Source: Acidilobaceae archaeon
GTDB lineage: Archaea; Thermoproteota; Thermoprotei_A; Sulfolobales; Acidilobaceae
Assembly: GCA_038824665.1 (NCBI GenBank)
Contig: JAWBBK010000003.1
Location: 32,318-96,317, forward strand
Length of the DNA: 64,000 nt
Reading direction: 5' to 3'
In this document: positions 1 to 64,000 of the stretch, in pieces
Layout of the letters: every line of letters starts with the position of its first letter
Position numbering within the stretch: position 1 is the first letter of the stretch
Notes under the pieces: model-generated
Database searches by the model: none
Told to the model about the DNA's origin: nothing
What the model saw: the letters and a program-made list of their open reading frames with translations, nothing else
Translations under genes and position numbers: made by a program

Positions 1-886
1 CTAATTCGACAGCGCTCTTTCTATCCGGCATAGTGCTACTTCCTCTCATAGTGACTTTGAGCAAACCCATTGCAACCCCTAGTCTCAGAGCCCACTCAAC
101 GTTTCCCTCTTCTTTAAATCCTATAGTAAAACCAGCATCAAATGCGTCTCCTGCACCCGTCGTGTCGACCGCTCTGACTTTAGGGCTCTCTACAAAATAG
201 ACTTTAGACCTCGTTAAGACGACTGCTCCTTTCTCGCCCATCTTGACTGCTACCGCTTCAGCTCTAGAGCTTTTTTCAAGAATCTTACACGCGTTTTGTA
301 TGTCTGAAGATCCAAAGAGCGTTTCTAGCTCTTGTCTGGCTACTATAGCTACGTCTACGTTTTTCAGAGCTCTGAACACTCTTTCTCTATCTCTCTTGAC
401 TTCTGCTCCAGGGTCGTAGCTCAAAGTGATCTCTGAGGTCTCTTTCGAGTAGCTCAAAACCACATCTGGGTTTACGCTAGCGAAGTGAACGTGATCTCCT
501 TCTTTAGGGATGTGTTCATAAGAAAGATTCGAAGCAACACCTCTATATGATATTATTGCTCTAGATCCGTCTTCTCGAGAAACGAAGATAGAAGCTACGC
601 TAGGAGGGCCTTCTAAGACCTTTACATACATCACTTCGACTCCAGCTTCACGTAAGAACTCAAGAAAGCCGAGTCTTTGAGCTAAAGCGCTTGTGACCGC
701 TACTAGAAAAGCTTTGTGTCCTAGTTTACTCACAGCTACTGCGTAGTTCGTAGCCGCTCCTCCAGGTCCGAGCCAAAGGTCTTCAGCTAATAGTCCCTCT
801 CCCGCTTTAGGGCTTCTAGGCACAAACATAACCACGTCTATGTTTAGGTTTCCTACAGATAAGAACGAAAGAGTTCGTGTTCTCAC
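1..886 (-). CDS. PfkB/ribokinase-family carbohydrate kinase (3' end runs off the window)
   Basis: Manual translation from GTG at 886: MRTRTLSFLSVGNLNID...GPGGAATNYA...VKMGEKG...VDTTGAGDAF (PfkB signatures). Not in the ORF track because it is truncated. Confidence 0.9.
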   Translation of the reverse strand, partial: MRTRTLSFLSVGNLNIDVVMFVPRSPKAGEGLLAEDLWLGPGGAATNYAVAVSKLGHKAFLVAVTSALAQRLGFLEFLREAGVEVMYVKVLEGPPSVASIFVSREDGSRAIISYRGVASNLSYEHIPKEGDHVHFASVNPDVVLSYSKETSEITLSYDPGAEVKRDRERVFRALKNVDVAIVARQELETLFGSSDIQNACKILEKSSRAEAVAVKMGEKGAVVLTRSKVYFVESPKVRAVDTTGAGDAFDAGFTIGFKEEGNVEWALRLGVAMGLLKVTMRGSSTMPDRKSAVEL

Positions 887-1055
887 ACCTCTTTCCCCCG
901 ATTTCCAGCTGAAAGCTTCGGCTCTCTTTAAAAGACACGTAATACCTCATTGATTATGAAGTTTTTATCGCTACCTTTGAGTTGCTCACGTCAAGTTTAT
1001 TAGTCTTGGTTTGGCTATAGAATATCTAAATGATAGTGAGTTGGGTGAGTAAAAG

Positions 1056-1244
1056 ATGGCAGCCTGCACACAGGCCATCAAAGTAAAGACCCCCGGTGGT
1101 CAGGAAGCCACGTTAGTGCCCAAGAAAGTTTGGATGCTACAGCCCAAAGGCGGTAAAGGAGTCAAGATAGGACTATTCCAGGACCCCGCTAGCGGCAAGT
1201 TCTTCAGAGCTAAGGTCCCTGCTGAGTACCCTGAATGTGGCTAA
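1056..1244 (+). CDS. cren7: Crenarchaeal chromatin protein Cren7
   Basis: 62 aa, [33 protein letters not shown] is the Cren7 signature; GGTGA SD upstream. Confidence 0.95.
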
Positions 1245-1277
1245 ACAAGCCACCGGGGGCTAAGCTCCAAACGTCTC

Positions 1278-1290
1278 CTTTTTTTCTCTT
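1278..1290 (+). terminator. Oligo-T archaeal terminator after cren7
   Basis: T-rich run (ccttttttttctct-like) about 35 nt after the cren7 stop. Confidence 0.45.
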
Positions 1291-1888
1291 ATCTTTTCTT
1301 AATTAGCTCCTTAACGATAATTATCTTAGAGAGGTCTTCGAGAGTCTCAATAGCGTTTAAAGCCTCATACAAGCTTGAGCTACTATAAGCAACTACTCCG
1401 TGTTTTTCTAAAACAACTAAGCTACAACCAGTCTTCACGAAAGCCTCTGCGACCACTTTCGCTAACTCGAGAGTAGCGGGCTTTATGTAAGGAACTCTAG
1501 CGATACAGCCAATTGACTGAACGGTCTCTGAGAACACATCTAAATCTGTGTCTAACCAACGCTCAGCAAGAGCGAGTATATAAGGGGGGTGGAGGTGAAG
1601 CACTGCGCGAGCTTTCTCGACTCTCCTGTAGACCTCTAAGTGGAGAGCGAGTTCTGATGATGGGTCTCCCCAGAGGACTTTGCCATCTAAGGTGACTAGA
1701 GATACCGTTGTAGGCGATATGAATTGTTTAGGGAGAGCTCTAGGACTTATATATACGAGCTTCAAGTCTCTGTCGAGTATGCTAGCGTTTCCTCCTTTAG
1801 TTTGAGTTAGCCCTCTATTATAAGCTGTCTTCATCACCTCGACTATCTCTTTAGAGAAGCTATTGAAAAAACTCAGTCTATCTGTCAG
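1289..1888 (-). CDS. Class II aldolase/adducin family protein (fuculose-1-phosphate aldolase-like)
   Basis: GGNAS, PSSELALH, HLHP and LEKHG metal motifs. The frame stays open upstream of the track start (1837) through FSKEIVEV to CTG codons at 1876/1888. Confidence 0.85.
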   Translation of the reverse strand: MTDRLSFFNSFSKEIVEVMKTAYNRGLTQTKGGNASILDRDLKLVYISPRALPKQFISPTTVSLVTLDGKVLWGDPSSELALHLEVYRRVEKARAVLHLHPPYILALAERWLDTDLDVFSETVQSIGCIARVPYIKPATLELAKVVAEAFVKTGCSLVVLEKHGVVAYSSSSLYEALNAIETLEDLSKIIIVKELIKKR

Positions 1889-2411
1889 ACTCCCCCACCA
1901 CGTAGTAGTACATAGTGCTCTGCCATCCTGTTCTGAAGCCGGAGACTTTGACTGGCTTCCAACCAGGTATTTGAAAATCTAGAGAAACTACTCGAGATCC
2001 CGGCTTGAGTTCTTTCGATAACTTGGGCTTAAGAGCATCGTTGACGCTTGTGAGTAGATAGATGTAGACTACAGAGGCTTCTCCAATAGGAGTCTCAAAT
2101 ATGTCTCCGTTCACAGCTACGAATCTGTCTAAAACCTCTTCTTGTTGAGCTCGTTTTATCGCTTGTTCTATGAGGTCTCTGCGAGACTCAATACAAACTC
2201 CTCTTCTCACAGCTGTTCTCTTTAATACCTCGACCACAACTCTGCCATCTCCACATCCTAGATCGTAAAAAACATCTTCAGAATCGAAGTCGACCAGCTT
2301 AAACAACATCTCCAAAGCTTCGTTACGAGTAGGAACGAAGGGAACTAACGAACCGCCTAAAGTCATAGCGAGCCACCCTAGCCAGTCACTGTATTCCTCA
2401 ATATCGCTCAT
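1878..2411 (-). CDS. SAM-dependent protein lysine methyltransferase (aKMT/Dot1-like)
   Basis: VPFVPT, YDLGCGDGRVV, VVYIYLL, LKPGSRVVSLDF.IPGW match the small crenarchaeal aKMT family. Confidence 0.8.
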   Translation of the reverse strand: MSDIEEYSDWLGWLAMTLGGSLVPFVPTRNEALEMLFKLVDFDSEDVFYDLGCGDGRVVVEVLKRTAVRRGVCIESRRDLIEQAIKRAQQEEVLDRFVAVNGDIFETPIGEASVVYIYLLTSVNDALKPKLSKELKPGSRVVSLDFQIPGWKPVKVSGFRTGWQSTMYYYVVGESDR

Positions 2412-2473
2412 TTTCTCCCGTTGTTTCTCTTAAGCAAGAGACTAATAAATGCTCTAAACAACGCCTACCTATT

Positions 2474-2878
2474 TTGAGGTGGTCTAGACTGATAGAAGTC
2501 GTTCACACATCCTTAGCTCCTAGCCCTGTTGGTCCTTATTCTCAAGCTGTGAAAGCTGGCTGTTTTCTGTTCGTCTCCGGACAGATCCCAATAGACCCCT
2601 TGACGGGAGAGTTGATTAAAGACGACTTTTCAGAAGAGGTTAGAAGAGTTCTATTGAACCTCAAAGCTGTAGTTGAAGCGGCAGGAGCAGGACTGGATAG
2701 AATAGTCAAGGTTACAGTCTATCTAACGGACTTGAGGTTAGCTCAAGAGTTCAACAGAATCTATGCTGAGTTCTTCGGAAGCTTCAGACCATCAAGGTCT
2801 TTAGTAGAAGTCTCTGGTCTTCCTAGAGGTGCTAGAGTCGAGATAGAGGCTGTGGCTTATCTTTGTGGGGACAGGTGA
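2474..2878 (+). CDS. ridA: RidA/YjgF/UK114 enamine deaminase
   Basis: APSPVGPYSQAV, FVSGQIP, P.RS.V.V..LP.GA.VEIE; true start may be CTG at 2489. Confidence 0.92.
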   Translation: MRWSRLIEVVHTSLAPSPVGPYSQAVKAGCFLFVSGQIPIDPLTGELIKDDFSEEVRRVLLNLKAVVEAAGAGLDRIVKVTVYLTDLRLAQEFNRIYAEFFGSFRPSRSLVEVSGLPRGARVEIEAVAYLCGDR

Positions 2879-3775
2879 TGCATGAAGTCTGTGTGACAGG
2901 ACTAGGAGCTATAGGTAGCCTCTTGGGCTTTTTTCGCTTCTAAAGGTCTTGGAGAACCTGTAGCCGTCTTGGTTAGAAGGAGAGAACAAGCTGAAGAAGT
3001 CTTGAAACAAGGGGTTAAGCTGGAAGGGCTCATCTCAGGGTCCTATAGACCTGTGGTGTATTTGAGAGAATTCGGAGAACGCTGTAGGTATAACATAATA
3101 GCTACGAAAGCCTACGATGCTGAAGAGGCTGCGAGAATCACTTTAGAAAAAACAGAGGTCTTCGTGGTAGCCTGTAACGGTTTAGGTCCACTTGAAACCG
3201 TTGCTGGTTTTGGAAAGAAAACAGCTGGAGCAGTGATAGACTATGGAGTCACAAAGCTTTCTGATTGGGAAGTCTCCGTTAGAGGTTTAGGCTCTATTGT
3301 TTTAGGACCTTGGAGAGGAGAAGCTAAGATAGAGCCTCTAGCTGAGATCTTGTCTCAAGGCGGAGCTAGAGTGAGAACAGTAAAGGACTTAGAGCCTTAT
3401 AGATGGCTTAAGCTTTCTGTCAACGCTGCGCTTAATCCAATCACAGCTTTGCTAAGAGCTCCTAACGGAGCTATTTTGGTTGAGCCCGCGTGGAGCTTAG
3501 CTAAAGCTGCTTGTCAAGAAGTGGTATCCGTAGCTAGGGCTCGTGGAATAGAGCTACCTGAGGATTGTGTGGAGTACCTTAAGAGAGTAGCTGAATCAAC
3601 GAAAGAGAACAAATCCTCTACTTTAGCTGATTTAGAAGCTTGTAGAAGAACTGAAGTAGATTTCATAAACGGAGCCGTAGTCAGAGCCGCTCAAGAGCTA
3701 GGACTCAAGACTCCGGTTAACGAAGTGCTTTACAAGCTGGTCAAAGCTTTGGAGGCGTTGGCATGTGCGCGATAA
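2878..3775 (+). pseudogene. panE: Ketopantoate reductase with an N-terminal frameshift
   Basis: ATG 2878 gives MHEVCVTGLGAIGSLLGFF (Rossmann GxGAIG), then TAA. The rest (IATKAYD, WLKLSVNAALNPITAL, NKSS.L.D, RTEVDFING) is in the +1 frame. The break is at the T6 run 2929-2934. Could be a sequencing error. Confidence 0.8.
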
Positions 3776-4577
3776 GGTCATGGTAAAAGATATAGTGAAG
3801 ATGAAAGGCTCTAACAAAATAGTGATGGTGACAGCTTACGATTATCCTACAGCTAAGCTTGTCGATAAAGCAGGGGTAGACGCGATCCTAGTGGGAGACA
3901 GTCTAGCTATGGTCCTTTTGGGCTATCCTACAACTCATGGAGCTACTATGAGAGAGATGTTAGCTCACACGAGAGCTGTAGCTAGAGCAAAGCCTAGAGC
4001 TCTCGTAGTAGGAGACATGCCTTTCGGTAGCTACGAGCCTAGTTCAAAGAAGGCTATAGAATCGGCGATAGCTTTCGTCAAAGCTGGAGCAGAAGCTGTA
4101 AAGTTAGAAGGAGGAAGCGAGTACGCAGACAGAGTTAGAGCTATAGTGAAAGCAGGAATCCCCGTTATGGGACATATAGGTATGACTCCTCAAAGATATC
4201 TTACGCTAGGAGGCTTTAGACCAGTAGGCAAAAGAGAAGAGGAAGCGAGAACTCTTCTAGAAGATGCTGAAGCTCTTCAAGAAGCAGGAGCCTTCTCGAT
4301 AGTCATAGAGTTCACAGCAGCTGAAGTCGCTAAAGAGATAACGAGTAGACTAGAGATACCGACTATTTGTATAGGCTCTGGACCATATTGTGACGGACAG
4401 GTGCTAGTGCTTCACGATATAATAGGACTTTCTGAAGCTCCTCCACCTTTTGCAAAAAGATATGTCAATGTAGCCGAAATCGTAATAGAGGCGGTAAGGT
4501 CTTTTGCCAAAGAGGTTAGAGAGGGAACGTTTCCCGGACCTGAGCACACGCCGGTAAGGCTTAAAAAGCAGTCTTAA
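3765..4577 (+). CDS. panB: 3-methyl-2-oxobutanoate hydroxymethyltransferase
   Basis: MVTAYD, ILVGDSL, GDMPFGSY, VKLEGG, GHIG.TPQ, CDGQVLV.HD. Confidence 0.97.
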   Translation: MRDKVMVKDIVKMKGSNKIVMVTAYDYPTAKLVDKAGVDAILVGDSLAMVLLGYPTTHGATMREMLAHTRAVARAKPRALVVGDMPFGSYEPSSKKAIESAIAFVKAGAEAVKLEGGSEYADRVRAIVKAGIPVMGHIGMTPQRYLTLGGFRPVGKREEEARTLLEDAEALQEAGAFSIVIEFTAAEVAKEITSRLEIPTICIGSGPYCDGQVLVLHDIIGLSEAPPPFAKRYVNVAEIVIEAVRSFAKEVREGTFPGPEHTPVRLKKQS

Positions 4578-4606
4578 TAATACAAATTTAAAATTTTTGT
4601 TATTAA
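4574..4606. promoter_or_regulatory. AT-rich imperfect palindrome just upstream of a TATA box; candidate regulator binding site
   Basis: TTAATAA-T-ACAAA...TTTG-TTATTAA, followed by CTTAAATA (4613-4620) before the Lrp-like gene. Confidence 0.4.
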
Positions 4607-4640
4607 CTAAAGCTTAAATATTCTCTATCACTACTAATAA

Positions 4641-6107
4641 TTGGGGTTGAGAACGATCGACTTAATACAACCGATTTCTACAAAGAAAGAGGAGAGGGAG
4701 GGAGGAACGGAAGAGCCTCATGGATGTCCGAAAATGTTAAGACTTCAAAACTATTTTAGTAGACTTAAGGGACTCAAGAAAGGTCTAGCTGAAGTTCTAG
4801 AGAACAGACCTGAACTCTCGTCTTATGTCTCAATCTTAAGAATTCTCGACTACTTCCAGTACACCAACCCTCCTTACGTCCAGAAACAGGTATCTGAAGA
4901 CCTTGGAGAGCCTCAGTCCAAGATCTCACAGCTCGTCGAAAGCTTAGAGAAGAAAGGGGTTAGAATTAGACTAGACTATTCTCATGTGCCTCTCGGTCTC
5001 AGACTTCTCGTAGTCATGTTTGAAAGCACGAAAGCCAGAGCTGACAGACTTCCTCTCATCGATTGGGTATCGACAGTTCTTAGAAGTCCTAAAGGTCTCA
5101 TAATTACATACAGAGTTCCCGCTACAAACATGCAAGAAGCTGTAGACATAATCGAGACCAGAGCAGAGCTGATGAGTGCAAGCACAGGACGCACGAGGAT
5201 CACGATACTAAGAGGAGAGGACTCACTACTGGCTAGACCTAGTCTAGAGTACTGGCTCTACAGAGTCTTCGACGAACACTCAGAGCTAGAGGAGATAGAC
5301 CCGATAAACGCTTTTGACCTTCTCGATGACCATCCGCGAAGAATCGATGCACCTGACTCTCTCGACCTCTACGAAGACATAGAGTTTAATCTCGACGAGC
5401 CTCACATAGGCTTTAGAGACATGTTCGACCTAGTTCTGCTGTCATATATGGAGGCTTCTATATTCCACACCAGATCGCGCAACCTAGAAGACCTGCTTCC
5501 AAAGAGGTTCGGTAAGCCGCGTCTTCAGGTAGAGCTCCACGAGAGCCACCTTAGAGCTGTAGCGAGAGGGAGCAAGGTCTCAATGAACGATCTAGATCCT
5601 GAAGAAGGAAACGTCATTCTATGCTGTGTAGCTTGGGGGTCTCAAAGAGAGCTAAGAACTCTATCTAGAGACCTCAAGAAGCACCCCTACGTCTACACTC
5701 TAGCTAAGTTAGAAGAGGAAGGACTGTTTTTCACTATGACAATACCGGTAGCGTTTACAAACAAGCTAGCTATAGAGCTAAGAGAAAGATATGGAGTTGA
5801 CATAGACTTATCGGTTGTTACTGTGAAAGACTTACTGTTGAGACAAGGTCTTCCCTATAGAAACTACAACCAGCTCGAGAGGTCGTGGGACTTCCGTAAC
5901 ACAGTTAAGACAGTGCTTCTGAATTATCTCAGAGGCTATGTCGAGAAGAGGAGAGAAGTACATATGAACATAAGGGAATATGTTGAGAAAGCTAAGAGTA
6001 GCTACGGAGAGGACTTGCTTTTAGAAGCCGCTAGAGATCTAGGCTATGAGTCTATAGATGAACTGATAGATGAGATTGAGAAGATCGAAGTACAGAACAG
6101 AAGATAG
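4641..6107 (+). CDS. Large tandem Lrp/AsnC-like winged-helix protein with a charged helical C-tail (putative regulator)
   Basis: N-terminal HTH (QKQVSEDLGEPQSKISQLVESLEKKGV) followed by a LGL-beta RAM-like segment; second repeat DMFDLVLLSYME...VELHESHL. Confidence 0.55.
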   Translation: MGLRTIDLIQPISTKKEEREGGTEEPHGCPKMLRLQNYFSRLKGLKKGLAEVLENRPELSSYVSILRILDYFQYTNPPYVQKQVSEDLGEPQSKISQLVESLEKKGVRIRLDYSHVPLGLRLLVVMFESTKARADRLPLIDWVSTVLRSPKGLIITYRVPATNMQEAVDIIETRAELMSASTGRTRITILRGEDSLLARPSLEYWLYRVFDEHSELEEIDPINAFDLLDDHPRRIDAPDSLDLYEDIEFNLDEPHIGFRDMFDLVLLSYMEASIFHTRSRNLEDLLPKRFGKPRLQVELHESHLRAVARGSKVSMNDLDPEEGNVILCCVAWGSQRELRTLSRDLKKHPYVYTLAKLEEEGLFFTMTIPVAFTNKLAIELRERYGVDIDLSVVTVKDLLLRQGLPYRNYNQLERSWDFRNTVKTVLLNYLRGYVEKRREVHMNIREYVEKAKSSYGEDLLLEAARDLGYESIDELIDEIEKIEVQNRR

Positions 6108-6110
6108 CCA

Positions 6111-6134
6111 AATAATGCTAGAAATAATGCTAGA
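6111..6134. repeat. Perfect 12-bp tandem duplication (AATAATGCTAGA)x2
   Basis: Read directly: 6111-6122 and 6123-6134. Confidence 0.85.
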
Positions 6135-6415
6135 ATACGTCGGCTTCTGGAGGTACCTTTGTTCCGTTGAACACGACTTTATCCCCCTTCAAAATCTAAC
6201 CTTCATAACTATTTGATCTAATCAAAAGGGAAAATCATTACAGTGCTTTTGTTATGCTGAAGGTCTATATATACTTTCTATTTATACAATTTTGTTTTTT
6301 ATTTGTGTATCGATGAGATCGGAGTTTCTTAACGTTCTCTCTTGAAATTGTAAAAAGAGAGTTCACGAATGGACTTAATAAGGGGCTTCGGTCAAGGTTA
6401 ACGCTAGGAGGAGAG

Positions 6416-7732
6416 TTGACAGCTAGAGTTTATATTGAGACTTACGGTTGTGCTCTAGCAGAGTTCGAGTCTTGCATTATGGAAGAGGTTTTGAGAGCTC
6501 GCGGTTTTGAGGTTGTCAGCGACATAAGCTTAGCTGACGTGATTGTTGTAAACACTTGTGCTGTAAGACTTGATACTGAGCAGAAGATCGCTAAAAGGTT
6601 ACTCGAACTCCGAAAGTCGCGTTCTAACGCACGTTTTGTCGTAACTGGTTGTTTAGCTAAAGCTAGACCTGGTCTTGTAATTAGAGTAGTTCCTGAAGCC
6701 TCTCTGTTAGCTCCTCAAGCTGTAGAAAGAGTAGCTGAAGCTGTCAATACTGCTCTCGCTGGCTCTAAGCTTATAGTCTTGGACTGCGAGAGAGACACGT
6801 CTAGAGCTCCTCCTTTAAGACCTCAAGAAGCTGTAGGAACGGTGATGATACAAGAAGGTTGTTTAAACGAATGTAGCTTCTGTATAACCAAACTGGCTAG
6901 ACCGAAGCTAAAGAGCTATCCAATTAACGTGGTAGTTGATATGGTGAGAAGGCTTGTAGAACAAGGAGCTGTGGAGATCAGGCTTACAGGAATGGATGTA
7001 GGAGCTTATGGAGCAGACCTCTCAGATAAGCCCACTTTAGCTGACCTGTTGAGAGAAGTTCTAGACAAAGTAGAAGGAGACTATTTAATAAGGATAGGAA
7101 TGATGACTCCTGAATCAGCTCTTGAGACGATAGACGACCTGTTGGACGTATATAGAGACCCTAGAGTCTACAAGTACTTCCACATACCCGTACAGACAGG
7201 AGACGATAGGTTACTGAAGATCATGGGTAGAAAGTATAGCGTTGAAGACTATAAGGAGCTCTACAAAAAGATAAAGAACAGGTTTCCTGATGCCGTTGTG
7301 GCTACAGACATAATAGTTGGACATCCTGGAGAGGACGAAAAGTCTTTCGAGAAGACCGTTGAGCTCCTCTTAGAGCTGAGATTTGAGAAAGTACATATAG
7401 CTCAATATACCATAAGACCTCACACTAAAGCCTCGGTTTTACCTCAGGTCTCAGATAGCGTTAAGAAAGAGAGAAGCACTAAGCTCTCTAAGTTGGTCGA
7501 GTCTATATGTTATGAGAAGCTATCGAGATATAAGAGCAGAGAGGTCGTGGCTAGAGTCGTAGAGATAGGCTTTAGAAAAGAGAGTCTGATAGCTAGACTT
7601 GAGAACTACGTTCCTGTAGTGTTGAGAGGAGGAAAAGAGCTACTAAGGAAAAGAGTTAGAGTTCTGATAGAGGATAACACCTTCTTCGACCTCAGAGGTA
7701 AGGTCATAGAGGTGTTAATGAATAGAATATAG
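6416..7732 (+). CDS. mtaB: tRNA methylthiotransferase (archaeal MtaB/e-MtaB type), radical SAM + TRAM
   Basis: UPF0004 ETYGC..NTCAV..TGC, GCLNECSFC, HIPVQTG, TDIIVGHPGE. Confidence 0.88.
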   Translation: MTARVYIETYGCALAEFESCIMEEVLRARGFEVVSDISLADVIVVNTCAVRLDTEQKIAKRLLELRKSRSNARFVVTGCLAKARPGLVIRVVPEASLLAPQAVERVAEAVNTALAGSKLIVLDCERDTSRAPPLRPQEAVGTVMIQEGCLNECSFCITKLARPKLKSYPINVVVDMVRRLVEQGAVEIRLTGMDVGAYGADLSDKPTLADLLREVLDKVEGDYLIRIGMMTPESALETIDDLLDVYRDPRVYKYFHIPVQTGDDRLLKIMGRKYSVEDYKELYKKIKNRFPDAVVATDIIVGHPGEDEKSFEKTVELLLELRFEKVHIAQYTIRPHTKASVLPQVSDSVKKERSTKLSKLVESICYEKLSRYKSREVVARVVEIGFRKESLIARLENYVPVVLRGGKELLRKRVRVLIEDNTFFDLRGKVIEVLMNRI

Positions 7733-7779
7733 AACGGTCAAGAGGATAGTTTGGACTTGATGTAGAAAGTATTCTCGCG

Positions 7780-7920
7780 TTATTCTTCTTCTTCCTCTTC
7801 TTCCCAGAACTCTTCTTCTTCCTCTTCCTCCCAGAACTCTTCTTCTTCGTCGAATTCTTCCTCTTCTTCCCAGAATTCCTCTTCTTCTTCCTCTTCTTCT
7901 TCTACCCTCTTGCGAGGCAT
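7780..7920 (-). CDS. 46-aa hyper-acidic peptide MPRKRV-E9-FW-E5-FD-E4-FW-E7-FW-E7
   Basis: Manual translation, ATG at 7920 to TAA at 7780; Glu codons alternate GAA/GAG; TATA-like TATATATAAT at 7961-7970. Below the ORF-track cutoff. Confidence 0.7.
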   Translation of the reverse strand: MPRKRVEEEEEEEEEFWEEEEEFDEEEEFWEEEEEEEFWEEEEEEE

Positions 7921-7972
7921 AACCTTCTCACTCTCAGGTTTTTCGGCTTAGAGGTCTAAGTATATATAATTT

Positions 7973-8890
7973 TTGGGTATTGCTAGACGTGTAGTCGGCT
8001 GGCTCTTTTTGGAGATCTACGATTTCAGAAGAACTCCCTCAGTAACTGTTGACGAGAAAGAGCTGTTGTCTCTGTTAGAGGCATGTAGAGCTGGAGTCGG
8101 AAACGTGAAAGTAGACCTAGGTTTACGCTCAGCTAAAGTAGAGAAGGTCGGAAGTCTTTGTGTGATCTCTACAGAAGTCGCCGTAGTGAGAGTAGAGTCG
8201 AAAGACCTCGAAAGAGTTCTAGAAGAGTCCAGGGGAAGAGAGGTCTTTGTACTTGAAGAGAGCGGAACCGTTAGTGTAGCTGAAATCCGAGGAGCTCATT
8301 ACTATAAGTTGGTCTCTCTCGGAGAGACCGCCCCTACTCTAGAAATAAATGGAATTCATATGCATAGAGTCTCCGGAACTACTCCCTGGAAAGACGCAGA
8401 ACTCAAAGCTAGACTCGTTGGAGCGAGAAGAGGAACTAAGGTCTTAGATGTGTGTACAGGGCTCGGCTATACAGCTATACACTCGTTGCTTTTAGGAAGC
8501 GCTAGCGTCACGACGATCGAAGTTGATGAAAACGTTCTAAGCCTAGCTGAAGTAAACCCTTGGAGCGAGTTGTTAGGAAGCGAGAACGTGGTCTTAATTC
8601 ATGGAGATGCAGTTGAAGTTGTGAAAGAGCTTGAAGGAAGCTATCATGCAATCATTCATGACCCGCCTCGCTTTACGTCTTCTACGAGCAAGCTCTATAG
8701 CATAGAGTTCTACAAAGAGTTCTATAGGTTGCTGAAGAGAGAAGGAAGGCTTTTCCATTATACAGGAGAGCCAAAGAGAGCTAGAGGAGCGAGATTCCCC
8801 TCTAAAGTAGCTTCAAGACTAAGAGAAGCTGGCTTCAAGATCGTCAGATACGACCCAAGAGCTTTAGGGATAATAGCTATCAAGCTTTAA
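7973..8890 (+). CDS. Archaeal SAM-dependent methyltransferase (COG2521-like)
   Basis: PTLEINGIHMHR, VLDVCTGLGYTAI, IIHDPPRF, LFHYTGEP. Confidence 0.8.
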   Translation: MGIARRVVGWLFLEIYDFRRTPSVTVDEKELLSLLEACRAGVGNVKVDLGLRSAKVEKVGSLCVISTEVAVVRVESKDLERVLEESRGREVFVLEESGTVSVAEIRGAHYYKLVSLGETAPTLEINGIHMHRVSGTTPWKDAELKARLVGARRGTKVLDVCTGLGYTAIHSLLLGSASVTTIEVDENVLSLAEVNPWSELLGSENVVLIHGDAVEVVKELEGSYHAIIHDPPRFTSSTSKLYSIEFYKEFYRLLKREGRLFHYTGEPKRARGARFPSKVASRLREAGFKIVRYDPRALGIIAIKL

Positions 8891-8940
8891 ACTCGGCTCC
8901 ACTGCATAGAACATCTTCTTCTAATTACAAAGTTAAAATA

Positions 8941-9156
8941 TTGTTGCGTCTAAAGGAGAAAGGGGTTGCTAGAGTAGTGTACGAGAGCTTCGAGGTTGTA
9001 GAAGAGTACGTGAAGCACGGGATGAGGAGGTTCAAGGTCAGAGTCAAGGGAACCAATCTCGTTTTCGATGTGAGAGCTGACAGCGTAGAAGAGGCTTTAA
9101 AGAAAGCAGAAGAGATGGCGAAAAAACTTCGAAAGGTCAGCGAGAGTTCAAGTTGA
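8941..9156 (+). CDS. Small hypothetical protein
   Basis: Genome-typical codon usage; GGGGT SD before GTG at 8977; RVKGTNLVFDV.A...EEA beta-beta-helix pattern. Confidence 0.6.
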   Translation: MLRLKEKGVARVVYESFEVVEEYVKHGMRRFKVRVKGTNLVFDVRADSVEEALKKAEEMAKKLRKVSESSS

Positions 9157-9841
9157 CTCTGACAGTCTTATCTCCAACTATGTAGACCTTCTCTGTCTCT
9201 CTAACCTCAATCTTAAATATAGGAGCTTCATGTTTTACTCTCTCTAAAGCTTCAGCAAGAGCAGGAATGGCGTTCTTTCTTGAAAGGCCTGCTGTAGCTA
9301 TCACGATCGTCTTCTCTCCTGGCTTTCTTCTTCCTACATAATGAGCTATAGCTATGCCTTTAAGTTCCCACTTCTCTCCTACCTCTTTAGCTATTTTCTC
9401 TAAAGTCTTCTCTAAGAGTTCAGGCGAATGTTCGTAGAGTAGTTCTTGTACTCGCTCTCCTTCGCTTTTCGGTTTGACCACTCCTATGAAGAGCGCTATA
9501 GCTCCTACTTCAAGCTCGCTCAATTCGTTAACTAACTCGTTCAGGTCTATATCGTCGCTCTCTTTAAGCACCTTAACGCTCGTCTTCAAACTCCCGCCTG
9601 AAGGTAGAGGCATTAGATGAATCACATCGCTTTCGATCAGTTCTCCTCTCTCAAGCCTCTTACCGTTTCCGTCTAAGATCACGTAAGAACCTTCAAGCAC
9701 CTTCATAGCCTTAGCTATACCTTCAACTCTAGACAGCTTCTCTAAGAGTTCTTCGTAACTGTCTTTTTCTAGATCTATCTCAAGCACAGAGCTTCCCGTC
9801 AGATCTCGAAATAAAGAGTAGAGCTTGACTTTAACTTTCAA
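9137..9841 (-). CDS. moaE: MoaD/SAMP (ubiquitin-like)-MoaE molybdopterin synthase fusion
   Basis: N-terminal beta-grasp MKVKVKLYSLFRDLTG...PLPSGG, then MoaE GAIALFIGVVK, LYEH, ERVKHEAPIFKIE. Confidence 0.88.
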   Translation of the reverse strand: MKVKVKLYSLFRDLTGSSVLEIDLEKDSYEELLEKLSRVEGIAKAMKVLEGSYVILDGNGKRLERGELIESDVIHLMPLPSGGSLKTSVKVLKESDDIDLNELVNELSELEVGAIALFIGVVKPKSEGERVQELLYEHSPELLEKTLEKIAKEVGEKWELKGIAIAHYVGRRKPGEKTIVIATAGLSRKNAIPALAEALERVKHEAPIFKIEVRETEKVYIVGDKTVRVNLNSR

Positions 9842-9875
9842 TTCTGCTCCCTAGAACCGATTGCGGTGTTGCTGG

Positions 9876-10100
9876 CTAAATCTTCTTGACCGGTTTAGCT
9901 TCCCTCTTAGCCAGCTCTCCAGCTAGGTCTCGAGCTACCGTGAGACACTGATAGTCTAACCTCTCGAAGAAGATCTTAAAGAACTTGTATGCACAACGCG
10001 AGCTGTGAAACTCTAAGATCAAACCTCCTCTAGATATAATCACTCCTTGACCTTCAGGAAAGACGCGTCCACACATTAAACACTTCCGTTTGTCGCTCAA
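9876..10100 (-). CDS. TRASH/L24e-like Zn-binding protein
   Basis: CLMCG..FPEGQG...LEFHSSRC resembles L24e CxxC...FCSSKC with His in place of the third Cys. Confidence 0.65.
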   Translation of the reverse strand: MSDKRKCLMCGRVFPEGQGVIISRGGLILEFHSSRCAYKFFKIFFERLDYQCLTVARDLAGELAKREAKPVKKI

Positions 10101-10162
10101 AAGCGAAACCCTCTGAAAAAAGAGTCTTTGAGATTAAAAAAGAGGTGAAGAGAAAGAGTTCG

Positions 10163-10681
10163 CTAGAGCTTCTTGAGACCCCAGAGCTTTTTAGTCAATA
10201 CTTTAATCCCTGCGCTAACTCCGTCGAGTATCTTGGGGTTCAAGAGCATTCTAACTCTCTTAGACGGAGGCTTTTGCTTGCTTAGCTCCTCGCTGAGGTT
10301 GAGCACTGTTGCCAGTATAGCCTTTGCGCCAAAGAGCTTTTCTACTATCAGGTCTTCGAAGAGCTTTTGCCACACCGCTGGATCTCTAGCTCTTCTAATC
10401 ATAACCAGATAGCCGCCAACGACTGGACCTATCTCGGGCTTGAGTCTAAGCGCAGTCATAGTAGCTGTCTTAGTCTCAGCCTCTATCAGGTTGTTCTTTC
10501 TCAAGACTTCAGCCATTATGTTGAAGAGTTCTTGAACTCCCTTTCCTCCTATCTTTATTAAGGTTGTCTCTCGAGCTTCAGGTCTAGTGACTCTTAGTTG
10601 GAGCGAAGGACCTCTTGCTGTGTTCTTCAGAATTAGTCTGTACTGTTTGACTTCTGTGCTCACCTCGAGCCACCACACCAC
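10163..10681 (-). CDS. Hypothetical protein
   Basis: 172-aa ORF with genome-typical codon usage; no recognisable motif. Confidence 0.7.
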   Translation of the reverse strand: MVWWLEVSTEVKQYRLILKNTARGPSLQLRVTRPEARETTLIKIGGKGVQELFNIMAEVLRKNNLIEAETKTATMTALRLKPEIGPVVGGYLVMIRRARDPAVWQKLFEDLIVEKLFGAKAILATVLNLSEELSKQKPPSKRVRMLLNPKILDGVSAGIKVLTKKLWGLKKL

Positions 10682-10745
10682 GATCCTAGTGTGACACGGG
10701 GTTAAATATGATTCTATAGTCGTCTAATTGAGGATGTGCTGAAAC

Positions 10746-11744
10746 TTACGCAGAGCTTGAGCGTCTAAGATAGAGATCAGCTCGTCTAGCTACTTCAAGC
10801 CCTGATTTCACAGCCGGACCGATCTTACTCGGTCCTTGGACAGCATCTCCACAGGCGAAGACTCTATCTGCGCTAGTCATCATGTTCTCATCGACCCAGA
10901 AGGTGCCATCTGCTCTCCTCTTCAAGAAAAGTGATGTGGAAATAGGAGTAGGCTCTTGACCTACTGCTAGCAGAACGTAGTCTATTTCTAGCTTCATCTT
11001 CTCATCAACTAGCTCTACAAGCCTGCTTTCGTTAACTCTAGTCTTAGTCAATTCAACCACCCTTCTTCCGCTCTCTTCTCTGAACCCAATGGGAACGGTG
11101 TATTCGAGAACCTTCACGCCTCTTCTCTCGAGTTCATCTATAGACTTTGCTCCACTAGGAGCGTCCTTTCTGCTTCTTCTATAGCTTAAGAATATTGTTT
11201 CCACATTGTCTCTGAACTCGGGATACTCTAAGAGGACTGTGATCACGTCCAACGCTGTAAAGCCTGCACCAACTACCAAAACCCTGCCGCTAACTCTAGT
11301 CAACTTGTTCCGAGGCTCATAGCCTAACCTAACGAGATGTACTTGAGAAAGCCAATCGACAGCTCCTAGAACCCAGTTGTAGTCTTCTCCAGGCACGTTC
11401 AGTCTCTTAGAACGCCAAGCTCCTATCGCTAGGATGACAGCATCATAGCGTTCAACTATGTCTTCAAGCATCACGTCTCTACCGACTTTGGTGTTGAAAA
11501 AGAAGGAGACTCCTGCCTCCATAAGCTCTTTGACGCCTAATCTCAGAGCTTTTTTATTCACTCTGTTATCAGGTATTCCGAAGACCACCATGCCTCCTGC
11601 TTCAGGCATAGCTTCAAGCACTATCACATCGTAACCCATACAGACCAGAGCTCCAGCAGCCGTTAATCCAGCAGGCCCTCCTCCTACTATAGCTATTTCA
11701 AAACCAGATGGCTGTGCTCTTTCCTTACAAAACAAGAACCTCAC
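10746..11744 (-). CDS. GltD/SudA-like FAD/NAD(P)-dependent oxidoreductase
   Basis: IVGGGPAGL, GG.VVFGIP, VVGAGFTALD, YRR, FACGDAV.GPS. Confidence 0.85.
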   Translation of the reverse strand: MRFLFCKERAQPSGFEIAIVGGGPAGLTAAGALVCMGYDVIVLEAMPEAGGMVVFGIPDNRVNKKALRLGVKELMEAGVSFFFNTKVGRDVMLEDIVERYDAVILAIGAWRSKRLNVPGEDYNWVLGAVDWLSQVHLVRLGYEPRNKLTRVSGRVLVVGAGFTALDVITVLLEYPEFRDNVETIFLSYRRSRKDAPSGAKSIDELERRGVKVLEYTVPIGFREESGRRVVELTKTRVNESRLVELVDEKMKLEIDYVLLAVGQEPTPISTSLFLKRRADGTFWVDENMMTSADRVFACGDAVQGPSKIGPAVKSGLEVARRADLYLRRSSSA

Positions 11745-11820
11745 GAAGTTGCCCTTTAGGCTATGGCTTCAGCTCAACTTTTTTGTTTTTTGTTGAGTTT
11801 TTATAGATGGAAGATCGAAT

Positions 11821-12561
11821 TTGAGACTGACTGAAAGAGAAGACATCGAGTTAGCTGTTGTAAAGTTGTTAGGAAACGAAGTTCGATGTCGCAGATTGAG
11901 CCTCTTGGGAAGCACGTTCTTTTGTGAAGGTCGTAGAGGCTCTCTAGTAGCTAAAGTTTACGATGAGTTCTCTACATTAAAATGGGTCTCTGTCGTTCCT
12001 TTCTCGAGACCTGCTATAGCTTTCAGAGTCTCCTCTTACGAAAGACTTGTCTCTGAACTGGTTTACTCTGTAAAACTGAGAAAGCTCATCAAAACTTTCA
12101 AAGTCTTCGGAGTAGCTAAGATCTCAGGAGTTTACGTTCTTTTGAGAGAATACGTGCAAGGAGAGACCTTGTTTAAAATCAAAGATCCTAAAGCTTGGAG
12201 ACTCTTAGGAAGAAGGCTTGCAGAAATTCATTTAGAAAACATAGCGTTAGGTGACTCAAATCCTGGAAACTTTGTCGTCTCAAATAACGAGATAGCTGTA
12301 GTAGACCTAGAACAAGCTAGAAACATAGAGGAAGGTCTAGCGGCTTGGGATTTGGTTACTCTCTTAGTACATGGACATTTGAGAGGAGTAAGCACTTCTC
12401 TACTTGTAGAGGCTCTGAAAGGCTATGGAGAGAACGAAGAGGCACGTCGCAGAATTACAAGAGAACTCTCAAACCTCGCTGTATGGACTCCTTACTTGCT
12501 AGTGGCACAACCATTAGCTCCTTTCGCTTTTTCAGCTTTCAAGAAGGCTGGCTACCTCTAG
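11821..12561 (+). CDS. Atypical protein-kinase-like protein (APH/RIO/Bud32-like fold)
   Basis: VAK lysine, REYV.G hinge, H....LGDSNPGN catalytic loop, DLE motif. Confidence 0.7.
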   Translation: MRLTEREDIELAVVKLLGNEVRCRRLSLLGSTFFCEGRRGSLVAKVYDEFSTLKWVSVVPFSRPAIAFRVSSYERLVSELVYSVKLRKLIKTFKVFGVAKISGVYVLLREYVQGETLFKIKDPKAWRLLGRRLAEIHLENIALGDSNPGNFVVSNNEIAVVDLEQARNIEEGLAAWDLVTLLVHGHLRGVSTSLLVEALKGYGENEEARRRITRELSNLAVWTPYLLVAQPLAPFAFSAFKKAGYL

Positions 12562-12584
12562 CTCAAGAGATGTTCTAGTAGCTG

Positions 12585-13001
12585 GTGAAGAGATTGCCTA
12601 TGATCGTGTTGGAAAAAGGTCTCTCAGCTTCCAAAGCTAGATTTGATGATTATAAGGAAGCAGTATACATCTTGACACAGCTCATAGAGCCAGGAAGGGT
12701 CGTCACGTATGGATGTCTCGCTAGAGCTTTAGGGGTGAGTCCTAGACTCGTCGGTAGAGTTCTCGCGATTAACGAAAACATAGTAGTTGTCCCCTGTCAT
12801 AGAGTAGTTGGAAAGAAGAACCTAGGAGGCTTCAGTTTAGGACTGAGCTTTAAAGAAAAACTTCTAGCTATAGAAGGGCTGAAGAGTTCTGAAGACCTGA
12901 GGAGAGCCCTCATAGATTGTAGAGATATAGAAGAGCTGTTGTCTAAAGCGGGGGGCCGTCTCGTCTTTTCTTTTGAGTTAAGTGAAGAGTCTGAAGGTTA
13001 G
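12585..13001 (+). CDS. ogt: Methylated-DNA--protein-cysteine methyltransferase (MGMT family)
   Basis: GRVVTYG.LA, PRLVGR.L..N, VPCHRVV active site. Confidence 0.88.
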   Translation: MKRLPMIVLEKGLSASKARFDDYKEAVYILTQLIEPGRVVTYGCLARALGVSPRLVGRVLAINENIVVVPCHRVVGKKNLGGFSLGLSFKEKLLAIEGLKSSEDLRRALIDCRDIEELLSKAGGRLVFSFELSEESEG

Positions 13002-14185
13002 AGTGCTCCAAACCTCCTAGCCCAGTCTTCATATCTTTTGAGCGATTCTTGGTCTACACTGGGCTTTCTTCTAGCTATGACCTCTATGAAGTCCTTCATA
13101 GATATAGGTCTTGGCTCTTCGGTTCCGCCTTTCTGGAAGAACTCTCTCACAGTTCTCATGTGAGCGTCTACCACAACGTCTCTTATGTCGCTTCCTGAAT
13201 ATCCTTCAAGCATGTCGACCAGTTCCTCTAAGCTGACGTCGTTAGCTAGCTTCAGGTTGTTGGTCAACATCTTAAGCAACTCTAAACGTGCCTTTCTATC
13301 GGGTAACGGAACGTATATCCTTTTCTGGAATCTTCGGAGAAACGCTTCGTCGAGTTCCCAAGGCTTGTTGGTAGCGCCTATCACATAAACGTGGAGCTTC
13401 TGTTTTTTATCGAGAACTCCGTCCATCTCCTTCAAGAACTGGTTTCTTACTCTGACTTCTCCTCCTACCTCGACTTCGTGAACTCCTAGCAATGCGTCTA
13501 CTTCATCGATAAATATCGTTACAGGAACTCCTTGCTTCGATCTCTCTCTAGCGTAAGTGAATATCTTTCTCACGTTCTTTTCTCCTTCGCCTAGCCATTT
13601 ACTCATGACGCTAGCTGCGTCTACGTAAAGGAATTCAGCTCCTACTTCGTTTGCTGCAGCCGCTCCTAACATGGTCTTACCTGTGCCAGGAGGACCGAAC
13701 AACAAGATACCTCGAGGCCAGCCTAGCGGGAAGAGGTCTGGTCTCTTTACGGGATACACTATGGCTTCTCTTATAGCCTCTTTAGCGTGCTCTAAGCCTG
13801 CGATATCGTTAAAGGTCACGTTCGGTCTGTCTCTGATTATGAACGGAGGCAATAACTTCTCTAAATCATCTTGGGAAGTAGACTCTTTCTTATTGCCTTC
13901 ATTAGTTATCTCTACATAGTACTCCTCATCCTCTCCGCCGCTTGAGACCTTTAGCTTGTTCTTCTTTTCTAGTTCCTCTAGCTTCTTCTTGTACTGGATG
14001 AGAAGCCTCTTGTATATAGGAGTTAAGGGATGATCAGGATAGTGTCTCGTTATCTCTTCTAGGACCTCGATGGCTCTTCTTAAGTTAATAAAAGCCGTAG
14101 AGTAGTCTCCGTCGGACTCAGCTTTAGCGGCAGCTAGAGCATACCTTCTAGCTGCTCCCTCCAAGTAGGCTAGAGAATGAGACAA
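12998..14185 (-). CDS. cdvC: Cell-division AAA+ ATPase CdvC (Vps4 homolog)
   Basis: N-terminal MIT domain, YPVKRPDLFPLGWPRGILLFGPPGTGKT, FIDEVD, EVRVRNQFLKEMDG; directly downstream of an ESCRT-III gene. Confidence 0.93.
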   Translation of the reverse strand: MSHSLAYLEGAARRYALAAAKAESDGDYSTAFINLRRAIEVLEEITRHYPDHPLTPIYKRLLIQYKKKLEELEKKNKLKVSSGGEDEEYYVEITNEGNKKESTSQDDLEKLLPPFIIRDRPNVTFNDIAGLEHAKEAIREAIVYPVKRPDLFPLGWPRGILLFGPPGTGKTMLGAAAANEVGAEFLYVDAASVMSKWLGEGEKNVRKIFTYARERSKQGVPVTIFIDEVDALLGVHEVEVGGEVRVRNQFLKEMDGVLDKKQKLHVYVIGATNKPWELDEAFLRRFQKRIYVPLPDRKARLELLKMLTNNLKLANDVSLEELVDMLEGYSGSDIRDVVVDAHMRTVREFFQKGGTEEPRPISMKDFIEVIARRKPSVDQESLKRYEDWARRFGAL

Positions 14186-14223
14186 GAGGAGACCCTCCTG
14201 GCCCCCCGCTTCGTTCTTCTTTT

Positions 14224-14994
14224 TTAGACTGTAGACTCAGCTGATGCTTCAGTTATTCTGTGTATCTTGACTAAGCCTTTGGCTTCGAGAGACTCTAAAG
14301 CTCTCTTAACGGCTTCTGGAGACATATTTAGGTCTCTCGCAGCAACGCTTAAGCTTATCCTACCTCCTCTAGTTCTCACGTACTCGAGCAAACTCTTTTC
14401 GATATCTTCTTGACTCTGAGTCTGAACTCTTATCCCGAGTTCTGCTAGAGCGTAAGCTATCTCTTGTCTGGCCTCCGGGTCTATCTCGACTTTAGCTGTA
14501 GGCATGTTGTTAGCTAGAACGCCTACTTCTCTTATCAGACTCTCAGCTGACACCATTACGTTAGATAGTCTACTTACGAGCTCAGGGCTGATTAAGGCTA
14601 GATAGCTGTTAGTAGCTCTAAGCCAGTAGTCAAGCGGAGCTATGCTCTTAATGAGAGCTTCTATGCTTCTAGCGTCTCTTACTCTTTGAATAGCTATACC
14701 TAAGAGCTTGCTGTAAGCCGTTAGAGCCGTTAAGACTTTTTTCTTTAGAACTATCTCTGCCGCTATCATCTCAGCTGTATCGGTATCGTTGGTTCTCAGA
14801 GCTGTCTGCATCTTATCGTAATAACTCGTTATCTCGTTCGTTAACTGGTCTCTAGCGCGGTCTACCTCAAGCTTCGCTAGCTCGAGTCTAGCCGTTATTT
14901 CATCGAAGTCTATGTTCTCTACTCCGGGGTCAGCGTCTGTTCTATGCCTAGGACCTAGACCTCCTATGAAGTTTCTAATTATACTCAAGACCAC
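14224..14994 (-). CDS. cdvB: Cell-division ESCRT-III protein CdvB with C-terminal winged helix
   Basis: Helical Snf7-like core (AEMIAAEIVLKKK), C-terminal wH (LLEYVRTRGGRIS...LEAKGLVKI); co-oriented with cdvC. Confidence 0.85.
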   Translation of the reverse strand: MVLSIIRNFIGGLGPRHRTDADPGVENIDFDEITARLELAKLEVDRARDQLTNEITSYYDKMQTALRTNDTDTAEMIAAEIVLKKKVLTALTAYSKLLGIAIQRVRDARSIEALIKSIAPLDYWLRATNSYLALISPELVSRLSNVMVSAESLIREVGVLANNMPTAKVEIDPEARQEIAYALAELGIRVQTQSQEDIEKSLLEYVRTRGGRISLSVAARDLNMSPEAVKRALESLEAKGLVKIHRITEASAESTV

Positions 14995-15052
14995 TGTTCA
15001 AGCCACCAAAGAGTGTTAGCTTGAAAGGAGAAATTAGAGCGGGTACGGGAGA

Positions 15053-15059
15053 TAATACT
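15053..15059 (-). promoter_or_regulatory. AGTATTA (aCcr1-box-like) motif upstream of cdvB
   Basis: TAATACT on + at 15053-15059, about 60 nt upstream of the cdvB start. Confidence 0.5.
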
Positions 15060-15235
15060 GAATGGTTGTTAGCGTCCGCTAGTTAAGGTCAGCGCTCGTT
15101 CGCTCATAGCAAGACCGTCGAGAGCTAAGTCGAGAGTTCCTCTGAGCTTGAAAACAACTTAGAAAAACTCTTACAGGAGAAACAGTCTCTGACCTCTCGA
15201 TGAAGACGTTTCTTCGCCGCTCTTGAAGCTTTTCT

Positions 15236-15646
15236 TTACTCTTCTCCTCCTCTTATCCTGATTATTTTCGGTTTGTTCATTATAATCCAGTACTCTACGG
15301 TTACGCCTGAAGAGAGCTTAGAGACTAGCTCAGGCTCGTTCACAGGCTTCTCTATCTCTAAAGTCTCGTAAGTCTCCATATCCATAATCTGAACTCTATC
15401 GCCCATGTCTGCGAGAACTTGACCTACTCTTTTCTCTATCACTGGAACTTGAACGCGAGTATCTACTGGAGCTATGAGAGTTCTCTTCTGTCCTGTGAAA
15501 ACGCCTATAGCTACTACGTGAGCTTTTGCGCTTCCGTGTTTTCCTGTCTTGGCTGTGCTCATATCGACTATCTTACACGGCTCTCCATCTATCACTATAA
15601 AGCTACCTTTTTTGAGATCTCCTAAAGTAGCATAGTTGATGCTCAT
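15236..15646 (-). CDS. eif5a: Translation factor aIF5A
   Basis: KTGKHGSAK hypusine motif. Confidence 0.97.
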
Positions 15647-15700
15647 CTCTACTTCTCCGACTCAAAAAACCTCGGCTAGCGCTATATAGTCTTCTGCTCT

Positions 15701-16162
15701 TTAATCGATGAGATAGACTCTTAGAGACAACACCTTGTTGTAAACTTCTTTCACGAACTCCTCTAGCTGAACTCTTGACAAACCTCTGCTTTCAGCTATT
15801 TTGAAAACCTCCTCTAACACTTTGTTGTATGACTTGAACTTCTCGTTGAGCTCTCTCCAGGGGATCCCTGAAAGAGCTCTCTCGACATTTTCGGACCTAG
15901 GCAAGAAGCCTTTAACCATTAGCGTAGCGATAATAGGATATCCTATATAGCCTCTGAACTTAGTCCCGTTGTCGTCAGAACTCGCAAAAAAGCCATCAGG
16001 GCTTGGCTTTATTAAGACCTTGTAGACTCTATCTCCAAGACTTGAAGAGACTTTAGCCTCGATTATGTCTCTCTCGTCTCTAACTAGAACTACTCTACCG
16101 TCCGCTATAGAGCCTGAAGCCTCTAAGACTTTGATCTTAGGAGGAGCCTTTAGTCTCTTCAG
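15701..16162 (-). CDS. Conserved hypothetical protein (PPxIKVLEA...ADGRV family), probable CTG start
   Basis: The frame is open far upstream of the track ORF (15919): LKRLKAPPKIKVLEASGSIADGRV...SDDNGTKFRGYIGYPIIATLMVKG. No ATG/GTG/TTG lies between the upstream TAA and 15919. Confidence 0.75.
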   Translation of the reverse strand: MKRLKAPPKIKVLEASGSIADGRVVLVRDERDIIEAKVSSSLGDRVYKVLIKPSPDGFFASSDDNGTKFRGYIGYPIIATLMVKGFLPRSENVERALSGIPWRELNEKFKSYNKVLEEVFKIAESRGLSRVQLEEFVKEVYNKVLSLRVYLID

Positions 16163-16212
16163 CTTGCAACCCTTTGAGATCAGAGAGTCTGAGAGGTTTT
16201 AGCGTGACCTAC

Positions 16213-17088
16213 TTAAAGAGGAGCGTTTACATCGTAAACTTTAGCTACGAGGTCTACATTTATTTTATACAGCTTCTCCTTCCATTCATCATCTAAAGCG
16301 GCTAGCTGTTGAACGAGTCTTGCCATTTCCCAAGGCTGTGTGACGGCTCCGGGTCTCTCAGGGTCGTCGAGAAAGTCGCTTTCGATCATATAGATAGGCT
16401 CTAACTTTGAGAGAGCATACTCAAGAGGTTGACGTAATCCCACTATAGTCGAAGAGTACCCTCTTCTCCAAGCTTCAATAGCTATTCTGAGGTCTGCATG
16501 ATGAAACACTATCTTGTGTTTCAAAGGCTTTAGTCTTTCTATCAGTTTGTCCGTGATCTCTACGGTATCTTCTTTAGCTTGTTCTAAGTGTAGATGGACC
16601 ACTGCTCCTAAGTCTCGAGCGCGTTCTATAGCATATTCCATTATTATATGAGAAGCAAGCACTCTATCGCTGGAAGTCTTGTAGTGTTGTCTACCGACCT
16701 CTCCTATCCCGTCTAGAAGTCCTCTCTCGATGAGAGAAGCAACGTACTCTACCACTCTTACTCCGATCTCGACTGCTTTAGCTGAGCTCAGCCTGTGTCT
16801 ATCTACGAGCTTATCTACTTCAGCTGGATGGAAGCCAGCGATACAAGCTATAGTGATCCCCTCTTCTTTAGCTTTTTTACACTCCTTCACATGAGCATCA
16901 ACGGTTTTTATGAAAGAGTCGAGACCTCTCTCCTCAATGCCATAAGCTGAAGGAGATAGAGAGACCAAAGCTAGAAACCATCCTCCAGACTTTTTGAAAG
17001 CCTCTGCTATAGCTTTAGCTCCTAGACCTCTCGCTGGACTAGCGTGACAATGTCCATCAGCTACCGGTATCAAGAAGTCTGCCCCCAT
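16213..17088 (-). CDS. TatD-family metallo-hydrolase
   Basis: DGHCH, GFHP, GIGEVGR.HY, HLH.E, HH, ESDFLDDP.RPG. Confidence 0.85.
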   Translation of the reverse strand: MGADFLIPVADGHCHASPARGLGAKAIAEAFKKSGGWFLALVSLSPSAYGIEERGLDSFIKTVDAHVKECKKAKEEGITIACIAGFHPAEVDKLVDRHRLSSAKAVEIGVRVVEYVASLIERGLLDGIGEVGRQHYKTSSDRVLASHIIMEYAIERARDLGAVVHLHLEQAKEDTVEITDKLIERLKPLKHKIVFHHADLRIAIEAWRRGYSSTIVGLRQPLEYALSKLEPIYMIESDFLDDPERPGAVTQPWEMARLVQQLAALDDEWKEKLYKINVDLVAKVYDVNAPL

Positions 17089-18515
17089 TCTTTCAGCTTT
17101 TTCTCTATGACCTCTCTCACAGCTCTAGGGTCAACAGCTTTCTTCCCTATCCTCTTTATCGTAGCGCCTACTAAGTAGTTAAGAGCCTCTCTTTTACCTG
17201 AAAGGTAATCAGCTACCGCTTTCTTCTCCGCCTTCAGAGTCTCTTCTACAAAGACCTCGATGTCGACGATCTTCTCAGGTAGCAATTCCTCTATAGGCGC
17301 CAAGGGGTTCCGAGCTAGCTTGGGTAAGACTAGACCTTTGATGGTATCATAGGGGTATTCGCCTTTTTTCACCATCTCTGTCAGTTTGAGTATCGACCTC
17401 GCTGGAGGCCAGCTCGAGGGGTCATAGACGTCTTTCTCAAGCTCTTTTAACTCTCCTTTGTAGTCTACAGCTAACATTTTGGCTGTGAGAAGAGGGTCTG
17501 CGCCTCCTTCGACAGCTTCTAAGAACACTTTGAGAGAGCTCTTCACCTGAACTAAGCTCCACGCTAAGTCCTTAGAAACCCCTAGATTTAAGAGCTTAGA
17601 TAAGAGCACAGCAACGCTTTTCGTCTCGACCTCTCTCTCAGCATCTTTGACCATCTCTGGCGTCAAAAGGATAGGTGGTAGGTCGGGATCGGGGAAGTAC
17701 AAATACTCTTCCTCATACTCTTTATGTCTAAGCGATATTGTGATTCCTCTAGCTGAGTCCCAGTGTCTAGTCTCTCTACTAACTGAGCCTCCTGACTCTA
17801 GTATCTTCGTTTGTCTCATTATCTCAAACATCAAAGCCTTTTCAACATCAGCAATGCTACCTATGTTCTTGACCTCTACTCTCTCTCCATCAGCGACGCT
17901 GACGTTAGCGTCTACTCTGAAAGCTCCCTCTAGTCTAGGGTTGGTCACACCTAAGTGTTCGAGAGTTAAGAGTAAATACTCGATAAAAGCTCTCGCATCT
18001 TTAGGACTTTCCAAATCAGGTTCTGTAACTATCTCAAGAAGAGGCACTCCGCTTCTGTTGTAATCCACATAAGATAAAGGACTTCTGGTTATGTCTTCTT
18101 CGTAAGTCGTTCTTCCGGGGTCTTCTTCGATGTTAATCCTCTTTATTCTACACCTCTTCCAAGTCCACGTAACTGGATCGAGATAATCGAGATGTCCGCC
18201 TAAACACATAGGAACACCGCCTGCTTTCTCAAACATAGATATCTGATAGCTTTTTGGAAGATCTGGATAGAAGTAGTGTTTTCTTGTGAAAACGATCTTT
18301 TGAGGAATTCTGCAGTTCGTAGCTAACGCTGCTCTAAGCGCTAGCTCAACAACTCTTTTGTTGACCACTGGAAGAGCTCCCGGTAGACCTAGACAAACAG
18401 GACACACGTTAGTGTTGGGAGGCTTTCCTCTATAGTCAACGCTACAACTACAGAACAGCTTGGTCTTAGCCTCTGTCACTTGAACGTGTATCTCAAGTCC
18501 TATCTTAACCTTCAC
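17070..18515 (-). CDS. gatB: Asp-tRNA(Asn)/Glu-tRNA(Gln) amidotransferase subunit B
   Basis: IGLEIH, TKLFC, RKHYFYPDLPK, DYNRSGVPLLEIVTEPD, YFPDPDLP. Confidence 0.97.
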   Translation of the reverse strand: MKVKIGLEIHVQVTEAKTKLFCSCSVDYRGKPPNTNVCPVCLGLPGALPVVNKRVVELALRAALATNCRIPQKIVFTRKHYFYPDLPKSYQISMFEKAGGVPMCLGGHLDYLDPVTWTWKRCRIKRINIEEDPGRTTYEEDITRSPLSYVDYNRSGVPLLEIVTEPDLESPKDARAFIEYLLLTLEHLGVTNPRLEGAFRVDANVSVADGERVEVKNIGSIADVEKALMFEIMRQTKILESGGSVSRETRHWDSARGITISLRHKEYEEEYLYFPDPDLPPILLTPEMVKDAEREVETKSVAVLLSKLLNLGVSKDLAWSLVQVKSSLKVFLEAVEGGADPLLTAKMLAVDYKGELKELEKDVYDPSSWPPARSILKLTEMVKKGEYPYDTIKGLVLPKLARNPLAPIEELLPEKIVDIEVFVEETLKAEKKAVADYLSGKREALNYLVGATIKRIGKKAVDPRAVREVIEKKLKEWGQTS

Positions 18516-19950
18516 TTGCTATCACTCCTCTGATCTTCGTGAGTTCCTCAACGAACTCTCCTAAGGATAAGAGCTTGAAGTCCTCTAAGAACCCTCCTAT
18601 CCACTGTATCCCTATGGGTAGCCCCTGGTAAAAATCTATGGGCTGAGCTAGAGCGGGAAGTCCTGAAAGGTTAGCGATCACTGTGTAGATGTCCATAGAG
18701 TACAGCTTAAGAGGGTCTTCGATCCTCTCACCAAGCTTAGGAGGTAGGATAGGAGAGACTTGAGAGGCTATCACGCATTCTGATGTTAGCTTCAAAAGAG
18801 AGTCTCTCAAGAACCTCCTCAGCTTGGTGGCAGCCACGTAATGTTCTTCTCTATAGCCTTCGCTGAGGACGTAGACTCCCATAAGTATTCTCCTTTTGAT
18901 TTCAGGTCCGAAACCTCTAGACCTAACGGACGATATGAAGCTCTCCCAAGTGTTCTTCTCTGTTTTAAGAGGATAAAGAACGCCTGTGTATCTAGCTAGA
19001 TTGCTCGCAGCTTCGGCAAAAGCTATAGTGTAATAAGCAGGTAGCGCTTTAGCTAAAGAGGGTTCGCTCCTCTCTTCTATAGTAGCTCCTTCTGACTCTA
19101 GTCTTTTCAGTAGATTCCAATAAGACTTAACTAAAGGCTCGTCTGCTCCCTCCCAGAGCTCTTTTACTGCACATATCTTTAGCTTCTCGACTTTCAAAGG
19201 CTCTGTTAGAAGCTTGACGCTTCTCTTTAAAGTCGTAGAGTCTAAAGGGTCCCAGCCGCTTATCGTTTCAAGAAGAAGCGCTAAGTCTCTAGAGCTTCTA
19301 GCCATAGGGGAAACCTGTTCGAGGCTGTTCCCATAAGGTATGACTCCATATCTGCTAACTAAACCATATGTAGGCTTTAGCCCAAAGGTTGCTGTATAAG
19401 TTGCTGGAAGTCTAGCGGAGCCTCCTGTATCGGTTCCTAGAGCTAGATCACAACCTCCATAGGCTAACGCTGCTGCGCTTCCACCACTACTGCCTCCAGG
19501 AGTTCTCTCAAGATCCCAAGGGTTTCTAGTAGGTCCAAAAGCGCTCAGCTCTGTAGTAGAGCCCATAGCGAACTCGTCCAAGTTCGTTTTGCCTATTATT
19601 ATCGCGTCTTCTTCTCTCAACTTCCTAACTACTGTAGCGTCAAAAGGAGGAACGTAGAACGTCAAGATCTTTGAAGCTGCTGTTGTTGAGAAGTCCACAG
19701 TTGATATGTTGTCTTTAACAGCTACGAGTAGTCCTGCGAGTCTGCCTAGCCTATCGCCTTTCTTCACCTTCTCCGCTATCTCTCTAGCCTTCTCTTCAGC
19801 GAGTTCTAGGTTATCTAGAGTCACGTAGGCGTTTACCTTATGCTCCCATCTCAAAATTCGCTCGTATACTTTGTAAAGGTGTTCAAGTGGGTCCAGAACT
19901 CCTTCTCGTATATCTAAAGCTATCCGCCAGGCTTCAGTTAAAATCAACAA
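18505..19950 (-). CDS. gatA: Amidotransferase subunit A
   Basis: Amidase signature GKTNLDEFAMGS, PGGSSGGS, GTDTGGS.R; EIKRRILMG. Confidence 0.96.
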   Translation of the reverse strand: MLILTEAWRIALDIREGVLDPLEHLYKVYERILRWEHKVNAYVTLDNLELAEEKAREIAEKVKKGDRLGRLAGLLVAVKDNISTVDFSTTAASKILTFYVPPFDATVVRKLREEDAIIIGKTNLDEFAMGSTTELSAFGPTRNPWDLERTPGGSSGGSAAALAYGGCDLALGTDTGGSARLPATYTATFGLKPTYGLVSRYGVIPYGNSLEQVSPMARSSRDLALLLETISGWDPLDSTTLKRSVKLLTEPLKVEKLKICAVKELWEGADEPLVKSYWNLLKRLESEGATIEERSEPSLAKALPAYYTIAFAEAASNLARYTGVLYPLKTEKNTWESFISSVRSRGFGPEIKRRILMGVYVLSEGYREEHYVAATKLRRFLRDSLLKLTSECVIASQVSPILPPKLGERIEDPLKLYSMDIYTVIANLSGLPALAQPIDFYQGLPIGIQWIGGFLEDFKLLSLGEFVEELTKIRGVIASEG

Positions 19951-20248
19951 TCCTACCGCCTCTCCACGGAGATTTTATATAGCCTCTTTCATCTACTATT
20001 GAAGAAAGCCTCCTAACGTCTACGGCTTTTTCTGGATCTTCAGCTGGTTCTCTTAAGTGTCCTATCTCCTCCCAGACGTGATAAAGAGGTTCTAACGCTA
20101 GACTCGCAGCCTCGCTTACACCTTTAAGATATGAGGCTATCTTCTCTACATCTCTACATATCTGTTTTATCTCATTATCATTTAATTCAAGCTTCGCTAT
20201 CTCAGCGAGTTTTCTCACTAAAGCTTCATCGCATCCTGTTTTGTCCAT
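19934..20248 (-). CDS. gatC: Amidotransferase subunit C
   Basis: VRKLAEIAKLEL pattern; first gene of gatCAB. Confidence 0.85.
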   Translation of the reverse strand: MDKTGCDEALVRKLAEIAKLELNDNEIKQICRDVEKIASYLKGVSEAASLALEPLYHVWEEIGHLREPAEDPEKAVDVRRLSSIVDERGYIKSPWRGGRIVDFN

Positions 20249-20384
20249 TTAGAAGTCCCTCTCACCACAGAAAGCTTCTTGAGGTCAGAGCTTATCGCTC
20301 CTGTTGCTCAAACTCGCTCTGAGAATTTAACTAGCTACATGTATATATCTGAGATCGGTCGTTCTTAAGGACTTGGTGTGACGC

Positions 20385-20729
20385 TTGGAGCTGAAGTGCG
20401 TTCAGGAAGCCATGAGGAAAGCTTATTACATGAAAGACTTTGAGAGAGGAGTTTATGCGACTTTTACATGGCTTGTTGAAGAGATAGGAGAGCTTGCTGA
20501 AGCCCTTCTCTCTAAAGATAAGTCCAAGATAGAGGAAGAGATAGCCGACGTGATAGCCTGGACTCTCAGTCTTGCCAACTTAGTAGATGTTGATGTAGAG
20601 AACGCCTTTAAGAAAAAGTACTTGAAAGATGTAGAGAACGCTATGTGTGTAGATATTAGGCTCGAGTTTAACCCTGAGGTCGGGGAAAACTCTTGTCTAG
20701 CAAGAAAAAGAGAACTGGAGGACCTATGA
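20385..20729 (+). CDS. MazG-like nucleotide pyrophosphohydrolase
   Basis: WLVEEIGELAEAL, EEIADV.AW..SLAN. Confidence 0.88.
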   Translation: MELKCVQEAMRKAYYMKDFERGVYATFTWLVEEIGELAEALLSKDKSKIEEEIADVIAWTLSLANLVDVDVENAFKKKYLKDVENAMCVDIRLEFNPEVGENSCLARKRELEDL

Positions 20730-20854
20730 GCGCTGCTGGACTGATATCTTTCTATGAGGAGTTTGAAGGTAGATTTAGGCTTTCTCCTTTAGCTGTGCTT
20801 CTATTAGCTATAGCTGTGATAGCGATAGTTGGGTCTCTCCATATATTCTTCTAA
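20693..20854 (+). CDS. secG: Preprotein translocase subunit Sec61beta (SecG)
   Basis: Manual translation MSSKKKRTGGPMSAAGLISFYEEFEGRFRLSPLAVLLLAIAVIAIVGSLHIFF: AGL..FYEE motif plus C-terminal TM helix. Not in the ORF track. Confidence 0.9.
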   Translation: MSSKKKRTGGPMSAAGLISFYEEFEGRFRLSPLAVLLLAIAVIAIVGSLHIFF

Positions 20855-21201
20855 CTATATGTGAGAGATCTAAGCTTTGGACTTTGACCTAAAGTTAGAA
20901 CTTCCCAAACGATCTTAGCTACGTCTTCTCGATTAGCTTCTAATCTCTTATACCTCTCTGAACTTTTAGCTATCTCCAGAGCTCTGAGATGTACACAACT
21001 TCTCTCTTTGAGATGTTTGAGAAACTCGAAACAACTACAGTAAAGCCCTTCGATTATGATGTAATCGCTTGATCTCCCTATGAAAGCCCAAAGCCCGAGG
21101 TCTGGGTCAAGTAGAACAAACCTTTTTGAGAGTCCTAACATCTTGACTCTATCGTTTGAGCCTTTTGGAGGAGAGCTTTCAGAACTCATAATTGGGCTCA
21201 C
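20851..21201 (-). CDS. SWIM zinc-finger protein
   Basis: DYII...YCSC..F.......CVH (CxC-x-CxH). Confidence 0.75.
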   Translation of the reverse strand: MSPIMSSESSPPKGSNDRVKMLGLSKRFVLLDPDLGLWAFIGRSSDYIIIEGLYCSCFEFLKHLKERSCVHLRALEIAKSSERYKRLEANREDVAKIVWEVLTLGQSPKLRSLTYS

Positions 21202-21223
21202 ACTTTTTAACTGGGGGGTTAAC

Positions 21224-21940
21224 CTAGAGGTGTTTACGTTTCTTCCGTCTCTCGAACTTCAACACTTCATATCCACAAACAGATCGTCCTATAACCGCGT
21301 AGTCTGCATATCCAATAAAGACTCCAGTCTCAACAACTCCAGGTATCTCTTTGAGAAGCTCTTCTAATTGCTCTAAGTCTTCGATACCTGGCTCCAAATC
21401 CATTATGATGCCGCCCCAGTCCGATATTGTTGGTCCTCTCTTACCTGAAGAGGGTCTAGGTTTGACTTTAAGACCGAGAGACTCTATAGCCTTTAAGATC
21501 ATGTTTAGATATCCTGGCTCTACTTCTATTGGTATTGGTCTCTTGGAACCAACTTTCTCAACTAGCTTCTCTTCCGATAATATGAATATATTTGTTGAGC
21601 TGTTGTAAGCCATTATCTTCTCTCCAAGTAGAGCTCCGCCTCCACCTTTCAATATGAACCCTCTTCTATCCAATTCATCAACTCCATCTACATAAACGTC
21701 AAGAGAACTGACAGTTCGAGGGTCTAGAACTCTAAGTCCTAACTCTGAAGCCAAGAACGCTGTCTCTAGGCTTGAAGGCACTACAAATAAGCTCTTAGCG
21801 AGTTCGTCTTTAGAGAGTTTATAGAGAAACTCAGCAACAGTTCTCCCAGTTCCCACTCCGAGGACAAAGGGTTCTCGCATTAATTGTTTGAGAAGGGCTA
21901 GAGCCCCTTGAGTAGCTTCAGCTATTGGATCGCAAGACAA
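21224..21940 (-). CDS. rpiA: Ribose-5-phosphate isomerase A
   Basis: GVGTGRTV, DGVDE, KGGGGALLGEK, IPGVVETGVF. Start placed at TTG 21940 behind GGGGGAGG; the track's extension to 22024 runs into the origin. Confidence 0.93.
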   Translation of the reverse strand: MSCDPIAEATQGALALLKQLMREPFVLGVGTGRTVAEFLYKLSKDELAKSLFVVPSSLETAFLASELGLRVLDPRTVSSLDVYVDGVDELDRRGFILKGGGGALLGEKIMAYNSSTNIFILSEEKLVEKVGSKRPIPIEVEPGYLNMILKAIESLGLKVKPRPSSGKRGPTISDWGGIIMDLEPGIEDLEQLEELLKEIPGVVETGVFIGYADYAVIGRSVCGYEVLKFERRKKRKHL

Positions 21941-21997
21941 AAAGTCCTCCCCCCAACTTGTTTCAGAGCTGAGAAGAAATAGTTGTGTGAGCAGTGG

Positions 21998-22297
21998 GTT
22001 CCAGAGGAAACAGAGGGGTCTCAATAGCTATTTGTTCTATATGGTTTAGTTTGTTGTGAAGATGTGTAGAGGGACCCCTCTATTTCTTTTAGACTAAGCC
22101 TAGAATAAGCGGAACTTTTCAACCAATACAAGACCTCACTAACATTATACAAACCATTATATAACACCACAACAACTCTGATATAGTCTCCAGAAGAAGT
22201 TGAGGGGCGGGAGTATCGAGAGATCAGAGTAGTCGAACTCAGACAAACCTTTGAGGTCGAGGAGTGCTCTGGTGGGCTCCACAGGAAGCAGGGGGGT
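21998..22297. other. Replication origin (oriC) with four ORB elements and AT-rich spacers
   Basis: ORB1+ GTTCCAGAGGAAACAGAGGGGT (21998-22019); ORB2- TCTAAAAGAAATAGAGGGGT (22074-22093); ORB3+ CTCCAGAAGAAGTTGAGGGG (22188-22207); ORB4+ CTCCACAGGAAGCAGGGGGGT (22277-22297). All match the archaeal TCCA..GAAA..G-string consensus. Confidence 0.88.
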
Positions 22298-22322
22298 CTC
22301 AACCCCCCGGTTAAACTAGTTG

Positions 22323-23654
22323 TTAAAATAGACGTGGTATGGGAGGAGTACGACCTATAACGCTCTCAACGCTAAGAGGGTTCAGAGGTAGACCAAAACC
22401 ATGTTTAGGCTTTCTCAAAGGCGGTGCTACAAGATGTCTCAATCTTCCAGGTCTTGGAGTATAGACAGCTGGAGAAAGAAGTGAACGCTTCTCTATCTCA
22501 ACTTTGATCATCTTGTTGATTGTATAACCACAACTCTTACAACGATAGCCTTTACCAGCTCCAACGCTCTCAAACCTATGACCACATAGAGGACATCGGG
22601 GGTTGACAAACAAAACTCTTTTAGATATCTTCTCAACAACAAGCTTCTCAGAGGCTATCACGACTTTCCCTCTTGGTTTATAAGGTCTCACACTACCATA
22701 AACCACTATCTCATCTCCTCTTCCAAGCATAGCGGCGATCTTGTTCAGAGGAAACGTTTCTCTATAGAATACAGCATCAACAACACCTTCTTCAGTCTCT
22801 ATCTCTACCACTGTATGGGAGCCAGGGATCACTTCTGGATTTTCAGAGACGACTCCTCTCACATATCCAGACTCGTAAGGATAGAGTCTTTCTTTTAGCG
22901 GTCTAGCGTGAACGTCAGTATGTTGATTAGACCTGAAGAGAGTCCAGAGGTCAGGCTCTTCACATAACAGCTTTGAGTATTCAGGAAGCAATTCATAACA
23001 GTCTCCTCGAAACCCAGCTAGAACGGGGTCATAACCTTTAGGAGAAGCCGTTAACTCCCCGGTTAATGGATCGTAGTTGTTGAAAACACAAGGAGGGAGG
23101 TCTCCTTCAAGCAGAGCTACTTTAATTCCTTCAACCACACATCTCTTAGTGCCCCACGCTTCAGGCTTTCTATAAGCTATTAGCTCAAAAGTATAATCAT
23201 CGTTTTCGTTTAGAGCGGTTAGCGCGGCTAGAGCTCCTATTGTTCCTCTGCCTCCACTCCACAAAAGCTTCTTCTTCTCAACTAGCTCGGTTGCCACATC
23301 TAGAGGAATAACGCTTGTGAGAGTTCTCTCATAAAATCTCCTTAGCTCTAGGTCTTTCCAAATAGCTCCGCTAGCCACTATAACTCCATAATCTTTCTTT
23401 CCACTATAAGCATTAGCTAGCTCTTCAACTCTTCTCAAGAGCTCTTCTAGAGATCCATCGTAGTACATCCTTAAGGCGACAGAAGCGTTGCCTCTAGTCT
23501 TCCAAGGAATAGCTGGGTTCAGTCTCACGAGAAGCGGAAGGTCAGCTAGCTTAACTTTATCTCTAAGCTCGTAGAGCAACAACGAAACAAAATGAGTAGT
23601 GCAACCAGCATGAAGACTGTCAACGCTATCCACAGATAAAGTGACTAGCTTCAT
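22323..23654 (-). CDS. tiaS: tRNA(Ile2) agmatinylcytidine synthetase
   Basis: GCTTH, LVRLNP.IPWKTRGNA, P.G.DPVLAGFRG, SNQHTD.H, OB fold and C-terminal Zn ribbon. Confidence 0.93.
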   Translation of the reverse strand: MKLVTLSVDSVDSLHAGCTTHFVSLLLYELRDKVKLADLPLLVRLNPAIPWKTRGNASVALRMYYDGSLEELLRRVEELANAYSGKKDYGVIVASGAIWKDLELRRFYERTLTSVIPLDVATELVEKKKLLWSGGRGTIGALAALTALNENDDYTFELIAYRKPEAWGTKRCVVEGIKVALLEGDLPPCVFNNYDPLTGELTASPKGYDPVLAGFRGDCYELLPEYSKLLCEEPDLWTLFRSNQHTDVHARPLKERLYPYESGYVRGVVSENPEVIPGSHTVVEIETEEGVVDAVFYRETFPLNKIAAMLGRGDEIVVYGSVRPYKPRGKVVIASEKLVVEKISKRVLFVNPRCPLCGHRFESVGAGKGYRCKSCGYTINKMIKVEIEKRSLLSPAVYTPRPGRLRHLVAPPLRKPKHGFGLPLNPLSVESVIGRTPPIPRLF

Positions 23655-23669
23655 AAAACACCTTCTTCG

Positions 23670-23939
23670 TTACGTAGACTTGACCTCTTTCTTTACCACT
23701 ATACACGTTATAGTGTTCCTAACTCCCTCAATCTTTCTTATCTTTTGGACCACTACTTGTCTTAACTCCTCTAACCCATCAGCTTTAACCACAGCTATCA
23801 AATCATGTATTCCATAGACTATGTAGGCTTCTTTTACTTCAGGGATCTCAAGGAGTTTTTGAAAAGCGATCTCTTCTTTTCCTATATCTACATTGACCAG
23901 AATCACGGCCTCTGTAGACACGAAACTCACCACGCCCAA
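23670..23939 (-). CDS. Stand-alone Lrp/AsnC ligand-binding (RAM) domain protein
   Basis: V.EAY.VYG.HDLIA.V, IRKIEGV..T.T. Confidence 0.85.
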   Translation of the reverse strand: MGVVSFVSTEAVILVNVDIGKEEIAFQKLLEIPEVKEAYIVYGIHDLIAVVKADGLEELRQVVVQKIRKIEGVRNTITCIVVKKEVKST

Positions 23940-23970
23940 CCGATTTATCGAGATCGAGGTTTATAAACGA

Positions 23971-24237
23971 TCAGTCAGTTTGATTATCGCAAGAACAAAG
24001 ATCAAAAGCTAAAACGATAGCGTCTCTAAGCCCCATAGCCAATCCTAGAGCTCCTATAACCAACTGTTTAGAAGAAACGGTAGAAGGCGTGGTGTCAACG
24101 GCTCTAACCAAGTCTTCTACCAATCTAGAGAGTCCTCTCTCAAGAGCTTCTAAAACGTCTTTACAAGAAGGCTTAAGCGTATTCTCTCCAGGTGTAGCCA
24201 CACTTGGTACACCTATAAAATCTAGTGGGAGGTTCAT
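23971..24237 (-). CDS. Small hypothetical protein (start uncertain)
   Basis: Fills the gap between tfs and the Lrp-domain gene; amphipathic helices. Confidence 0.5.
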   Translation of the reverse strand: MNLPLDFIGVPSVATPGENTLKPSCKDVLEALERGLSRLVEDLVRAVDTTPSTVSSKQLVIGALGLAMGLRDAIVLAFDLCSCDNQTD

Positions 24238-24523
24238 CAGCAGCTCTAGTTTGCATCATCCAGAAGTAAGCTCTATCGTTACCACACTTCGGACATACAG
24301 TAGAAACCGTTTGAGCTGTTTCAAGACTTTTCTCAGAGTTTAAAACCAGAGTTTTGTCCTTCGGGCTTCTTCTAGCGTTGCTCTTTACTTGGATCGTGAT
24401 CGGTTCTTGAGTTCTCTCAGAGTAACCACATCTAGGACAGACTAGAGAGTTAGAGCCGTTAGGCTCTCTCTTCGACTGCATTAAAGCTCCACATTTAGGG
24501 CAAAACCTTAACACTGCTCTCAC
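24173..24523 (-). CDS. tfs: Transcription cleavage factor TFS (RpoM family)
   Basis: FCPKCG..M, CPKCGN, QTRAADEPPTRFYRC.KCG.TWRE. Confidence 0.95.
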   Translation of the reverse strand: MRAVLRFCPKCGALMQSKREPNGSNSLVCPRCGYSERTQEPITIQVKSNARRSPKDKTLVLNSEKSLETAQTVSTVCPKCGNDRAYFWMMQTRAADEPPTRFYRCTKCGYTWREYA

Positions 24524-24524
24524 C

Positions 24525-24827
24525 TCATCTATAGGGTTGAGTCGCTCTAGCTCTTCTCATCTTTTCAGCTAGACCTATAAGCTTAGCTAAGAAGGTTTCG
24601 TAGAAGCTAGCGGTTTTCACTAAAGCTGGAGGAGGCAGAACGCCACACGTGCAGTCTCCTAGAGCATAGCGGAGCTCTCCAACATAACCTTCTTTTCGCA
24701 ATCTCTCACAGAGTTCAGCACAACTGAAAGCTAAGACTAGAGCATCGAAGCTAACGCCTCGAAGCACGATAGAAGCGCAGATATCTTCGCTACATCTCGA
24801 TAAGAGAATCCTGACTTCAGGCTTCAA
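24525..24827 (-). CDS. Cys-rich hypothetical protein in the rpoL-tfs operon
   Basis: Overlaps the rpoL stop and abuts the tfs start. Confidence 0.6.
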   Translation of the reverse strand: MKPEVRILLSRCSEDICASIVLRGVSFDALVLAFSCAELCERLRKEGYVGELRYALGDCTCGVLPPPALVKTASFYETFLAKLIGLAEKMRRARATQPYR

Positions 24828-25149
24828 TAACTATTCCTCTCTCTTTCAAAGCCTTTAGGTAGAGGTCTCTAAACATCTGGTTCTTCTCCAAGATCTTCTC
24901 TAAAGCTTTAATTAACACATCGACTACGCTGGTTTCTCTGTTTTTGAGCGAAACGAAGACCACGACTTTATCTTCAAGAGGGTGAGGCTTCAGATAGCTA
25001 GCTATCTCCACCTCAGGTAGCTCGAGAAGGGTCTTAGCGAGCAGGTTGCCCATAGTGTGGTCTTCTCCATCTATCAACACTTTGTAGCTATTGTCTCCAA
25101 GCTTCTCGATGAAGACTCTGCTCTGCGTCTCTCCATTCACTTTATACAC
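24817..25149 (-). CDS. rpoL: RNA polymerase subunit Rpo11 (L)
   Basis: GEDHTMGNLL, ASY..PHPL. Confidence 0.95.
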   Translation of the reverse strand: MYKVNGETQSRVFIEKLGDNSYKVLIDGEDHTMGNLLAKTLLELPEVEIASYLKPHPLEDKVVVFVSLKNRETSVVDVLIKALEKILEKNQMFRDLYLKALKERGIVIEA

Positions 25150-25196
25150 CCTTTCTTCAGCTTATCGAGAGAGTCCTAATATATTAAGGAGTGAAG

Positions 25197-25268
25197 AGCC
25201 GGGAGCGACCCGTCCCACGTTCACACTCTCCCGAGACGCGGGAGCGTCGCGCGGGCAACCGGGGTCCG
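25197..25268 (-). ncRNA. GC-rich structured small RNA candidate (class unknown; H/ACA-like hairpin possible)
   Basis: GC island in an intergenic gap; nested pairings CCGG/CCGG, CCCG/CGGG, CUCCCG/CGGGAG; BRE-TATA GAAACTTATAA on - strand at 25302-25292, about 25 nt upstream. Confidence 0.5.
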
Positions 25269-25344
25269 TTTTACAAGCTCTAAACGACAGGTTATAAGTT
25301 TCCTATAGGATAGGGTTAGGAAAGACGTAGGAGGCTCGAATTTC

Positions 25345-26007
25345 ATGAGGTCCTATGTTGTCCTGTTCTCTACGATGACTGTAGACGGTAGGATAGCTAG
25401 CAGAACCGGGTATTCTAGACTTAGTTGTCTTGAAGACCTAGAACTTCTTCATAAACTCAGAGCCTCAAGCGATGCCGTAATGGTAGGAGCTAACACTGTG
25501 ATCTCTGACAACCCTCGACTGACGACAAGACTAGTCGCAGGACCTAGCCCCAAATACAGAGTCGTCGTAGACGCCAGACTAAGAGTTCCTCCTACAGCAA
25601 GAGTCTTTGAGTCTCCTAACAGAGGAGTTTTGGTGACTTTAGATAAATGGAGTGATGAAGACTTAGCGAAGTATTTAGATCGAGGAGTTAAAGTGATAAA
25701 AGCGGGAAAGGACGAGATAGATCTGAAGCTTGCTCTAACGAAGCTTTATGAAATAGGGATTCGAAGACTTCTCGTTGAAGGCGGAGGAACTCTCAACTGC
25801 TCTATGCTCGCATCTGGTCTAGTAGACGAGATAAGAGTTACCGTAGCTCCTTATGTGTTCGGTTCAGGCGTTTCTCTAGCTGAGTGTGAAGCTTTTGATG
25901 GAGAACATAACAGAGTTGAACTCTCTTTAGTAGAGTACTGGGAAGTGTGTCCAGGATGGCTTCACCTAGTTTATAGAGTCGTTCGTCCGAAAAACGTTTT
26001 ACCTTAA
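25345..26007 (+). CDS. RibD C-terminal-type pyrimidine reductase (2,5-diamino-6-ribosylamino-pyrimidinone 5'-phosphate reductase-like)
   Basis: MTVDGRIA, DAVMVGANTV..DNPRLT, LLVEGGG, LVDEI. Confidence 0.88.
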   Translation: MRSYVVLFSTMTVDGRIASRTGYSRLSCLEDLELLHKLRASSDAVMVGANTVISDNPRLTTRLVAGPSPKYRVVVDARLRVPPTARVFESPNRGVLVTLDKWSDEDLAKYLDRGVKVIKAGKDEIDLKLALTKLYEIGIRRLLVEGGGTLNCSMLASGLVDEIRVTVAPYVFGSGVSLAECEAFDGEHNRVELSLVEYWEVCPGWLHLVYRVVRPKNVLP

Positions 26008-26039
26008 CCCATTAAAGTTCTAACTCCGGATGAGAGCTT

Positions 26040-27227
26040 TTGAGCTCGAGAGAACCTAGAATATACATCGCTAGTCTAGAGGACATACTAGAGGGAAGAG
26101 CTACCGACATCTACTTCTATAGGACTAAAGTGATTTTAGATAAGTACTCTGAAGACATTGAGGTCAGAATGCAGGTTCACGCTTACTCGCTACCTAAAGG
26201 GTATAGTTGGGCGGTCTTCGCAGGACTTGAAGAAGCTCTAGCGGTGCTTAAAGGAAAGCCTCTCACAGTATATGCTGTACCCGAAGGAACAGTGTTTAGA
26301 AGAAAATACCCTATAATGTTGATTGAAGGAAGACTTAGAGATATGGTGCTTTATGAAACTGCTTATTTAGGGGTTTTGAGATTCGCTTCAAGCATAGCGA
26401 CAAAGACCGCTAGACTAAAGAAGCTGGCTGGAGATAAGACTCTTCTCTTTTTCGGATTGAGAGCTCTCCATCCTGTTCTTCAACCAGCTGCTGATCGAGC
26501 AGCCTACATCGGAGGAGCTGACGGTGTGAGCGGATTGCTAGCAGAAAAGTATTTAGGGCTGAAGCCTATGGGTACAATGCCTCACGCTCTTATAGTGGCC
26601 ATGGGAGACCAGAGAAGAGCTTGGAAGAGCTTCGCTGAGACATTCGGTAAGGAGACTCCAGTAATAGCGTTAGTGGACACTTTTTACGATGAGAGAGTCG
26701 AGGCACTAATGGCTGCAGAACTCCTCGGCAAGGACCTTTATGGAGTCAGACTTGACACTCCAGGTAGCAGAAGAGGTAGGATGAGAGATATAGTAGAAGA
26801 AGTCAGAATAGCTTTGGATAGAGCAGGCTATAGACACGTGAAGATCTTCGTCAGTGGAGGAATAGATGAAAACGAAGTAGTGGAGCTAAGAGATATAGTA
26901 GACGGATTCGGAGTAGGGACAGCTATAGCTGCTGCTCCCAACATAGACATAAGCGCAGACATAGTTGAAATACGCGAAGAGGGAGAGTGGAAACCTAGAG
27001 CTAAGAGAGGGAAAATACCGTCAGCTCTACAAGTCTACAGATGTAGTGTCAAAGAAGACTATCTGATCTTTTTTGAACAAAGAGAAGTCCCAAGATGTAA
27101 AGACGGTTCTGAAGCTAGACCTCTTTTAGTTAAATACATAGAGAACGGCGAGATGGTTAGAGACTTACCGAAGCTAGAAGACATCAGAAAGTACGTGCTC
27201 GAACAGATAAAAGAGATAGACCTTTAG
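26040..27227 (+). CDS. pncB: Nicotinate phosphoribosyltransferase
   Basis: [37 protein letters not shown]. Confidence 0.93.
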
Positions 27228-27266
27228 CTTTCAAGAACTTTTTATAGGTTTCTTTCAGCTAAATAT

Positions 27267-28607
27267 GTGGAGCTGTTTATGGCTAGACGACTTTGGCGCG
27301 TAGCCATAACTATAGCGGGTAGCGATTCAGGCGGCGGAGCAGGCATCCAAGCTGACCTCAAGACCTTTGCAGCTCTAGGCGTTCACGGAACTACAGCGAT
27401 AACCAGCATAACGGCTCAAAACACATATCAAGTCACAGCAGTTCATGATGTGCCTCCAGAAATCGTTTACGAGCAGATCAAAGCAGTGGCTGAAGACATG
27501 GGTATAGACGCTGGCAAGACCGGAATGCTTAGCAACAAGGAGATAATATTGGCTGTAGCTAGAGCTCTAAGCGATTATCCTTTCCCTTTAGTGATAGATC
27601 CTGTCATGGTGGCTAAAAGCGGAGCAAGACTCTTGAGAGAAGACGCTCTAGAAGCTCTGAAGAGAGAACTATTACCCAAAGCGAAAGTGATTACTCCTAA
27701 TAGGTGGGAGGCAGAAATACTAGCTGGGTTTAAGATCGAGACTCTTGAAGACGCTAAGAAAGCAGCAGAAGTAATCGCTGAAGGCTATGGTTGCGAAGCA
27801 GTTGTCGTAAAAGGAGGACATCTGAAGATCGAAGACTCCTCAGACATATTGTACTGGCAAGGACGGCACTACAAAATACCTGGTCCACGTATTGAAGATG
27901 CGTGTACTCACGGTACGGGTTGCTCTTTCTCAGCCGCTATAGCTGCTTACCTAGCTCAAGGACTTGATGTGTATAAAGCCGTAGTTGAAGCCAAGAAGTT
28001 CATTACCGTAGCTATAGATTACGGAGTAAAGGTCGGAAAAGGCTTCTGTCCTGTCAATCCTACAGCCTGGTTGGAGCTACCGGCGCAGAGATATAGAGTT
28101 CTAGAAAACGTTGAGAAAGCATTGAGAAAGATGTTCAACTTAAGAGAGAAGATAATGAAGGTCGCTTCTCAGACAGAGATAGAGGTCTCAGAGAGAATCT
28201 CATCCAGATATGTGAGAGGACTCGAAGATGTAGTGACGGCATCACTGGATCTAGCAAAAGCTCAGGAGTTCGAGATAACGCTGAGATCGAGACCTCGAAC
28301 AGCAGAGTTTCTCATCTATCTCGCTTCTTTAGACCCTGAGCTACAAGCGACAATAACTTTGAGATACAATGAGAAGTTAATAGAAAGAGCTATAGACGAA
28401 GGCTATACGGTAGCCTGTTTGGAGCTTCCGAGAGAGGCTTCAGCTATAGAAATGATAAAAGAGGCGACTAAGAGAGCAGGAGGAAAAGTGCCTGACGTTA
28501 TTTGCGAAGGAGTAGGCTCTGATGCTCTAATCAGACTAACGGCGAGGAGTTCTGTAGAGGCTGTAGAGAAGCTCGAAAGAATCTTGAGAGAAGTCGCTAA
28601 CTCTTAG
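27267..28607 (+). CDS. thiD: HMP/HMP-P kinase ThiD fused to a degenerate ThiN-like domain
   Basis: [34 protein letters not shown]; the C-terminal domain lacks the ThiN GRI and FGASxH motifs. Confidence 0.9.
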
Positions 28608-28644
28608 AGTTCCATAAGACCTTTCGTTCTAAGACCTTCTGAGA

Positions 28645-28720
28645 GGGCCCGTAGCTCAGCCAGGACTAGAGCGCCGGGCTTCGGACCCGGAGGTCCCGGG
28701 TTCAAATCCCGGCGGGCCCG
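28645..28720 (+). tRNA. tRNA-Arg(TCG)
   Basis: Acceptor GGGCCCG/CGGGCCC, anticodon arm CCGGG-CT-TCG-GA-CCCGG, GGTTCAAATCC; no intron, CCA not encoded. Confidence 0.95.
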
Positions 28721-28751
28721 CATCTACTTCTTCAAGAAAAGTGTAAGGCCT

Positions 28752-28872
28752 CCAGCCTCGGCTTGAGGGCCCTGCGAGGCCTCGCGGACCTCACGGGGCC
28801 CTCAACGCGGTCGGCTTAACTTCCGGGTTCGATATGAGTCCGGGTGTTGCCCGACCGCTATGGCCGAGCTGG
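28752..28872 (-). rRNA. rrf: 5S rRNA (unlinked)
   Basis: Reverse complement reads CGGCCATAGCGG...ACACCCGGACTCATATCGAACCCGGAAGTTAAGCC...; terminal helix; ends approximate. Confidence 0.95.
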
Positions 28873-28920
28873 AGGCAATTTGATAGTAGTCAGGCTGAGC
28901 TTATATCTGTTGCTTGTTCG

Positions 28921-29490
28921 TTAAAACTGAGAAGCAATTAGCTCAGCTTCTCTTAACCTTCTCAAAATTACGTGACTGTCTTCAAATTCAAGAGCGTCTT
29001 CATAAAGCCTGGTCTTGTCTATCGAAAGCTTTCCTGCTCTAACCATTCTGGATATCTCCTTAAGTCTATTCATATCGCTTGACCTTCCCGCGTTCGCTTT
29101 TAGAGTCAGGTACTCTTCAAGACCTAAAGTTCGGACTTCTACATCTCCGATCCTAATTGACGATGTCCTCTTTTCTAAAAAGCTAGGAGGCACGTAGAAG
29201 TCATGAATGTTATCGTAGAACTCGAACAGAACTTCTTCAATAGAGGTTCTAACTACAAGTCTAGGAGTTCCTAGCCAGGTCTGTCCCAAAACCCATCTTC
29301 TACTTGAGGCAACAGAAGCAAATACTTCCTCATCGTAGATGAGAGGGTTTTGAGAGAACACATCTACATCATCGCCCAGGTCGTTGGAGTTCAGCAGGAG
29401 TTCTACTATGGTTCCACCTATCACTACGAACTCGAAGCCTTCTTCGTAGAGAGCCTTAACGGCTTCAGCGAAAGCTCTTCTTGAAACCAC
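28921..29490 (-). CDS. Nucleotidyltransferase-fold protein (DUF2204-like)
   Basis: FVVIGG, DDVDVF, LKA.AGR..D. Confidence 0.75.
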   Translation of the reverse strand: MVSRRAFAEAVKALYEEGFEFVVIGGTIVELLLNSNDLGDDVDVFSQNPLIYDEEVFASVASSRRWVLGQTWLGTPRLVVRTSIEEVLFEFYDNIHDFYVPPSFLEKRTSSIRIGDVEVRTLGLEEYLTLKANAGRSSDMNRLKEISRMVRAGKLSIDKTRLYEDALEFEDSHVILRRLREAELIASQF

Positions 29491-29563
29491 TGAAAGCCCC
29501 TACGTATCGTTCAGCTCAAACTTTATACGTCTAGATGAACCAGCTCCTCGTCTGGGAGCAACT

Positions 29564-30127
29564 ATGGAATACCTGAGAGTCTTCGTAGCTATCGATATAG
29601 AGGATCCTCTTCTAGTCTCTAGGTTAGAAAGGCTAAAGGACTCGCTTTTGTCGACAGGGGTTGCGATGAAGCCTGTAGAGCCTTACAACTACCACATAAC
29701 GCTTAGATTCATAGGAGAAGTGCCGAAGAGAGTAGTGGATGAGATAGCTAGGTCTTTGAGAACAGTTATCTTTAAGCCATTTAAAGCTGTTCTCAAAGGA
29801 CTCGGAGCGTTTCCTTCTATCGCAAACCCCAGAGTTATATGGGTAGGAGTGAGCGAAGGCGAGAAAGAACTGAAAGAACTTCATGACATCGTAGAACAGG
29901 CGTTAAGAAAAGCGAATATACCTCCTGAGAGAGAAGAGTTTGTAGCTCACATCACGTTGGCCAGAGTTAAGGGGTCTAAGAATATAGGCGGTTTAATCAG
30001 GCTTTTAACGGAACTCTCAGACTACGAGGTAGGCTTGATGGAGGTAAACAGTATAAGGCTTAAGAAGAGCGTGCTTACGAAGAAAGGTCCTATCTATGAA
30101 ACCCTAATTGAGGTCAAAGCGTTATGA
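29564..30127 (+). CDS. thpR: RNA 2',3'-cyclic phosphodiesterase (2H family)
   Basis: Two HIT motifs (HITLRFIG, HITLAR); R.F.AID start. Confidence 0.93.
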   Translation: MEYLRVFVAIDIEDPLLVSRLERLKDSLLSTGVAMKPVEPYNYHITLRFIGEVPKRVVDEIARSLRTVIFKPFKAVLKGLGAFPSIANPRVIWVGVSEGEKELKELHDIVEQALRKANIPPEREEFVAHITLARVKGSKNIGGLIRLLTELSDYEVGLMEVNSIRLKKSVLTKKGPIYETLIEVKAL

Positions 30128-31479
30128 ACTTAGCCAACGAGGTTGAGAAAGAGGTCATAGAATATCTAAGACCGACGCCGTGGCAACTGAAAGCTCTAAG
30201 CGGGCTAGCTGAAATAGTGAGCTTCTCTTTGAGAAAATGCACTGAGGCTAGAGGTCTCAAAACGAAAATCTCAATTGAAGGTAGTTTCGCTAAGGGAACT
30301 CTTCTTTCAGACAAGAAAGAAATAGACGTCTTTGTTCTATTCAACAACGTAACTGACGAGTGGATCGAGAGAGAAAGTCTAGGACTTTTAGAGACGTGTC
30401 TGAAAGGCTTTAAGATCAAGAAGAAGCACGCACAACACCCCTACGTAACTGTAGAGTTCAACGACCTCTCTGCAGACGTAGTCCCCGCTAGACTCGTAGA
30501 GTCTCCCTTGCAAAGCAAGTTAGGCGTCAGCAGAACCCCATTCCATACAGAGTACATAAAGAGCAAGCTAGGTCAAGATCCCTCGTTAGCTGACGAGGTT
30601 AGGCTTCTCAAATCTTTTATGAAGGGAATAGGAGTCTATGGGGCAGAAACCGGAATAGACGGCTTCTCTGGATATCTAGCGGAACTCCTAGTCGTATATT
30701 ACGGAGGGTTTAGGAACGCCTTAAGGGCAGCTACCGAATGGACTCCTCCTGTATATATTGACATTGAGGGCTTTGGAGTCAAAGAGGAGATCGTTAAGAG
30801 ATACAGAGGGTGTCCTATCATAATAGTGGACCCTGTAGACCCTATGCGCAATGCTGCAGCAGCTGTTTCCTTAGAGAAGCTAGCTCTTTTCATACTGGCT
30901 TCGAAGCTCTATCTCAGAGGTCCAGACAAGAAGTTCTTCCACATATTTGCAGAAAGGGTAAAAATAGAGGCTCCGGCTGTCGTGGTCTTTTGTGAAGGCG
31001 ATTTCTCGAATAAAGATGAGGCAGTAGTATTAGGAAAGCTCAAAAGAGCTTCAGACCTAATATTGTCAAATCTAAAAGAGAAAGGCTTTGTTCCTCTTTG
31101 GAGAACTTATGGATATGAGAACGAAAGAGCAGTCATCGCGATAGGTTTAGAGTCTCTCACCATGCCTTTCTTTGAGGTTAGAACAGGACCAATGGCTTGG
31201 GAAAACGAAGAGAGGCTAATCAGCTTTCTCTCAAAGAGATTTGAAGAGAAAGCTCAGGTGTGGCTGGGAAGAGATGGAAGGCTTTATGGGTTACGGACTA
31301 GAGCTTTGAAAAGCGTTTCTCCTTTAGTCGCTCTTCTCAAACCTAAGGTCTCAGAGCTACTGTCAGCTGAGTGTAGCTTGGAGGCCTGCGAGGATTCGTG
31401 GAGATGTCTAAGAGATTCAGGAGTGAGCTTGCGAGCCTTGATAAATTACCCAACACATGCTTGGATGAGGTCAGCATAG
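30124..31479 (+). CDS. cca: Class I CCA-adding enzyme
   Basis: GSFAKGT.L...EIDVF, AQHPYV, RTPFHT, GFSGYLAELLV, DPVDP.RNAAAA. Confidence 0.95.
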   Translation: MNLANEVEKEVIEYLRPTPWQLKALSGLAEIVSFSLRKCTEARGLKTKISIEGSFAKGTLLSDKKEIDVFVLFNNVTDEWIERESLGLLETCLKGFKIKKKHAQHPYVTVEFNDLSADVVPARLVESPLQSKLGVSRTPFHTEYIKSKLGQDPSLADEVRLLKSFMKGIGVYGAETGIDGFSGYLAELLVVYYGGFRNALRAATEWTPPVYIDIEGFGVKEEIVKRYRGCPIIIVDPVDPMRNAAAAVSLEKLALFILASKLYLRGPDKKFFHIFAERVKIEAPAVVVFCEGDFSNKDEAVVLGKLKRASDLILSNLKEKGFVPLWRTYGYENERAVIAIGLESLTMPFFEVRTGPMAWENEERLISFLSKRFEEKAQVWLGRDGRLYGLRTRALKSVSPLVALLKPKVSELLSAECSLEACEDSWRCLRDSGVSLRALINYPTHAWMRSA

Positions 31480-32225
31480 ACAATGTGGAAGTCGTAAAGG
31501 CTCTCTGCTATCCTTTTGAGAAAGGTTCAACTAGAGTTTGTATCGAAAGAGTGGAGAGACTGCTTTCAACAGGCATCGATGTAGTCTGCTCGTGGGGACT
31601 CAGCGAACTTCCAGGCTCACGTCTTCGAGTCTTAGGGAAGGGGCACTCCAGCGTAGTGCTTTCAGCTTTCTCAAACAAGCTAGGCCTCGTAGCTATTAAA
31701 GTTCGCAGGCTGGACAGCAAGCGACAGAGTCTCGTACAAGAAGCTCTACTGCTTCGTGAAGCCTCAATGACAGGCGCTTCTCCTCATGTTTATTATTATG
31801 ACGACGACATGATAGTGATGGACGCAGTACTGGGACCCTCTTTAGAGAAAAGAATTAGAGAGAACGGATTGACTGAGAGAACTCTAGAAGAGGTCTTGGA
31901 TACAGTTAGGGCTCTCGATGTCGCAAAGATCTTACACTTAGAGCTTAGTAGACCGTGGAGAAACTTGGTTTTTACTTGCGAGAGCCCTTGGTGTAAAGCT
32001 CTAGTCATAGACTTAGAGTCGGCCAAGAGAGGTTGTGGTAATCTGCTACTCGTGCTAGGAGGTCTTGCTTCAATAAGCTCTCAGCTTATGTCTATAGTAG
32101 CTGAATTGAGAGATAATCTTAGAGAGTATCTGAAGAGTGAGTGTTCGAAGAAAAAGTACGAAGAGATCAAGAAAGCTATGTTGGAAGTCGTAAAAGGGAA
32201 AAAATTAGATCTCAACCTCAACTAA
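31398..32225 (+). CDS. Ser/Thr protein kinase-like protein (COG2112/RIO-like)
   Basis: LGKGHSS, AIKVRR.DS, H.ELSRP..N, IDLESA; third gene of the thpR-cca-kinase cluster; start uncertain. Confidence 0.8.
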   Translation: MEMSKRFRSELASLDKLPNTCLDEVSIDNVEVVKALCYPFEKGSTRVCIERVERLLSTGIDVVCSWGLSELPGSRLRVLGKGHSSVVLSAFSNKLGLVAIKVRRLDSKRQSLVQEALLLREASMTGASPHVYYYDDDMIVMDAVLGPSLEKRIRENGLTERTLEEVLDTVRALDVAKILHLELSRPWRNLVFTCESPWCKALVIDLESAKRGCGNLLLVLGGLASISSQLMSIVAELRDNLREYLKSECSKKKYEEIKKAMLEVVKGKKLDLNLN

Positions 32226-32591
32226 ATGACGTTTTTGGACGATAGAGTCACCTAAGCCGCTAAGACCTGTCTCTAAGTCTGCAAGGGGCTCTTTGACAGA
32301 CTTTCGAGCGGCTTGCTCTCTAACTACAAGTCTGACTCCACCTACGACTTGGTATAGTTTAGTGAACTTGCTGTGACTCATGAAGTATATACCTTCAGGC
32401 TTATCGCTAAGCTTTCTATTGCAATAAGGACAGGTCTCTCCATCGTGACTGTTTTTCGCTTTAGTTGGAGTTGGAGGTCCGCTGAATTTAGTTTTGTTGT
32501 TTTTATCGCCTATAGCATACCAGCAAGCTATAAATCCACAGTTTTTACATACAATAGCGATTATTCCAACACCTTTTACTCGAAGACCCAA
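32205..32591 (-). CDS. Zn-ribbon protein of unknown function
   Basis: CKNCG...GPPTP...CPYC..L...P; GAGGTGG SD before TTG. Confidence 0.7.
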   Translation of the reverse strand: MGLRVKGVGIIAIVCKNCGFIACWYAIGDKNNKTKFSGPPTPTKAKNSHDGETCPYCNRKLSDKPEGIYFMSHSKFTKLYQVVGGVRLVVREQAARKSVKEPLADLETGLSGLGDSIVQKRHLVEVEI

Positions 32592-32614
32592 AGAAGCTCC
32601 ACCTCAGTTAGCAC

Positions 32615-32641
32615 GGTAATACTCTTGTCACAAGTATTACC
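32615..32641. promoter_or_regulatory. Perfect 9-bp inverted repeat containing two AGTATTA boxes
   Basis: GGTAATACT-cttgtcaca-AGTATTACC, 24-50 nt upstream of the Zn-ribbon gene start. Confidence 0.65.
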
Positions 32642-32872
32642 TAATACCTCATGCTTTTAAGGGTGTCTGCTTAGAGCATTGAGTCGAGCTGGTTAGCGTT
32701 CTCATCTCATTAGGTGTCGCTTTTCCGTGAGCTAGTAAAAGTCTATGTAACTTCTATTATCAAAAATTCTTTGAGGGATCAAGAGGCCACTAAAAGAAAT
32801 ACCTTAAATAAACAAACTACGGATGCCCCATTAAAAATAAAATCTAGCGAAAGATCAAATCTCTTCAAAAGG

Positions 32873-33310
32873 TTACGGACTCAACATAGGCTTTTCCCAG
32901 AGGGGCTTACCTCTAGAAGTAGGAGGAGCCAGCCAGTCGATGACCTCATCTATGTTGTCTCTAACTATGAGTAGCTTGATCGCTCCTAAAGGGGACTCTC
33001 TATCGCTGTCTACAATACTCACTTTACCTACGAAAGCTGCTTGTTTGTGGAAAAGCAGATGAGTACTGTCTTCGCGTTTGTTCTTTTTTAGAACGCTTCT
33101 AACCGTATCGAGGATCTTCTCGACCCTGATGGCTTGATGTAAAGGTAAAAGCGCCTCGAGACTCGAAGACTCACCTATTGCTTTTTCGCCTCGTGGAGAA
33201 GGTATAGTGGTGAACGAAGAAATGTCTACAAGGTTCTTGATCGCCTTAATGACTTTGTCTCTGTTTTCGGTGTATCTAATCTCTGCCTCTACCACAATTC
33301 TCGTAGGCAA
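32873..33310 (-). CDS. RNA-binding protein (DUF54/COG1931 family)
   Basis: TEN..KV.KAI.NL, I.DT.R, HKQAAFVG, ESPLG.I, WLAP.T..GKP. Confidence 0.85.
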   Translation of the reverse strand: MPTRIVVEAEIRYTENRDKVIKAIKNLVDISSFTTIPSPRGEKAIGESSSLEALLPLHQAIRVEKILDTVRSVLKKNKREDSTHLLFHKQAAFVGKVSIVDSDRESPLGAIKLLIVRDNIDEVIDWLAPPTSRGKPLWEKPMLSP

Positions 33311-33854
33311 CGCGGATCTCCTCAGCCACTGCTCTCGAAGCTCGGGCTAAATCTTCAGGCGTCGAATCGTTGACTATCATGTAGTCAGCTAAAGCTAGGA
33401 GGTTCCCTATTCCATAGTTTAAGTTGTACCAGTCTCTCATTTTGAACTCCTCTAAGCTCTTCACGTCTCCAACTCTTCCTCGTTTCAGTAACCTTTCAAA
33501 CCTCAGTCTAGGAGGAGCAAAGACCCCCACTACACAGACTCGACCTAGAGAGCTGAGAACTTTCACTTCTTCAAGACTCCTAACCCCATCTACGACCAGC
33601 CCTTCTGAGCTGAGTCCTCTTCTCTTTACTTCTTCTAGTAACATCTGCGCTACTACAGAAGACCCTCTTTCTCTTCTCAGCTCGATGGCTACGACCTCTA
33701 AGTTCCAAGGAGTCAACTCGAGTCCTCTTCTCTTTACCTCTTCTCTTACTAGGTCCCCCATAGATATTAGAGGGAGCTTCAGATACTCAGCAATTACTTG
33801 AGCTACGAGACTTTTACCACTTCCCGGTAACCCCGTTACAGCTACCACGATCAA
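33276..33854 (-). CDS. P-loop kinase, UPF0200/dephospho-CoA-kinase-like
   Basis: TGLPGSGKS, MGDLVREE, DGVRS..E, RFERL..RGR..D. Confidence 0.85.
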   Translation of the reverse strand: MIVVAVTGLPGSGKSLVAQVIAEYLKLPLISMGDLVREEVKRRGLELTPWNLEVVAIELRRERGSSVVAQMLLEEVKRRGLSSEGLVVDGVRSLEEVKVLSSLGRVCVVGVFAPPRLRFERLLKRGRVGDVKSLEEFKMRDWYNLNYGIGNLLALADYMIVNDSTPEDLARASRAVAEEIRVAYENCGRGRD

Positions 33855-34001
33855 GACGTCTCCCCATGCTCTAATTAGAGACGAGATTTTATCGTCTATC
33901 TAGCTCCCTTCTATCTGTCTCTTCTTTAGCAGACTTCGCATAGTTCTAGCTAAAAAACTGTATGAAGTTTAACGTTTTAAACATCTAGACTTACAGATAA
34001 T

Positions 34002-34697
34002 GTGGTGTTGGTCTTGGCTAGAGTGAAAGTCAAGCTCGTCTCCTGGGACGAGATAGTTGATTGGTCTAGAAGACTCGCTGAGATCATAGAAGCTTCGAAC
34101 TGGAGACCGGACGTAGTTGTAGCTGTAGCTAGAGGAGGCTACGTAGTAGCCAGACTTCTCTGCGACTTCCTCGACGTTACAGACCTTTTGAGCGTCCAAA
34201 GCCAACACTGGACAGAAGCGGCCAGAATGGCGGAGAGAGCCATACTAAAATATCCGTACAAGGTCGATCTAGCTAACAAGAAGGTTCTTCTAGCTGACGA
34301 TATAGTCGACACAGGAGAAAGCTTGCTACTGGCTCGGGATTACATTCAAAAAGAGTGGAGACCTAAGGAACTAAAGATAGGAGTTCTTCAATGGATTAGT
34401 CCGGTGGCTAAGTTCAAGCCCGACTACTATGTGATAGAGGTTACGGAGTGGGTTTGGTTCCAATATCCATGGACGAGACTTGAAGACGTGAGTCAATTCA
34501 TAACCAGAATCTTCAGAGAGGACGAAAGAATTAAGAACAGAGAGGTATCGGAAGATGAACTCAAAGAACTCTTCATAGAGTGGTATGGCATTCATCCCAG
34601 CGAAATAGGGAAGTACTGGGAGCTAGCTCTGAAAAAACTCTCGTCCAAAGGCGTTCTAAGCAAGACTGAAAAAGGATATCGTCTAGTAGCTCGCTGA
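34002..34697 (+). CDS. Type I (purine) phosphoribosyltransferase
   Basis: AVARGG, VLLADDIVDTGES, W..YPW. Confidence 0.9.
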   Translation: MVLVLARVKVKLVSWDEIVDWSRRLAEIIEASNWRPDVVVAVARGGYVVARLLCDFLDVTDLLSVQSQHWTEAARMAERAILKYPYKVDLANKKVLLADDIVDTGESLLLARDYIQKEWRPKELKIGVLQWISPVAKFKPDYYVIEVTEWVWFQYPWTRLEDVSQFITRIFREDERIKNREVSEDELKELFIEWYGIHPSEIGKYWELALKKLSSKGVLSKTEKGYRLVAR

Positions 34698-34740
34698 AGA
34701 CCAATCTCTAAAAACCTGTGGCAACCTAAAATCACTTGGT

Positions 34741-34831
34741 GCCGGGGTGGCCGAGCGGACCAAGGCGGCGGGCTCGAGACCCGTTGCCCCTTCGGGGGGG
34801 CGCGCGGGTTCGAATCCCGCCCCCGGCGCCA
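34741..34831 (+). tRNA. tRNA-Ser(CGA)
   Basis: GCCGGGG acceptor, GCGGG-CT-CGA-GA-CCCGT, long variable arm, GGTTCGAATCC, encoded CCA. Confidence 0.95.
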
Positions 34832-34854
34832 CAGCTTCTACTGCTTTCATTTAG

Positions 34855-35802
34855 TCACACTTTGCCAAAGGCCTCGAGACTCTTAGGAGGTCGAAGGGCT
34901 ATAGCTAAAGCTCCATATAGTACAGCGTTATCTCCAAATCCAGAGACTTCGAGAGACGGTAGGCTCAAAGAGAGATACTCTTTAAGCCTCTCTGCTATAG
35001 GGCGCAACATTAAGTCTTGGTTATTCAAAACCACTCCTCCTCCTAAGACCACTACCTCAGGGTCGTAAGCAGCTATGGCACTAGCCAACCCTGCTGAGTG
35101 AACTCTATTCATCTCATTAACCAGGCTAATGGCAAACTGATCGCCGTTTCTCGCTAAAGAGTAGAGCAACGGTGCATCAAGACTTCCTGTCTTAGCTAAT
35201 TGTAGAGCTCTTGTCTCTTTTCCTTTCCACTTCAAAGCTTTAATCCTAGCTACTTTGGGCACGTTAGCTCCTCCAGCTAAAGCCTCCCAATGTCCTCTTC
35301 CTCCACATCCACAAACTACTTCGCTTGTGTGATCGACCACCATGTGACCTATTTCGTGTGCGTTTCCGCTCTTGCCTAAGAGAAGATTACCGTCAACCAC
35401 CACTCCTCCTCCTATCCCTGAGCTTATAGTAACGTATAGCAAGTTCGAGACTCCTCTTCTCGATAGCACGTATTCACCCCAAGCAGCAGCAACACAGTCG
35501 TTGATAACGATCACAGGAACTTTATACACTTCGACTAGAGGGTCTCTAAGAGCAAAAGATCCGATGGGATTGTTTGGAGTATTGACAACCCAACCTCTCT
35601 TCAGGTCAAGAGGTCCGATAGAAGCTACACTCACTATGTCGACAGGCTCGTCTGGAGGAGCTAAATCAACTATAGCTTTCGCTACCGCTAGGTGTCCTCC
35701 CTCTCTAGGTGTCCTCATCTCTCTCTTCCATATCATCTTTTCGTCTTGAAAGAACGCTACTCTGAGCCTTGTAGCGCCTATGTCTACAGCTAGCACTCTC
35801 AC
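34855..35802 (-). CDS. glk: ROK-family glucokinase
   Basis: AVDIGAT, NDCVAAAWGE, SSGIGGG, HEIGH, CGCGG.GHWE. Confidence 0.9.
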   Translation of the reverse strand: MRVLAVDIGATRLRVAFFQDEKMIWKREMRTPREGGHLAVAKAIVDLAPPDEPVDIVSVASIGPLDLKRGWVVNTPNNPIGSFALRDPLVEVYKVPVIVINDCVAAAWGEYVLSRRGVSNLLYVTISSGIGGGVVVDGNLLLGKSGNAHEIGHMVVDHTSEVVCGCGGRGHWEALAGGANVPKVARIKALKWKGKETRALQLAKTGSLDAPLLYSLARNGDQFAISLVNEMNRVHSAGLASAIAAYDPEVVVLGGGVVLNNQDLMLRPIAERLKEYLSLSLPSLEVSGFGDNAVLYGALAIALRPPKSLEAFGKV

Positions 35803-35875
35803 TAAAGGGTCCTAGTTCTCATACTTAAGTCGAGAGCTTAAAGAACGAGGTAGAGCTTTAGACCACCGAATAGGC

Positions 35876-36463
35876 TTGTGTCTACGGCGAATAGAAGTGC
35901 TAGCCTTTAAAAATGTTGAAGAGGTTTATCTCGCTATCGTTAAGAAATTGAAGATCAGACCAAATCACTTGACTCTACTCGGTCTTTGCTTAGCCTTGGC
36001 TACTCCTCTAGCGGCTTATGCAAACAACGCAATTATAGTGGCTGTACTCATAGTGCTCTCTTCGCTGGCTGACGCTCTTGACGGATATACGGCGAGAGTT
36101 TTGAAAGCGACCAGCAAATGGGGCGCGTTTCTCGATTCGACTGCTGACAGAGTAGCTGACTCTATGTTTGTGCTTAGCTTCATGCTCTTAGGGCTTAGTC
36201 CCACAATATGCTACTTGTTGCTTACTTTTTCTCTCCTAGTATCCTACACAAGAGCAAGAGGAGAAGCTCTGGGTACAACTTTCAAAGGAGTCGGTATAAT
36301 AGAAAGACAAGAGAGAGCAGTGCTGTTCATACTGATAGCGTTCCTCATCGCTTATGACAAACAGGTCGCAGAAATAGGAGCGATCGTAACCTTAGCTTTT
36401 ACCGTAATCACAGTGATCCAAAGAGTTCTCCATGCTAAGAAGAGGCTGACAGAAGTTGAGTGA
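35876..36463 (+). CDS. CDP-alcohol phosphatidyltransferase (archaetidylinositol-phosphate synthase-like)
   Basis: PN.LT, DALDG..AR....S.WGAFLDS..DR..D, SY.RARGE, ER.ER. Confidence 0.9.
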   Translation: MCLRRIEVLAFKNVEEVYLAIVKKLKIRPNHLTLLGLCLALATPLAAYANNAIIVAVLIVLSSLADALDGYTARVLKATSKWGAFLDSTADRVADSMFVLSFMLLGLSPTICYLLLTFSLLVSYTRARGEALGTTFKGVGIIERQERAVLFILIAFLIAYDKQVAEIGAIVTLAFTVITVIQRVLHAKKRLTEVE

Positions 36464-36788
36464 AAAACATGGTTTTATCTTATGCGTTGAAGAAACTCTA
36501 AGCATAGCTCTCAAACCGTTTGATTATAGAGTGCATGGACATGACGTCTCTATAGAAGCGTGTTGGTGTGTTGGCGATAAGAGAGTAGATATAGAGGAGT
36601 TGGCTTCCTTGCTTTCAAAGGTCCTTAAGGAGATAGACCGAAGACCTCTATGGGAGGTTTTAGAAACAGAGAGCGCCACCATTGAGGACCTCTTGCTTTA
36701 CTTAAAAAACAAGATAGAACGAGAACGCCCAGGACTCTGTGCTCTAAAGGCTAGCTGGAGAAGAAGGTCTATAGCTCTCGCTTTGTAG
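36456..36788 (+). CDS. Reduced QueD/6-pyruvoyl-tetrahydropterin synthase-like T-fold protein
   Basis: RVHGHD motif and ATIE (TxE) motif; short. Confidence 0.55.
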   Translation: MSEKHGFILCVEETLSIALKPFDYRVHGHDVSIEACWCVGDKRVDIEELASLLSKVLKEIDRRPLWEVLETESATIEDLLLYLKNKIERERPGLCALKASWRRRSIALAL

Positions 36789-36872
36789 ATCAGGCTTCGT
36801 AAAACCCTTTAAGGTCTGCAGAGCAGGATTGAGATGAGGTAAGTAAGTGGTTCGTTATTTTGGTGAAGGTCA

Positions 36873-37973
36873 ATGTTTGAGTTCATGGTGGCATATTGGT
36901 GGGTTTTGCTGATAGAGGGACTGGCTGTAGCATTAGTAGTCGGACTTCTCGCGCTCTATGCCGATAAGATCGTAGGCGACGCTCCTAAAAGCCTAGGCTC
37001 TTTAAGAGCTGGCATGGCCTTATCGCTTATAGCTATGGTTTCAGGCTATATAGTTGTGGTTGTTGTTGCTTTCAAAGCTTTAGAGTGGTATACGGGCTTC
37101 TCGATCTCGGCTAGCTCAATAGCCTTGACGGCCTCTCTGATGGCGTTCCTTCTAATCTTAGTTCAGTGGCTCATCTCTCCTCTTATAATCAACATAGCCT
37201 ACAGAACTCGAAGTCCTAGGAGCTCTTATGAGCAGGAACTAGAGATGGAGCTAAAGAGACTAGCGGAGAGAGCCGGTATGAAGACCCCTAAGTTTGTGAT
37301 AGCTGATGTCGACTTCCCCAACGCCTTTGCGTACGGCAGTCCTATCTTTGGAAACTACGTAGCGATAACTAGAGGCTTGCTGAAAACTATGCCTAAAGAG
37401 GAGATTTTAGGGGTCATAGGTCACGAGTTAGGACACCTCAAACACCGAGACGTAGCTTGGATTTTGGCTCTCTCAACGATTCCGTTAGCTGTATACTTCT
37501 TGGGTAGAGCTCTAGTGTGGATGGGAATATTTAGAGATACAAGCGCGAACACAAGAAGGACTGAGGCGACTCCAATAGTGTTCTTAGCTATAGGAGGTCT
37601 CTTAATAGTAGCGAGCGTTATTTTCAGGCTTCTAATAGTTCACTTCAGCAGGCTTAGAGAGTACTACGCAGATGCTCATTCTGCAATGCTTTTAGGAACT
37701 TCAAGACCGTTACAGAGAGCTCTAGCGAGGCTCTACCTGACCTACAACACGCGTCCCGACGTTAGCGAAATGGCTAGAGAAAACAGCACTGCAGCTCTGC
37801 TTTTCATAATAGCTCCTTTAATAGAACTATGGGCTTCACCATTCTACGAGATAGATTACCATGTAGAGAGACTCAAAGAGATCAAGACCAACGCTCTCGA
37901 GGAGTTGCTCTCAACTCATCCACCGATTCCAAAGAGGCTCAAGTTCTTGGATAGAGTAGCGCAACGTCTCTAG
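36873..37973 (+). CDS. htpX: Membrane zinc protease HtpX (M48)
   Basis: PNAFAYG, HELGHLKHRD, SRLREYYAD, STHPP...R. Confidence 0.93.
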   Translation: MFEFMVAYWWVLLIEGLAVALVVGLLALYADKIVGDAPKSLGSLRAGMALSLIAMVSGYIVVVVVAFKALEWYTGFSISASSIALTASLMAFLLILVQWLISPLIINIAYRTRSPRSSYEQELEMELKRLAERAGMKTPKFVIADVDFPNAFAYGSPIFGNYVAITRGLLKTMPKEEILGVIGHELGHLKHRDVAWILALSTIPLAVYFLGRALVWMGIFRDTSANTRRTEATPIVFLAIGGLLIVASVIFRLLIVHFSRLREYYADAHSAMLLGTSRPLQRALARLYLTYNTRPDVSEMARENSTAALLFIIAPLIELWASPFYEIDYHVERLKEIKTNALEELLSTHPPIPKRLKFLDRVAQRL

Positions 37974-38113
37974 CTCTCACTACTTCGTGTTCTTCATCTG
38001 TTTCTTGTTGAAAGAGAACTCTTAAGAGGGAGATTCTATTTCTTTTTCTTCCTCAAATAGTATCTGGACGCAAAGCGTTCAAATCCTGGACTTCTCTGAG
38101 AGCTTATGTGGGC

Positions 38114-38830
38114 TCAGTCAAACTTCGGTACGATACCTTTTTCGAGAAAGTCTACTCCATATACTTCGCTTAGCAAAGACGATCTTAAGATAGAAGAGGG
38201 GTTCCCCTGAGCCATTACTGATCCCTCTTTCATCACAACGACCTTCTGGGCTATTGATGCGTGAGAAGGCTCATGTGCAGTATAGATTATAGTGGATTTA
38301 TTTTGAAGAGCGCGAAGAAGTCTGGCTATTTTAACTTGATTGCTGAGATCTAGACTGGAGAAGGGTTCGTCTAGCAGGAACACTTTAGGTTTTCTGATAA
38401 GAGCTGCAGCTATTAGCACAAGCTTCTGTTCTCCTCCGCTAAGCTCTATCATCTTCCTTTCTAACATAGAGGTAGACAGACCTACAATCTCAAGTCCTTC
38501 TTCAAAACTCAGAGGGTCTTTAACCCCATAAGAGTAAGCTCTCATAACGTCTGAGACTTTGGAGAAGGGCTCAGAGTATAGATGACTTGGAACATAGCTG
38601 ATCAAGCTTCTAACCTCTCTAGGCTCTCGGCCACAAACTTTGACCTCGCCTTCCTGGAGTCTCACGATACCCGTTATCGTTTTGAGCATTGTGGTTTTGC
38701 CAGCTCCGTTTGGACCCATCAGACACGATAGTTCGCCGTTAAAGCTGATCGTCACACCTTTCAGAACCTCTTTGTTCCCTAAGACCACTTTCACGTTCTT
38801 GAGCACTATAGAACAACTCACGTTCTTCAC
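38114..38830 (-). CDS. ABC transporter ATPase (cobalamin/Fe-siderophore type)
   Basis: GPNGAGKTT, LSGGEQK, LLDEP. Confidence 0.9.
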   Translation of the reverse strand: MKNVSCSIVLKNVKVVLGNKEVLKGVTISFNGELSCLMGPNGAGKTTMLKTITGIVRLQEGEVKVCGREPREVRSLISYVPSHLYSEPFSKVSDVMRAYSYGVKDPLSFEEGLEIVGLSTSMLERKMIELSGGEQKLVLIAAALIRKPKVFLLDEPFSSLDLSNQVKIARLLRALQNKSTIIYTAHEPSHASIAQKVVVMKEGSVMAQGNPSSILRSSLLSEVYGVDFLEKGIVPKFD

Positions 38831-39795
38831 CCATAACTTTGTAGCTTTAAGAGCATGTAGGCTAGCAGAGGAGCTCCGATCACAGCTGTCATAGCTGTAA
38901 CGGGTATCTCTACGCCTCCGAAGATCCCTCGTATCGTTAAGTCGGCTAAAACGACTATAGTGGACCCTATGAGTCCCGAGGCTATGCTGAGCTCGAGAAA
39001 TCCCTCTTTACTTAAAAGCCTAGCGATCCAAGGAGCTACAATTCCAACGAAACCAATAGGTCCGCTTATCGTAGTAGCGGCTGTTGCAGCTAGAGTAGCT
39101 GCTCCTGTACTAAGAGCTCTTACTAACGAACGTCTGACTCCTAAAGACTCAGCTACATCATCTTCTAAAACTAAAACGTCTAGCTCTTTATGGAAGACCA
39201 AGACGATGGAAACCCCGAGAAGCACTATGGAAAAAGCGATGAATAACTCATTCATCTTAACGTACGCCAGGCTTCCGAAAAGCCACATCATGGGAGAACC
39301 TCTGATCTCGGCATGATAAAGAGTCAGGAGAACCACGTTGAGACTGTAAAATAGATAGGACACAGAAACTCCGGCCACGATCAACGAAAGCGGCGAGTAG
39401 CCGGCTAAGGCAGACGCTGTTAGAGTGAAAGAGAGTGCCAAGAGTCCTCCCAAAAAAGAAAGCAGAGGCCATACGTGAGGTTCTAAGCCTACGATCATTG
39501 ACAACAAGATGCCTAGCGTCGCTCCTGAGCTGATACCGATGAGGTATGGATCGGCTAAAGGATTACGAGTCACTCTCTGAATGCAGAGCCCAGCTACCCC
39601 TAAGGCCGTTCCAACGAGGACTCCGGCTGAGACTCTCAATAACCTATACCTCAAGATACCCGCTTCTGTTTCATTGTTGAACCATAGGGGGTTTACAAAA
39701 CCTCCTGGACCTATGCTTAAAGCCAAAACGAACACAGCGGAGAGTATTAGGAGAAGAGCGAAGAGCCGAAAGAAAGGAGCCTTCTGAATAATCAA
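38827..39795 (-). CDS. FecCD/BtuC-family permease
   Basis: RNPLADPYLIGISSGA, W.FGSL, GPIGFVG..AP. Confidence 0.92.
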   Translation of the reverse strand: MIIQKAPFFRLFALLLILSAVFVLALSIGPGGFVNPLWFNNETEAGILRYRLLRVSAGVLVGTALGVAGLCIQRVTRNPLADPYLIGISSGATLGILLSMIVGLEPHVWPLLSFLGGLLALSFTLTASALAGYSPLSLIVAGVSVSYLFYSLNVVLLTLYHAEIRGSPMMWLFGSLAYVKMNELFIAFSIVLLGVSIVLVFHKELDVLVLEDDVAESLGVRRSLVRALSTGAATLAATAATTISGPIGFVGIVAPWIARLLSKEGFLELSIASGLIGSTIVVLADLTIRGIFGGVEIPVTAMTAVIGAPLLAYMLLKLQSYG

Positions 39796-39821
39796 AACGA
39801 CTACCTCATGTGGTGGGAGAG

Positions 39822-41186
39822 TCAGCTAGAAGCGATCGCTAACATTACAGGTTCTGGGTATGTCAGTATCTTCAAAACGTCGAGCGTTATGTTGGAGACG
39901 TATGGAGAAACTATTGAGATCAAATCGATTTTGTTGTCAAAACGTTTAGGAGGATCGCTAAGCTCAAAGAGGTATGGGTGAGCAATTATAGCCAGCGCGT
40001 AAAGAGCTACCACAGCTCTAGGAGAAGGTCTCAGCAACGAGTCTTCGTAGAAGTCCGAGAATTCGATTATCATATCGTGCTTCACGGCTTCTATCCGATA
40101 GGCGGCTTCTCCTAGCGTAGAAGTTAAGAACGATATGAAGTAATCTTTATTGATGAGCCCATGGGAAGTGCTTAAGACGATTACTGACGGGTTTAAGGTT
40201 AGGAGGCTCTCTGGAGACACAGACTGCCAACCTACTACATGTTCGTAAACGTTGAGAAAGCCTGCTAATATCAGGAGATCGTGTTGCCAAGTCTTTCGAC
40301 CGGCTACCCATATAGGGTCAACCCAAATCACCATAGCGACAGTCGATCTTTCAGAAGATCTTTCTACAAGCTTAGTGAGTTCAAAAACAGCGTATCTCAT
40401 ACGCCATGCTAGCTCGTAAGCTTCTTCAGCTCTTCCGAGAGCTAGTCCAAGTACTATCAACGAGTCAATGACTTCAGAGAGAGACCTATCACCTAAAAGG
40501 ATGACGGGGATTCCATAGTTGGATAACACGTCTCTGACCACTAGATGACTCGGAGTGGAAACTACTCCGATAACTAGATCTGGCTTCAGAGCGATTATGA
40601 CTTCAACGTTAGGATTCCAGAATCCCCCTATAGACTTCAAAAGTCCGCGCGACCTCATTTCTAAGATAACCGGAGGGAAGTTGGAAAAGTCATCAACTCC
40701 TACTAGTTTATCCAACGCTCCTATATAATAGATAGACTCAGTTACACTAGGAGCTAACGAGACAACTCTTTGAGGCTTTCTGAGAATAAGTACCTCTTTC
40801 CCGCTTGAATCTCTTATCGTGAGTGGAAAGCCAAGAGCTTCTACAGCCTCTCTGACCTTGGCTTCTAGCTTCTCTACAGCCTCTCTGAGCCGAGAGTTTC
40901 TCTCCTCGAGACCAGAGAGATGAGCACGTAATTCGCTCAGCTCTAAGTATATAGACCGCAGGTCGTCTATGGTCGCGACCTTCTCCATTTTTTCAGTTAG
41001 AGACGTTATTCTGCTCTCTAAATCTTCGATCTTGTTATTGGCTCCTCCTAACTCTCCTTGAATTTCGTTAAGAGATTCTCTCATATTTTGTAACTCTAAA
41101 TACGTTAGTATTTGTGTAGCTAGTATGACAATTACCAAAAGTCCAGCCAAAACCGCTTTAAGCTTAGTAGACGAGAGGTAGCTCAT
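39822..41186 (-). CDS. BtuF/FecB-like substrate-binding protein with TM anchor and coiled-coil stalk
   Basis: N-terminal TM helix, heptad-rich segment, then PQRVVSLAPSVTE, PNVE.I..LKPDLV. Confidence 0.88.
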   Translation of the reverse strand: MSYLSSTKLKAVLAGLLVIVILATQILTYLELQNMRESLNEIQGELGGANNKIEDLESRITSLTEKMEKVATIDDLRSIYLELSELRAHLSGLEERNSRLREAVEKLEAKVREAVEALGFPLTIRDSSGKEVLILRKPQRVVSLAPSVTESIYYIGALDKLVGVDDFSNFPPVILEMRSRGLLKSIGGFWNPNVEVIIALKPDLVIGVVSTPSHLVVRDVLSNYGIPVILLGDRSLSEVIDSLIVLGLALGRAEEAYELAWRMRYAVFELTKLVERSSERSTVAMVIWVDPIWVAGRKTWQHDLLILAGFLNVYEHVVGWQSVSPESLLTLNPSVIVLSTSHGLINKDYFISFLTSTLGEAAYRIEAVKHDMIIEFSDFYEDSLLRPSPRAVVALYALAIIAHPYLFELSDPPKRFDNKIDLISIVSPYVSNITLDVLKILTYPEPVMLAIASS

Positions 41187-41325
41187 GAATGGTCACCCTA
41201 ACCAACAGTGCTAGCCAAACTCTAAAGTTAAAAAAGCCTCAGAACACGAAAGCCGATCTTATTGACTTGTGACCTCTAATTCGATTTAGGAGATCTCTAA
41301 TAAGAGGTTACATAAGAGCTTAGAT

Positions 41326-42453
41326 ATGGGGTTTGCTTCAGTGGGTAGACTCAGCATAGAGCTAGGCAGGTCTCTTGAAGACCTAGTAGAGATTTGGCTA
41401 TCTCGTAGAGGCTACGCTTATGAACGCAATGTAAGAGTTGAGACTCCGTTAGGCAGATTTGAGACAGACTTTTTAGTATATGACGATAAAGGAAAGTTCA
41501 TTGTAGAAGTGAAAAACTTAAAAGACCCCGTAGATAGAGACGCCGTGCTGAAAGCCTACAACGCTTCTCTCGCTATGATAGCCTACAAGGCGGTATTGAT
41601 ATCGTCCTCAGGCTTCACAGACGCGGCTCGAAGCTTAGCTAAGCTTCTGGAAAGAGTAGAACTGGTAGAACTGAAGGACATAGTAGCAGAACTTGAAGCA
41701 GAAGCTCTAAATACGGGTCTACAATTTCTTGAACCTCAATTGACGCTAACTCAAGTGAAAGAGTGGCTAACGAGAAACGTGATTCGAAAAAAGTTCTTAA
41801 TCCTGGTTGCAGAAAAGATAGTCGACATCGAGCCGATATACTATCCTGTTTACTTAATGAAAGTCAGGATAGCTCTAGATCAAACCAAGACCCGCTTCAA
41901 GGAGACGTTCGCTATGGCTTCAGCGGTCTCGGGGCTTCCTCTAGCCGTGGACAAGGCTAAGAAGACTGTCTACGAATCCCTTAAAGAACTCATAGATATG
42001 TCTCCAGAGCTGGTAGAGGTCTATAGAGTCTATGCTGGCAAGAGCGTAAGCAGGAGCGAACTCGTTCAGCTCTACGGAACGAGTCTTTGGAATAAACTGA
42101 TGAGGAGCTTGTCAGCAAGAGGTCTGGTGAGACAAGTGTCGAGTCGTCCGTTAGTGGTTGAAATATTAAACGTCTTACCTAAAGTTGAAGACCTAGAAGA
42201 GATAGTTAAAATAACGAACGAAGCGAAAAGAATCAACAGACCTCCTTCCAATTTTAGCGTAAAAGAGCAACTGGTTTCTATAGGTAGCGTTAGGTCTTTC
42301 CTCAATCAGACTTTAGGAGCAGATATAGTTACGTACGCTCTACTATACATACCTCTCTTTAGAGCTAAACTGGAGGACGAGAACAAGAACTACAGGATCA
42401 TATGTATCACAGGTTGGTTGAGAGATCCCATGCTATACCTAGGCTGTTCTTAG
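41326..42453 (+). CDS. Mrr-like PD-(D/E)xK endonuclease with extended C-terminal domains
   Basis: LEDLV...L...GY, ETDFL, IVEVKN, SSSGFTDAA (Mrr_cat). Confidence 0.75.
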   Translation: MGFASVGRLSIELGRSLEDLVEIWLSRRGYAYERNVRVETPLGRFETDFLVYDDKGKFIVEVKNLKDPVDRDAVLKAYNASLAMIAYKAVLISSSGFTDAARSLAKLLERVELVELKDIVAELEAEALNTGLQFLEPQLTLTQVKEWLTRNVIRKKFLILVAEKIVDIEPIYYPVYLMKVRIALDQTKTRFKETFAMASAVSGLPLAVDKAKKTVYESLKELIDMSPELVEVYRVYAGKSVSRSELVQLYGTSLWNKLMRSLSARGLVRQVSSRPLVVEILNVLPKVEDLEEIVKITNEAKRINRPPSNFSVKEQLVSIGSVRSFLNQTLGADIVTYALLYIPLFRAKLEDENKNYRIICITGWLRDPMLYLGCS

Positions 42454-42507
42454 AGCGGAGGAGTCGTTTCTATAAGTTTCGAGCGAATGTGAGAAAGGGA
42501 CGAGAGC

Positions 42508-43071
42508 TTGCTCCAAACTGAAGAGCTACTGAGTTTTTTGATGTCCAGAAGAAGCATTAGGAGGTTCAAGAAGACTCCATTAGACATCTCTCTGGTGCTT
42601 AAGGCTATAGACGTCGCTAGATATGCTCCTAGCTCTCGTAACTCCCAGCCGTGGAGGTTCATCATTATATCGGATGAGAGTCTCAAAAACGCTCTCTCAT
42701 CTATACATCAATGGGCATGGCCTTTAAGAGAGGCTCCCCTAGGAGTCCTTATAGCTTGTAACACCCAAGAGTCTCCACTCTCCTACATGCTAGACTGCGC
42801 TAACGCAGCGACGTACTTCATGCTAGCTGCACACGCTTTGGGTTTAGGAACTGTTTGGATCCAGACTTTGAGGAACACAGAAAAGCTAAGAGAGTTGCTA
42901 GCCCTACCTCCAGACTATGTCCCTATAGCTCTCTTAGCTGTAGGTCATCCTGACGAGCAACCTCAAGTCAAGACTAGAAGACCACTTGAAGAGATAGTTT
43001 ATATTAACAAATTCGGAGAGCCTTTCAGATCAGGTAGTCAGCTAAACAGAGAGAAGCTCGAGACTAGCTAG
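42508..43071 (+). CDS. Nitroreductase family protein
   Basis: RRSIRRF, APSSRNSQPWRF, LAAHALGLGTVW. Confidence 0.92.
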   Translation: MLQTEELLSFLMSRRSIRRFKKTPLDISLVLKAIDVARYAPSSRNSQPWRFIIISDESLKNALSSIHQWAWPLREAPLGVLIACNTQESPLSYMLDCANAATYFMLAAHALGLGTVWIQTLRNTEKLRELLALPPDYVPIALLAVGHPDEQPQVKTRRPLEEIVYINKFGEPFRSGSQLNREKLETS

Positions 43072-43120
43072 GTCAAGGTGCTTAACCTTTATAGCTCTCT
43101 CGGGTCCGAAAGGCTAGGGA

Positions 43121-43197
43121 GCCGGGGTAGCTCAGCTAGGTAGAGCGCCGGGCTGTTAACCCGGTGGTCGGGGGTTCAAGTCCCCTCCCCGGCGCCA
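43121..43197 (+). tRNA. tRNA-Asn(GTT)
   Basis: GCCGGGG acceptor, CCGGG-CT-GTT-AA-CCCGG, GGTTCAAGTCC, encoded CCA. Confidence 0.95.
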
Positions 43198-43857
43198 CGA
43201 TCTTTTCACAACGTTTTTTGAGAAAGACCATCCCAAAACGTTGATAATAGTGGCTGAGGCGAGAGTCGAGAAGGCTAGGAGCACCGACAAAGTTATCGCT
43301 AGGTCTCTCCAAACTCCAGATATAACTAAAAACGCGAGAACAGGGAGGAACGCAGTTACTGAGGAGAGTAGTGCTAGGGGGGTTCTGAACGTCAGAAGAG
43401 AAACAAGAGCTAAGACCGTCGAGGCTATGATTAGAAGAGCGAGCTGAAGCGTTAGATCTCCGAAAAAGCTTGTATAAGAGTACAACACTACTATAAGCAA
43501 AAGCGTAGCTAGAGCAGAGATAGCTCTGCTTAGAGTTGTGAGCGTGCTGTAAAAGCTAACTACGGGGCGAACTTTCCTCATGCCGTTCTCTATAGCTTCG
43601 AGAACGCTTACAGCTGAGGGAAGGTCTTCGTTTTCAATAGAGCGAAGTAGTTGAACGGCTAGAGGCTCTAGAGAGTCAGGTAAGCTTATACCGAGAGTCC
43701 AGCTTTCGCTATTCAGAGCTTCAAGTTTGTAGATCAGTTTTGAAAGCCTTTTGTGAAAGACCTTCCATCTTTCATCTTCTCTCTTTCTATAAGCTAGCGC
43801 AAGGCTTTTGTAGACCTCTGGAAGTCCTGTTAGAATCATCTCCTCTTTAGCCTCCAA
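43156..43857 (-). CDS. Hypothetical membrane protein (about 4 TM)
   Basis: Soluble helical N-half plus four hydrophobic segments; its 3' end overlaps tRNA-Asn antisense. Confidence 0.7.
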   Translation of the reverse strand: MEAKEEMILTGLPEVYKSLALAYRKREDERWKVFHKRLSKLIYKLEALNSESWTLGISLPDSLEPLAVQLLRSIENEDLPSAVSVLEAIENGMRKVRPVVSFYSTLTTLSRAISALATLLLIVVLYSYTSFFGDLTLQLALLIIASTVLALVSLLTFRTPLALLSSVTAFLPVLAFLVISGVWRDLAITLSVLLAFSTLASATIINVLGWSFSKNVVKRSWRRGGDLNPRPPG

Positions 43858-44125
43858 ATACTTTCTTTAGAAGATCTGAGGTCCCTCTTTCACTTGATGT
43901 GAATAATCTTCTAGCTATCTCATATAGCTCTCTTATCTCTTCGTTGCTTGCATAATCTAGAGGTATACCGATACCTCCCGCTAACTCCCATCTTTCGTAT
44001 AGTTTATTCATTATAGCCGCTACGGTCTCGTTTGAGTAAAACCTCGATTTCAATTCGGCGTCCGAACTCTCATCTATCATTGCTATGAGCTCTCTCTTCA
44101 TGCGGTTCCTATCCAAGCTACTCAC
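43847..44125 (-). CDS. Small hypothetical protein
   Basis: LY.RWE..G..G.PLDYA pattern; overlaps the start of the membrane protein gene. Confidence 0.7.
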   Translation of the reverse strand: MSSLDRNRMKRELIAMIDESSDAELKSRFYSNETVAAIMNKLYERWELAGGIGIPLDYASNEEIRELYEIARRLFTSSERGTSDLLKKVFGG

Positions 44126-44262
44126 TCCTCGTTAAATGCTCTAGTGCCGATCTAGTAAAGCTTTTGGGTCAACATAAAGACACGTCGAAACTTGTTTAAC
44201 TGGGGTCTACAAGCTTCGTTCTCGGAAGACCAGCTCGGATTGCGATCTCGGGCTCTGAGACC

Positions 44263-45321
44263 ATGAGTCTGGAAAGCTTTGGTTTCAAGAGAGTAGGCTC
44301 CTTCTATAACAGACCTCTATTCAAGGTTGGGGCTCCAACGCCTCTCATTGGACATATAGCTTTTGGGATCATAGACAGAGGGACTAATGTGGTTCAGATT
44401 AGACCTACTACGCTTTGTCCCTACTCTTGTGTTTTTTGTAGTGTAGATGCAGGTCCTTTCAGCAAATGGAGGCAGGCAGAATTCATTGTTGACACAGAGT
44501 GGCTGTACCGTCATGCAATTGAAGTAGCCAAGTATAAAGGAGGTAAGTCGCTAGAAGCACTTATTGACGGGGTAGGAGAGCCTCTTACACACTCAGATAT
44601 TGTCAGGTTAATAAAATTGTTAAAAGACTCAGGGCTTTACGATAGGGTAGCTATAGAAACGCGTGGGGGTCTTTTAACGAAAGAGATCATAATTGAGTTA
44701 GAAAAAGCGGGTCTTGACAGAATAAACTTGAGCATTGACTCCACAGATCCCACTCAAGCTAAAGAGCTAACAGGAGCTAAGTCTTATGATGTAGCTCAGG
44801 TCTTAGAACTTGTTGCATGGACTCTAGAGAACACAAAAATAGATGTGATCTTAACTCCAGTAGTCATACCGGGAGTCAACGAGAAAGAAATGATCAAGAT
44901 AATCGAGTGGGCTAAGAGACATAAAGCGGGGGAGAAGAGTTCCTGGCCTTCAGGAGTCCTTATTCAAAAATACGAAGTTCACAGGTATGGGAGGAAGATA
45001 AAAAACGTGAGACCATGGTCTTGGAGCAAGTTCTATGAGTGGTTGGCAGAACTCGAGAGAACCACAGGCTATAGACTGATAGTCTCTTCTAAAGAGATAG
45101 GGATCGAATCGAGACCTCAGTTACCTAAGCCTTTTAAAAAGGGAGACGTGATTTTAGGGATTGTCTTAGGACCTGGCTGGCACAAAGGAGAGTACCTCGT
45201 AGTAGATAGAGGTTTCAGAAGACTGATAGCTGTCTTCCCCGCTAGAGAACTAAGCCCTGGAGAGAGCCTCAGAGTGAAAATAGAGGAAGACGCAGACAAC
45301 ATTTACGTAGCTACAGTCTAA
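44263..45321 (+). CDS. Archaeal radical SAM protein with TRAM-like C-terminus (COG2100-like)
   Basis: PLIG.IAFGIIDRGTN..Q.RP.T.CPYSCVFCSVDAG, IDG.GEP. Confidence 0.88.
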   Translation: MSLESFGFKRVGSFYNRPLFKVGAPTPLIGHIAFGIIDRGTNVVQIRPTTLCPYSCVFCSVDAGPFSKWRQAEFIVDTEWLYRHAIEVAKYKGGKSLEALIDGVGEPLTHSDIVRLIKLLKDSGLYDRVAIETRGGLLTKEIIIELEKAGLDRINLSIDSTDPTQAKELTGAKSYDVAQVLELVAWTLENTKIDVILTPVVIPGVNEKEMIKIIEWAKRHKAGEKSSWPSGVLIQKYEVHRYGRKIKNVRPWSWSKFYEWLAELERTTGYRLIVSSKEIGIESRPQLPKPFKKGDVILGIVLGPGWHKGEYLVVDRGFRRLIAVFPARELSPGESLRVKIEEDADNIYVATV

Positions 45322-45331
45322 CTTACGACTA

Positions 45332-46465
45332 GTGCATTATAAACACTTAATACTTCTGTCTAAATTATTGTTTTCTCAAGATCTAAAGCCGAGGAAGCGA
45401 GGTGTATCAGGAATTCCTAGAACGGGAATAGAAGGATGGGGGGTTTACATACCTAGGTATTGGCTTCCGGCTTCTGAGGTAGCTAGAGCTTGGGGATGGT
45501 CTGACCATGTCTGGAGAGGTCTCGCAGTTGAAGGGAAAGCTGTAGCGAACAGTGATGAAGACTCGACCACAATGGGCTTCGAAGCGTCCTTAAATGCCAT
45601 ATTGAGAGCAGGCATAGACCCCAGCGAGATCGGAGCTGTTCTCTTTGGTTCCGAGTCTAAACCTTATGCCGTAAAGCCGAGCGCTACAATAATAGCTGAG
45701 GCTTTAGGAGCGACTCCAAACTTAATGGCTAGCGATCTAGAGTTCGCCTGTAGAGCTGTAGGAGAAGCGCTTAGAATAGCTACAGCCCTCGTAGAAGCTA
45801 AGAGCGTTAGCTTCGCTCTAGTCATCGGTAGCGATACGGCTCAAGCAAGTCCGGGCGACGTTTTGGAGTTCACAGCTGCAAGCGGAGCTGCAGCTTTTGT
45901 CATTGGAGCTAGAAACCCTGCAGCCTTAGTCGAGGGAAGCACCACTTACGTTACCGATACCCCAGACTTCTGGAGAAGAGATGGGTCTCCTTATCCAAAA
46001 CACGGAGAAGGTTTTACTGGAGAGCCTGCATATTTCGCTCATATAGTCTCGGCAGCCAAACGGCTAATGGAAGACATGGGTCTCAGACCATCTGATTTCA
46101 AATACGCTGTCTTCCATCAGCCTAACGGTAAGTTTCCCGTCAAGGTGGCACAAATGCTCGGCTTCTCGATGGATCAAATCAAAATAGGTCTCGTAGCTCC
46201 GTTTATAGGAAACACGTACAACGGGAGCGCTAGCATAGGGCTTGCTAGAGTCTTAGACAACGCGTCTCCGGGAGACAGAATCCTACTAATAACCTACGGT
46301 AGCGGAGCCGGTAGCGACGCATTCAGTCTCTTAGTTACGGATTCGATACTCGAGAAAAAGGAAAGAGCACCCAGCGTAGACGATTATCTGATGTCTCGAG
46401 TCCAGATCTCCTACTCAGACTACATTAAGTTTAGGAACAAAATAAAAGGTCCTCAAAGAGAGTGA
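45332..46465 (+). CDS. Archaeal HMG-CoA synthase (true start probably 45368-45413)
   Basis: DED..TM..EA, GSES.PYAVKP, EFACRA (catalytic Cys), TPDFWRR, FTGEPAYF, HQPN.KFP, GNTY, YGSGAGSD. Confidence 0.93.
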   Translation: MHYKHLILLSKLLFSQDLKPRKRGVSGIPRTGIEGWGVYIPRYWLPASEVARAWGWSDHVWRGLAVEGKAVANSDEDSTTMGFEASLNAILRAGIDPSEIGAVLFGSESKPYAVKPSATIIAEALGATPNLMASDLEFACRAVGEALRIATALVEAKSVSFALVIGSDTAQASPGDVLEFTAASGAAAFVIGARNPAALVEGSTTYVTDTPDFWRRDGSPYPKHGEGFTGEPAYFAHIVSAAKRLMEDMGLRPSDFKYAVFHQPNGKFPVKVAQMLGFSMDQIKIGLVAPFIGNTYNGSASIGLARVLDNASPGDRILLITYGSGAGSDAFSLLVTDSILEKKERAPSVDDYLMSRVQISYSDYIKFRNKIKGPQRE

Positions 46466-46475
46466 GGTGTAGATA

Positions 46476-47615
46476 ATGACATTCATAGTAGGAGTTGGTT
46501 TGACTCAAGTAGATAGACACTACGATAAAGGTCTCAAAGACCTAGCTCTTGAAGCTGCCACAAAAGCCTTAGAGTCAACAGAGTTGAACAGAGAAGATAT
46601 AGACTTCGTTCTGATAGCATCCAGCGTGAGCTACCTACAAACAAGACAGTTAGATTTAGCTTCTTACATAACTTCATCAATAGGTCTTAGAAGGGCTAGA
46701 GCTCTATCTGTAGAAGCAGGAGAGGCCTCAGGTCTAGCTTCAGCTCAAGTAGCGCTATCCCTCATAAAGAGCGGCCTTGCTGAAAACGTGCTTATAGTTG
46801 GCATAGATAAATTGAGCGATGTAACTTCTTCAAGAGCTTACGAACTCTTGTCACACCTTCACGATGTTGACTATGAAGGTTACTACGAGCTAGGTTTTGG
46901 AGCGGTTGCAGGAATCCTCGCTAGAATGTATATGAAAAGATACAACGTAGACAGGCTTACCTTAGCTTACTGGTCTACTCTCATGCACGCTAATGCGAAA
47001 AACAACCCCTACGCTATGCTTAAGTTCAGCATAAGACCAGAAGCGGTTCTAGACGCGCCTCCTATAGCGGAGCCTCTGACACTTCTCGACGTACCTCCTA
47101 TTTCTGACGGTGCTGCAGCAGTGGTCCTGTCAGCTAAGAGCAGAAGCTCTCTAGCCAGACTAGTCGACGTCGAATCGGCTACGAGCTTTCCTAGCGTAGC
47201 TCTTCAAGAAGACCCTCTTAAGATAGAGTCACTTGAGCTAGCGTTCGCTAGATTGAAGACTAAAAGAGAGATCGAGGCTATAGATGTCTTGGAGATTCAT
47301 GATTCTTCCAGCATAACCGGGATACTCATATTGGAAAGTCTAGGACTAGCGAATAGAGGAGAGGCGGCCAAGATGCTCGCAGAAGGTTACTTCTCTAACG
47401 AAGGTCCTCTTGTAAACTTAAGCGGAGGACTCAAAGCTCGAGGACATCCTATTGGGGCTACAGCAGTCTACCAACTCGCTGAAGTAGCGATGCAGATAGC
47501 TGGAACATTTCCAGGAAGGAAAGCTCAAGACGCTCAGAGAGGACTGGTTGTGTCTCTAAACGCTCATGGATCTTCGTCTTATATTGCATATCTAGATAGA
47601 GGTGAGGAACAGTGA
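46476..47615 (+). CDS. Acetoacetyl-CoA thiolase homolog lacking catalytic cysteines
   Basis: Thiolase motifs (NP.A, DGAAAVVL, EIHD, NLSGGLKARGHPIGAT), but VEAGEASG replaces VEAACASG and HDSS replaces HDCF. Confidence 0.85.
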   Translation: MTFIVGVGLTQVDRHYDKGLKDLALEAATKALESTELNREDIDFVLIASSVSYLQTRQLDLASYITSSIGLRRARALSVEAGEASGLASAQVALSLIKSGLAENVLIVGIDKLSDVTSSRAYELLSHLHDVDYEGYYELGFGAVAGILARMYMKRYNVDRLTLAYWSTLMHANAKNNPYAMLKFSIRPEAVLDAPPIAEPLTLLDVPPISDGAAAVVLSAKSRSSLARLVDVESATSFPSVALQEDPLKIESLELAFARLKTKREIEAIDVLEIHDSSSITGILILESLGLANRGEAAKMLAEGYFSNEGPLVNLSGGLKARGHPIGATAVYQLAEVAMQIAGTFPGRKAQDAQRGLVVSLNAHGSSSYIAYLDRGEEQ

Positions 47616-48061
47616 GCGTATCGCCTCCAGCCTTTTGGAGATCTAAGAGATATAGGCTAATAGGAAGACACTGTACGACTTGCGGACGCGCACATTATCC
47701 GCCCCTTAAGGTCTGTCCTTACTGTAGTTCACATAATCTGAGAGACGTAGAGCTGCCGAGAAGAGGAAAGCTAGTAAGCTATTCTATAGTTTACGCTACG
47801 CCACCTGATAAACGCGAAAGGACTCCTTTGGTTGTCGGTCTAGTTGATTTGGGGGTCGTGAAACTCATAGCCGAACTCACAGATGTCGATCTGGCGGAAC
47901 TCAGAGAAGACATAGAGGTTGAGGCAGTATTAAGAAAGCTCAAAGAAGACAGCTCATCAGGCTTAATAGTATATGCCATCAAGTTCAGACCTCTGTTTAC
48001 CTCTGAAAAGGGTTCTAGCGACGGCCTGAAGGATGCAAACAATGGCCAAAAGCTTGGATGA
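47612..48061 (+). CDS. DUF35 Zn-ribbon/OB-fold scaffold of the thiolase-HMGCS complex
   Basis: SP..FWR, YRLIG..CTTCG...YPP...CPYC, GLIVYAIKFRP. Confidence 0.92.
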   Translation: MSVSPPAFWRSKRYRLIGRHCTTCGRAHYPPLKVCPYCSSHNLRDVELPRRGKLVSYSIVYATPPDKRERTPLVVGLVDLGVVKLIAELTDVDLAELREDIEVEAVLRKLKEDSSSGLIVYAIKFRPLFTSEKGSSDGLKDANNGQKLG

Positions 48062-49121
48062 ATGGATTAAAAAGATAGAGAAGAGAGAGATCTCGCTAGA
48101 AGATCTCGATGACCTCTTAGGAAACGCTAACTTAGCTGCTCTTGTGAGAAGACTGTATTTAGAGAAAAGCTTCAAGATCTCACTGACCGGCATAGCCAGT
48201 AGCGTGATCGACTTCGAGGCTTTGAAGAGTTTAACAAGAGGAACAGCGATAGGAGCGGTTCAGATACCTCTCTATATTCTAGGACCAGTCTCAATTGAGG
48301 GAGGAGCAGTAAGTGGCGAAGTAGTGTTTCCTCTAGCGCTTATAGACATAGACAGCTTAGCTCTGCTCAACGACTTTATAGGGTTGACTAAAGGAGGTCT
48401 CAAAGTCTTCTCTGAGGTGAAAGATGTAGAGATTAGGTCTATTTTGATCGCTAAAGAAGGTCTCCACAAGTGGCAGACAGAAGAAAGCTTGAAGGAGAAA
48501 CTTCCAGCTGATGGTTCGTTCGAGAAAGAATTTTTGAAGATACTAGAGGAGAAGAACGTTTTAGTTTTGAAGGTTAGAACAAGTTTGTTGAGACTCAGCG
48601 CGGTCCTCTCTGAGGCAGAGGAAGTGTTGACAGAACTCTGTTCTAAAGGTTACGAGTTAATGAGACACTCCTACGTTTTTGAGACGCGTTCAGCAATAGA
48701 GTTGCCGCTAGACGCGTTGATAGAGAGAAAGGATATAGACATAACCGAACTGAAAAACTATATCGAACGTTCTTTAGCTATTGCCTCAAGGCATATGGAT
48801 GTGACTTCTAAACTGGTCACAGGATTTTTTACAGCTATCGGTCTGAGTTCAGCGAAGCTATCGACAGGAAGCCGTTCTGCAACTATATCTTCTCAAGGTC
48901 TTCTCAGTATCGCGATAGAAGGCTCTATCGTGAACATAGACGAAAGAGAGCTGAAGACATCTTTAAGGCTACCCACACAAAGCGAAACGCTGTCTCTAAT
49001 AGGTATAACCGACGCTACTGAGAAAGCTATGCTCAGACTAGCGGAGCTGGCTTCTGCTTTAGTTGCTTTCGGAGAGATAGCCTCACTCCTTCTCTTCATC
49101 TATGGAGCTAAGAAGAGGTAA
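48033..49121 (+). CDS. Degenerate class I HMG-CoA reductase homolog
   Basis: N-terminus matches archaeal HMGR (NLAALVRR.YLE, IDF, IGAVQIPL...GP, PLA) and the C-terminus has LPTQ.E.L and LAE..A.LV..GE; the ENxIG, TTEG and DAMGMN motifs are absent. Confidence 0.75.
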   Translation: MQTMAKSLDEWIKKIEKREISLEDLDDLLGNANLAALVRRLYLEKSFKISLTGIASSVIDFEALKSLTRGTAIGAVQIPLYILGPVSIEGGAVSGEVVFPLALIDIDSLALLNDFIGLTKGGLKVFSEVKDVEIRSILIAKEGLHKWQTEESLKEKLPADGSFEKEFLKILEEKNVLVLKVRTSLLRLSAVLSEAEEVLTELCSKGYELMRHSYVFETRSAIELPLDALIERKDIDITELKNYIERSLAIASRHMDVTSKLVTGFFTAIGLSSAKLSTGSRSATISSQGLLSIAIEGSIVNIDERELKTSLRLPTQSETLSLIGITDATEKAMLRLAELASALVAFGEIASLLLFIYGAKKR

Positions 49122-49163
49122 CGCAGAAAGCCAGCGGAGCTTCTAGAGCCTGGGTGTTCCAGT

Positions 49164-49490
49164 TTGTCCACTAAAAAGAAAGGAGCGGTAATTTCGATAG
49201 GCTTCCCTAGAGTAGTTGAAGAGGTCAAGATAGGACCTCCTTATCTCACGAAATACGAAAGAGCCAGAATGATCGGGATCAGAGCTCTCCAGTTGTCTTA
49301 CGGAGCTCCTCCCCTAGCTCCTATAGAGAAGATAGGCTCCACAGACCCTATACTCATAGCCAAGTATGAAGTAGATAACGGGTTGCTCCCTATTTCTGTG
49401 CTTAGGTATACGAGTTCAGGAGAGAGACAGACCCTACCTTTAAAGCTTCTCATAGAGCTAAGCAGGAGGATATTGGGTAGAGTTGAGTAG
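49164..49490 (+). CDS. rpoK: RNA polymerase subunit Rpo6 (K)
   Basis: PPYLTKYERARMIGIRALQLSYGAP. Confidence 0.95.
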   Translation: MSTKKKGAVISIGFPRVVEEVKIGPPYLTKYERARMIGIRALQLSYGAPPLAPIEKIGSTDPILIAKYEVDNGLLPISVLRYTSSGERQTLPLKLLIELSRRILGRVE

Positions 49491-50550
49491 CTTTCCTCGT
49501 CCTGTAGTTGATGAAGAGTTCGAAATACTAGAAGAGAGGAGCTTCGGAGACAGAGTAGAGATCGTTCTGGGTAATCCGAAGAAAGGAGATATGGAGAGAG
49601 CTTTAACCAAAATCTACGAGAGCTTGATGAGAGCGGACTTCTACTCAATGCTTCGCATAGAAGACAGAGGTCTAGTGCTCTACGCGTTTAAGAGAGGACA
49701 AAGCAAAGAGAGACTTTTAGTCTTAGCCGCTTTAGCTTTGATAACTCTCGTCACAGTAACTATCTCCTCTTTTGCTTTTGAGAAAATAGAGAGCTCTAAG
49801 GGAGGCTTCTCTTGGAACATACTTGCCTATCCGATAGGTCTTCTAGTACCACTCTTAGTTCACGAACTTGGTCACTCTTTAGCAATGAAGATCAAGAAGG
49901 TTCCAGCTAGCCTCCCTTATCTCTTGCCAGCTCCTCCTCTTCAACTCGGATTTCTTGGGACCTTCGGGGCAGTCATAAATATGAGATGGCTACCCGCTAC
50001 TCTCAAAGATTTGGCTTTTATAGCTCTAGCCGGTCCAGTCTCTGGTTTCTTGGTCGCGCTTCCGATAGCCTATCTCGGTATTGCTCAATCAGCTGTCGTC
50101 AGAGCAGAGGAGGTAACTAGCGGTATCGAGATACCAATTGTTCCACTGATCTTCCTAGTTTTGTTGTCTACAAAGCTAGAGGTACCGAACGGATTCGTAG
50201 TAGTACTAAGTCCCTTGACTTTTGCTACAATGATAGTGTTCTTCGTCACATTCCTCAACCTGATCCCTGTAGGAATGCTTGACGGAGGTCACGTAGTAAG
50301 AGTTCTACTAGGAGAGAGGTTACACAAATACGTAGGGCTTTTTATAATCGCACTAGTGGCGCTAACTGTCCCACTAGTTCCCATTCTTTCGATATACTTG
50401 CTTGTCTTGATATTAATTTATACGCTTAGTAGAGGGCGTCATCCTGGCTCATCTTACAATTTAGAGATAAGAAGCCACACGATGAGAGTAGCAATAGCTT
50501 TAGTCTACGTCTTGTTACTAGTTCTCACTTTTCCTATACCTATCCTTTAA
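49483..50550 (+). CDS. Site-2 protease (M50) membrane metalloprotease
   Basis: HELGH, GTFGAVI, AGP..G, NLIPVGMLDGGH. Confidence 0.92.
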   Translation: MSSFPRPVVDEEFEILEERSFGDRVEIVLGNPKKGDMERALTKIYESLMRADFYSMLRIEDRGLVLYAFKRGQSKERLLVLAALALITLVTVTISSFAFEKIESSKGGFSWNILAYPIGLLVPLLVHELGHSLAMKIKKVPASLPYLLPAPPLQLGFLGTFGAVINMRWLPATLKDLAFIALAGPVSGFLVALPIAYLGIAQSAVVRAEEVTSGIEIPIVPLIFLVLLSTKLEVPNGFVVVLSPLTFATMIVFFVTFLNLIPVGMLDGGHVVRVLLGERLHKYVGLFIIALVALTVPLVPILSIYLLVLILIYTLSRGRHPGSSYNLEIRSHTMRVAIALVYVLLLVLTFPIPIL

Positions 50551-50667
50551 CGAAAAACGATTTTCAAGTAGAGGGTTCAGACAATAGTGCACAATACCTT
50601 GATTTAGTGTACTCAGTTCACAACTTTATAATTCTAAACGTGAAGTCATAATAGGGTAGAAGAAACT

Positions 50668-52770
50668 TTGAATGAACTCGAGAAAGGACGTTGCCGCCCT
50701 CCTGTCAACTTCATAGCGGTTATAGCTGAGAAGCCCAAAGCTGCAGAACGCATAGCAAAAGCTATAGGACAAGCTTCATTATGTGTTGACAAAGGAGTTC
50801 GATACTGGATAGTAAAGACCTCAAGCAAGCCTGTAGTCGTCGTGTCGGCTGCAGGTCACCTTTTCGGTATTCGAGCCTCTCAAGAGGGGTATCCTGTTTA
50901 CAGCTTTCAATGGATGCCTCTATGGACTATAGACGAGAATTATCGACATCAAAAGAAGCTCTATGACCTACTAGCAAAGTTGTTGCCGAAGGCTTCTTCA
51001 TATGTGGGCGCATGTGATTACGATATCGAGGGTAGTGTCATATGCTATAAGATAATTGAGGCTTTTGGAGACCTTAAGAGAGCTTTTCGTATGAAGTTCT
51101 CAACCCTTACAGTGACTGAGCTGAAGGAGGCTTTCAAGAAGCTTCAGCCTCTAGATATAGAGATGGTCGAAGCAGGTCTGGCAAGACACGAGCTAGACTG
51201 GCTTTGGGGCATAAACACTTCGAGAGCTCTTATGGACTCTCTGAGGTCTGTCGTCAACTACAAGAAGTCTCTTAGCGCCGGTCGTGTTCAAAGTCCTACA
51301 CTTTTGGAGGCTGTTCGCAGATGGCTTAGCAGGTCTCTCCATGTACCGATTCCTTCAGTCAGTATAACCGTAGAGGCTGAGACAGCGAACGGTCATGTGG
51401 TTTACTTCAAGCCTTTAGGGTGGAGTCCACAGAGCCTTTCTGAAGCCAGATCGATAGAGGCGGAACTTAAAAGATACAACACGCTTTTCGTTACAGATTT
51501 GAAAAAACAAGAGAGAACTGTGCTACCGCCTCCTCCGTTCAACTTAGGAGACCTTCAACATGAGGCATACAGACTTTTCGGTTTTTCTCCAAAAAAGACA
51601 GAAGAGATAGCAGAAGAACTCTACTTAGGAGCACTTATAAGCTATCCAAGAACCAATAGTCAGAAGCTACCGTCTACGATAAACTTCCATCAAATAATGA
51701 ACGGCTTGAAGTCTAACCCCGACTACAAGAGCTTAGTGGATAGGTTGTTAAGAGAGACAAGAGGAGTGCTGAGACCCGTACAAGGCAAAGCCGAAGACCC
51801 AGCGCATCCAGCCATACATCCAACAGGAGAGCAACCCGAGAAGCTAACAAGAGAGCAGAAGCTTATCTACGACCTTATAGTCAGAAGGTTTCTAGCGGCC
51901 TTTGCGAAGCCTGCAGTATTGAGCGAAGTCGAGATCGTTGTAAAGGACAACTTTAATAGACCTTATGTCGCTCACGGCGTTGAGATAGTCGAAAAAGGAT
52001 GGTATAATTACTACCACTTTGAAGAGCCTCATGTAGTCAGGTTGCCTGAGGTCAGGAAGAACGATAGGCTGCGAGTAGTCAAGACCTCAGTTAAAATTAG
52101 ATGGAGCGGACCTACAGAGAGTCTGACGAAGGACTCTCTTCTGAGGTGGATGGAGAGCGAAGAGCTAGGTACTGAATCAACGAGAGCTAGGATAATAGAA
52201 GTCCTCTACGAGAGAGGGTATCTAGCATCTCGCGGTAGATCTACGATCGTAACGGATTTGGGCATGGCTGTAGCTCTAATACTGAACGAGCATGTGCCTG
52301 AACTCACCTCTCCAGAGCTTACCAGAAAGTTCGAAAAGTTGCTTGAAGACATTAGAAACAACAAAACGACTAGAGCTCAAGTAACTAGAGAAGCCATAGC
52401 GGCGCTTAACCTGATCTTGAAGAAGATCTCAGATAACAAACATTCTATAGGTTTGAAGCTCGCTCAGGCAGCTAACTTAATAAAACCTAAAGATAAATGT
52501 GAAGTGTGTGAGAGACAGGCCTCGACTTTTTTCGGAGGAACGAAATTGTGTGAGTACCACAAGATGGCAGCTGAAGAACTCAGCAAAAAGTTACCGGAGG
52601 TGGCACAGAGGCTAAGTACTACGTGTAGAAAGGCCTTAGAAGATATGGGGAAAAAGAGAACCGTAGGCACTTGGGTTCTTGACGTGGTCAGATTAGCCTT
52701 AAAGAAGCCCACATTGTTAGAAGCGCTCATATCGCAGTCATGTCGACAAGACAGCTTTAAAGCTCCTTAA
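50668..52770 (+). CDS. topA: Type IA DNA topoisomerase
   Basis: IAEKP, GHL, DYDIEG, SAGRVQSPTL, ISYPRT (catalytic Tyr), AHPAIHPT, GTESTR. Confidence 0.96.
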   Translation: MNELEKGRCRPPVNFIAVIAEKPKAAERIAKAIGQASLCVDKGVRYWIVKTSSKPVVVVSAAGHLFGIRASQEGYPVYSFQWMPLWTIDENYRHQKKLYDLLAKLLPKASSYVGACDYDIEGSVICYKIIEAFGDLKRAFRMKFSTLTVTELKEAFKKLQPLDIEMVEAGLARHELDWLWGINTSRALMDSLRSVVNYKKSLSAGRVQSPTLLEAVRRWLSRSLHVPIPSVSITVEAETANGHVVYFKPLGWSPQSLSEARSIEAELKRYNTLFVTDLKKQERTVLPPPPFNLGDLQHEAYRLFGFSPKKTEEIAEELYLGALISYPRTNSQKLPSTINFHQIMNGLKSNPDYKSLVDRLLRETRGVLRPVQGKAEDPAHPAIHPTGEQPEKLTREQKLIYDLIVRRFLAAFAKPAVLSEVEIVVKDNFNRPYVAHGVEIVEKGWYNYYHFEEPHVVRLPEVRKNDRLRVVKTSVKIRWSGPTESLTKDSLLRWMESEELGTESTRARIIEVLYERGYLASRGRSTIVTDLGMAVALILNEHVPELTSPELTRKFEKLLEDIRNNKTTRAQVTREAIAALNLILKKISDNKHSIGLKLAQAANLIKPKDKCEVCERQASTFFGGTKLCEYHKMAAEELSKKLPEVAQRLSTTCRKALEDMGKKRTVGTWVLDVVRLALKKPTLLEALISQSCRQDSFKAP

Positions 52771-52812
52771 GACCTAACTTCTCTTTAGAAACTCTACAGA
52801 GGTGGGCTCGGA

Positions 52813-53943
52813 TTAGCTATCTGTAAAATTTGTGGAAGAGACAATATGTTGATTACTCGTGCTTTACACATCTGCTATGACTGCTTAAAGAAGAACTCGA
52901 GATCGCCCGAATTCGTTCACAATAGAAGAAGAGTCTGGAGACACAATATTGGCTTGATCGAAGAAGTTCCTAAGAAGCCTGAAGGTAGGTCTTGTCATAT
53001 ATGTGTGAATGAGTGTAAGATAGGTATTGGAGAGAGAGGCTTCTGTGGAGTTTGGCTCAATAGCTCTGACAGACTCAGGTACGTGGTTGAAAAGGGGCTT
53101 CTAGCAGAGACTTACTATGATCCACATCCAACCAACTGTGTAGCCACTCCAGTGTGCTCTGCAACTACTGGAAGAGGCTTTCCACAATATACCTTCACAA
53201 AAGGTGTAGAGCGCGGCTTCTACAACCTAGCTGTATTTATGGGAGGATGCTCTTTGGATTGTGTTTTCTGTCAGAATTGGTCTCATAGAGTTTTAGCTTC
53301 AAAAGCCTTGAGGGTTAAGAGCGAACTCGATCTCTTAGAAGAGGCTCTAGATCCAAGAGTTACTTGTGTCTGTTACTTCGGTGGAGATCCAGTTCCACAT
53401 GCTCCACTTCTCTTACAGCTTTCTAAACGCATTATAAAAGAGGCTAAAGAAAGAGGGCAGAGATTCAAAAGGATATGCTGGGAGACAAACGGACTAGCGA
53501 ACTCTGCTCTCATAAAGCAGATGGCATTAGTGAGTTTAGAAAGCGGGGGCATAGTGAAGATAGATTGGAAAGCGTGGACCCCTTCGGTCTATGAGGCCTT
53601 AACGGGAGTAGACGGAGAAAAAGCCGTAGCTAGACTCAAGGAAAACGTTAAACTTATAGCGAACATAGGCAGAGAGAGGTCTGAACCGCCCCTTCTAGTT
53701 ATAAGCGTTCTCTTAGTTCCAGGTTATGTGACTCCAGAAGAGGTATCACACATAGCTGAGTACGTTGCGAGCTTAGACCAGAACGTTCCCATGGTTCTCT
53801 TGGCTTTCCATCCCGACTACCTTATGGACGACCTACCTCCAACCAGCCACGGACACGCTGAGGAAGCTTTTAGAGAAGCTAAGAGAGCTGGAATCAAAGA
53901 GGTCTATATAGGCAACGAGTGGCTTCTAGGAAGTTACTATTGA
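52813..53943 (+). CDS. PflA/AmmeMemoRadiSam-type radical SAM protein
   Basis: GCSLDCVFCQNW, YFGGDP, WETNG, AFHP. An in-frame CKIC upstream of ATG 52846 implies an earlier non-canonical start near 52813. Confidence 0.85.
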   Translation, partial: LAICKICGRDNMLITRALHICYDCLKKNSRSPEFVHNRRRVWRHNIGLIEEVPKKPEGRSCHICVNECKIGIGERGFCGVWLNSSDRLRYVVEKGLLAETYYDPHPTNCVATPVCSATTGRGFPQYTFTKGVERGFYNLAVFMGGCSLDCVFCQNWSHRVLASKALRVKSELDLLEEALDPRVTCVCYFGGDPVPHAPLLLQLSKRIIKEAKERGQRFKRICWETNGLANSALIKQMALVSLESGGIVKIDWKAWTPSVYEALTGVDGEKAVARLKENVKLIANIGRERSEPPLLVISVLLVPGYVTPEEVSHIAEYVASLDQNVPMVLLAFHPDYLMDDLPPTSHGHAEEAFREAKRAGIKEVYIGNEWLLGSYY

Positions 53944-54007
53944 TCGCGTTAGTTTCGAGATAACTTCACGTCCTTTAACAGCTAAGATAGGAGATATAGC
54001 TTAGCTC

Positions 54008-54553
54008 TCAAAACCTAACCCATCGGAAGATCAGATAGTGAATGCTTCTCTCTCTAGAAACTACAGCAAAAACAAGACTCTTCCTGACACTATGACTCAC
54101 TCTTTGGGCCATCACTATCTTCAGAGGGTCTATCTCATCATCAATATCATAACTGTGTACGATAAAGGGGGCGTGTTCTAAGCCTGGACCTAGCCTGTAC
54201 ACTAAGAAGTCTCCTCCATATTTAAGAGCTGAACGGACCACGAAGTTAGAATCTCGTAAAGACTTATAGGCCATGTATTCTACAAGAGACCTCTTGTTTT
54301 GTAAGACAAGAGACCTCAACTCTTCCAGGCTGAAGGGTTTTCCCTCAAGATCTCTTACGCATAGAATCCCCTTCTCAGCTAAGTATAGGGTTTCATAAAG
54401 ACTAAGTCTTAAGGGCGTATCGAAGTTTGGGTCTTTAGGCTTCTCTACTCCTATAGGCAAACCGAAAAAGCCTTTAGAGAAGATTACTCTAGCCTTCTCC
54501 ACATCTAGCACAAAAGCAGAGTCCCCTATCATGATGGCTTCAACACAGCTCAC
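54008..54553 (-). CDS. endA: tRNA splicing endonuclease, catalytic subunit
   Basis: LSLYETLYL, KYGGDFLVY..GPGLEHAPF, R.SHSVRK (Tyr/His/Lys triad). Confidence 0.93.
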   Translation of the reverse strand: MSCVEAIMIGDSAFVLDVEKARVIFSKGFFGLPIGVEKPKDPNFDTPLRLSLYETLYLAEKGILCVRDLEGKPFSLEELRSLVLQNKRSLVEYMAYKSLRDSNFVVRSALKYGGDFLVYRLGPGLEHAPFIVHSYDIDDEIDPLKIVMAQRVSHSVRKSLVFAVVSRERSIHYLIFRWVRF

Positions 54554-55375
54554 TTAGACCACCAACTTTACTATCTTCAAAGCTATTTTAGGATCTGATG
54601 AGGCCACTACTTCATTAAGCTTCACTACGTCTTCTAAAGGAGAGTCTACAGGCTCTCCAGACAGGCTGAATGCCTCTCCGCTCAGCTCTCTGAGAAAGCC
54701 CAAAGCGGCAGCTACGTCTACGTTCCTCAGTCTATTTCTTAAGTCTACAAAAGCTACGAATTTCCCCAAAGCAACGTAGCAGATCTCTAGAGCGGCGCTA
54801 CCCAAGCTTCTGACCTTAAGAGAGCCGATACTCTTCTTCAAGGCGTTCAAAGTTTTGATTGCAACCTCTGATCTCTCTTCATCGAAATAGATTACAATGA
54901 TCTTTTCTCCACGTTCTAACTTTATATCAGAGCGGCTCACTCTCTTGCCTCCATAGAAGCAACCTCTGCCTGTAGCAAATGAAAAAGGACTTGTTTGAAA
55001 TATGGGGGCTACAGCTCCAGCGACTACATCTCTCAGTCTGTTTCCGTAGGCGAAGGCTATCGATACTGAGGCCCAGGGAACACAAAGAGAGTAGTTGTTG
55101 CTACCATCGAGGGGGTCTATGGCTACTTTGAGATAACCACCTCCGTTAATTTTAAATCGTCCTCTTTCTTCTGAAATCCCCTCTAGCTTTAGACCTTCTC
55201 TTCTCAAAGCCTCGACCACATAGTCCTCACTGACCTTGTCAGCCACTATAGTTTCACCTTGAACCTTAATCGTATAGGCTTCGTTACAAGCGCAGTCTCT
55301 TAAGAGAGCAGCAGCTTCTCCAGCAACTTTGACAGCTATTTTCCTTAGCTCTTCAGCTTCCTGTTCGTAGACCAT
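54554..55375 (-). CDS. suhB: Inositol monophosphatase/FBPase family
   Basis: SEE, IDPLDGSNN, R.LGSAALE, R..DVAAA. Confidence 0.88.
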   Translation of the reverse strand: MVYEQEAEELRKIAVKVAGEAAALLRDCACNEAYTIKVQGETIVADKVSEDYVVEALRREGLKLEGISEERGRFKINGGGYLKVAIDPLDGSNNYSLCVPWASVSIAFAYGNRLRDVVAGAVAPIFQTSPFSFATGRGCFYGGKRVSRSDIKLERGEKIIVIYFDEERSEVAIKTLNALKKSIGSLKVRSLGSAALEICYVALGKFVAFVDLRNRLRNVDVAAALGFLRELSGEAFSLSGEPVDSPLEDVVKLNEVVASSDPKIALKIVKLVV

Positions 55376-55456
55376 GGAGACTACCTGGTAGCAATTGCTT
55401 CAACTCGGACTTATTATGATTGAACTCTTCAATGTTTAGCTAAAAACTAAAACATC

Positions 55457-55966
55457 TTGAGGTATGAGGTGGTATGGAGTGGGAACTCTATGAAGACTCC
55501 CGCTTTCACTAAGAAGTTTGCCATTGGACTTCTAGATGTGATTCTCATTTTGATCTTGGTTTCGTATATAATCTTGAGGTTAAGCGGTGGAGGAGTAGCT
55601 GTAGTGAGCGGTAGAAGCATGGAGCCCACTTTACATACTGGAGATGTAGTCATCTATATAAATAGCTCTCCGAAAGAGCTGAAAGAAGGTGATGTAGTTA
55701 TATATGAAAGCAACGGAGACCTGGTGATCCATAGAATTGTGTATAAGTATGAGGTAGGCTCTAGGACGTGTTTTGTGATTCAAGGAGACAACAACCCTAG
55801 ACCAGACGTAGGAGATCCCGAAAGTTGTCCCCCGACAACCGCTTATCCTGTATACGGAATACCGGAGGAGTGGATTAGAGGTAAGGTAGTAGACGCTGGT
55901 GGTTATGTTCTAAAGGTGCCCTACATTGGGATTCTGACTTTGATGTTACACGAGTTGTTAGGGTAG
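55457..55966 (+). CDS. sec11: Signal peptidase I (Sec11 type)
   Basis: TM helix, SGRSMEPTL..GD, IHR, GDNN..PD, PYIG. Confidence 0.92.
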   Translation: MRYEVVWSGNSMKTPAFTKKFAIGLLDVILILILVSYIILRLSGGGVAVVSGRSMEPTLHTGDVVIYINSSPKELKEGDVVIYESNGDLVIHRIVYKYEVGSRTCFVIQGDNNPRPDVGDPESCPPTTAYPVYGIPEEWIRGKVVDAGGYVLKVPYIGILTLMLHELLG

Positions 55967-55980
55967 AGCGTGGAGAAGCC

Positions 55981-56589
55981 ATGAGGGTGACCGTAGCCTT
56001 AACTGGAGCCAGTGGGATAAGAGTAGCCTTGCGTTTACTTCAACACTTGAGCTCTTTAAATATAGAGATTTATGGAATTATAGTAACTAAGACGGCTAAA
56101 ACGGTAGCGGAAGTCGAGGAGGGGTTGATGGAGGACGAGCTGATGAGAATCCTAAAAAGCTATGCTCGCGTTTACGAAAACGAAGACTATGACTCACCTC
56201 TGGCTAGTTCTTCTAATCAGTCTGACGCTATGGTGATAGTTCCAGCAAGCATGAAAACTATAGGGTTCATAGTCAACGGGATTCCCGAAGGTCTTGTAAG
56301 CAGAGCAGCTCTGGCCGTTCTCAGACTAAGGCGCAAATTGGTAGTAGCTCCTAGAGAGTCTCCACTAGGAGTTTCTGAACTTCGAAATCTCTACAAGTTG
56401 GCGCTGAGCGGTGCCATAGTTGTCCCCATCACGTTAGCTTTCTACAACCTTCCCAAGACTATAGATGATGTGATTGATTTTAATGTAGGCAAGATCTTAG
56501 ACGTCTTAGGAATAGAGCACAACGTATACAAGAGATGGGAAGGCCTCACAAGATTTAAAACTCCAAGCCCTAAGCCTCACGGGGGTTAG
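55981..56589 (+). CDS. ubiX: Flavin prenyltransferase UbiX
   Basis: ALTGASG, ASSS, PASMKT, RAA, PRESP, FY..PKTIDD. Confidence 0.93.
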   Translation: MRVTVALTGASGIRVALRLLQHLSSLNIEIYGIIVTKTAKTVAEVEEGLMEDELMRILKSYARVYENEDYDSPLASSSNQSDAMVIVPASMKTIGFIVNGIPEGLVSRAALAVLRLRRKLVVAPRESPLGVSELRNLYKLALSGAIVVPITLAFYNLPKTIDDVIDFNVGKILDVLGIEHNVYKRWEGLTRFKTPSPKPHGG

Positions 56590-56593
56590 CTGG

Positions 56594-56989
56594 ATGCCCG
56601 CATATCACGGCAGAGACCTGAAGAAGCCGAGTGGGGGCCGTAAAAACAAACCGTATAAAGTGAAAAGATGGGCTCTCAGAGGAGGAGAGCCCGTGCTGAC
56701 AAAGCTAAGCCAGAAGACTGAAGTCAAGATCGTCAGAGGTAGAGGAGGCAATCAAAAAATTAAGCTAACTTCTGTCTCTCACGCTGTAGTCTCTAATCCG
56801 AAGACTGGAGATACTAAGACGGTGAAGATACTCAACGTAGTCGAAACTCCAGCAAACAGAGAGTACGCTAGGAGAGGCATCATAGTCAAGGGGTCGATAA
56901 TACAGACAGAGCTGGGCAAGGCGGTAGTCACATCTAGACCTAGCCAAGACGGGGTAGTCAATGCCGTCCTCTTAGAGTCTTCAGGTTAG
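56594..56989 (+). CDS. rps8e: 30S ribosomal protein S8e
   Basis: YHGRDLKKPSGG, RGGN.K, PANREYARR.II.KG, TSRPSQDGVVNAVL. Confidence 0.97.
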   Translation: MPAYHGRDLKKPSGGRKNKPYKVKRWALRGGEPVLTKLSQKTEVKIVRGRGGNQKIKLTSVSHAVVSNPKTGDTKTVKILNVVETPANREYARRGIIVKGSIIQTELGKAVVTSRPSQDGVVNAVLLESSG

Positions 56990-56994
56990 TTTTT

Positions 56995-57282
56995 ATGGCT
57001 AGAATGCTGGTCTGGCCAGCTTATATAGACTGTAACGTTGGGAGGAGATCAGGCAGACGTCTTTCTAAAGACCTCTGTGTCAAAAAACCAACAATAGCCG
57101 AGATAGTAGTAGCGGCAGAGAAGCTAAACCTTAGACCTGAAGTAGTCAAGAAAAGCTATCCTAAACAATGGTGGACATATAAAGAAGCTGTGCTAGTAGA
57201 CAAGATAGGTAGCAAAAGAGCTACTTTAAAGATGTTAGCACAAAAAATACAAGACCTTAGAAAACATCATGTCTTGACTTGA
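56995..57282 (+). CDS. srp19: Signal recognition particle protein SRP19
   Basis: VWPAYID...R..GRR, P...EI..AA..L, YPK.WW. Confidence 0.93.
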   Translation: MARMLVWPAYIDCNVGRRSGRRLSKDLCVKKPTIAEIVVAAEKLNLRPEVVKKSYPKQWWTYKEAVLVDKIGSKRATLKMLAQKIQDLRKHHVLT

Positions 57283-58018
57283 ACTCTCTAAGCATAGGGA
57301 TCGCTTCTATTTTCTCTTTATCTAAAAGGCTCCAAAGGAGACCAGAAGGTCTTTGACCTCTCTCTACCACTTTTATAGTTCTCGTCGGCGTACAAATGAC
57401 GTCAACAGGGACGTCGTAAGGGTCTTGAGGGATCCTGTGGTCCAAGACCTGTACGTCGTGTACGGTCGTAGCTATGAGAACGTTCTGTTCTATAATTCCC
57501 AGCTCTAGCAGTATAGCGTACTCGAGCTCTCCATAACCTTCACCCTTACCCAGTCTTTCTCCGTAGGCGTTGACAGCCACACTACCCTCTACTATCATGT
57601 CAATAGAAGAGACGACTTTCGAGAGTTCCTTAACGCTTCTCAAAACTTTGCCAAACTCAAAAGCTCCTCTTATAGTTGAGACTCTTTCATAAAGAGCGGG
57701 CGGAACGGAGCGGGGCTCGATGATTATAAAGCCCTCTCTAAGCCTGGGTGTGGGCATTAGCAAGGTCTTTCCTTCTTCTAAAGCTCTCAGTCTAACCCAT
57801 CTCTGTGGAGAGTCAGGGTTTACCTTAACGATAGTAGCTCTTCTCCAACTGGGCTCTGCGAATAGCCTCTCGGCCGCTTCTCTGGCTCCCACAAAGTTTG
57901 GTATTCTACCCCATATCGGATATGGTGGGAGCGCTACCCTAAGTTCTAGCATCCTTCTCCAGACGGCGTTCCTAAGCTCGCTTTTCGTCTTCTTCTTGCT
58001 CTCCAAGACTTTCCTCAA
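57257..58018 (-). CDS. 5-formyltetrahydrofolate cyclo-ligase paralog (COG0212/MTHFSD-like)
   Basis: GRIPNFVGA, KVNPDSPQ, PTPRL, GSVAV..G.RLGKGEGY.ELEY, TTVHD.Q, DVPVD.I.TP. Confidence 0.9.
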   Translation of the reverse strand: MRKVLESKKKTKSELRNAVWRRMLELRVALPPYPIWGRIPNFVGAREAAERLFAEPSWRRATIVKVNPDSPQRWVRLRALEEGKTLLMPTPRLREGFIIIEPRSVPPALYERVSTIRGAFEFGKVLRSVKELSKVVSSIDMIVEGSVAVNAYGERLGKGEGYGELEYAILLELGIIEQNVLIATTVHDVQVLDHRIPQDPYDVPVDVICTPTRTIKVVERGQRPSGLLWSLLDKEKIEAIPMLREFKSRHDVF

Positions 58019-58737
58019 AGCCTCCTTCTCAACTCTTTAGCTACATCGAGAAGCAGAGCAAAATCGCCGGGAGAGGACAGTAGGACTCCATCAGCGTTGT
58101 TTGACATGTACTCAATGACCTCAAGAACTCTCTCTTTAGTTAAGGCTTTGGGTACCAACTCTTTGGGGATTCTGGATCCTCCCTCTTCTTTTACCACGAT
58201 CACATAAGGGTACAGAGCTTTCCCCTCTGTCTTAGCTCTTTCTGAGACAGCTTTGAACTTCTCGCTCTCTTCAAGTCTGAAGTTCAGAACCAAATAGAAG
58301 TCAGCCGGAACTCTTAATCGCCTCTCTATCTCTTCAAGAGGCTTCGATAAGCTTAAGAGAAGTCCAGGACTCAGCTTATGTGCTGACTTCTTGATCAGGG
58401 ACACAGCCTCTTCTGGGTTTAGCTCTTCTACCACCTTGTAGCCCGAGACCAAATCTCCTCTTAGGGGTACGACTCTCTCTACTTCACACAGACTTAGAGT
58501 GTTAATCATAGACTCAAATGCAAGCTTATTTAAATCTAAGAGTCTGATGTGAGAGATCACTCCGATTCTCTCTTCAACGGCTTTTATAAAACAAGAGACT
58601 ATCGGCGAAAAGAACCTGGTAGTCCCCAGAGGAGAGTCTGGAACGTCTATCCAATCAGCAACCTCAGCCAGTAACTTGATTCTCTTTTCGAGTTTCTCTC
58701 TGCTCTTTACAGGCTCCAACTCGACAACCAGTTCCAT
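58015..58737 (-). CDS. Divergent MetF (methylene-THF reductase)-like flavoprotein
   Basis: VELEP, IDVPDSPLG, HIRL.DLN, LRGD. Confidence 0.65.
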   Translation of the reverse strand: MELVVELEPVKSREKLEKRIKLLAEVADWIDVPDSPLGTTRFFSPIVSCFIKAVEERIGVISHIRLLDLNKLAFESMINTLSLCEVERVVPLRGDLVSGYKVVEELNPEEAVSLIKKSAHKLSPGLLLSLSKPLEEIERRLRVPADFYLVLNFRLEESEKFKAVSERAKTEGKALYPYVIVVKEEGGSRIPKELVPKALTKERVLEVIEYMSNNADGVLLSSPGDFALLLDVAKELRRRL

Positions 58738-58751
58738 GGGTCATACACCCG

Positions 58752-59669
58752 CTAAGTTGAAGCCATGTAAATCACAATTAAAGCTAGCAACATGAGGTAA
58801 AGGACTCTGTTCTTGTGTGCTAGAGCTGTCACAGGCTCAGGTTTTCTCAGCAGTCTAGCTAGGTCTCTGAGAGCTAAGAGGTCTATGACTATTATCGGAG
58901 GCAGATAGACAGCTAAATTGACGTCTCCTACGAAAGCTATAGCGAGACTAGAGGCTACAGCGATTAGATAGAATAGAGAAGCTAGGTACAAAGCCTTCTC
59001 AGGTCCCAACAGAACGGCTATGGTTTTAACTTCTTTTGCTCTATCGCCTTCTATGTCAGCTACGCTTTTAACTACTTCTCTTCCCAAGACAGCAGTGAAG
59101 GCCATAAACCAGATCAGCGCTAACCTTGTCCAATTCACTGAGTCTGGACCCAGATAGTGTGACACAGCCAGACCTCCGTAGGCGATAGGCAAAGCTGTGA
59201 CCCAGGCTACCACAACGTTTCCTAACAGAGGAGTTCTCTTGAGATAGAAGTTGTAAGAATGAGCCAGAACTAAAGCTATGAGAGCGAGTGCCGTTACTTG
59301 TGGCACAGGGTCTATCAGTAAAGACAATGCTATACCGATAAGGGCGGTTGCAAGCCCGACAGCCCAAGCCAACTCTAGACTAACTCTTCCCGAAGGTATA
59401 GGGCGCCAAGGAGCGTTTATCTTATCTATCTCATGATCGATTACGTCGTTTAGAGTCATTATAGAGGCCGAAATGAAGAACCCTCCTACCACATGAAGTA
59501 AGACCTGGTCTACAGGCATGAAGCTCAAAGGGAACTCTCCTGAAGCCATGGCTATCCCTACGAATATTCCCAAAACTCCCATCAAGCTATTGATTGGTCT
59601 GCTTAGTTCGATTAAACCCATGAGCGTCTCGATCAGACCAGACCTCACTCTAAAATCCCAAATGTTCAA
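58752..59669 (-). CDS. UbiA-family digeranylgeranylglyceryl phosphate synthase
   Basis: L.RP.N, ND..D.EIDKINAPWRPIPSGR, LK...L.GN, REVVKS..DIEGD. Confidence 0.9.
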   Translation of the reverse strand: MNIWDFRVRSGLIETLMGLIELSRPINSLMGVLGIFVGIAMASGEFPLSFMPVDQVLLHVVGGFFISASIMTLNDVIDHEIDKINAPWRPIPSGRVSLELAWAVGLATALIGIALSLLIDPVPQVTALALIALVLAHSYNFYLKRTPLLGNVVVAWVTALPIAYGGLAVSHYLGPDSVNWTRLALIWFMAFTAVLGREVVKSVADIEGDRAKEVKTIAVLLGPEKALYLASLFYLIAVASSLAIAFVGDVNLAVYLPPIIVIDLLALRDLARLLRKPEPVTALAHKNRVLYLMLLALIVIYMAST

Positions 59670-59785
59670 GAGGTAGATGAGAAGACTAGATATAGCTTTA
59701 ATAGCTCGACCTTACAAGAGATATGCGGGGAGTGTGTAAAGAATCTCTGAAGAGAAAGCTGATTGATGAGGTCGGTGAGTAAGAG

Positions 59786-60157
59786 ATGGCTAAGCTATTG
59801 ATTAAATTAGAGGCTCTAGCTCTCGATCTGATCAGAGAGAACAACGGGAGTATATTTCAAAGCGAGCTCTGGAAGAAGCTTAACCTAGACAGTAGAGAAG
59901 GGTCTCGTTTAGTTCTACGCCTTCTCCGAAAAGGTCTGATTAGAAGAGAAGAGGTCATGGTCAACGGAAGAAGGACTTACAGACTCTTCATAGTCGAAGA
60001 GAGCAAGAAAAAAACTTTAACGGTAAAGGTAAAACTCGACAACGTGTTAAAGATTCCATGTTTTACTTGTTTTCTACTCGAAGAGTGTGGTCATAGCGAA
60101 TTAAGCAATCCTTTGACCTGTCAACTACTCAGCTCTTGGCTTCAACGAGCTGAGTAA
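59786..60157 (+). CDS. tfeB: Transcription factor E beta subunit (RPC34/C39 homolog; wHTH + Fe-S cluster)
   Basis: QSELWK.L.LDSREGSR wHTH and C-terminal IPCFTC....C......P..C..L..W. Confidence 0.85.
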   Translation: MAKLLIKLEALALDLIRENNGSIFQSELWKKLNLDSREGSRLVLRLLRKGLIRREEVMVNGRRTYRLFIVEESKKKTLTVKVKLDNVLKIPCFTCFLLEECGHSELSNPLTCQLLSSWLQRAE

Positions 60158-60174
60158 AGATCTCAGCTGTTCGC

Positions 60175-61341
60175 TCAAGCTATCGCTGAAATTACGCTGT
60201 ACATGTCAGCATCCGTTCTGATAGCCAAAGGGCTGAAATGAGTACGAGTAGCTTTAAACCCCATGTTCTTAAGCTTCTCGATGAGTGTGCTTCTCGAAGG
60301 GACCTCTTTCTTCAAGAGCGAGGCCATCAAATCGAAGCGTTGTGTTGGATACCTTTGAATTTCGAGTTCTTCCTTTATCAAGCTCAAGATCTTGTTGAGT
60401 TTAGGCTTGGTGTTAATATATGAGAACTTAGAATGCAACAGCTCTTCTATCTTCTCAACGAAGGAGACAGACCAAAGATCTCCAACCCAGAGGGGTCCTA
60501 GCCTTTCTACGTTAGAACAGCTTTTCATCAGCTCCTCATCGAAAGCTACGTATCCTGAGTCCTTACAGAACATCAGATAACCTATGTTGTTTTCAAGCAT
60601 CTTCAGAGCTCTCTTGGCTCCTCTTTCGACTTTAATGAATACTCTAACGTAATAGTCGGTCCAAAGCGATAAGAGAGGTTCTACAGACTTGTCGTGCGTT
60701 GCTGCAACGCGAGCCATGAAGGCTAGGAGAACTCTAACGGCCACTTCTCTAGAATGTGGGGTTCTGCGAAGGACCGCTCCATATCTTCTCAAAGCTGCAC
60801 TGCTCTTAGAACCCTCCAGAACTGCGGTATCTGTTGCAGTAGCTGCGAGAAGCCCACCGCTTCCTATCAGAGTCAACGCTGAGTCTAGAAACGGAGCAGG
60901 AGACCCGTAGGGGTCCAAATCTATGAAAAGAACTGGAACCTTGCTCTCTCGGAGACGATACATTAAGGCGTTAGCGTCTCCACAATAGACACTCACCTTA
61001 TCCCATGCTGAGTTAAGTCTCACGTTCTCCTCTATGAGTTTACACGACTCGTAGTCCAGGTCTCCAGCGTACACCCTCATAACCCCTTCGACCTCTAGAG
61101 CGTATCTCAGAGTTCTCACTCCTGTAGCCGATAAAGGCTCAATAGCGATTATGGGTCTATGAGGAGCGTACCAACTTACGTAAGCTTGAAGAGCGATTAC
61201 GCTGAGGTCTCTGTTGAACTCCATTTTCGGATTGTAGAATACAGGAAGCCAGGCCGGCTCTAGACCGTGAGAGGCCACAGCTTCGTTCAAAGCGGGGACT
61301 TTTACTAGAGCATTGCCTTCTCTAATTACCCAATACAACAT
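60175..61341 (-). CDS. trm1: tRNA (guanine26-N2)-dimethyltransferase
   Basis: VFYNP.MEFNRD, ATGVR.LRYA.E, DLDPYGSP, TATD, GPLW.G, RTHF.P. Confidence 0.95.
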   Translation of the reverse strand: MLYWVIREGNALVKVPALNEAVASHGLEPAWLPVFYNPKMEFNRDLSVIALQAYVSWYAPHRPIIAIEPLSATGVRTLRYALEVEGVMRVYAGDLDYESCKLIEENVRLNSAWDKVSVYCGDANALMYRLRESKVPVLFIDLDPYGSPAPFLDSALTLIGSGGLLAATATDTAVLEGSKSSAALRRYGAVLRRTPHSREVAVRVLLAFMARVAATHDKSVEPLLSLWTDYYVRVFIKVERGAKRALKMLENNIGYLMFCKDSGYVAFDEELMKSCSNVERLGPLWVGDLWSVSFVEKIEELLHSKFSYINTKPKLNKILSLIKEELEIQRYPTQRFDLMASLLKKEVPSRSTLIEKLKNMGFKATRTHFSPLAIRTDADMYSVISAIA

Positions 61342-61422
61342 CTCTCCCTATTTGAAGAAAACTTCATTATTATTTTAAACACTATTAGCTTTCGGAAGGA
61401 CTTAAAAAGTGGTCTAAGAACT

Positions 61423-62412
61423 ATGGAAGAAATGCCCACTTTTTCACAACTTAAAAAAGCTCTAGAAGAGCTGAGAGACCTTTTGAGAAAAGAAGAGAAC
61501 GGCGAAGTTCCCGGGTTTGTTGATGGGTTCAAAAGAAAAGGGGGAGTCGTGGAGCTGACTCTTCCTAAAGACATGAAGATTGCGGTGATTGGAGACATTC
61601 ACGGAGACTACGAGACGTTTTCGAAGATCTTGGAGGAGCTTGAAAATTCAGAGGTTGTGAAGAGAGGCGTTCTCATCACTCTAGGAGATTATATAGACAG
61701 AGGACCTCCGGAAGGACAGATCCTCCTTCTGTACAAGCTTTCTGAACTCAAGAAGGAGATGAAGACGAGGTTCATAATGCTAAGAGGCAACCACGAGCCT
61801 CCTTCGTGGCCGGTTCCTGAACCTCACGACTATCCCTGGGCCTTGAAAGAACTTTACGGCTATGAGAGAGGAGAAGAGCTATATTCTCTCTCTCGAGAAG
61901 TGTTCAATGTCATGCCTCATGCTGTAGTCTTAAAAGAAGTGGCTCTTCTAGTCCATGGAGGCCCTCCTACTCAGGTCGAGTCTTCTGATGTTTTCAGTTA
62001 TCTAGCTTACAATAGAGATGTCGAAGTTTTGAAAGAGATCCTGTGGAACGATCCTTCCGACGCAATAGAGCAGAGGGTTCAGAGTCCTAGAGGTGTTGGA
62101 TACCTTTGGGGCAGCAGTATCACAGAGAAAGTCCTATCTCTATTAGGAGTTAAATTCATAGTTCGAGGTCACGAACCTGCTTACTACGGTTTCAAGACAA
62201 ATCACGAAGACAAAGTGTTCACGCTGTTCTCTAGACTAGGGTCACCATACTACAACGAAAGAGCGGCCTTTCTAACCTGTTCTGTGGACGAGTTCGAAAA
62301 GGATCCGAAGAAGTGTGTGGTCTATGTGACTTCTTCAGGACTTTTCCATTGTTATGAAAATAAAGAAGGAAAAAAGAAGAAAAAAGAAGGAAAAAAACGA
62401 AAAAAGACGTAA
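61423..62412 (+). CDS. PPP-family Ser/Thr protein phosphatase (metallophosphoesterase)
   Basis: GDIHG, GDYIDRG, LRGNHE, HGG, LWNDP, RG.G..WG, RGHE, TLFS; Lys-rich tail. Confidence 0.9.
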   Translation: MEEMPTFSQLKKALEELRDLLRKEENGEVPGFVDGFKRKGGVVELTLPKDMKIAVIGDIHGDYETFSKILEELENSEVVKRGVLITLGDYIDRGPPEGQILLLYKLSELKKEMKTRFIMLRGNHEPPSWPVPEPHDYPWALKELYGYERGEELYSLSREVFNVMPHAVVLKEVALLVHGGPPTQVESSDVFSYLAYNRDVEVLKEILWNDPSDAIEQRVQSPRGVGYLWGSSITEKVLSLLGVKFIVRGHEPAYYGFKTNHEDKVFTLFSRLGSPYYNERAAFLTCSVDEFEKDPKKCVVYVTSSGLFHCYENKEGKKKKKEGKKRKKT

Positions 62413-62796
62413 AAGATGCGAATACGTTTAAAATTATATCGGTAGGGTATAGCTCGACTAGAATGGCTATACCCAAAGTCGTCTACACCATATTTGAAAC
62501 GACAATAGGCACGAGAAAGACCATTACGAATGTTAGAGTTCCACTTTAACGTGAAGTTCAGACTTCTTGACAGGAAGCCTCGTCTTCTAAGACAGAACGT
62601 TGTGACAATTTTTATAAACTTTATATATCCAGCTATTTTAGTGAAGCATACATCTAGCTCGCTCTGAGAGATAGGGTGGCACACCTGGGACCAGGATGTA
62701 AAGCTGAAGGAAGAGGAGCCGGAGATGTAGTTCTAAGCTTAGGGGTTCTCGTTCTTCAGGATGGAGGTCAGAACGGTATAGAATGGTGTATTAGTT

Positions 62797-63731
62797 TTGG
62801 ATAGTTCTCACAGAAAGGGGTTCATATTCGTTTTCATATTATCGGCTATATTCACAATAGCTTTATTCTACGCCACTTTTGAAGTATCGATATTCCTGGA
62901 CAAGATGCTTATTCAATACTTTCCTGAAGTGTTCTATGATGAGAAAGCTATGGAAAGAGTTCTCAGCGTTTTAAGACCTGTAGGCTATTTAGCATTAGCT
63001 ATAACCGCTCTCTTAATATTCTTAGGCTTCATGATTAGGAGAGGCATTTTAACCTCCTTGGGCTCTCTCGTTTTGTACATTCCTACGTTTGGCTATCTCG
63101 CATCGACTATGTTCTTTCTAGCGGGTTTGGGGGCTTTAAGAACTCTCTGGTTACCGTTACTCGAACTCTCTCCTTCATCTTTAAAACTTGGATGTGTAGT
63201 ATATTTACCCTTCTCAAGTGTTCCACAAGCACTTCTCATAGGAATGATCATTATGTTTATCGGTCTCTTCATATTCCTATTAGGTGTAACTTCGTGGCTC
63301 TATGGAAAATTCAAAGGCTATGACCTTGTGGACTTCTGGATTTATAGATATAGCAGACACCCTCAGTATCTTGGATTCATACTCTGGAGTTATGGTCTAT
63401 TAATATTTGTAGTCAGCAAGACCTACGTGAGAGGGACATTTACGACCCACCAGCACTTATATGGCTGATATCATCAATGCTCATAATAGGAATAGCTCTC
63501 TTCGAAGAGATCGAGATGAGAAAAAAGTATGGAGAAAAATACGAGGAATACTGTAGGAAAACTCCGTTCATGATCCCTCTACCGGGAATATTAGCTAAAG
63601 TTATAAGAGCACCTCTAAGATTCACAGAAGGACATCTAAGAAGTAAAAAAGAAATAGCTTTTGTAATAATCCTATACACAACAATACTCATAATGCTCTC
63701 TTACGTTCTCATGTTAATGTCGTTATGTTAG
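62797..63731 (+). pseudogene. ICMT/PEMT (DUF1295-like) membrane methyltransferase split by a frameshift
   Basis: The first ORF ends after IYRYSRHPQYLG; the second frame continues PPALIWLISSMLIIGIALFEE..M.KKYGEKYEEY..KTPFMIP, the family's C-terminal motif. Break at about 63440-63450. Confidence 0.75.
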
Positions 63732-64000
63732 CTTTAGATGGTTCAAGAGAATCGTGTTGAGATACAGCTCATACACATCCTATAGGCTTTTATGATTGTT
63801 TTCGACTCTAGGGCCTCTCTGAACTCACACTCAATCTTCTGCTTAACGCCACCTCAGCCAAAGCGTTCTTCTCGCGTTTTGAAAGAGGTATGATATAGGT
63901 AGCCGGCCCCGATAAAGCCTTCATGCTTGGGGGCTTCACCTCTCCATCGTACACCACGTATCCTGCAAATACTATCTCCTCTAACATCTTAAGAGGTAGT

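Follow-up and report, generated by a model that had tools for sequence, protein, structure and literature searches.

A 46-codon open reading frame on the minus strand of the window (the whole stretch of 64,000 nucleotides analysed here) is very probably a real protein-coding gene, present once in its genome and equipped with a promoter and a ribosome-binding site of its own, and a member of a class of Glu/Trp micro-proteins of the Thermoproteota. We regard it as the Acidilobaceae form of this phylum-wide class, for which we found neither a published description nor an entry in a family library. The gene itself is well supported; what its product does we infer from the genomic context. The best explanation, which we hold tentatively, is that the peptide would act in trans, as a polyanion that binds to the translation apparatus and is anchored there by its aromatic residues. 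The features on which the argument draws are the following.

7780..7920, minus strand: coding sequence of the Glu/Phe-Trp microprotein, 46 codons, ATG at 7920-7918 and TAA at 7782-7780, recognised from sequence, composition, conservation, frame test and third-position bias.
7923..7935, minus strand: Shine-Dalgarno-like purine stretch GAGAGTGAGAAGG, directly before the ATG of the micro-ORF and nearly identical in a relative of the same genus.
7960..7975, no strand assigned: TATA-like box TATATATA, palindromic, with an A-run on the side of the micro-ORF; conserved in genome G001.
6416..7732, plus strand: gene for a MiaB-like-B/MtaB tRNA t6A37 methylthiotransferase, a two-cluster radical-SAM enzyme, convergent to the micro-ORF (Pfam UPF0004, Radical_SAM and TRAM).
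7973..8890, plus strand: gene for a UPF0020-type SAM class-I methyltransferase, divergent from the micro-ORF (Pfam class-I methyltransferase matches).

The minus strand at 7780-7920 translates to MPRKRVEEEEEEEEEFWEEEEEFDEEEEFWEEEEEEEFWEEEEEEE, 46 residues followed by the stop, exactly as the initial annotation had it: a 46-aa poly-Glu ORF with FW motifs, an ATG and a TAA. The predicted peptide contains 32 Glu, one Asp, four Phe and three Trp, and is 72% acidic. Its aromatic residues are located at positions 16, 17, 23, 29, 30, 38 and 39, and the C-terminus (...FWEEEEEEE) consists of seven Glu, not of an aromatic residue. Neither Cys nor His is present, and there is no zinc ribbon. In the 1.10-Mb source assembly (G000), this is the sole strongly acidic small ORF. 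All Arg and Lys residues fall within the first five positions, so that standard tryptic proteomics would be expected to miss the peptide.

A TATA-like element had been placed about 45 nt upstream of the start codon, and we found it there: TTATATATAC, together with the A-run that precedes it, occupies about 7960-7975, approximately 45 nt 5' of the ATG. Judged by its sequence, this box is a putative promoter, possibly common to the micro-ORF and the divergent methyltransferase gene. Promoter and leader differ very little between G000 and G001, although the sequences on either side have diverged, and TATA-like boxes precede the seven other Acidilobaceae copies that were inspected. A scan for bacterial promoters and terminators, a type of scan not suited to archaea, found nothing. 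Rfam gave no match at the micro-ORF, and the z score of the RNA fold was 0.15.

The location of the ORF between mtaB and another methyltransferase gene, likewise part of the initial annotation, agrees with the Pfam, NCBIfam and PDB matches of the two neighbours. MtaB scored 363.2 bits against NCBIfam TIGR01578 (cut-off 314.7), and the product of 7973-8890 matched PDB entry 8vyd ("SAM-dependent methyltransferase, UPF0020 family") with an E-value of 3.8e-50; the true start of this methyltransferase is probably the in-frame TTG at 8009. On the minus strand, 3' of the micro-ORF, lies only the antisense 3' end of mtaB, and no co-oriented gene follows. The order mtaB, micro-ORF, methyltransferase recurs at five other loci (L039, L042, L046, L048 and L051), and mtaB is syntenic with the micro-ORF in five genera.

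The ORF is conserved with its start and stop codons, in frame, in 16 other Acidilobaceae loci, which upholds the earlier view of a coding microprotein as opposed to a microsatellite. Relatives lacking the ORF, or carrying it with a disrupted frame, had been named as grounds for abandoning that view; the relatives keep the ORF in frame. In other genera of the family the copies are syntenic beside mtaB and differ in length, with all length variation in frame, and aromatic residues are swapped for one another (F/W/Y/L) at matching places. An acidic aromatic ORF convergent to mtaB was present in 7 of the 29 mtaB loci of relatives. Among the 325 genomes searched in the order, 15 contain the motif EEFWEEEE and none the reversed-pattern control; 14 of the 15 belong to the 67 genomes of the family itself. 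Members occur in 7 of the 15 genera of Acidilobaceae; no copy was detected in the other 8 genera, so the gene may be dispensable. Two Acidilobaceae members retain a terminal aromatic residue, either F or Y (L049 and L039).

Confinement of the GAA/GAG variation to third positions had been put forward as a sign of coding. Within a single sequence (24 GAA and 8 GAG codons in the micro-ORF) this is trivially true, since the two codons differ only at that position; the argument holds between relatives, where third codon positions take 27 of the 34 differences in three close pairs (binomial P 4.7e-8). The same bias bears on whether the stretch is a gene at all, and not a purine-rich microsatellite or a regulatory DNA or RNA element that is open in one frame by chance. 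GAA/GAG repeats are open in all six frames, TRF reports imperfect repeats with periods of 27 and 39 in the micro-ORF, and an antisense Ser frame also makes GAA/GAG changes synonymous. However, when all six frames were compared over 20 loci, only that of Glu was both open and provided with a start codon at every locus; the aromatic codons are conserved, and the length variation respects the frame. Shine-Dalgarno-like and TATA-like words are strongly enriched upstream, and the same type of sequence is found inside longer predicted proteins of the protein library. A non-coding origin is thus extremely improbable. The exact number of repeats in this MAG could be slightly off, because short-read contigs from four metagenome runs (hot-spring DNA) break inside the repeat, where GAA-rich stretches from other organisms pile up.

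The wider class was defined as stand-alone ORFs of 22-70 codons, at least half of them Asp or Glu, with an aromatic residue every 4-9 positions. Its members have 22-70 residues, 50-78% Glu/Asp, a Trp, Phe or Tyr every 4-9 residues and usually an aromatic C-terminus. The window ORF lies within this range in size, acidity and aromatic spacing; it also has its own TATA-like box, its own Shine-Dalgarno-like stretch and a single copy in its genome. It departs from the class in its C-terminus, which is not aromatic, and in its position, which is not directly upstream of ABCE1. Genomes were sampled (401 + 325 + 301) with fixed patterns, which diverged forms escape. The pattern W-EEE..W-EEEE was present in 154 of the 401 sampled Thermoproteota genomes (reversed control 0), as against 2 of 301 genomes in another archaeal phylum; for annotation, this means that a simple DNA pattern recovers the gene in these 154 genomes. 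All loci inspected (30 + 10 + 19) hold small Glu/Trp ORFs. Complete genomes such as G307, G127 and G334 are among the carriers.

A first tally comprised 59 distinct ORFs with a median length of 43 aa, 47 of which start with ATG. The C-terminal residue is Trp in 38, Phe in two, Tyr in one and Glu in 18, the latter mostly from Acidilobaceae. A Shine-Dalgarno-like word precedes 52 of 82 micro-ORFs, compared to 8.9% of control positions, and a TATA-like word is located 20-75 nt upstream of 65 of the 82, compared to 12.7% of controls. The homology of the FW form found in the window to the ABCE1-linked W form cannot be proven for sequences of such low complexity; we link the two through their composition, size, single copy per genome, and the intermediate forms L052, L049 and L039. 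The first of these contains ...EEFWEEEE..., ends in W, and has ABCE1 downstream.

Neither Pfam nor NCBIfam has an entry for the class, and a literature search by topic and motif strings returned no paper on it among the matches listed. Ten exact class sequences, including that of the window, were absent from a collection of 15 billion proteins. A profile search with alignment A1 gave matches in 6 of the family's 67 genomes and failed to recover some of the very sequences it was built from, and a search for homologous proteins gave no score to any of 35 "near" or 191 "longer" candidates. We attribute these blank searches to composition filters and not to absence. The class is an extreme case of biology hidden in ORFs that gene callers drop as short and low in complexity.

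Outside Acidilobaceae, the N-terminus of ABCE1 is encoded directly downstream of the micro-ORF, on the same strand and after a gap of 53-515 nt, at 33 of 67 loci; such adjacency in related genomes does not amount to independent observations, nor is it proof of physical binding. These linked loci belong to 15 of the 29 families in which the micro-ORF was found; the complete genome G307 has this arrangement, as does a Sulfolobaceae-like family. ABCE1 is not nearby at 32 of the 67, where other neighbours are unrelated (e.g., AdoMet decarboxylase, Ogg, HypD). Cgi121, Sua5, THUMP, MtaB and a TFS-N-like zinc-ribbon protein recur near micro-ORFs. Within Acidilobaceae, ABCE1 was found at none of 17 micro-ORF loci and an acidic small ORF at none of 30 ABCE1 loci; in G000, ABCE1 is located on another contig, preceded by a 300-aa ORF. 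A read-through fusion of micro-ORF and ABCE1 was ruled out by in-frame stops in the spacers. An ABC ATPase of about 242 aa upstream of many micro-ORFs was considered as SufC and dropped, as it is LolD/MacB-like.

The recycling of ribosomes by ABCE1 belongs to the most conserved translation steps that archaea share with eukaryotes, and in archaea aRF1/Pelota and ABCE1 are regarded as the complete system. We propose that the peptide may act in trans as a polyanionic handle, either RNA-like or resembling the tail of the ribosomal stalk. Its Glu runs would seek out a basic surface, with the aromatic residues inserted into hydrophobic pockets. A partner within translation is plausible, at somewhat less than even confidence; most probably this would be ABCE1, or else the small subunit with ABCE1 bound to it, and the peptide would modulate the partner's activity or hand-over. 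ABCE1 specifically is a doubtful choice. In Acidilobaceae, the gene would have been relocated between mtaB and the UPF0020 RNA methyltransferase, with the terminal aromatic mostly lost; given this relocation and loss, the partner in this family may instead be one of these two RNA-modifying enzymes.

A functional parallel is eIF3j/Hcr1. In eIF3j, a conserved Trp of the N-terminal acidic motif is reported to sit in a hydrophobic pocket of its partner (PMC2824034), and the N-terminus is described as contacting ABCE1 on the small subunit (PMC7780240). Both cases involve an acidic, Trp-centred stretch, which in eIF3j works with ABCE1 and in the archaeal class is genomically tied to it. In contrast to the micro-protein, eIF3j is much larger and has other domains; there is no sequence homology, archaea lack eIF3, and the comparison is a functional analogy in which ABCE1 binding by the micro-protein is putative. 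By this analogy, the Glu/Trp micro-proteins could be an overlooked cofactor that acts in trans on archaeal ABCE1 and on the small subunit after splitting, and would correspond in archaea to the eIF3j acidic motif or to the Lto1 C-terminal-Trp Fe-S adaptor; in Acidilobaceae it would have been redeployed to the adjoining tRNA-A37 modification enzymes. We give this proposal roughly one chance in a handful or a little better. If it were true, a fourth player in Pelota/aRF1-ABCE1 recycling would have been overlooked by gene callers in many genomes of the phylum; if the micro-protein is real, it is a concrete and cheaply testable candidate for a translation factor or regulator.

The same linkage could be read in cis. 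The ORF would then be a hard-to-translate leader or sensor whose acidic nascent chain makes the ribosome unstable or halts it and thereby sets the expression of the downstream gene, ABCE1 in most lineages, while the peptide itself has no role. Known parallels would be poly-acidic sequences of intrinsic ribosome destabilisation and leader peptides, MgtL among them. The co-oriented placement 53-515 nt before ABCE1 at the 33 loci fits such a leader, and if an ORF that probes ribosome stability stood ahead of the ATPase that splits ribosomes, an elegant feedback loop would result. Consecutive Asp/Glu residues at the N-terminus are reported to abort translation in bacteria and eukaryotes, whose proteomes avoid them; the effect is described for 8-10 acidic residues in a row among the first 40 codons (PMC9718836). 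The acidic runs of the window ORF are of the same kind, and ABC-F ATPases and recycling factors have been tied to such sequences in PMC11162784, PMC11282234 and PMC12673854. The known ribosome-destabilising sequences, however, either form part of a larger ORF or lead a regulated gene. The window ORF is preceded by a promoter of its own, and what it meets downstream is the 3' end of mtaB, encoded on the other strand, with no co-oriented gene. Stand-alone copies with their own signals are found in 14 families, some of them inverted relative to ABCE1 (L121, L122). T-rich stretches follow the stop codons of micro-ORFs, and the spacers before ABCE1 contain further TATA-like boxes. The same type of sequence also serves as a protein tail on zinc-ribbon proteins, and the conserved aromatic pattern and terminal Trp are more easily explained at the level of the peptide. 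A leader function is therefore unlikely, and we retain the trans-acting peptide as the preferred reading.

With almost pure poly-Glu from codon 7 onward, the ORF is an extreme case for how ribosomes translate such a sequence. Ribosomes are reported to have difficulty with chains that are poly-acidic at the N-terminus (PMC9718836), which makes it questionable how much peptide is produced.

The terminal Trp of the class, present after Glu in 38 of the 59 members, also brings to mind Fe-S delivery. Under this explanation the Glu-Trp end, like the eukaryotic [LIM]-[DES]-[WF] signal or the C-terminal Trp of Lto1, would bring the cluster-assembly machinery to ABCE1 and to other [4Fe-4S] proteins such as MtaB. 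The C-terminal Trp of yeast Lto1 is reported to recruit the CIA targeting complex for maturation of Rli1/ABCE1 (PMC4523923), and a C-terminal tripeptide targeting signal is described in PMC10245660. ABCE1, the commonest neighbour, carries two [4Fe-4S] clusters, MtaB is a radical-SAM Fe-S enzyme, and HypD and a molybdopterin oxidoreductase are neighbours elsewhere; however, Fe-S proteins are common in these genomes, and such neighbours may be due to chance. The window protein ends in Glu, as do 18 of the 59 members, its antepenultimate residue is Glu and not Leu, Ile or Met, and archaea are not known to have the WD40 subunit Cia1. PMC10245660 reports the tripeptide signal to be restricted to eukaryotes and missing from archaeal orthologues. 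We consider this role improbable. The idea that ABCE1 carries a terminal Trp of its own wherever the micro-protein lacks one was dropped, since among 29 complete ABCE1 proteins of Acidilobaceae only 3 end in this residue.

The initial annotation had proposed a disordered, acidic, aromatic-anchored binder of a basic partner, in analogy to Sem1/DSS1. The binder itself probably stands, whereas the partners then named, Cren7 and OB-fold proteins, found no support. Sem1/DSS1 is small, disordered and acidic, uses aromatic residues as anchors to its partners, and can mimic nucleic acid. Its Glu content is far lower than that of the window protein, and its partners (the proteasome lid, BRCA2) are not present in these archaea; the comparison is kept as an analogy. 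A Pfam scan of the window ORF matched no family at E-values up to 0.01, DSS1/Sem1 included, and an NCBIfam search gave no match. A general mimic of nucleic acid, or chaperone, for abundant basic DNA- and RNA-binding proteins (Cren7, Alba, SSB/OB-fold), unrelated to ABCE1, would be in keeping with the extremely anionic, aromatic-bearing composition and with the presence of such tails on small zinc-ribbon proteins, which might be nucleic-acid binders in their own right. Yet no chromatin or SSB gene is located beside any of the 84 micro-ORF loci examined, and the recurrent neighbours are genes of translation and tRNA modification. The probability of a general mimic is low, about that of the Fe-S role.

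AlphaFold2, run on alignment A3, returned a single helix over residues 2-45 with a pLDDT of 94.8. Poly-Glu is typically modelled as a confident helix, and we did not accept this one as a real fold; the complex run gave the partner a pLDDT below 50. For this complex, G000 ABCE1 was modelled from alignment A2 (29 rows) and the micro-protein from A3 (12 rows), with two 4Fe-4S clusters added; the prediction scored 0.00 against a mark of 0.32, in a run without controls, and says nothing on binding.

The class sequence is also found fused to a folded domain. In the 90-aa Thermoproteota protein L191, a LysW-type zinc ribbon (Pfam PF21344, 30.4 bits, cut-off 27) precedes a Glu/Trp tail whose style cannot be told apart from that of the micro-ORFs. 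L191 has 77 relatives in the library; among the 24 sequences examined, many are 50-100 aa long, with Glu-rich tails that contain W, Y or F and an aromatic end. LysW and ArgW are amino-group carrier proteins; apart from these, the fused ribbon family is uncharacterised. L191 also resembles FYDLN_acid (PF09538 / TIGR02300) in layout, that family having a zinc-ribbon-like start and a long Asp/Glu-rich region, and it scored 24.0 bits against the Pfam profile (cut-off 23.9). FYDLN_acid, whose N-terminal head is of the CxxC/FYDLN type, is defined by a [KR]FYDLN motif. The window ORF lacks this motif and gives no match to the family, which is described as bacterial.

These fusions suggest one further function for the micro-protein, that of a LysW-like carrier or scaffold, in which an ATP-grasp or related ligase would attach a metabolite to the C-terminal Glu and the acidic Trp tail would dock the enzymes of the pathway. 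The acidic tail of LysW docks pathway enzymes, and the ribbon of the fused relatives is of the LysW type. The canonical LysW of G000 (on contig C1, near 9.8 kb) is followed directly by a LysX-like ORF and ends in ...GEDWGE, which resembles the acidic, Trp-bearing tails of the class and, loosely, the Glu end after an FW motif in the window protein. In contrast, most class members end in Trp and not in Glu, no ATP-grasp gene lies beside any micro-ORF examined, and the genome already has this canonical LysW. LysW/ArgW proteins (PF21344, NF041070) need a ribbon domain with two Cys/His pairs, combined with an ...EDWGE end and a lysX neighbour, whereas the window protein lacks both Cys and a ribbon, has a run of Glu at its C-terminus, and is not beside lysX; the acidic tract of LysW is also far shorter. 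A carrier function is very unlikely; among the readings weighed here, only the absence of a gene is less probable. A search of G000 for a separate, tail-less zinc ribbon of the "RGRRW" type returned only the canonical LysW. The nearest clusters in the ESM Atlas score at most 0.82, too low to be of use, although the sequence of the window protein is present there letter for letter.

The micro-ORF on the minus strand of the window encodes MPRKRVEEEEEEEEEFWEEEEEFDEEEEFWEEEEEEEFWEEEEEEE, a product that contains 32 Glu, 4 Phe, 3 Trp and 1 Asp residues; Glu is encoded 24 times by GAA versus 8 times by GAG. The sequence immediately 5' of the ATG is GAGAGTGAGAAGG. The micro-ORF, its upstream element and its neighbors are as follows.

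Features at and around the micro-ORF (window coordinates)
6416-7732, convergent with the micro-ORF: MiaB-like-B/MtaB tRNA t6A37 methylthiotransferase (Pfam UPF0004, Radical_SAM and TRAM)
7780-7920, minus strand: micro-ORF of 46 codons, ATG start, TAA stop
~7960-7975, ~45 nt upstream of the micro-ORF ATG: A-run followed by TTATATATAC
7973-8890, divergent from the micro-ORF: methyltransferase

The 6416-7732 product matched NCBIfam TIGR01578 with 363.2 bits (cut-off 314.7). The top solved relative of the methyltransferase was PDB 8vyd, described as 'SAM-dependent methyltransferase, UPF0020 family' (E 3.8e-50). The TTG listed as the start of this gene (7973) overlaps the TATATATA box, and the true start is therefore probably the in-frame TTG at 8009 (MEIYDF...). 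The core of the box is palindromic and lies ~45 nt from the micro-ORF ATG and 40-48 nt before TTG 8009; because of this placement before both starts, the micro-ORF and the methyltransferase may share one promoter element (7960-8011). In the micro-ORF region, Tandem Repeats Finder reported only imperfect repeats with periods of 27 and 39, an Rfam search gave no match, and the RNA fold was no better than that of shuffled sequences (z 0.15). Pfam and NCBIfam contained nothing for the product. Everything that the initial annotation had described here (the ORF, its start and stop, its composition, the TATA-like element, and the mtaB and methyltransferase flanks) was borne out.

Two further ORFs in this part of the window deserve mention. 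The 234-aa ORF at 9137-9841 (minus strand) has a MoaE domain confined to residues 95-205; the N-terminal extension of ~90 residues is possibly a MoaD-like fusion. The 488-aa ORF at 4641-6107 (plus strand) has only sub-cut-off helix-turn-helix matches (IclR/TrmB) near its N-terminus.

The GAA/GAG runs of the micro-ORF are open in all six frames; openness alone thus says nothing, and the comparison with relatives is decisive. An acidic, aromatic-studded ORF was present in the same convergent position at the mtaB orthologue in 7 of 29 relatives; these are a species of the window's own genus and members of four other genera. Of the 325 genomes of the order, 15 contain the 24-nt pattern encoding EEFWEEEE, and 14 of these 15 come from the Acidilobaceae (67 genomes); the reversed control pattern was found in none of the 325. 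Looser searches brought in one more genus with an LW/FFD variant, and members are now known from 7 of the 15 genera of the family. Their lengths range from 44 to 65 residues, with the variation always in frame, and residue changes replace an aromatic by another aromatic or by Leu. When all six frames were compared at 20 loci, none but the Glu frame stayed open and had a start codon at every one; the antisense Ser frame, in which GAA/GAG changes are likewise silent, had no start codons at these loci, nor in the window. In three close pairs, third codon positions take 27 of the 34 nucleotide differences (binomial P 4.7e-8). The window's assembly and a congener have nearly the same TATA box and leader, whereas they differ in the sequence farther out. 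No other small ORF anywhere in the assembly (window at G000:C3:32318-96317; 1.10 Mb, 10 contigs, 82.87% complete) is strongly acidic. We consider the micro-ORF very probably a real gene on these comparative grounds; the protein-coding call made in the initial annotation was right. Within the repeat (7795-7910), short-read contigs from four hot-spring metagenome runs break off or resume and unrelated GAA-rich contigs pile up, so that the exact length of the micro-ORF in the MAG may be slightly off. Repeat numbers in MAGs at such GAA-rich loci may be unreliable.

A scan for EEFWEEEE in one genome per species (185,579 prokaryotes) returned only 29 stretches, of which 16 are small acidic ORFs of archaea, mostly from Acidilobaceae, with one each from genomes titled Thermoproteales, Bathyarchaeota and Methanobacteriota. 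The remaining 13 fall in reading frames that are longer or not acidic and mostly come from bacteria. In a sample of 401 genomes from across the window's phylum, a looser pattern (Trp-Glu3, 2-12 residues, Trp-Glu4) was present in 154 and its reversed control in 0. The looser pattern occurred in all genomes of some families (16/16 in f10, 23/23 in f23 and 5/5 in f2), in none of others (0/56 in f14 and 0/32 in f20), and in 2 of 301 genomes from the phylum of the Methanobacteriota-titled MAG. Each of the loci that we opened (30 across the phylum, 10 within the same order and 19 in additional families) holds a tiny ORF; MLWLEEEWEEEWEEEWEEEEWEEEEW and MFRFEEEEEEEEWEEEWEEEEWEEEEWEEEEEEEW are examples. 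The 59 distinct ORFs tallied first have a median length of 43 residues; the start codon is ATG in 47 and GTG or TTG in 11 (one was mis-called), all three stop codons are in use, and the C-terminal residue is Trp in 38, Glu in 18, Phe in 2 and Tyr in 1. Of 82 micro-ORFs, 52 have a Shine-Dalgarno-like word no more than 16 nt from a candidate start (8.9% of control positions do), and 65 have a TATA-like word 20-75 nt upstream (12.7% of controls); these contrasts are somewhat inflated, since micro-ORFs were given several candidate starts and controls one.

The Acidilobaceae form differs from the bulk of the class in its Phe-Trp pairs, its internal F-D and an ending that is mostly a Glu run. Intermediates exist: at one locus (L052) ...EEFWEEEE... 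is found together with a terminal Trp, two members in the Acidilobaceae themselves (L049 and L039) end in Phe or Tyr, and the ending is ...EEEEEEF in several other families. Even known class members escape profile searches; strict homology therefore cannot be shown for such sequence, and class membership rests on anatomy, on one copy per genome and on the intermediates, with no score. Taken in this sense, the micro-ORF is with high confidence both a real gene and a member of the class. Ten exact class sequences, including that of the window, had no match in a collection of ~15 billion predicted proteins; the ESM Atlas contains the window's sequence without annotation. Full-text literature searching that included the motif strings gave, among the matches listed, no paper on the class as judged by titles and the starts of abstracts. 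The micro-ORF opens onto a conserved micro-protein class that is tied to ABCE1 and absent from the papers and family libraries searched, which raises its interest above the first impression.

The tie to ABCE1 was surveyed at 67 micro-ORF loci outside the Acidilobaceae, with neighbors backed by Pfam. In 33 loci the micro-ORF is followed on its own strand, after a gap of 53-515 nt, by the ABCE1 N-terminus (Fer4_RLI, Fer4 and two ABC domains); in 2 ABCE1 has the opposite orientation and is 500-620 nt away, and in 32 (one locus incomplete) there is no ABCE1 within 1.5-2 kb. At least one ABCE1-linked copy occurs in 15 of the 29 families with a micro-ORF. By chance, one specified downstream neighbor would be expected in ~0.04 of 67 loci; kinship makes genomes non-independent, but the link extends over many families. 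Within the Acidilobaceae, ABCE1 is found at 0 of 17 micro-ORF loci and an acidic ORF at 0 of 30 ABCE1 loci; ABCE1 of the window's assembly is on another contig than the micro-ORF and is preceded by a 300-aa ORF.

Other neighbors also belong to tRNA modification and translation. A KEOPS subunit, Cgi121, is clear at one locus and sub-threshold at four; Sua5/YrdC and small THUMP proteins occur at two loci each. Neighbors of ~165 aa in f10 have no Pfam or NCBIfam match and are only 12-13% identical to the sub-threshold Cgi121-like ORFs at L129 and L130 (alignment A4). A ~95-aa protein with a TFS-N/RPB9-like zinc ribbon and an acidic ...EEREMLxEYYE... C-terminus recurs beside the micro-ORF or between it and ABCE1; it falls below every NCBIfam cut-off (TFS_arch 31-41 bits versus 64.75), and the family is therefore without a name.

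Recurring neighbors of class micro-ORFs (extracted locus: coordinates)
L090:78-1283, Cgi121 (117.8 bits, cut-off 40) and Sua5/YrdC
L100:1828-2436, Sua5/YrdC
L116:2-514, Cgi121, sub-threshold
L129:897-1394, Cgi121, sub-threshold
L130:835-1359, Cgi121, sub-threshold
L131:1625-2140, Cgi121, sub-threshold
L186:1339-1866, small THUMP protein
L194:1057-1611, small THUMP protein
L120:1744-2031, zinc-ribbon protein adjoining the micro-ORF
L121:1721-2047, zinc-ribbon protein adjoining the micro-ORF, between it and ABCE1
L122:1752-2063, zinc-ribbon protein adjoining the micro-ORF, between it and ABCE1
L123:308-622, zinc-ribbon protein adjoining the micro-ORF
L168:1065-1349, zinc-ribbon protein adjoining the micro-ORF
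L169:1616-1903, zinc-ribbon protein between micro-ORF and ABCE1
L186:2098-2409, zinc-ribbon protein between micro-ORF and ABCE1
L194:2097-2348, zinc-ribbon protein between micro-ORF and ABCE1
L196:1677-1982, zinc-ribbon protein between micro-ORF and ABCE1

Genes for aEF2 and a class-II aminoacyl-tRNA synthetase are also among the neighbors, and a Trm5/TYW2 gene adjoins the Methanobacteriota-titled copy (L062). The window's MtaB, which acts on t6A37, and its UPF0020 methyltransferase fit the tRNA/translation theme, as does this Trm5/TYW2; together with Cgi121, Sua5/YrdC and THUMP, MtaB and Trm5/TYW2 make up a recurring tRNA position-37/acceptor-end theme. In f23, the micro-ORF is directly upstream, on the same strand, of a gene for S-adenosylmethionine decarboxylase instead of ABCE1 (L178:1371-2111, and L179), a possible polyamine link.

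In one Thermoproteota genome (G563), the sole match is a 90-aa protein in which a LysW-type zinc ribbon is followed by ...VVEEEEEEEEEEWEELEEEEWEEEEEWEEEEWEEEEEEEEEEEW (L191:1977-2246, minus strand). It scores 30.4 bits against Pfam PF21344 (cut-off 27) and 24.0 against FYDLN_acid (cut-off 23.9). Scored against 1.84 billion representatives, this fused protein has 77 relatives (P0001-P0077), which are a sizeable uncharacterised family of LysW-like zinc-ribbon proteins. Many of the 24 examined are 50-100 aa long and have a zinc ribbon joined through a basic 'RGRRW/Y-LE' sequence to a Glu-rich tail, which has W, Y or F inside and usually an aromatic last residue; some longer relatives have several ribbon repeats. 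LysW is the characterised member of the ribbon family, and its acidic Trp-bearing tail serves as a docking handle. By analogy, the micro-protein may be a free-standing version of such acidic, aromatic-anchored docking tails. It is not LysW itself: the window's assembly encodes a canonical crenarchaeal-type LysW on another contig (C1 ~9,740-9,990, minus strand), with HECG as second pair and a ...GEDWGE end. A LysX-like ORF follows directly, so the genome has the carrier-protein lysine/arginine pathway.

This fused form is the chief point in favor of a product that acts in trans. In 14 families the micro-ORF also exists as a stand-alone copy that carries its own signals, and some of these copies converge with their neighbors or are inverted against them. 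This favors the same reading, as do T-rich stretches after the stop codons and additional TATA-like boxes in the spacers before ABCE1. The ABCE1-linked copies could instead be cis-acting, hard-to-translate leaders: PMC9718836 describes N-terminal Asp/Glu runs as aborting translation and being avoided by proteomes, and PMC11162784, PMC11282234 and PMC12673854 have ABC-F ATPases and recycling factors handling such runs. However, the window's copy has no co-oriented gene downstream, and a leader cannot explain it.

As a trans-acting polyanion, the micro-protein would be drawn by its Glu runs to a basic surface, with the aromatic residues as anchors. The target would be the translation apparatus, and for the class the likeliest partner would be ABCE1 or the small subunit bound by it; the Acidilobaceae form, which has been relocated, could alternatively have as partners the RNA-modification enzymes that flank it. 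We put forward a trans-acting role within translation only tentatively, as somewhat short of an even call, and regard ABCE1 as direct partner as rather unlikely. The initial annotation, which had proposed a disordered acidic mimic or chaperone of basic proteins, had the general type of product right; the partners that it named, Cren7 and OB-fold proteins, found no support. AlphaFold2 modeled the micro-protein as one helix, a model not trusted for poly-Glu.

Eukaryotic precedents make the polyanion mechanism plausible by analogy, with no homology implied. PMC2824034 describes an N-terminal acidic motif of eIF3j whose conserved Trp is held in a pocket of its partner, and PMC7780240 has the eIF3j N-terminus contacting ABCE1 on the 40S subunit. 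ABCE1 receives its Fe-S clusters via Lto1, which uses its C-terminal Trp to bind the targeting complex (PMC4523923); PMC10245660 treats [LIM]-[DES]-[WF]-COO-, the Trp of Lto1 included, as a general signal that its authors found to be eukaryote-specific. Since most class members end in Glu-Trp but the window's micro-protein lacks this end, an Lto1-like delivery of Fe-S clusters via the C-terminal Trp is kept as a rival, separate from the polyanion mechanism.

Glu/Trp-rich sequences are also present in IMG/VR viral contigs. Ten of these (L206, L212, L214, L217, L222, L226, L228, L229, L230 and L233) encode large, extremely Glu/Trp-rich proteins of >400 aa that run off the locus ends and have a ...EEWPEDWGPSPTES... 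stretch in common. Viral contig L205 contains a small ORF, MEEEEEWEEEDWEEEWEEEEEE, that resembles the archaeal class.
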